Assembly: GCF_004010195.1 (NCBI RefSeq)
Contig: NC_057733.1
Location: 36,632,394 to 36,696,393 of the forward strand
DNA: 64,000 nucleotides
Reading direction: 5' to 3'
From: Chiloscyllium plagiosum
Taxonomy: Eukaryota
Shown here: positions 1 to 64,000 of the stretch, piece by piece
Layout of the letters: each line of letters starts with the position of its first letter
Numbering within the stretch: position 1 is the stretch's first letter
Made by a program: the position numbers and the translations under genes
Notes under the pieces: generated by a model
What the model was told of the DNA's origin: nothing
The model's database searches: none
The model's input: the letters and a program-made list of their open reading frames with translations, nothing else

Positions 1-345
1 GAGGGGCGTCGGAAATGTGATAGGTGGAAAGAGGTCAAGGTGAGGGTGATAGGTCAGACTGGCGTGGGGGCGGAGAGGTCGGGAAGAAGATTGCAGGTTA
101 GGAAGGAACTATATCAACGAACACATTGACTCGGACCCCATTTACCACCCCCTGACAAAATGAACAGGAAATGACATCACCACAGGAAATGACATCACAA
201 CTCCAGAGAAACCCAAACATATAAATAGAAAGCAGAAATCATCAGCAGTGTTCGTCTGGAGGCTCACTGAAAATGTTACCTAGCATGGTGATGAAATGTC
301 TGAAAATGAACCTTCCAGTTCAGTGAGCAAACCTACATCCATTGC
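1..345. mobile_element. Two fused Penelope-like element (PLE) fragments
   Basis: 1-108 matches the PLE at 18040-18115. 108-345 matches the PLE 3' ends at 13190-13415 and 32490-32722. Confidence 0.75.
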
Positions 346-464
346 TTAGCTCTATCTATCATCAAATCTGTAGGCCTGGCTCTCTTGCATAGAAGCTGAA
401 AGGACATCAAACCTGCAAGAGCTGAAACGTCTGCATTCCAGCCTTCTGAGTCTACTTCTCTGTC

Positions 465-680
465 TTACTTACCTGATCCTGACAACTGGCCAAAAGATCT
501 TCTCCCAAGTGGAGTGACTGCCTCCTGTAACAAAGTGTTCAAGTAATTCTCCACTTTCCTAATGTTCCATAGTATTTGCATTACAGCCTCCAGCTCATTG
601 ACTAAGCCAAAGGTTCTCAAGCTACAGATACTTACTGGAGAACCCCTACATCTGCAATTGCAATACACCGCCTGCTCTAC
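465..680 (-). mobile_element. Degenerate CR1-type LINE ORF1 fragment
   Basis: Translation (C..C...VNELEAVMQILWNIRKVENYL..EAVTP) resembles the CR1 ORF1 N-terminus seen at 54325-54684. Confidence 0.5.
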
Positions 681-789
681 TATCCTTACTGTGTTTTAAT
701 GGATTAATGATGACATTATTTATTGTCCTTTGAATTGTATTTGAGGCTATTCCTTACTATCATCTACTGAACGAATACCATTTTGTAAG

Positions 790-1110
790 GACGGCTGGGT
801 GGCTATGTGGTTAGAACTGTTACCTCACCGCGCCAGGTACCCAGGTTCAATTCCAGCCTTGGGTGACAGTCTGTGTGAAGTTTGCACATTCTCCCTATGT
901 CTGCATGGGTTTCGTCTGCGTGCTCTGGTTTCCTCCCATAGTCCAAAGATGTACAGGTTAGGTGAATTCACCATGCTAAATTGCACATAGTGTTCAAATG
1001 TGTAGGATGAGATAAATGTAGAGTAGTAGGGGAATGGGTCTGGGTGGGTTACTCTTTAGAGGGTCGGTGTGGGCTTGTTGGCTAAATGGCCTGTTTCCAC
1101 ACTGTCAAGA
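790..1110 (+). mobile_element. tRNA-derived V-SINE (HE1-like)
   Basis: A box (tggctatgtggttag), B box (ggttcaattcc), V-domain core gtctgtgtgaagtttgcacattctcc. Multiple copies in the window. Confidence 0.85.
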
Positions 1111-1739
1111 TTCAAAGATTCTACTTAAAAGTACCTAAAAATCGCTTTTTCTTGATTTCTAGTTATTTACATATTACAACACTACAATAAAGTACTTACA
1201 AATGAAGATAACAATTCAGATACTGATGAATTTGGATATCGGAATTTTGTTTTGGTTATGAAGGTGTGAAAATCGTTAGGGTTTTGTAATTTGTGAAAAC
1301 AATTCCACCAAATGAATACCAATGCCCAGTTGTGATTGGCTACCTTAGGCCATGATATGCATGGATCATAATCACACTCATATTTCCATTTACTAAATGG
1401 AACAGGCCAAAGAGGATGATGGAGACATTTCTTTATTTTAAATTTTATAAATGAGAAACATAAGATCAGTAGTCAGCCATTCACACCCTCCAGCCTGTGC
1501 TGTGCTTGTCTGGAGGGGTCATGGCTGAATTGTGACTTGTAGACTTTGCTTACATCCCTTAATACCTTTTTAACAAAATGTATTAATCCCAGACTTAAAA
1601 ATAATCTTTGGCAATTTGAGGAAGAATGATCCAAATATCTACTATCTTTTCTGTGCAGCAATATTTCCAAATCTGCTTCCATCAGCACTGCTTTAAAGTG
1701 CTAATTTGTAGAATAACAAAGTATTAAAAGCATTAAAAC

Positions 1740-1836
1740 TATTATTTGTTTCTGTATCACCACAACATCTGAAAGCAGTTTTGGAAATATGGGAAGTAGG
1801 TATCTGATTTCCTTGATCAGCCAGATCAGCTTCTTC
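1740..1836 (-). pseudogene. Degenerate third copy of the acidic repeat exon of the minus-strand gene
   Basis: Acceptor aaatcag| then EEADLADQGNQIPTS, aligning with ETTEDVAEGRDQTPTS (4839-4949). Flank 1921-1980 is homologous to 5041-5100. No clear donor. Confidence 0.45.
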
Positions 1837-2257
1837 CTGATTTGTGCGAAAATATAGATGATTGTGTTTGAGATGTTGTCCTTTTTGTTCTAAGTGAGAT
1901 CCTCTTTTATGCAACAAATTGTACTTTCATAGCACCTCAAACAAAATAAAAGATCCCAAAAGATTTCACAAGGTGAAAATCACTGGATAGCAACAAATGT
2001 TTGGAATGATGATGTCTCACCATTTGTATACATGGCTTTCAATTCCATTATTTAAATCATTTACAATACAATCCACAGTTTAAGCCCCTCTGCACAGCGT
2101 TTCAGTGAATTTGCCAAAGACAATTCCCTTCTCCCTTCATCGTCTCCTGTCAAACAGCCAAGTTCTTGATCAAGTAAATAATTTGACTTCAATTTCTTGA
2201 TCTTTCAAGGATAACCCACAGTAAAATTAAATATTAAACATACACACATATATTTAC

Positions 2258-2368
2258 CATGCTAGTCTGTACATTTACTGACACATATCCAACAATATTG
2301 AGGAATGAAGGAGGTTCTGAAGGTGATGTTCAATTTCTTTGGTCAGTAATGTCTTCAGTACATTTTTG
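2258..2368 (-). pseudogene. 111-nt repeat exon copy with in-frame TGA (pseudo-exon or poison exon)
   Basis: ctaatcag|CAAAAATGT...AGCATG|gtaaat. Translation QKCTEDITDQRN*TSPSEPPSFLNIVGYVSVNVQTSM has the same length and phase as exon 4839-4949. Confidence 0.6.
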
Positions 2369-2684
2369 CTGATTAGCTTAAAATGTAATCAATTATAAGT
2401 TGCTTTCACAAGAGATGCACTAACAGTTAAAACTTTAATATCAATTTTTTTGATGTATGTGAAACTTTGAGTTGGAAATTTGTATGTGCAGATTTATTGA
2501 AGTTCTCAGTGCCATTAACTGCTACCTGTAACACTCATGATCTATAAGAAATGTGTTCTGCTAACAAATGTTTTGTAGCACTTGTATTCCTTTGTTGTTC
2601 ATCAACCTGAGCCTGAATATTGTCCAGATCTTGCTGCCTGTGGGTGTAGTCTGCTCCATTATCTAATGAGTTGCCAACTACAGT

Positions 2685-3290
2685 CATAGAGTCATGAAGT
2701 CACAGAGATAAACAGCACAGAAACAGACCCTTCAGTCCAACTCGTCCATGCCGACCAAATATCCTAAATTAATTGAGTCCCATTTACCAGCATTTGGCCC
2801 ATATTCCCCTAAGCCTTTCCTATTCATATGCCCATCCAGATTTATTTTAAATATTGTATTTGTACCATCTTTCACCACCTCCTCTGACAGCTCATTCCAA
2901 ACACACATAACCCTCTGCATGGAAAAGTTGCCTCTTAGATCCCTTTTAAATTTTTCCTCCCTCACCTTATACCAATGCCCTCCAGTTTTGGACTCCACTA
3001 CCTATTCACCCTATCCATGCCCATCATGATTTTATAAATCTCAATAAGGGCACCTCTCAGCCTTTGATGGTCCAGGGAAAATAGACCAACCCATTCAGCC
3101 TCTCCCTGTAGCTCTCTCCAACTGTGGCAACATCCATTAAATCTTTTCTGCACCCTTTCAAGTTTCACAATATCTTTCCTATAGCAGGGAGATCAGAATT
3201 GAATGCAGTATTCCACAAGTGGCTTAACCAATATCCTGGACAGCTACAACATGACCTTCCAACTCCTATCCTCAATGCACTAACCAATAC
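2685..3290 (-). mobile_element. CR1/HER1-like LINE 3' fragment
   Basis: ORF 2732-2998 (KTGGHWYKVR..RGNFSMQRV..WNEL) is the typical CR1 ORF2 C-terminus. Short tandem-repeat tail near 2685. Confidence 0.85.
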
Positions 3291-3677
3291 TAAATACATC
3301 AGTGAACAGTGTGATGGAGATAAGGTCAGATGGGGTCCTGCAAGGATGATTTGATGTGAGTCTTATTATCTGGTTCCAATATGAAGAAAAGAACTAAATA
3401 CAAGATGAAGTGAGAGTAATTAACCAAGGCTGCATTTGACTGAATGTAGAATAAAGGAGTCTGGGAAGCCACACCCAAGCAAAACTGTTCCACTTTGGTT
3501 AGTATTCTGGTATATAATTGACAATGTGGGAAATGATCTCAGATCAATACAATCCAGCAATTACTTAGTTGCATCTTGATATTATGTTAAATAAATCAAG
3601 TTGACTTCAGGCTGACATCGGTGATGCTGGGGTCTTAGAGGACACTAAGATGAATCAATCACTTGGCATGTGATTTA

Positions 3678-4015
3678 GAGGGAAGGCGATGGCCTAGTGG
3701 TATTATCAATGGACTATAAATCCAGAATCCCAGGTAATGTTCTGGGCCATAGGTTTGAATTACCACAATAGCAGATGGTGGAAACTGAACCCAATAAAAG
3801 TCTGTAATTAAGACTTTAATGACAACCATGAAATCACTGCCAATTGTCCGAAAAACTCAAGTGGTGTCTTTTAGGGAAGGAAATCCACCATCCTTACTTG
3901 GTCTGGCTGATATGTGACTCCAGACCCACAGCAATGTGGTTGAAACTTAACAGTCGTCTGGGGCAATAAGGGATGGGCATTAAATGTTGGCCTGGCCAGT
4001 GAATGCCCACAACCC
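3678..4015 (+). mobile_element. tRNA-derived SINE with L2-like 3' tail
   Basis: ggcgatggcctagtgg head. 3' end gggcaataagggatgggcattaaatgttgg is shared with L2-like fragments. Second copy at 20660-21000. Confidence 0.7.
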
Positions 4016-4161
4016 AAAAATTAATTTTTTAAAAAGTCCATGATGGTTGCAAACATTTCAGTCTTGTTTGGCAGATGTCCTGGCTCTGCTATTATTGATG
4101 ACACAACATTCATGGAATTTTGTATTCATTTACTTGTACACTACAAACACAAATGGACTTA

Positions 4162-4470
4162 AGGGCGGCACAGTAGCTCAGTGGTTAGCACTGCTGCCTC
4201 ACAGCTCCAGGGACCCAGGTTCGATTCCAGCCTTGGGTGACTGTCTGTGTGGAGTTTGCACATTTTCCCAGTGTCTGCATGGGTTTCTTCCAGGTGCTCC
4301 AGTTTCCTTCCACAGTCCAAAGATGTGCAGGTTAGGTGAACTATTCAGGATGTGTAGGTTAAATGTATTAGTACAAATACGGTAGAGGAATGGGTCTGGG
4401 TGGGTTACTCTTCAGAGGGTTGGTGTGGACTTGTTGGGCCAAAGGGCCCATTTCCATGCTATAGGGATTT
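4162..4470 (+). mobile_element. V-SINE (HE1-like)
   Basis: gggcggcacagtagctcagtggttagcac...ggttcgattcc, V core, tttta tail. Confidence 0.9.
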
Positions 4471-4838
4471 TATTTTATTTTTCTATTCTATACTTGGCAG
4501 GATGTCTTCACTGTTGCTAGGTCAAAATCTGGAACTCCCTCCCTCAAATCACTGTTGGTATATCCACACCTTCTTAACATGATCAATTAGGGAGGGGCAA
4601 GAAGTGCTATAATTGTTTGAAATGCCAACAATCTCATGACCAAATAAATAAAAGAAAATAAAACATATTTGACCAGTTTTCTTTCCACATTGCCTGTGGT
4701 TAAATTCCAAAAAGGAAAGCAAACTTCAACCACTTCGTTCAATGGTATATCTCCTGATATATGAGAAATCAGTATAGAAATTATAACTTAATAAAATAAA
4801 AATTAAACATTGAAAATGATTTGAAGAAAGACAATTAC

Positions 4839-4949
4839 CGTATTTGCTTGTGTATATTCTGGAACATCCCCAAAAATATCTGGTGATACAGGAGGTTCTG
4901 AAGTGGGTGTCTGGTCTCTTCCCTCAGCAACATCTTCAGTAGTTTCTAT
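4839..4949 (-). CDS. Putative coding exon 3 of an unidentified minus-strand gene (IETTEDVAEGRDQTPTSEPPVSPDIFGDVPEYTQANT)
   Basis: Acceptor ttcttgcaaatcag, donor ACG|gtaatt, 111 nt, phase 0-0, open frame. Paralogous exon copies at 2258-2368 and ~1740-1836. Confidence 0.6.
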
Positions 4950-5429
4950 CTGATTTGCAAGAAATACAACAATTATTAGATGCCACACACAATATGTGTC
5001 TTTATTTTAATATTTACCTTATGGCTCTCTTTTTCAAACATGCACTTTGATGCACTCTTAATATAAGAAAACATCCCAAACATGTCACAGAGATGAAAAA
5101 AATAACTAAACAGCTAACAGTAGCAGGGAAAGTGTTTATGATGAGAATTCTAAGCAAGATCCAGGAGGTACATATTAAGGAGAAGGGAGACCTGAAAGAC
5201 ATTAGAAAAGTACAAAGTGGAAAACCATGAGGCAAGTGCCCACATTTTAAATGCCTGGCTTTGTTGACAAGTACTTGTCAATAAATCTGTCAGTAGAACC
5301 TTAGCACATTAGACAGCCAAATGGTTTTGGACTACCACAACATCAAGCAGCCTGAGGAAGGGAATGGCCTGTGTTATCAGGCAACCCAAGCACAGAAATC
5401 AATTTGGTTATGGCTCTGGTTTTAAAATT

Positions 5430-6790
5430 GTACTCCTTGGATGCTTGCTGGGCCAATATTAATTGTCTAATCCATAATTGTCCTCCAGAAGGTGGTGGTG
5501 AGTTTCCTTATCGAATTGCTACAATCCTAGGGTTGTAAAGGTAGTCATAGTGCTCTTAAAAAAAGGTCCTGGATTGTGACCCAGCAAAAAGTGAAGGAAT
5601 GATGACATACTGTAGTTCTAAGTCAGTTAGAGAAGAAAATGCAGTGGTAGACTCCCCATGTATCTGTTGGCCTTGTTCTTTTAGAAGATAGAGGTCATGT
5701 GCTTAGAAGGTACTGTTTAAGCAGCCTTGGTGACCTACACAGTGTATTTTGTGAATGGTACACACTGCTTCCACTGTGCATCAGTGGTGAAATGAGTAAA
5801 TGCTGAAGGTGGTGGTAAGGTGCCAGTCAAGCAAATTGCTTCAGTAAAACAAGGAACTTCAGATGCTGGAGATCAGAAACAAAAACTGAAATTGCCGGTG
5901 AAACTCAGCAGTCTGACAACATCCATGGGAAGAAAGCAGAGTTAATGTTTCAAGTTCAGTGATTCTTCATCAGAATGCTTCATCTTGAATGGTGTCAAGG
6001 TTCTTGAGTGCTGCTGGGAGCTGTACTCATTCAGCAACTTGAAAATATTCCATCATATCCTGATTTATGCCTTATTGATGGTGGACAGATTTTGAGCAGA
6101 CAGGAGGTGACTTGCTTGCTGCAGAATTTCTTTTCTGATCTGATCTTCTAGCCACAATATTTGCATGCCTGATCCAGTTCAGTTTCTGGTAAAAGGTAAT
6201 TACCAAAATGCTAGTGATGGGAGATTCAGTGATGGAAATGTCATAGAATATCAAGGGTGATAGTTTGATTCTCTCTTATTGGTGGATGGACATTGCTGTG
6301 TCTAATGTATTCAACTGATTCTTGAAATTAAGTGAAATATATCATGTTGTCTGAGAACTTGCACGTAACGTTTGGGATCCAACAGGCTGGACTTCCTCAT
6401 CATTGACAATGGAAAAGTTCTTGAAGATTCCTCTTCCAATTAATTGATGAATTGTTTACCACTATTTATGATAGGATGTGACAGAACTGCAGAGCTTGAT
6501 CTCATCCTCTGGTTGTGGGATCACTGAACTCCATCTATGACATTATGCTTTCACTGTTTAGCATGCATGTACTCCTGTGCTGTAGCTTCAATAAGTTGGC
6601 ACCTGATTTTTATGTATACCTTTTGCTGCCCTCGGCATGATTTCATAAACCTTTCATTGAACCAGAATCAACTGCCTCACTTGATGGTGCAGTAGAGTGA
6701 GGAATATCTTGGGCCATGGCATTGTAGGTGGTGACTGAGTACAATTCTCATCTGCTCATGACCCACAGCACCTCATGGCTGTTAAGTGTT
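5430..6790 (-). mobile_element. Decayed L2-like LINE fragments with a small PLE insert (~5850-5975)
   Basis: Similar to 42190-43015 and, inverted, to 21040-21660. No intact ORF. Confidence 0.55.
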
Positions 6791-6980
6791 GAGGTGATAG
6801 TCAGCAAAGCTGCAACTTACCTGGATGAAATATTCTTCAATGACAAATACTAAGTCTCAAATATTTGGAGAAATTTTACAACAAAACTTGTCTTCTGAAG
6901 TGCTTAGTCTATGATACAATGCAAGGCACAACTGCTACCATATTTATAGTAAAAATCAAACAGCCAAAAATTGTATTTAC

Positions 6981-7044
6981 CATCTGTGCACTTTCTGGTC
7001 CATCTTCATCCTCATGCAAGGTTTGAAAGGTCTCAGATGGGGGG
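6981..7044 (-). CDS. Putative coding exon 2 of the minus-strand gene (PPSETFQTLHEDEDGPESAQM)
   Basis: Strong acceptor tttgtttcatttttcatag, donor ATG|gtaaat, 64 nt, phase 2-0. Phases join 10199-10215 and 4839-4949 in frame. Confidence 0.55.
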
Positions 7045-7224
7045 CTATGAAAAATGAAACAAAGGAACTAAATAATCATATTAAACAAATGTTCAATATT
7101 GAATAATGCAAATAATTTACTGGTTTAGAACTACATTTTAAGAGACCAGTTTAAACATAAACTTATATTTCCTATGATGATTCCTCTCAGATCACTCGAG
7201 GTGCTGAAGACCAGGCTTTGGTTC

Positions 7225-9185
7225 ATTGAATTGAATTGAATTGAATTTATTGTCACATATACTGAGGCACAGTGAAAAGCTTTGTCTTGCGAGCAATACA
7301 GACAGATCACATAGTTAAGTGGCATAGATAAGTAAATAATAGATAAACAGCAGCAAAAACAAATACACAGGTACAGGCGAATGTTAAAAGTTTGTGAGTC
7401 CATTCAGTATTCGAGCAACAGTAGGTACCGGCTGGTGCATGTGTTCAGGCTTCTGTACCTTCTCCCCGATGGCAGACTACAGACAGGAGGTGGAAGACCT
7501 AGAAAAATGGTGCATTGAGAACAACCTAGCTCTCAATGTCGGCAAAACCAAGGAACTGATTATTTACTTCTGGCAGGATGTTACTCATGCCCCCCCTACC
7601 CATTAACAGCACAGAGGTGGAATGAGTGGAGTGTGTCAAGCTCTTGGGAGAGGTCATCCACAACAAGCTTTCTGGGACTCTTCATGTGGATGCACTGGTT
7701 GCAAAGACCCAACAATGTCTCTTCTTCCTCAGGCAGCAGAGAAAATTTGGCATGACTTCAAATACCCTTGCCAACTTGTATAGATGCGCCATCAAGAACA
7801 TTCCGTCTGGATGTATCACTATCTGGTTTCACAAGCTTTCATTGCCAGGGTAGGATGGATCTTTGAGAATGCTGGCGGCCTTTCCTTAACAGCGGGCCTG
7901 ATAGATGGATTCTAGATGGGAGGTTGGCCTTTGTGATGTTCACCACTCTCTGTAACTCTCTTCGATCTGAAATGGTACAGTTGTCATACCAGGTAGTGAT
8001 AGATCCAGACAGAATGCTCTCGATAGTGCACCTACCTAGGGTATGCACCACCATGCCAAATTTCCTCAGCTGCCTGAGGAAGAAGAGACGTTGTTGGGTC
8101 TTTGCAACCAGTGCATCCACATAAAGAGTCCAAGAAAGCTTGTTGTGGATGACCACTCCCAACAGCTTGACACTCTCCACTCATTCCACCTCTGTGCTTT
8201 TAATGTGTAGGGGGGGCATGAATAACATCCCACCAAAAGTCAATAATGAGTTCCTTGGTTTTGCTAGCATTGAGAGCTGGGTTGTTCTCAGTGCACCACT
8301 TTTCCAGGTCTTCCATCTCCCGTCTGTAGTCTGTTTCGTCGCCATCTGAGATTCGACCGACTATGGTGGTGTCATCAGCGAACTTGTAAATGGCATTATC
8401 TGGTATTTGGCGACGCAGCCATGGGTATACAATGAGTACAGTATGCACCCCTGGGGGCTCCAGTGTTGAGTGTTAGTGAGGATGAAATATTGCCCCCAAT
8501 CTTCACTGATTGTAGCCTGTGGATCAGGAAACTGAGAATGCAGTTGCAGAGAGAAGGGCTTCGTCCGAGAATACTAACTTTAGTAAAAAGTCTCGAGGGG
8601 ATAGTAGTGTTGAAGGCTGAACTGTAGTCAATGAATAGGATTCTTACATAGCTGTTCTTGGTGTCAAGATGTCCTAGGCAGGCATGAAGGGCAAGTGATG
8701 TGGCATCTGACATGGATCTGTTGGTCCTAAAGGCATATTGGAGTGGGTCAAGAGTAGTGGGGAGGCTAGAGTTGATTAATGTCCTGACCAGCCTTTCAAA
8801 GCATTTCATGACCACCAAAGTTAGAACCACTTTGTCATTGAGATATGCTGCATGAACCTTCTTAGGCACAGGAATGATGTTGGCCCTCTTGAAACAATCA
8901 GGGACAGTGGCCTGCTGCAGGGAGAAGTTGAAGATGTCCAAGAAGACCTCTGCCAGTTGATCTGTGTATGCACTGAGTGCACGGCCTGGTATTCCGTCTG
9001 GTCCCATTGTTTTCCTTGGATTTAAACAAAGGAAAACTGATCTGGCCTCTGATGCAGTGACCATTGGGATAGGTACGTCAGGACTTGTTGGAATATTTGT
9101 TATCTCTCTGCTGAAATTCTGCTCAAAGTGAGCATAGAAGGCGTTGAGACAATCTGGGAGGGATGTGTCATCGTCTGCTATTATT
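7225..9185 (-). mobile_element. Rex1/Babar-like non-LTR retrotransposon, 5'-truncated, with internal inverted duplication
   Basis: RT motifs GPDGIPGRAL, IIPVPKK, QYAFRTNRS, FIDYSSAFNT, KFADDTT. (ATTCA)n tail at 7226-7245. 7470-7830 is an inverted copy of ~7960-8330. Confidence 0.85.
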
Positions 9186-9562
9186 TTCCATTATCCCTGC
9201 CATCCATGTCATTTTGTTCTATTTTCACAGTAATCCCTTTCTTGATTCATCATCTAACCTAGTTTACTCATTCGCTGATGATTCCATTCTATTAATTTCA
9301 TTCCAATGACATACTAACTACCACAATGCTTTCCATTGTCCAACAAGTGAATCTGTATAATGAGGTCTTCATGCATTTTGATAAATATTATTTTTATCAA
9401 TTCTACAAAATCATATTGGGATACATTTTTAATATGTTACCTTATAGGAAAATTGACATTTCGGCCAACCATCTTTTATGGAAGGCTCATATTTTTTATA
9501 ACCTTAAATCAAAATCATGCTATTTCTGTGGTGAATAACCAATTGTCAATAAAGGTGCAGTC

Positions 9563-9890
9563 GTTCAGTGGTTAGCACTGCTGCCTCACGGTGCCAAGGA
9601 CCCGGTTCAATCCCACCTGTCTGGTGTTTGCACATTCTCTCTGTGTCTGTGTGGGTTTCCTCCAGGTACTTTGGTTTCCTCCCACATTCCAAAGATGAGC
9701 AGGTTGGGTGGATTGATCATGCTAAATTGGCCGTGGTATCCACTTGTGTGCAGGCTATGTGGATAAGCCATGGCAAACGCAGCAGGGTCATAGGAAAACG
9801 GTGGGGGGTTATGGCCTGGGAAAGATACTCTTCAGAGGGTCGGTATGGGCTCATGGGGCGAATCGGCTGCTTCCGCACTATCGGAATTCT
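9563..9890 (+). mobile_element. V-SINE (HE1-like)
   Basis: tcagtggttagcactgctgcc, ggttcaatccc and V core. Confidence 0.8.
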
Positions 9891-10198
9891 ACAACCAGGA
9901 AATTTTACAAACGCCTGTGGCAATCCAAATGTATTCATATTTCCATCAAATCTAACTTAGGGATGAACCACAATGTTAACTCTAAATAATTCAATTTCAG
10001 CTGTTCTTTATCTGTTAGCCCCACCATCTCTTCCGACATCAAGTATAAACTTCGCACGTTCTTTCTTGTTCAACATTCCTTTAAGAAGCATGGTTTTCTT
10101 TACTATACAAACATCTACTGAAATATTTCGAAAAACAGACATTCTACAAATGTGAACACTGAAGTATTAAGAATAGATGAGGGAAGTGATGAAGTTAC

Positions 10199-10215
10199 CC
10201 CTCTCCGTCCGCCAT
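10199..10215 (-). CDS. Putative start exon (MADGEG) of the minus-strand gene
   Basis: Strong Kozak aacATGG. ATG GCG GAC GGA GAG GG|gtaact is a phase-2 donor compatible with exon 6981-7044. Confidence 0.5.
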
Positions 10216-10222
10216 GTTCTCT

Positions 10223-10235
10223 GTTGCTAAGAGAC
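10223..10235 (-). promoter_or_regulatory. RFX X-box-like motif (GTCTCTTAGCAAC)
   Basis: Matches the X-box pattern GTYNCY-N(0-3)-RGYAAC, 7 nt 5' of the minus-strand ATG. Confidence 0.55.
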
Positions 10236-10406
10236 GATTACAACAACCCGGCCGCTGTCCCAGTGCGTTGTCGGACTGTACCATGCTTTGGGAGAGGGGG
10301 TGTTTGTGTGTGGAGGTTGGGTTGTCAATGGTGAGAAGGCAAGGAACAGACACCCCTCCCCGTGACCGTGTAGATGTGGACCGGCCCAGTGGGTGAAGCC
10401 GGAGCT

Positions 10407-10416
10407 GTCATGTGAC
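10407..10416. promoter_or_regulatory. CLEAR/M-box element GTCATGTGAC (MiT/TFE site)
   Basis: One base from the CLEAR palindrome GTCACGTGAC, with the M-box core TCATGTGA, in the CpG island upstream of a lysosomal hydrolase gene. Confidence 0.7.
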
Positions 10417-11983
10417 TCGGCTCACCGGCGGTTTGTTCATTTCTGGTTCTCGGGTCAGGAGGTTCTCTGAGGTAGACACACTCGGTGAACTGAGAGCTGG
10501 TTCTGGTCGTTACTTACAAGTTGGTAGAAGATTGGAGTGTGACTGAATCCAACTCCTCGGTGTTTCCAGCCTTTTCCACTTTCTATCGCGGCTTCAAATA
10601 CCCGATGAAGGAGCAGCGCTTCGAAAGTTCGTGGTTTCACGTAAACCTGTTGGTAAATACAGTGGTACCGGGACTGCAGAGAACAACAGGAGGAAGTCTT
10701 TCAGGCCCTCCAGCCTGTTTCACAATTCGGCACCTAAACATCCCTGTCATCACATTTCACCGCAGCTTTTGATCCTGCTTACCAACCAGAGTCTGTCTCA
10801 ACATTTAGTTCCAGAAGAGTAAGCGCTTTCATTTCTTGTTTCATGTTTTAATGTTGAAGGCATTTTGATATATTGCATCTGCCAGAGGTATTTTCTGGCG
10901 TCAACATAAGTTATCCTAAAAAGGCATTCGCTGCAGACAAGGGAAATGATACCTGCGTATTTGAGTTACAAACAGCGATCAGCTTTGTTGCTTTTATGTT
11001 ATCTATGTTAAAATAGCCACAATAGTTTGTTAAATTAAACTTCTGATGTTGGCTTGCATGTCTGGATTCTCTGCTTAATGATGTTACAGTCTGTGACTGT
11101 CAGCCATGAATATGTAAACACTACACTAACTCCATTGTACAGAGACTGCAACTGAGGCGAATTGCGTACCTTTATCCTGGGGTGTTGCATGTTGTCATTT
11201 CATGGAAATCTCTCAAAGGTCTGGAAAATCTGTGCTGTGACACAACATGTCACCTTTTACTTTGATGCTAGGAATCAAATTGCAGATTAGGTTGCAGATA
11301 AGATTTGTACCTAATACATAGTCATAAAGCCATGCAGCATGGAAACATTTCCTTTGGCCCAACTAGTCCATGATGATTGTAATCCCAAACTAAACTAATC
11401 TCACCTGCCTGCTTCTGACCCATTGATAGGATGTGGCATCACTGGCTTGACCAGCATTTATTGCTAATTGCTGAGATGGCACTTGAGAGTAAATCGCATT
11501 GTGGGTCTCAAGTCTCATATAAGCCACACCAGGTAAGGATGATGGATAGGCTTTGAGAAGTCAGTAGATGAGGTGCTTGCTGCAAACTACTAGCTGTAGC
11601 CAGTGTATTTATATGATTAGTACAGTCGAGTTTCTGGTTAATGGTAAATCCCAGGATAGTAAGTGGGGGATTCCATTATACCATTGACTGTCAAGGGGTG
11701 ATGGTCTTGCCTGATATTTGTGTGGCCCAAGTGTTACTTGCCATTTTTCAGCCCAAACCTGTGCATTGACTGGATCATGCTGCATTTGGATATGGACTGC
11801 TTCAATATCTGAGGAGTGATGAATAGTACTGAAATGTGGTGCAATCATCAGTGAACATTCCCACTTCTGACCTCCAAAGGGAAGGTCTTTGAAGCAGCTC
11901 AAACACTTCCCTGAGGAACTCCTACAGAGATGACCTGGAGCTGAGATGACTGACATCCAACACTTATGTTTTTGACAGATCAC

Positions 11984-12110
11984 TTATGGCAGTTTGTAGT
12001 CAGTATGAATGATATTCTTGCTGATTGGGTATCTACAAAACTGTTGTATGCCAAAAACTAGAGCAACAGTTTCTCCTTCAGTGTTGGAGCAATTTGATTT
12101 AGCTGTTTTA
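11984..12110 (-). mobile_element. Ty3/Gypsy RNase H relic
   Basis: ETVALVFGIQQFCRY...IHTDYKLP resembles the Gypsy E.EALA.VFG..KF..Y...I.TDHKPL motif. Confidence 0.55.
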
Positions 12111-12204
12111 ATGACCTTGGAACCAAATTCAGTAACTATTATATGCTCTGAGGCCCTTCTGAAATGCATCTGCTTTAAATCTACTAAAATCTTAAAGAGC
12201 ACAT

Positions 12205-13445
12205 ATTATGGATGCAGGTTTGCTTGCTGAGCTGCAAGGTTCATTTTCAGATGTTTTGTCTCCATACTAGTAACATCAGTGAGCCTCCAAATGAAGCACT
12301 GGTGGTATGGCCCACTTTGTTTTGGTTCTCTGTCGGTGATGTCACTTCCTGTGGTGGTTATTTCCAGTTCTTTTCTTGGGGGTGGTAACTGGGATCCAAG
12401 TCAATGTGTTTGTTGAGAGAGTTCTGGTTGGAGTGCCATGCTTCAAGGAATTCTTGCACGTGTCTCTGGCTTGTCCAAGGATGGATGTGTTCTCCTAGTC
12501 TAATTGTTGTCCTTCCTCATCTGTATGTAAAGATATTAGTGAGAGTGGGTCATGTATCCTGGTGGCTAATTTTCTGCCTGTTTGTCCAATGTAGTGTTTG
12601 TTACAGACCCAATCATCCCAATACCCACAAATGAAGCTGCATTAGAACATTATTTCAACGAGCCACCATACACTGCACCACAGAGGAACTACAAATAGCA
12701 GAGGAAAATTACCTATACGGTATATTCAAAAAGAACGGGTACCCAATGAACGCAGTCTGCTGATTTCTCAGCAGCAAACCCAAACAAGCAGACAAAATGA
12801 ATCCAGAAACTCTAGCTACTCTCCCCTACATCAAAGACCTCTTGGAAATGACTGCCAGACTTCGGACCTCTTGGAATCATGGTGGCCCACAAAGCCACCA
12901 ACACACTAAAACAGCAGCTAATGAACTTGAAAGACCCTACACAGAATGTCACTTACAAAATACCTTGCAAGACCAGTAACTAACACTACATTGGACAAAC
13001 AGGTAGAAAACTAGTCACCAGGATAAATGAACATAAACCAACCACAAAAAGACATGACCCACTCTCTCGAGTATTCTTACATACAGATGAGGAAGGACAC
13101 CACTTTGGCTGGGACAACAAATCCATCCTAGGACAAGCCGAACAGAGACATGCACGAAAATTCCTTGAACCATGGCATTCCAACCAGAACACTCTCAACA
13201 AACACATTGACTTGGATCCCATTTACCACCCCATCAGTAAAAGAATGGGAAATGATGATGTCATATGGGAAATGGCATCATCAACATAAGGAAACATAAA
13301 TATATAAATAGAAAGCGGGCCATACCACCAGTGCTTCATCAGGGGCTCACTGATGATGTTACCTACTATGGTGACAAAACAAACCTTCCTGCTCAGTGAG
13401 CAAACCTACGCCCAGAACCTCAAAGTGAGCTGCAAATCTTCTCAA
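12205..13445. mobile_element. Penelope-like element, two arms in inverted orientation
   Basis: GIY-YIG remnant (YKIPC..HYIGQTGRKL) near 12950-13040. Arm 12205-12605 is the reverse complement of ~12985-13410. Confidence 0.85.
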
Positions 13446-13499
13446 AGGAAATCTCATTATGGAAATAGTTATTGTATGATGGAGCATTTTTGAGAAATT

Positions 13500-15180
13500 G
13501 AAAGTGTGACCATAATACAATAAGCTTCAGTCTGCAATTTGAGAGGAAGAGGGTACAATCAGCAGTGACAATTTTTCAGTTGAATAAAGGGAACGATGGA
13601 GCTATGAGGGAGGAGCTGGCCAAAGTTCAATAGTGCAATACCTTAGCAGGGATGACCGTGGAGGAACACTGGTGGATATTTCTGTGTATAATGCAGAAGT
13701 TGCAGGATCAGTTCATTCCAAAAAGGAAGAACGATCCTAGGAGGAGGCATGGGTGGCCGTGGCTGACGAGGGAAGTTAAGAAACATACAAAGTTAAAAGA
13801 GAAAAAGTTTAACATAGCGAAGATAAGTGNNNNNNNNNNNNNNNNNNNNNNNNNNNNNNNNNNNNNNNNNNNNNNNNNNNNNNNNNNNNNNNNNNNNNNN
13901 NNNNNNNNNNNNNNNNNNNNNNNNNNNNNNNNNNNNNNNNNNNNNNNNNNNNNNNNNNNNNNNNNNNNNNNNNNNNNNNNNNNNNNNNNNNNNNNNNNNN
14001 NNNNNNNNNNNNNNNNNNNNCAGCATGGATTTATGAATGGGAATCATACTTGACTAATCTTCTGGAATTTTTTGAGGATGTAACTCTGAAGATGGACGAG
14101 GGAGATCCAGTAGATGTAGTGTACCTGGACTTTCAGAAAGCTTTTGATAAAGTCCCACATAGGAGGTTAGTGAGCAAAAATTAGAGCGCATGGTATTGGG
14201 GGCAAAGTACTAACTTGGATTGAAAGTTGGTTGGCTGATAGGAAACAAAGAGTAGTGATAAACGGCTCAATTTCGGAATGGTAGGCAGTGACCAGTGGAG
14301 TACCACACGGATCAGTACTGGACTGCAGATTTTTACAATGTATGTTAATGATATAGAAGATGGTATTAGTAATAACATTAGCAAATTTTCTGATGATACT
14401 AAGCTGGGTAACAGGGTGAAATGTGAGGAGGATGTTAGGAGATTACAGGATGAGCTGGACAAGTTAGGTGAGTGGTCAGATGCATGGCAGATGCAGTTTA
14501 ATGTGGATAAATGGATCCTTATCCACTTTGGTGGCAAGAACAGGAAGGCAGATTACTACCTAAATGGAATCAATTTAGGTAAAGGGGCAGTACAGAGAGA
14601 TCTGGATGTTCTTGCACACCAGTCAATGAAGGTAAGCATGCAGGTGCAGCAGGTAGTGACGAAGGCTAATAGCATGCTGGCCTTCATAACAAGAGGGATT
14701 GAGTATAGAAGCAAAGAGGTTCTTCTGCAGCTGCACAGAGCCCTGGTGAGACCACACCTGGAGTAGTGTGTGCAGTTCTGGTCTCCAAATTTGAGGAGAG
14801 ACATTCTGGCTATGCTCGAGAAATCGTGGATGCGTTGGTAATTATTTTCCAGAGTTGATAGATTCGGGATCAGTGGCTAATGTTGTACCACTTTTTAAAA
14901 AAGGTGGGAGAGAGAAAGCAGGAAATGATAGACCAGTTACCATTTAGGACAGAGATGAGGAGAAACTTCTTCACCCAGAGAGTGGTGCTTGTGTGGAATG
15001 CTCTGCCCCAGGGGGCAGTGGAGGCCCAGTCTCTGGATTCATTTAAGAAAGAGTTAGATAGAGCATTCGAGGATTGTGGAATCAAGGGTTATGGAGATAA
15101 GGCAGGAACAGGATACTGATTTAAGGATGATCAGCCATGATCATATTGAATGGCCTACCCCTGCACCTATTGTCTATTGT
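13500..15180 (+). mobile_element. CR1 LINE ORF2 fragments, rearranged, spanning a gap
   Basis: QHGF, YLDFQKAFDKVPH, KFSDDTKLG, WQMQFNVDK, LVRPHLE, RRNFFTQRVV motifs. Confidence 0.9.
13830..14020. other. Assembly gap
   Basis: Run of N. Confidence 1.
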
Positions 15181-15544
15181 CCTCCATATGTATATGGTAT
15201 GTTTTTGGCAGGGAGGAACTCAAAAAGGAACTATCTTGTGTAAACTTCAATGTGTAGGAACAAACAGTGCAAGAAACAGACACCTTTTGTCAGTCACTTT
15301 TTTTATTGGTTAAACACCTTCCATACATCTTTATCACCTGTACATCTAGGTGGTCTGTGTGATTCTTTGATATGGTCCATATGTTATTGGAATATGTTCT
15401 GGTAGATTGATAATCTGGGGGATCTGAAGAAACAAGTTGTTTTTGTAGTTGAAACAAGCCACACCTTTATAAAAGATTTAGACATTCCATTGAATATGGT
15501 GACTGTTGTAATAGTTGTGCCAGCACTTTTAACTGCAGCTTCCT

Positions 15545-15830
15545 GCATGGTGGCTCATTGGTTAGCACTGTTGCCTCACAGCACCAAGAACCCAGGTTCA
15601 ATTCCTGCCTAGGGTGACTGTCTGTGTGGAGTTTGCACATTCTCCCCATGTCTGTGTGGTTTTCCTCCCACAGTCCAAAGATATGCAGGTTAGGTGAACT
15701 GGCCATGCTAAATTGCCCATAGTCAGGAGTAAATATTGGGTAGGGGAATGGGTCTGGGTGGGTTACTCCTTGGAGGGTCGGTGTAGACTTGTTGGCCAAA
15801 GGGCCTGTTTCTATACTGTAAGGAATCTAA
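15545..15830 (+). mobile_element. V-SINE (HE1-like)
   Basis: A/B boxes and V core as in the other copies. Confidence 0.85.
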
Positions 15831-17102
15831 TCCATTGCAATTTATTTGAAAGTGCATCCTCCACTGACTAGACCATCAGTCGTATATTCTTGAGGTTTGT
15901 CTAGAAATGCTTTTCTGAAGGATTTGATGTGTGTTGAAATCATCACCAATTTCATAAGCATTTCAGCTTCAGTGAAATGACATTCTGTTCCTTTTTAAGT
16001 CAAGACATATCTATGAATTGGTCAAATATTTCACCAGTTTTTGGTGATATGCAAGAATTTAATCCTGAAATTGAATCAAACTTTATTTTGATCACTTTAT
16101 TTTGATTTTATAATGTGAGAAATTTGTGGGTATTTGTCAATCTCTAAGTAAGGATTGATTCCTTGAATAACTGAGGTCCTGACAAACGTCAATGCATTGC
16201 CAATCCAAATCAAAAAATCTATATTTAGTGTGCTGTTTGTGGTTTTTTTTTTTGCCAAATTTCTTATTTTTGCTGCCCTTTTTAAAGATGACAGGCTTGT
16301 TTATTTTAAGGAAAAGAAAATCATTTTTCCTTGGTAAAAGTAAGGCAAAAAACATTTCAAGTCATTTCAGAAAAAGGAAATAGCAGAATGGGCTAAAGAG
16401 TAACAGCAAGGCCTCTTTAGTCTGGAAACATTTCTCTTGGTATTTTGTTCCTGTACTTTTTTTTCCAGGATTTCTTTCATAGATTTTGTAAGCTGTCGTC
16501 TTTTTGTTTCAAGAGAAATAGAGTATATGTTGTGCTTCAGTACAAGTTTGTAGCATTTAGTTTTGTTTGTAGCACTTTTGTCTTTGTTTTCCCAACCATC
16601 CATGTGTCTGAGTTGACAGCTGAAATTACAACGTAGCACATCTGCCATGCTGCTATTACCTTTTCAGCTTTTATCTGCATATTGCTGCAAACTGCCTCTT
16701 GCCACTAGCTTTAATATTGACTTGTTGCTATGATTAGTGCACTACATACAATATACATCAACAGTCGTGTTGAGTCAGATGTCTGAAGTTTATTAACAAC
16801 GCTAACTACTTAGCCAGGCATAATATCAGAGACTTGCAGTCTGGGTTGAATGATTAAACTGGCTCCTTTATGCAAAAATCAATAACCTAATGTTTTGTCA
16901 TCTTGAATTATATTGCCCTTATCCATTGACTCTGCAAGTCTGTTTAATATTTTCCTGTATTTTGGAAGTACTCTATTATAATATGTTTAGATCAAAGTCT
17001 GCTTTATTGTAGCACAAAACCATTGCAGGTTTTGAACTTTTTTTTTCTTTCTCTCTCATTTAGGTACTAGAACAAAGCTTCAAGATCAACTGTCTTTTTA
17101 TC

Positions 17103-58953
<41,851 letters not shown>

Positions 58954-59409
58954 AGTGAAGCAGAACCTGCACCTATCAAGAAACCTACCAGAACAGAACA
59001 GACAATAATCATAAACCAATGATACTACTGACAATCGTTAAAAGGAATATTTATGGATTGTGTTTCATAGTTGGACAAAAATTACTGCCCGTCATTTGAA
59101 CTTGAATTAAGGAAACAAAGATTTATTGTGCTTGGACATGGTACCAATTGCAACTTGTAACTTAATTTGGGGGGGTTCAAATGGGAGAAAGGAATCTATA
59201 CTTGAGATATCTCCCCCTTTGTGGCATTCATGGCATTAAACAAAGCTTCAAAGGAAATTGAAGAACATTGTACTCTGTCACAGAGGAGCTCGGAAGCATT
59301 GCTGTAGTTTTTGGGACCTCTCTGTTTATGGTACAAACTTTATTCCTTACAGAATTCATAGTCGCAGAAAGGGGGTCCATGGTAGATTGCGGGTAACCAG
59401 GAAATGAAG

Positions 59410-59708
59410 AATAAAGTTATTTTTCTTACTCCTCAAAATGTCATTTGACCTAATCAGTATTTTATATTGTAACAGCATTGTGTTTTCCAAATTGCCCTTT
59501 ACGTGGAAATTGCAAATTTTTAATAGAAAAGCAGAAACTCTCACCTAGCTTCATAAGAGTTGATTAATGCAAGAGACTTGTTTAATTGAGAGATGGTCAG
59601 ATTACAACAATTAAAAATTATGCATTTTATGCAACTGCACTGAAAGTCTTTTTTTTACTATGGAAGTGTTCCAGGAAGACTGAAAGGTTGTGGTCTATTT
59701 TTAATAAA
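59410..59708 (+). terminator. Candidate polyadenylation signals of GAA copy 1
   Basis: AATAAA at 59410-59415 and 59703-59708. Which one is used cannot be told from sequence. Confidence 0.45.
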
Positions 59709-60288
59709 AAAAATTGTAGAATTGACCTTTCAGAGTGCTGCTCCTTCATCAGGTAGCTATGGAGCAGGATCATAAGACAACTTATTGCAAAATTCTGCAG
59801 AATTGTGGGATACTGTGTGTGTGTGTGTGTTTTTTCCTTTGGTACAAACTCTCTGAAATACAACTGAAAAGTAACCGGCTATTTGATTTCCGTCTGATCA
59901 GCCTGCCATGGCATCTCAACCAGTTTGAATGGTTATAGGGTGCTGTTAAAGCTGTTAGTACAGCTGTCATAGGCACTCTTAAATTCCTACATCAACTTTA
60001 CAAAGGTTTGTCAAAGGCAAAAAAATTCATTTGCACTAGCAGAATTTCATTGTCTTCAGCATGGGGAAATCCCAGACAGCCCTTATTCTTTCTTTTGGAG
60101 TTACTTCGCCTTTTCCCATTGCAGTCTAAATATGCCCCTTTGCAAATAATTCTAAGCGTACAGTGATTGAAGATTCACCTTTTTACTTTTATGGGGCTGG
60201 TTGCTCAGCCATTGTACTCCTTTTCCATATTAGCCTCTTCCTTCATTCATCATTCATCCCTTTCGGCATCAGTTTGCAGATAGCTGCA

Positions 60289-60577
60289 CAAAGTTTGTGA
60301 GAAGATTTGTAGCTCGGGTGCTCGTTGTTGTGGTTCTGTTCGTCGAGCTGGGAATTGCAGTCACACTCCAATTTATTTATTCACACTCCACTCCATTTAT
60401 ATATCCCCGCGTTTTTTTTTCCAAATTAAAACCTCAAATGCAGTTGCAGACGTTTCGTCCCCTGTCTAGGTGACGTCCTCAATGCTTGGGAGTCTCCTGT
60501 GGAGCTTCAGGATGTTACCTAGACAGGGGATGAAACGTCTGCAACACAAATTCCCAGCTCGGCGAACAGAACCATAA
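60289..60577. mobile_element. PLE-derived hairpin insertion with templated filler
   Basis: 12-bp target-site duplication cagatagctgca (60277, 60578). Inverted arms. Filler 60360-60443 is partly copied from 60772-60823. Confidence 0.8.
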
Positions 60578-60941
60578 CAGATAGCTGCATCTTTGATAAT
60601 TTCACTCCAATTACACATCTTCAATGCACATAACAACGATTCCTCCCACTTTCCAACAGGTCAATCTCCTCTTCTGGGCTCCGAGAGACTGCAATGCCTA
60701 TTATTGTGTAAAGTATTTTTGGGATAGTTTTTGATTAGTATCTGAATGTAAAACTGGTATTGCGGACAGCACATTTATATATCCCCGCGTTTTTTTTTCC
60801 AAATTCAAACCTCAAATGCAGTTTATTTTTCGAATGAAGTAGTCGTTTTGATGGGTCTGGAAATGTTTTAATGAAAATATTAATTAACGGTTCTGAAGTT
60901 TCCGATTTCGTCAGCAGTGAAGTACCAGTGATATAAAGAAG

Positions 60942-61541
60942 AACAGACATTCTACAAATGTGAACACTGAAGTATTAAGAATAGATGAGGGAAGTGATGA
61001 AGTTACCCCTCTCCGTCCGCCATGTTCTCTGTTGCTAAGAGACGATTACAACAACCCGGCCGCTGTCCCAGTGCGTTGTCGGACTGTACCATGCTTTGGG
61101 AGAGGGGGTGTTTGTGTGTGGAGGTTGGGTTGTCAATGGTGAGAAGGCAAGGAACAGACACCCCTCCCCGTGACCGTGTAGATGTGGACCGGCCCAGTGG
61201 GTGAAGCCGGAGCTGTCATGTGACTCGGCTCACCGGCGGTTTGTTCATTTCTGGTTCTCGGGTCAGGAGGTTCTCTGAGGTAGACACACTCGGTGAACTG
61301 AGAGCTGGTTCTGGTCGTTACTTACAAGTTGGTAGAAGATTGGAGTGTGACTGAATCCAACTCCTCGGTGTTTCCAGCCTTTTCCACTTTCTATCGCGGC
61401 TTCAAATACCCGATGAAGGAGCAGCGCTTCGAAAGTTCGTGGTTTCACGTAAACCTGTTGGTAAATACAGTGGTACCGGGACTGCAGAGAACAACAGGAG
61501 GAAGTCTTTCAGGCCCTCCAGCCTGTTTCACAATTCGGCAC
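60942..61541. promoter_or_regulatory. Putative bidirectional promoter block, copy B (X-box 61031-61043, CLEAR/M-box 61215-61224, antisense ATG exon 61007-61023)
   Basis: Matches 10134-10733 and lies 1.8 kb upstream of the second GAA first coding exon. Confidence 0.8.
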
Positions 61542-63375
61542 ACCTCACACAGCCTTTCGCTACTATTTTTAATCCTATTTACCAACAACTACCTCAACAT
61601 TTAGTGTTAGCGTAAGCATTTTAATTTGTTGTTTCACGTTGTTAGATTTTAATTTCAATGACATTTACAGTACTGGAACTGTCAGCGTTAAAAGGTGCAT
61701 TCCAGTATCATTAGCAGAAGTTTGTCGTTGACATTCTGTATAAACGAGGCAGTGACATTGGGCAACATACTTGCTGACTTTGCAATTCTTTTCAGTATAT
61801 GTCTTTTAAAGTTGATTTTGTAACGTCGTGCTGGGGCATTGGTGGTGATAGATCACCAAATGGGCATTTTATTGTGCGTGAACCTTGCGTAGACTTTAAG
61901 AATGTTATTTGACTTGATTTTGGAATAGAAAGTTCTAGTAGGCTACACTGCCTAGAGCGAACACAATGTAAGGATGATATAGATAAATACAAATGTACTA
62001 AAACAATATTTCAAACTAATGCGACATAAGTCTAAGTTTTTGTTTCCTTCGTCAGAATGGCGTAGCCTAATTTTCAATATGACTGATAAGTGGCTAATGC
62101 AGTAGTTTTATGTATTGCAAGATCCCACACAAACACAAAATTGGCAAATAATGGATTAAGCTTTTCCCTTATGGTGTTTATTGGCAAATAAACATTGATA
62201 ACACTAGGGAATCTACTTCATTAGCAGTATGTTATCTTTAACATGGTATTTAAGCTAGCAGAGGTTACCTCTAATTTAGAATCTAAACAAAATATACCAT
62301 GTAAAACAATGTAGCATTTCTTCAATTTTTCACTGAAGTGTCAACCTGCATTATATGCTCAAGTCAGGGCTAAACTGAAGCCAGATCTTTTAATCCAGAA
62401 GTGAGTATGCAACAAAGCTGACGTTAATGAAACTGATTTAGGAAGTGGTGATTAGATGTCCAAAGTAAAGTTGAGTTGTGGAATCCAGAAACTTTAATAC
62501 AAAGTCAGTGATCTGTTCAAAATGATGTAGTATATAGTTAGTTATCTGAAGGATGTTGACCACACTTGCCTGAAATCCACATCTCAGAAGGAGACCATTT
62601 GGCTTATCTGTGAACTCTAGCTCTCACTCATTTCACTTTTTTAGGCTACCCCATTTCTGTTTCTCTTCATGTAGATAGTAAACTTACTCTTAATCCATTT
62701 TGGGTGATAGTGAGATATGCATTCTACTGTTTTTTGTATTTTTCTGAAATTTATTTGGTTAGTGGTTATCTTCTGTTTATGTCCTATTATTTTGGATAGG
62801 CCCACAAGTAATAGTGATTTTTCACATCCTTCAATTTGAAGATTCTGCAGGGAAACAAGCTGCAGCTTGCATATTTCCTGATCACTGCATCATCTTAATT
62901 TTGGTAATATCCTTGGAAATCTTTTGTACAAACTCTCCTGTACTTTAATAATCATTTTAATACTCGGGACCACTATGTTCAGGTCTGTTCTCCAAAGTGT
63001 AATTTCACTTAAGTTCTACACAAAGTTAACAATACTCCATAAGTTTCATATTTTGTTTTCCTAGGAATGATTTCTAAAATTTGGGTTTAATAACTTGTAT
63101 TGCTCTTTGTTTCAGCACCCCTAGACATATTTTCCCTCTATTTAATTTACTTTTAGATTTGAGCTCCCAAAGAAATCATGACCTACCAAAATCATCAACT
63201 TCATTCTGTGAACATTCCATTCCATTGTGAAGTATCTTGTTTATCAGCATTAAGTTGTAGTATGAGATGACATTGTTCCCTGTTTTGAACACTAACTTTT
63301 TATTTTAAACATTTCTACTCTGTCCTTTAGGTGGACAAAGTGAACCACAACTTCAAGATCAACTGCCTCGTCATC

Positions 63376-63993
63376 ATGTTCCTACAACATTACAAAGCAG
63401 AAAAATGTGCTCTTGCTCCAGGAAATGAAGGAAAGGTGCTAGCAGGATTTCCAACTGTCACAAAGCCAAGAATGCCTGCAACTAATGTTATTAAAAATGG
63501 AGCAATCCTTCTTAGTGTCATTTTAGTTGTTGTAATTACATACCATAGTTATTTTACTCTCGAGTCTCAAGTGATTCCTCGGCATGTTAAAATGAGGATG
63601 TTTAAACTAGATTTATTGTGGCAATACCCACATGATAAAAACAGAACAGAGACTTCAGAAATACTGAACCAGCTGCCATTCAATTACAGTCATCACAGTG
63701 ACTCCCAATGTGATATTGATCCAAATAGTAGATTTGATTGTGCTTTCAATGAAGCGATTGACATGACCAAATGTCAGAGTCGTGGCTGCTGTTGGAATTC
63801 AGCAGCCAAAGCTGGTTCTCCACCCTGTTTCTTGCCATCAAACTATCCTTCTTACCACATGGATTACCTTTCCCCAACAAGTACTGGCTACACAGCCTCA
63901 CTGAGCCGCAGTGAGATGACACTGTTCCCAAATGACATAATGACACTTCAGTTGAATGTAATGTATGAGACATCTGGCAGACTTCATTTTACT
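63376..63993 (+). CDS. GAA: Tandem GAA paralogue (copy 2), first coding exon (exon starts 63331); gene continues beyond the window
   Basis: Open 206-codon frame MFLQHYKAEK...CDIDPNSRFDCAF..CQSRGCCW..CFLPSNYPSY...GRLHFT|gtaagt. Collinear with 17103-17720 without indels. Not listed in the ORF track because no stop is reached. Confidence 0.93.
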
Positions 63994-64000
63994 GTAAGTA

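What the first reader, a model, noticed from the sequence alone, without database searches (positions are those of the whole stretch)
1740..10215. Unannotated minus-strand gene head-to-head with GAA
Seen: three exons with canonical splice sites and compatible phases (10199-10215, 6981-7044, 4839-4949) give MADGEGPPSETFQTLHEDEDGPESAQMIETTEDVAEGRDQTPTSEPPVSPDIFGDVPEYTQANT, an acidic Pro/Thr-rich N-terminus. The ORF track does not show it as one unit. Known: RFX X-boxes close to the start site mark ciliary genes, and CCDC40, the mammalian neighbour of GAA, is ciliary with an acidic low-complexity N-terminus. Inference: a ciliary or testis gene, possibly CCDC40-like, shares a promoter with GAA. 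I cannot identify it from this peptide, and mammalian CCDC40 is co-directional with GAA rather than head-to-head.
Basis: partly seen in the sequence, partly recalled or inferred. Interest (0 to 1): 0.7.

Follow-up and report, generated by a model that had tools for sequence, protein, structure and literature searches.

The report
Shark CCDC40 head-to-head with duplicated GAA
The "unannotated" gene is the already annotated shark version of the cilia-building gene CCDC40, which here points away from the lysosomal enzyme gene GAA across one short control region, and an exact 600-base copy of that region also sits in front of an old second GAA gene, probably pasted there recently.

Summary
The three exons are real and in frame. 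They are not unannotated: read from the upstream ATG at 10284 they give residues 1-87 of RefSeq XP_043570739.1, CCDC40 of Chiloscyllium plagiosum, 87 of 87 identical. That protein matches solved CCDC40 chains (E 3e-205). CCDC40 and GAA (17103-58953, 960 of 960 residues) diverge from one CpG island holding one X-box-like and one CLEAR/M-box-like site. A shared promoter is inferred; no RNA evidence was obtained.

Its first coding exon is only 74% identical to the first copy's, and the split predates Stegostoma, yet 600 bases before it (60942-61541) are identical to 10134-10733, including CCDC40 exon 1 with its donor. Both copies carry a base that appears private to this species, so recent gene conversion is likeliest (about 0.7); an assembly artefact is not excluded. 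Two dead copies of a repeat exon lie at 2258-2368 and about 1740-1836.

A known gene, with a modest and apparently undescribed piece of locus history.

The parts
10199..10215 (-). CCDC40 coding exon 1 from the conserved ATG (MADGE G/), phase-2 donor GTAACT
   Evidence: a MA(D/E/G)(G/E)ES-like start opens most elasmobranch CCDC40 models
10216..10284 (-). Upstream in-frame ATG extension (23 codons) used by the two Chiloscyllium RefSeq models; probably 5' UTR or promoter rather than the true start (inference)
   Evidence: absent from the models of other genera printed
6981..7044 (-). CCDC40 exon 2 (64 nt)
   Evidence: acceptor ranks 2 of 679
4839..4949 (-). CCDC40 exon 3 (111 nt, phase 0-0), one unit of an acidic repeat-exon array
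2258..2368 (-). Decayed copy of the 111-nt repeat exon: AG and GT kept, in-frame TGA at codon 13; skipped by the RefSeq model
   Evidence: local score 82; median of all 400-base windows 20; best match is the second repeat of Mustelus CCDC40, score 76 against a shuffle maximum of 40
1740..1836 (-). More decayed, frameshifted repeat-exon copy; acceptor kept, no clear donor; lower end approximate
   Evidence: score 40, on its own near background; first 15 codons match the Cetorhinus/Carcharodon repeat, scores 59/55 against shuffle maxima 34/32; a later piece GDTETN matches the same repeat
10223..10235 (-). X-box-like site GTCTCTTAGCAAC, 8-20 bases before the conserved CCDC40 ATG
   Evidence: 27 of 2000 shuffles of the block for a strict recalled pattern, 554 of 2000 for a loose one; the GTNRCC form is not matched
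10407..10416 (+). CLEAR-like site GTCATGTGAC (one mismatch to GTCACGTGAC; contains the TCATGTG M-box)
   Evidence: the only two GTCAYGTGAC sites in the window are this one and its copy; 11 of 2000 shuffles; motif definitions from PMC9363479 passage
10134..10733 (.). Promoter block A, core of the CpG island (about 9751-11000) between CCDC40 and GAA-A
   Evidence: CpG o/e 0.69; window median 0.22
60942..61541 (.). Promoter block B, 600 of 600 bases identical to block A, inside its own wider CpG island (about 60001-62250)
61007..61023 (-). Exact copy of CCDC40 exon 1 with its donor; use unknown
17064..58953 (+). GAA copy A, lysosomal alpha-glucosidase: acceptor at 17064, ATG 17103, 19 coding exons, 960 aa
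   Evidence: translation equals XP_043570740.1 = P0028; Pfam Trefoil and GH31
63331..64000 (+). GAA copy B, first coding exon (acceptor 63331, ATG 63376); gene runs off the window
   Evidence: XP_043570742.1 = P0009

Best explanation
The minus-strand exons are the 5' end of CCDC40, which with CCDC39 forms the coiled-coil ruler that sets the 96-nm repeat of motile cilia and sperm tails. They encode the start of its acidic, low-complexity N-terminal arm; the coiled coil lies left of the window. SHOWN: identity of the gene; its orientation away from GAA; one CpG island between the two. INFERRED: the island is a bidirectional promoter, with the X-box-like site letting RFX factors drive CCDC40 leftward in ciliated cells and sperm, and the CLEAR/M-box-like site letting MiT/TFE factors drive GAA rightward from a non-coding first exon. 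GAA was duplicated in tandem long ago (SHOWN: before carpet sharks diversified), and the duplicated unit began at this promoter. INFERRED: a recent gene-conversion event between the two promoters, 50,808 bases apart, made 600 bases identical, most likely from A to B, carrying CCDC40 exon 1 along as a passenger. The N-terminal arm evolves by gain and loss of small in-frame repeat exons; two dead ones remain in the intron after exon 3. Confidence by step: CCDC40 identity 0.98; shared promoter 0.8; real recent conversion 0.7.
For: Identity: the exon-3 query hits only two proteins, both shark CCDC40 models (E 3e-15, 2e-14; 2 of 5 candidates). 87 of 87 residues equal XP_043570739.1. That protein matches 6 solved chains, 3 named CCDC40 and 1 FAP172. 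169 proteins at E<=1e-50 among 7999 scored candidates, the named ones listed being CCDC40 or unnamed/hypothetical. Neighbourhood: CCDC40 and GAA lie on contigs of the same length in 16 of 16 elasmobranch species for which both had RefSeq accessions; the accessions are within 7 numbers in 12 of 16. Locus tags are consecutive in two draft assemblies (chiPu_0003641/2, scyTo_0016244/5). Ccdc40 is down-regulated in Rfx2 knockout mouse testis (PMC4498915, PMC4745085, passages). Human GAA has non-coding first exons and CCDC40 directly upstream (PMC7013133, passages). Conversion: coding exon 74% identical, 10 of 44 four-fold sites differ, longest identical run 31 bases. A and B clades each have SH-aLRT 100 in a quick tree. 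The block sits in register: the 120 bases to its right are still homologous (score 104; 0 of 200 shuffles reach it). Both flanks of block B are CpG-rich (o/e 0.78 and 0.78), so it is a native promoter island. CCDC40 residue 6 is Gly here but Ser in 18 of 23 models printed (15 other species; 1 Thr, 3 without this start), and both blocks carry the Gly-type base.
Against: No transcript-level evidence was obtained for any junction, start site or strand. The RefSeq model may come from the same assembly as the window, so the independent support is the other species' models. The classical GTNRCC X-box form and the exact CLEAR palindrome are not matched, and the patterns that do match were written after I had seen the sequence, so their shuffle counts are optimistic. 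GAA exon 1 is not located: several candidate donors score alike (10453, 10330, 10652, 10818). A perfectly identical block is also what an assembler gives when it collapses two similar copies. The left flank shows no homology (88 of 200 shuffles reach the score). The coding regions show no sign of A/B conversion in carpet sharks (0 species-pattern against 152 and 153 paralog-pattern sites; 2 against 81 with Stegostoma), so conversion would be confined to the promoter. That Ser6 is an AGC codon in relatives is inferred; I had no DNA from them.
Confidence: 0.8

Rival explanations
1. CCDC40 and its orientation are as described, but block B is an assembly or polishing artefact: the assembler wrote copy A's promoter into the place of copy B's.
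For: 600 of 600 identity with sharp ends; no left-flank homology; the window has two N gaps, so the assembly is not gap-free; the shared species-private base is equally expected under this reading.
Against: A graph assembler can only swap paths through identical words at both ends (general knowledge). Outside the block the longest identical A/B run in the coding exon is 31 bases, and the left end lies in CCDC40 intron 1, where copy B should be unconstrained. So real near-identity, itself a sign of earlier conversion, is needed. The block is in register with old homology on the right and inside a native CpG island.
Confidence: 0.22
2. Both promoter copies are kept alike because both are used in both directions: block B also starts a CCDC40 transcript that runs antisense through GAA-A and splices from 61007 to the acceptor at 7044.
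For: Exon 1, its donor GTAACT, 65 bases of intron and the X-box-like site are all intact in block B.
Against: It needs a 54-kb intron across an oppositely transcribed housekeeping gene, with strong minus-strand acceptors close by (58208 scores 11.8; exon 2 scores 10.3). Intactness is fully explained by recent copying. Selection alone would not keep every base.
Confidence: 0.1
3. The two genes are only neighbours: GAA-A starts from a separate site nearer its first coding exon, and the island serves CCDC40 alone.
For: The island is 6.3 kb from the GAA-A acceptor; GAA exon 1 was not located.
Against: No 500-base window between 11000 and 17750 reaches CpG o/e 0.45 (windows with N skipped). The same block stands 1.8 kb before GAA-B, where no CCDC40 follows. 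The only two CLEAR-like sites of the window are in these blocks.
Confidence: 0.12
4. The exons belong to a new gene or a CCDC40 paralogue or pseudogene rather than to CCDC40 itself.
For: The window holds only the low-complexity N-terminus; residues 88-330 of the RefSeq protein have no convincing match in the window (best E 0.53); two broken exon copies follow exon 3.
Against: 87 of 87 identity to the annotated CCDC40, whose accession directly precedes that of GAA-A on a contig of the same length; orthologous models in other carpet sharks join the same exons to the coiled coil.
Confidence: 0.02

Closest known systems
CCDC40 / FAP172 (RefSeq XP_043570739.1; PDB 8J07, 9FQR, 7JU4)
   Same: Same protein as the RefSeq model over the 87 residues in the window; the full model aligns to solved CCDC40 chains over about 870-920 residues; acidic N-terminal arm as in other vertebrates (D+E 0.22-0.34 in 23 of 24 models; one not parsed).
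   Different: The shark arm is built of small repeat exons that vary in number between species; the conserved coiled coil is outside the window.
Human CCDC40-GAA locus, 17q25.3
   Same: CCDC40 lies directly upstream of GAA, and GAA begins with non-coding exons (PMC7013133, passages).
   Different: In human and mouse the two genes are co-directional and CCDC40 is head-to-head with TBC1D16 (recalled, not from a call; the passage read does not give strands). Here they are divergent, and GAA is a tandem pair.
Bidirectional promoters pairing an axonemal gene with an unrelated gene, e.g. PACRG/Parkin
   Same: A ciliary structural gene and a broadly expressed gene diverge from one promoter (bioRxiv 10.1101/783373, search listing and start of abstract only).
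   Different: Different genes; sharing is inferred here, not measured; here the promoter also exists twice.
Interlocus gene conversion between tandem paralogues (concerted evolution)
   Same: A tract of perfect identity at homologous positions of old duplicates (general knowledge).
   Different: The tract covers the CpG-island promoter and a neighbour's first exon, while the coding regions show no conversion in carpet sharks.

Membership tests
CCDC40 | Sequence orthology to CCDC40/FAP172 over the long coiled coil | tested here: met
   Tested on the RefSeq protein whose first 87 residues equal the window's: E 1.5e-219 and 3e-205 to chains named CCDC40, 8.7e-90 to FAP172; no chain named CCDC39 among the 6 hits at E<=1e-5. 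The coiled coil itself is outside the window.
CCDC40 | BRE1-like Pfam match within the coiled coil (feature recalled from the CCDC40 literature) | tested here: met
   PF08647 E 7e-16 and 8e-16 in P0001 and P0002; not run on P0005 itself
CCDC40 | Acidic low-complexity N-terminal arm before the LVVLDPDHP motif | tested here: met
   P0005 residues 1-220: D+E 0.25, K+R 0.05, P+S+T 0.26
CCDC40 | Neighbour of GAA | tested here: met
   In the window directly; indirectly in 12 of 16 elasmobranchs by near-consecutive accessions
CCDC40 | Forms the 96-nm ruler with CCDC39; loss removes the 96-nm repeat | not testable with these tools
   Shown for human in PMC10266980 (passages); not tested for the shark protein
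Bidirectional promoter | Two genes on opposite strands, 5' ends facing apart | tested here: met
Bidirectional promoter | Start sites within about 1 kb, in one CpG island | tested here: inconclusive
   CpG island present; neither start site mapped; GAA exon 1 not located
RFX target (X-box) | X-box near the start site | tested here: inconclusive
   One site matches two recalled patterns but not the GTNRCC form; 27 and 554 of 2000 shuffles; binding not tested
CLEAR network gene | GTCACGTGAC or M-box near the start site | tested here: inconclusive
   Exact CLEAR absent; one-mismatch site containing TCATGTG at 10407-10416 and 61215-61224
Lysosomal alpha-glucosidase (GH31, GAA) | Trefoil domain, GH31 barrel, catalytic WIDMNE and HWTGD motifs (motifs recalled) | tested here: met
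   both motifs in P0028 and P0009
Gene-conversion tract | Identity far above the paralogues' divergence, at homologous positions | tested here: met
   600 of 600 against 74% and 10 of 44 four-fold sites different; in register on the right side only
Gene-conversion tract | Present in the real genome, not only in the assembly | not tested
   No read-level result was obtained

The most novel reading that the evidence does not exclude
In elasmobranchs the ciliary ruler gene CCDC40 and lysosomal GAA share one promoter. After GAA was duplicated, recurrent conversion confined to the CpG island has kept both GAA copies under the same control element while their proteins diverged (81% identical). It also gives CCDC40 a second, identical first exon 50.8 kb upstream, from which ciliated cells and sperm transcribe antisense across the whole of GAA-A, a possible cell-type switch between the two enzymes that short-read RNA data could not reveal.
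Probability: 0.08. Interest if true: 0.6.

Novelty: new member of a known kind. Interest (0 to 1): 0.27.

Why it matters
The gene itself is known and annotated, so the finding as written is mostly explained. What remains is locus history around two human disease genes (ciliary dyskinesia, Pompe disease). If the divergent arrangement holds across sharks and basal bony fishes, CCDC40 was flipped in place in one lineage and swapped its promoter partner, which is a clean case for asking how an RFX-controlled gene keeps its control through an inversion. The 600-base identical promoter on old GAA duplicates is, if real, a vertebrate example of conversion limited to a CpG island. It would fit recombination aimed at promoter-like features, as described for species lacking functional PRDM9 (PMC5519329, passages; the same paper reports partial PRDM9 in some cartilaginous fish; not tested for this species). 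Practical point: reads from that block cannot be assigned to one locus, so expression and chromatin data for CCDC40, GAA-A and GAA-B start sites will be ambiguous. None of this is a new kind of system.

Tried and rejected
No whole genome is held for this window, so sequence left of the window could not be read. Sequencing-run search: 18 runs listed, no RNA holder listed; not evidence either way. No reads were laid, so splicing, strand and the copy number of the block remain untested. A 23-base motif from the block found 0 matches in metagenome contigs; uninformative for a shark. Rfam at gathering thresholds: 0 matches in the window. The X-box search was void (ambiguity letters not expanded) and was redone. 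The acceptor scores were void (off by one base) and were redone. The row R3f2 used the wrong frame and shows nothing. The careful tree did not finish; the quick tree is used, and its deep nodes are open, so one old duplication with episodic conversion cannot be told from several independent ones. The two horn-shark copies group together (SH-aLRT 96). In one search the two Carcharodon rows are isoforms of one gene, not a pair. Idea that the N-terminal extensions of Carcharodon and Heptranchias GAA mark exon 1: dropped, they match sequence inside the first coding exon. Exon 2 has no second copy in the window (next best score 32 against 178). Earlier-findings look-ups returned nothing on this locus; those listed were unrelated or bacterial conversion cases and were not used. 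Paper searches for the arrangement or the duplication: CCDC40+GAA+synteny 1 irrelevant paper; acid alpha-glucosidase+shark+tandem duplication 0; gaa2+zebrafish+Pompe 0; TBC1D16+CCDC40+GAA 2 human association studies, listings only; at least 3 of CCDC40/shark/head-to-head/bidirectional promoter/glucosidase 28 papers, none of the 20 listed containing CCDC40. The library lacks most subscription journals; I read no supplements, and genome-paper supplements could show the arrangement.


Full report
Observation. On the minus strand, 10215-10199 runs from ATG to a GTAACT donor, 7044-6981 and 4949-4839 have AG before and GT after, and the 192 bases translate without a stop to the quoted 64 residues. 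Their splice signals are ordinary. With matrices trained on the 18 introns of the neighbouring GAA gene, the donors rank 49, 24 and 38 of 530 GT sites and the acceptors 2 and 160 of 679 AG sites on the minus strand of 1-10300. The model therefore rests on conservation.

Identity. A search with exon 3 plus a few flanking codons returned 2 proteins among 5 candidates, both shark CCDC40 models (E 3e-15, 2e-14). Their cluster holds XP_043570739.1, CCDC40 of Chiloscyllium plagiosum. The full protein matches solved chains named CCDC40 at E 1.5e-219 and 3e-205 and FAP172 at 8.7e-90. So the gene is annotated CCDC40. Residues 88-330 have no convincing match in the window (best E 0.53) and must lie to its left. 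The ATG at 10215 is the likelier start, since a MADGES-like start opens most elasmobranch models and only the Chiloscyllium models carry the 23-residue extension. In human cilia, loss of CCDC40 or CCDC39 removes the 96-nm repeat (PMC10266980, passages). That the shark protein does the same is inferred from orthology.

Repeat exons. Exon 3 is one unit of an array. Other sharks have several such units in the acidic arm, in varying number. Two more lie in the window but are broken. 2258-2368 keeps AG and GT and the 111-base length but has an in-frame TGA; its best match is the second repeat of Mustelus CCDC40 (score 76, shuffle maximum 40). About 1740-1836 is frameshifted; its first 15 codons match a Cetorhinus and Carcharodon repeat (59 and 55 against maxima of 34 and 32). 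The RefSeq model skips both. This reads as birth and death of in-frame exons in a weakly constrained region.

The neighbour. GAA copy A has 19 coding exons on the plus strand, 17103-58953, and translates to XP_043570740.1 at 960 of 960 residues. CCDC40 and GAA therefore point apart. Between them is one CpG island (about 9751-11000; o/e up to 0.73, window median 0.22). It holds one X-box-like site 8-20 bases before the CCDC40 ATG and one CLEAR-like site, GTCATGTGAC, at 10407-10416. Neither is a perfect textbook match. The X-box patterns are recalled, and all patterns were written after seeing the sequence, so the shuffle counts (27 and 11 of 2000) are optimistic; a loose X-box pattern is met by 554 of 2000 shuffles. 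Mouse Ccdc40 falls in Rfx2 knockout testis (PMC4498915, PMC4745085; passages), and MiT/TFE factors bind GTCACGTGAC and TCATGTG (PMC9363479, passage). Human GAA starts with non-coding exons just downstream of CCDC40 sequence (PMC7013133, passages). A bidirectional promoter is thus likely, but no start site was mapped and GAA exon 1 was not located. That the mammalian genes are co-directional is recalled. Adjacency seems general in elasmobranchs: same-length contigs in 16 of 16 species with both accessions, accessions within 7 numbers in 12 of 16. These data give no strands, so I cannot say which orientation is ancestral.

Second GAA and the identical block. A self-comparison of the window showed a second GAA first coding exon at 63318-64000, 74% identical to copy A, which is XP_043570742.1. 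Two distinct GAA proteins appear in 14 of the 20 species listed (10 of the 13 clusters were looked up). In a quick tree the carpet-shark A and B copies form separate clades, each with SH-aLRT 100 and each including Stegostoma. Both keep the catalytic motifs. The coding regions have not been exchanged in this group: 0 species-pattern sites against 152 and 153 paralog-pattern sites with Hemiscyllium and C. punctatum, and 2 against 81 with Stegostoma. Yet 60942-61541 equals 10134-10733 at 600 of 600 bases, taking in both motifs, CCDC40 exon 1, its donor and 65 intron bases. At the coding exon 10 of 44 four-fold sites differ and the longest identical run is 31 bases. Even at 2% divergence, 600 identical bases have probability 5e-6, so this is not retention from the duplication.

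Conversion or artefact. For a real event: the block is in register, since the next 120 bases on the right are still homologous (0 of 200 shuffles reach the score), and both flanks of block B are CpG-rich (0.78 each), as a long-standing promoter should be. Residue 6 of CCDC40 is Gly here and Ser in 18 of 23 models printed, from 15 other species including C. punctatum (1 Thr, 3 lacking this start). Both blocks carry the Gly-type base, which dates the copying after the split from C. punctatum, if Ser is AGC there (inferred). Against: the left flank shows no homology (88 of 200 shuffles), and an assembler that collapses two similar copies writes exactly such a block; the shared base does not separate the two readings. 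A collapse would itself need near-identical ends. I put real recent conversion at about 0.7. The direction A to B is inferred from the CCDC40 exon being intact in both. No read-level test was obtained.

Mechanism in brief. Shown: CCDC40 5' exons; divergence from GAA-A; old tandem GAA pair; identical promoter blocks in the assembly. Inferred: RFX drives CCDC40 leftward and MiT/TFE drives GAA rightward from one island; conversion copied the island core to GAA-B; the copied CCDC40 exon 1 is a passenger. Its use as a real alternative first exon would need a 54-kb antisense intron past strong nearer acceptors (58208 scores 11.8), so I give it about 0.1.

Novelty and verdict. The gene and both GAA copies are in RefSeq. 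I found no paper on the divergent arrangement or on the elasmobranch GAA pair in five searches (listings only, no supplements, open-access library). Bidirectional promoters and conversion between tandem paralogues are well-known kinds. Interest 0.27, carried mainly by the duplicated promoter, which needs a read-level check.

Noticed in passing
window 10134-10733 and 60942-61541: 600-base identical promoter blocks before two old GAA paralogues, each with CCDC40 exon 1, its donor, an X-box-like and a CLEAR-like site.
   Followed up: partly
window 17064-58953 and 63331-64000; proteins P0009-P0064: Tandem GAA pair; two distinct GAA proteins in 14 of 20 elasmobranch species listed. The horn-shark pair groups together, the batoid and carpet-shark pairs are old. 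A draft C. punctatum model fuses both into 1742 aa, A before B.
   Followed up: partly
window 2258-2368 and about 1740-1836, minus strand: Two dead copies of the CCDC40 repeat exon; related units are coding in lamniform and carcharhiniform sharks, while a different 26-residue unit is doubled in Hemiscyllium and C. punctatum.
   Followed up: yes
window 60394-60445 and 60772-60823; 60443-60545: A 52-53-base direct repeat (98% identical) just left of block B, with a 103-base imperfect palindrome (MITE-like) directly after the first copy. It may mark a rearrangement at the old duplication boundary.
   Followed up: no
window 35703-35968 and 34036-34195: Long imperfect palindromes in GAA-A introns (266 and 160 bases), made of repeat-element ends.
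   Followed up: no
window 7473-9190, minus strand: Broken LINE reverse-transcriptase remnants in CCDC40 intron 1 (RVT_1 E 1.1e-5, below the curated cut-off), with an inverted partial copy at 7473-7834.
   Followed up: partly
window 9472-9443, minus strand: A draft C. punctatum model (P0001) starts CCDC40 at an intron-1 ATG (MVGRNVNFPI), matched 10 of 10 in the window; probably a prediction error, possibly an alternative first exon.
   Followed up: no
proteins P0088 and P0133: Xenopus tropicalis has two CCDC40 proteins in different 90% clusters on contigs of the same length.
   Followed up: no
window 24001-25250: A third stretch of raised CpG (o/e 0.49-0.60) inside a GAA-A intron; not explained.
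   Followed up: no

Follow-up and report, generated by a model that had tools for sequence, protein, structure and literature searches.

Two tandem GAA genes of the bamboo shark Chiloscyllium plagiosum have diverged considerably in their proteins, yet each is fronted by a 600-base block that does not differ between them at a single base. How can a promoter-like sequence remain identical between paralogues that are otherwise so far apart? We addressed this question in a 64,000-nucleotide stretch of genomic DNA (hereafter, the window) that holds all coding exons of one GAA copy and the first coding exon of the other.

An identical block in front of two diverged GAA copies

By direct comparison across the window, positions 10134-10733 and 60942-61541 agree at every one of their 600 bases, and this agreement breaks off precisely at these coordinates on both sides. 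The initial annotation of this sequence, which had found no mismatch by eye, was correct on this point; the agreement of four ORF-track translations that it also cited is a trivial consequence of identical DNA. The second copy of the block lies 50,808 bases downstream of the first and about 2 kb past the stop codon of GAA copy 1, and it fronts GAA copy 2. The runner-up among exact repeats of at least 20 bases in the window is 90 bases long.

GAA copy 1 (17064..58953, plus strand) runs from exon 2, with its start codon at 17103, to the stop codon. Its 19 coding exons give an open frame of 960 amino acids, and every intron is GT-AG. The predicted protein is identical to P0001 of Hemiscyllium ocellatum at 940 of 960 positions and to P0006 of Chiloscyllium plagiosum at 776 of 960. 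For GAA copy 2, the window includes exon 2 (63331..63993, plus strand; start codon at 63376), and the remainder of the gene lies past the window's end. This exon matches P0006 at 99.5% over 207 amino acids (the final residue is intronic), and we used P0006 to represent the part of copy 2 past the window's end; the assignment of copy 2 as GAA beyond exon 2 rests on this protein. When we recomputed the comparison of the first coding exons (17103-17720 versus 63376-63993), we obtained the same count that had been made by hand, with 119 of 206 amino acids identical; pS is 0.40, dS is 0.57, and dN is 0.27.

At the exon-2 divergence of 26%, the probability of 600 identities by chance is about 3e-79. 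Given zero differences in 600 bases, the 95% upper bound on the divergence of the block is 0.5%, or 0.9% of the exon-2 dS. Two alleles at a diversity of 0.002, which is the value given for the epaulette shark (PMC10587355), are expected to be identical over 600 bases 30% of the time, so the two block copies are as alike as alleles.

In a CpG-island scan of the window, all of the qualifying 500-base windows (21/21) overlap the two blocks, which are the sole CpG-island-like sequence of the window. The rule of Gardiner-Garden and Frommer calls for at least 200 bases, a GC content above 50%, and a CpG observed/expected ratio (O/E) above 0.6; the stricter rule of Takai and Jones calls for a GC content of at least 55%. 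With 600 bases, 51.5% GC, a CpG O/E of 0.69, and 27 CpGs, the block passes the first rule and fails the second (the best 500-base windows reach 53-54% GC). The earlier description of a CpG-island promoter therefore holds under the looser thresholds, but the island is a weak one.

There were no Rfam matches at the gathering score in the whole window, and a structured RNA was rejected as the cause of the identity. A mobile element was also rejected as the cause: within the window, the twin block and two pieces of 32-37 bases are all that the block matches.

A predicted bidirectional promoter with a coding exon of CCDC40

A leftward gene on the minus strand starts inside block copy 1. When the exon at 4839-4949 was used as a query, two proteins were found among 7 candidates: Hemiscyllium CCDC40 (P0124), the product of a cilia gene, and a hypothetical protein from Chiloscyllium punctatum that has the same domain as P0124. 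This exon, which is CCDC40 exon 3 (4839..4949, minus strand), matches Hemiscyllium CCDC40 at 34 of 36 amino acids. The N-terminus of P0124 (MADGE) maps to 10215-10201 and, identically, to 61023-61009. In block copy 1, the coding part of CCDC40 exon 1 (10199..10215, minus strand) comprises five codons, from the start codon on, plus two bases. It is followed by a phase-2 GT donor at 10198 whose phase fits the next exon, exon 2 (6981..7044, minus strand, read from 7044 to 6981). Another candidate exon, ending at 9441, was rejected for its phase misfit with exon 1. The block also includes the first 65 bases of CCDC40 intron 1 (10134..10198, minus strand), which have 34% GC and are identical at 60942-61006.

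Given the MADGE match and the fit in donor phase, block copy 1 (10134..10733) is the predicted head-to-head promoter of CCDC40 (minus strand) and GAA copy 1 (plus strand). The CCDC40 start at 10215 and the likely GAA donor at 10819 place the 5' ends within the ~1 kb that is used to define bidirectional promoters. We infer the promoter role from the block's position, CpG content, and motifs. Calling the block a GAA promoter, as was originally done, is right in that it fronts GAA, but it would serve CCDC40 as well and it holds a coding exon.

In the second copy of the block, CCDC40 exon 1 and its donor (61007..61023, minus strand) form an orphan, which is antisense toward the 3' end of GAA copy 1. 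Downstream of the orphan exon, neither CCDC40 exon 2 nor exon 3 was found by tblastn or by blastn of 58954-60941 against 1-10133. The orphan exon and the adjacent 65 intron bases appear to have no evident function at copy 2. If those intron bases had drifted to 66% identity, the probability that all of them would match by chance is 0.66^65 = 2e-12. Furthermore, residue 6 of CCDC40 is Ser in Hemiscyllium and Gly in the translation of both window copies (assuming the same exon structure), so at this one site the block is not invariant between genera.

The block contains two candidate regulatory motifs. An RFX X-box-like motif (10223..10235, plus strand; 61031-61043 in copy 2) lies just upstream of the CCDC40 start codon. 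The pattern has two matches in the window, one in each block, while the strict consensus does not match at the site; the pattern was loosened once the site was known. Mouse Ccdc40 is listed among the genes that are regulated by RFX2 in spermiogenesis (PMC4745085). A CLEAR/M-box-like motif (10407..10416; 61215-61224 in copy 2) contains TCATGTG and is one mismatch away from GTCACGTGAC, the consensus given in PMC9363479. Within the window, this 10-base pattern is confined to the two blocks.

Decayed homology to the left and right of the block

To the right, the segment 10734..10890 (plus strand; 61542-61690 in copy 2) is likely to contain the 3' end of a non-coding GAA exon 1, its donor, and the start of intron 1. 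The decayed homology that had been reported here was borne out: the alignment score of 10767-10890 versus 61567-61690 was reached in 0 of 200 shuffles. Among ungapped columns, 47 of 70 are identical before a common GTAAGC donor (10819 in copy 1 and 61612 in copy 2), and 52 of 71 are identical after it. The shared GTAAGC and the decayed homology around it point to a non-coding GAA exon 1 that ends at this donor; donors inside the block score as high.

To the left, homology had been described as stopping abruptly at the block. The sequence directly at the left edge is indeed unalignable between the copies, but homology resumes beyond a dispersed repeat. Within CCDC40 intron 1, 9293..9525 (plus strand) is collinear with 60597-60828 and identical at 144 of 247 positions, a score that none of 300 shuffles and none of 332 control tiles reached. 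This rules out the left block edge as a breakpoint of the duplication. An additional left segment (9210-9253 versus 60210-60253; 31/44 identical) is borderline, with its score reached in 2 of 300 shuffles. In copy 1, the left flank is split from the block by a dispersed repeat (9533..9905, plus strand), which we take to be SINE-like and which has matches at 773-1113, 4171-4472, 15550-15843, 22697-22977, and 46685-46978. In copy 2, the left flank is interrupted by an insertion (60277..60589) with 12-base flanking direct repeats and inverted arms, which is presumably weakly related to Penelope-like repeats. A 52-base piece of the insertion matches 60772-60823 at 51 of 52 bases.

Because decayed homology is present on both sides, both block edges lie inside an older duplication. 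Identity in the flanks is 58-73%, and so their divergence is about that of synonymous sites. Neither edge has a shoulder of intermediate identity. Moving outward from the right edge, the number of matches per 20 columns is 6, 12, 13, 14, 14, 10, 15, and 12; on the left it is 7-12. The initial annotation had also proposed that conversion keeps regulation identical. These flanks do not support that proposal: the copies differ at the likely end of exon 1, at its donor, in intron 1, and in the distal flanks. The flanks of copy 2 retain CpGs (5 in 113 bases and 4 in 149 bases, which are small numbers; the O/E of the window is 0.26), as would the surroundings of an old unmethylated promoter.

Two GAA proteins that differ near the active site

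P0001 and P0006 both have GH31 and trefoil domains, and the catalytic motifs WIDMNE and HW[TS]GD occur in each of the 13 aligned proteins, among them both copies. By these domains, these motifs, their intact catalytic aspartates, and their grouping with vertebrate GAA, both copies are predicted to be GAA. In domains and catalytic motifs, they are alike to human GAA, the lysosomal acid alpha-glucosidase of family GH31 (PDB 5nn3 and 9gsv; PMC5653652). In the human enzyme as described there, W376 contributes hydrophobic contacts to subsite -1 (PMC5653652). The shark, in contrast, has two tandem copies: copy 1 has Trp at the aligned position, and P0006 (copy 2) has Tyr400, as in maltase-glucoamylase.

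After removing unnamed rows and one fragment, we surveyed this position in 56 named single-domain proteins that match the motif pattern. Trp is found in 48 of them, Phe in 6 (three ray type-B proteins and three caecilian proteins), and Tyr in 2 (P0006 and a newt protein). In GH31 enzymes, the equivalent position shifts the preference between alpha-1,4 and alpha-1,6 linkages. The change from Trp to Tyr hints at a functional divergence between two enzymes that would share a core promoter.

Probable interlocus gene conversion and its alternatives

We consider it probable that interlocus gene conversion made the two blocks identical, in register, during the last ~1% of the time since the paralogues arose. 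A tandem duplication of old age, in a shark lineage, would have taken along GAA, the CCDC40/GAA promoter, the first exon of CCDC40, and no less than ~0.9 kb of its intron 1; this extent is based on the collinear decayed homology to the left and right of the block. The copies then drifted to the observed 60-70% or so of identity at unconstrained sites. Later, the repair of a break in one promoter may have used the other, 50.8 kb away, as its template, without a crossover and with 600 bases made the same in register. Such a break could plausibly arise at a promoter that is unmethylated and active in the germ line. Under neutrality, the last event is computed to fall within about 0.9% of the exon-2 synonymous divergence. 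Since the surviving haplotype must serve CCDC40 at copy 1, we favour copy 1 as the net donor and copy 2 as the recipient.

Three features that would be expected of a converted tract are found here. Identity is 600/600 within the tract as compared to 58-73% in the flanks and a pS of 0.40; the tract is in register within an older homologous segment; and the identity spans the orphan exon and 65 intron bases that are putatively function-free at copy 2. The earlier proposal of an old tandem duplication followed by conversion limited to the promoter remains the best reading, with the orphan exon and intron as an internal control against constraint, although its premise that homology ends on the left does not hold. 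That proposal had left open whether conversion was recent or recurrent. Recency is favoured by 0 differences in 600 bases against a dS of 0.57; recurrence has no shoulder and no significant patch in exon 2 to point to. Nevertheless, homologous recombination across 35% divergence in one jump is hard, and for this reason we lean somewhat toward prior rounds of conversion, which would have preserved enough similarity in the core for alignment as the flanks were severed by indels and repeat insertions. Conversion is said to require highly similar sequence and to be ended by insertions and large indels (PMC3924837), and the left flanks are interrupted by this type of lesion. The missing shoulder favours one long final tract. 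It also counts against conversion to some extent, in that a core under repeated conversion, eroded over a long time, would be expected to have graded edges.

The identity might instead be an artifact, if the assembler merged near-identical copies into one consensus or, less likely, if the promoter of copy 2 was replaced in silico. We view this as unlikely, but it is the alternative that we take most seriously. The length of exactly 600 bases with step edges fits it and counts against conversion. So does the gapped state of the scaffold, which has two runs of N (191 and 475), and a tandem doublet at 50710-50935 (112 bases, 2.0 copies, 98%) that may reflect the overlap of a contig join; these features leave assembly effects possible. 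The nearest gap is ~3.1 kb from block copy 1, however, and none is near copy 2. An assembler crosses between copies only via long exact stretches at both ends, and the left end of the block is AT-rich intron, where 31 identical bases would arise by chance at 66% identity with a probability of ~1e-6. A collapse would therefore need real near-identity, which is to say a slightly older conversion. As for editing, a paste that was placed at random would not put both flanks in register.

Two other processes have to be weighed against conversion. If unequal crossing-over produced a transient three-copy array that was then resolved, copy 2 could be left behind a promoter segment from copy 1. This would yield the same sharp in-register chimera without a shoulder, the direct repeats 50.8 kb apart are a substrate for it, and the elasmobranch GAA tree is unstable (the ray clades have support of 100/100 each, and the shark copies are not resolved within a 96/98 clade). 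Yet a lone crossover would carry copy-1 sequence indefinitely to one side, which is not seen, and so two exchanges 600 bases apart would be required, both of them ending in sequence that is ~65% identical or unalignable; we find this improbable. Strong purifying selection that has held both promoters unchanged since the duplication is the least credible of the alternatives, and we give it very little weight. Although the block has plausible regulatory motifs and a coding exon, and the mutation rate of sharks is low (7e-10 per base per generation; PMC10587355), in copy 2 the orphan exon and the 65 bases of intron seem to be jobless and are identical all the same, while the neighbouring donor region has diverged, which makes constraint unlikely. 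The difference from Hemiscyllium at CCDC40 residue 6 (one site, exon structure assumed) argues in the same direction, and old paralogues in mammals are described as retaining little promoter similarity (PMC10100218).

Age of the duplication and possible signs of older conversion

We built trees from sets of 18 rows and 13 rows that were picked from 122 proteins. The rows are 11 named shark and ray GAAs (excluding the fragment P0003), Callorhinchus, outgroups, and the window copy; for the constrained-topology test of copy 2 with ray type B, Hemiscyllium and four outgroups were left out as well, and the tests by protein region also used 13 rows. In the 18-row tree, both bamboo-shark copies fall in the 96/98 clade together with Carcharodon and Scyliorhinus. 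The tree path from copy 1 is longer to P0006 (0.28) than to Carcharodon (0.21), and it is just 0.02 to Hemiscyllium, which implies that the duplication predates the split between Chiloscyllium and Hemiscyllium. Shark orders are roughly 150-200 million years old, and the duplication may be as old as they are. If so, and if the block is neutral, then the last homogenisation would be less than ~2 million years old. By the pedigree mutation rate, the bound on the last homogenisation is 3.6 million generations (1.8-17.8). The same rate puts the dS of 0.57 at about 400 million generations; we therefore rejected absolute dating by this rate and used only the relative bound.

Rays have two GAA clades of their own, and in Leucoraja two copies are reported, on contigs of equal length. 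In the whole-protein tree, the shark copies group with sharks and the ray copies group with rays. A clade of copy 2 with ray type B was marginally rejected (p-AU 0.044), and quartet sites split 26 by lineage, 10 by paralogue, and 4 crossed. Together, these values neither show nor exclude a single duplication before the split between sharks and rays.

In one of five protein regions (amino acids 207-342), the bamboo-shark copies pair with support of 91/94, and the tested alternatives are rejected, with p-AU values of 0.02, 0.02, and 0.002. A clade of copy 1 and copy 2 was rejected in no region (p-AU 0.21-0.33 where it is absent from the tree), with the regions picked post hoc. The grouping at 207-342 is compatible with older conversion in the exons; the runs test for a mosaic protein gave p = 0.11. 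Within exon 2, dS drops to 0.30 in codons 151-206. We rejected conversion of this 3' part, as the comparison of same-amino-acid codons (7/45 versus 19/67) gave a Fisher p of 0.17 and the longest run a p of 0.26. The weak protein mosaic and the non-significant patch in exon 2 count against conversion as well.

Comparison with known cases

The event that we propose for the shark locus is of a known kind and involves no new mechanism. One close likeness is to HBD/HBB, another pair of old tandem paralogues in which one takes the promoter of the other. According to PMC4390247, interlocus conversion replaced the promoter independently in several lineages, including galago, cat, and microbat, and there are primate tracts too. 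The primate tracts that are listed there begin in the 5' flank, of which they take 71-149 bases, and reach into coding exons. In the shark, by contrast, the tract leaves out the GAA coding sequence and ends short of the likely donor of exon 1; it includes a coding exon that belongs to a third gene, and it joins copies that are 50.8 kb apart. In SIGLEC11/SIGLEC16 (A/A'; PMC5701461), similarly, the 5' region and upstream sequence were homogenised, and the ends of the tract have no motif to mark them. The contrast described for that pair is 97-99% versus 88-93%, over a tract of ~2 kb with coding exons, and recurrence was shown by trees in five primates; in the shark, the contrast is 100% versus 58-73%, in one genome. 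The review of Fawcett and Innan (PMC3924837) covers concerted evolution that indels and transposon insertions bring to an end, and it describes similar cases, with an identical tract in an older duplication and flanks that are broken by insertions or indels. There, substitutions shared by paralogues across species are diagnostic, and the shark locus offers one amino-acid hint of this type. What is unusual about the shark locus is the step from 100% to ~65% identity, the captured exon, and the change from Trp to Tyr at an active-site position in P0006 (which we assigned to copy 2). Among the matches listed in a search of full-text literature (subscription journals mostly outside it, supplements excluded), we found no description of this locus.

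The initial annotation had also suggested that recombination hotspots at CpG-island promoters supply a mechanism. As reported in PMC5519329, vertebrates without a complete PRDM9 direct recombination to promoters, and species with a partial PRDM9 can behave like knock-outs. In that source, PRDM9 of the elephant shark is partial, with neither rapid zinc-finger evolution nor detected expression in testis; the whale shark is tentatively scored as retaining the SSXRD domain, which leaves the state of PRDM9 in cartilaginous fish equivocal. The likeness to promoter-directed recombination is that the block alone is CpG-island-like in the window. The hotspots in PMC5519329 are allelic, however, and a link to ectopic conversion in sharks would be hypothetical.

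Potential consequences

If the assembly is right, then this is an unusually clean reset of regulatory DNA between paralogues whose promoters should have lost similarity, and the orphan exon is a built-in control that separates conversion from constraint. A likely consequence is that two enzymes that differ near the active site share a core promoter with a CLEAR-like input. The orphan exon may lead to antisense transcription into the 3' end of GAA copy 1. The locus would let one ask whether sharks place recombination at promoter-like sequence. It also calls for caution, as promoter-based dating or short-read mapping would mislead here.

A far broader scenario is speculative, and we doubt that it will hold in full. 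Across sharks, and perhaps rays, the bidirectional promoter shared by tandem GAA paralogues might have been re-synchronised for over 100 million years by promoter-targeted breaks, with selection separating the catalytic exons (Trp versus Tyr or Phe at W376). This would yield co-regulated lysosomal glucosidases of different linkage preference, and the orphan CCDC40 exon would persist and drive transcription antisense to the upstream copy.

Finally, a crossover between the two copies of the 600-base direct repeat would produce a clean deletion or duplication of GAA copy 1. Provided that the assembly is right, we predict a copy-number variant that loses GAA copy 1 and keeps CCDC40 and its promoter intact.

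Active-site changes in the second GAA copies

At the position of human W376, the tryptophan is replaced (by tyrosine or phenylalanine) in the second GAA copy of both the bamboo shark and the rays, and in these second copies an isoleucine or valine follows the neighbouring aspartate. The sites concerned are residues 400 and 429 of P0006, the C. plagiosum protein assigned to GAA copy 2, and those in the ray type-B proteins P0010, P0011, and P0012. That bamboo shark and ray second copies have both changes in common could reflect either shared ancestry or convergence.

The CCDC40 N-terminus and gene order

Within CCDC40 introns, there are exon-like pieces with donors at 2258-2380 and 6821-6900 (both on the minus strand). 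The first of these is similar to the CCDC40 exon at 4839-4949, but a stop lying 24 codons ahead of the donor closes its reading frame. Acidic segments are internally repeated in the CCDC40 protein of Hemiscyllium, and because of this repetition, the CCDC40 N-terminus seems to have been shaped by exon duplication and decay.

The peptide encoded at 9441-9472 (minus strand) matches the start of P0125, a hypothetical protein from Chiloscyllium punctatum that has the same domain as Hemiscyllium CCDC40, at 10 of 10 amino acids. P0125 begins with this peptide and not with the CCDC40 exon in the identical promoter block. This start is probably a choice made in gene prediction; possibly, 9441-9472 is an alternative first exon of CCDC40.

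CCDC40 (1-10215) and GAA (17064 onward) are arranged head to head in the window, whereas in human they are neighbours on the same strand; the difference would mean that one lineage underwent a local inversion.

On the minus strand, the orphan exon (the copy of CCDC40 coding exon 1 at 61007..61023) is followed at 58954-61006 by 8 polyadenylation-like hexamers and by several sites that resemble acceptors; both kinds of signal are frequent by chance in AT-rich DNA. With these signals, a short antisense transcript from the orphan exon towards the 3' end of GAA copy 1 is possible.

Insertions and repeats

An insertion with inverted arms, flanked by 12-base direct repeats, lies at 60277-60589 and adjoins the copy-2 promoter. 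A 52-base piece inside it matches 60772-60823, about 380 bases downstream, at 51 of 52 positions. The whole has the appearance of a young insertion in which template switching occurred locally.

In a GAA intron, 50710-50935 holds 2.0 copies of a 112-base unit (98%); either an overlap left at a contig join or a recent tandem duplication could account for this doublet. Decayed repeats, several of them in inverted orientation, lie at 12205-13446, 31466-32727, and 35701-35997; these are probably Penelope-like elements. They include a GIY-YIG-like frame at 12852-13289.
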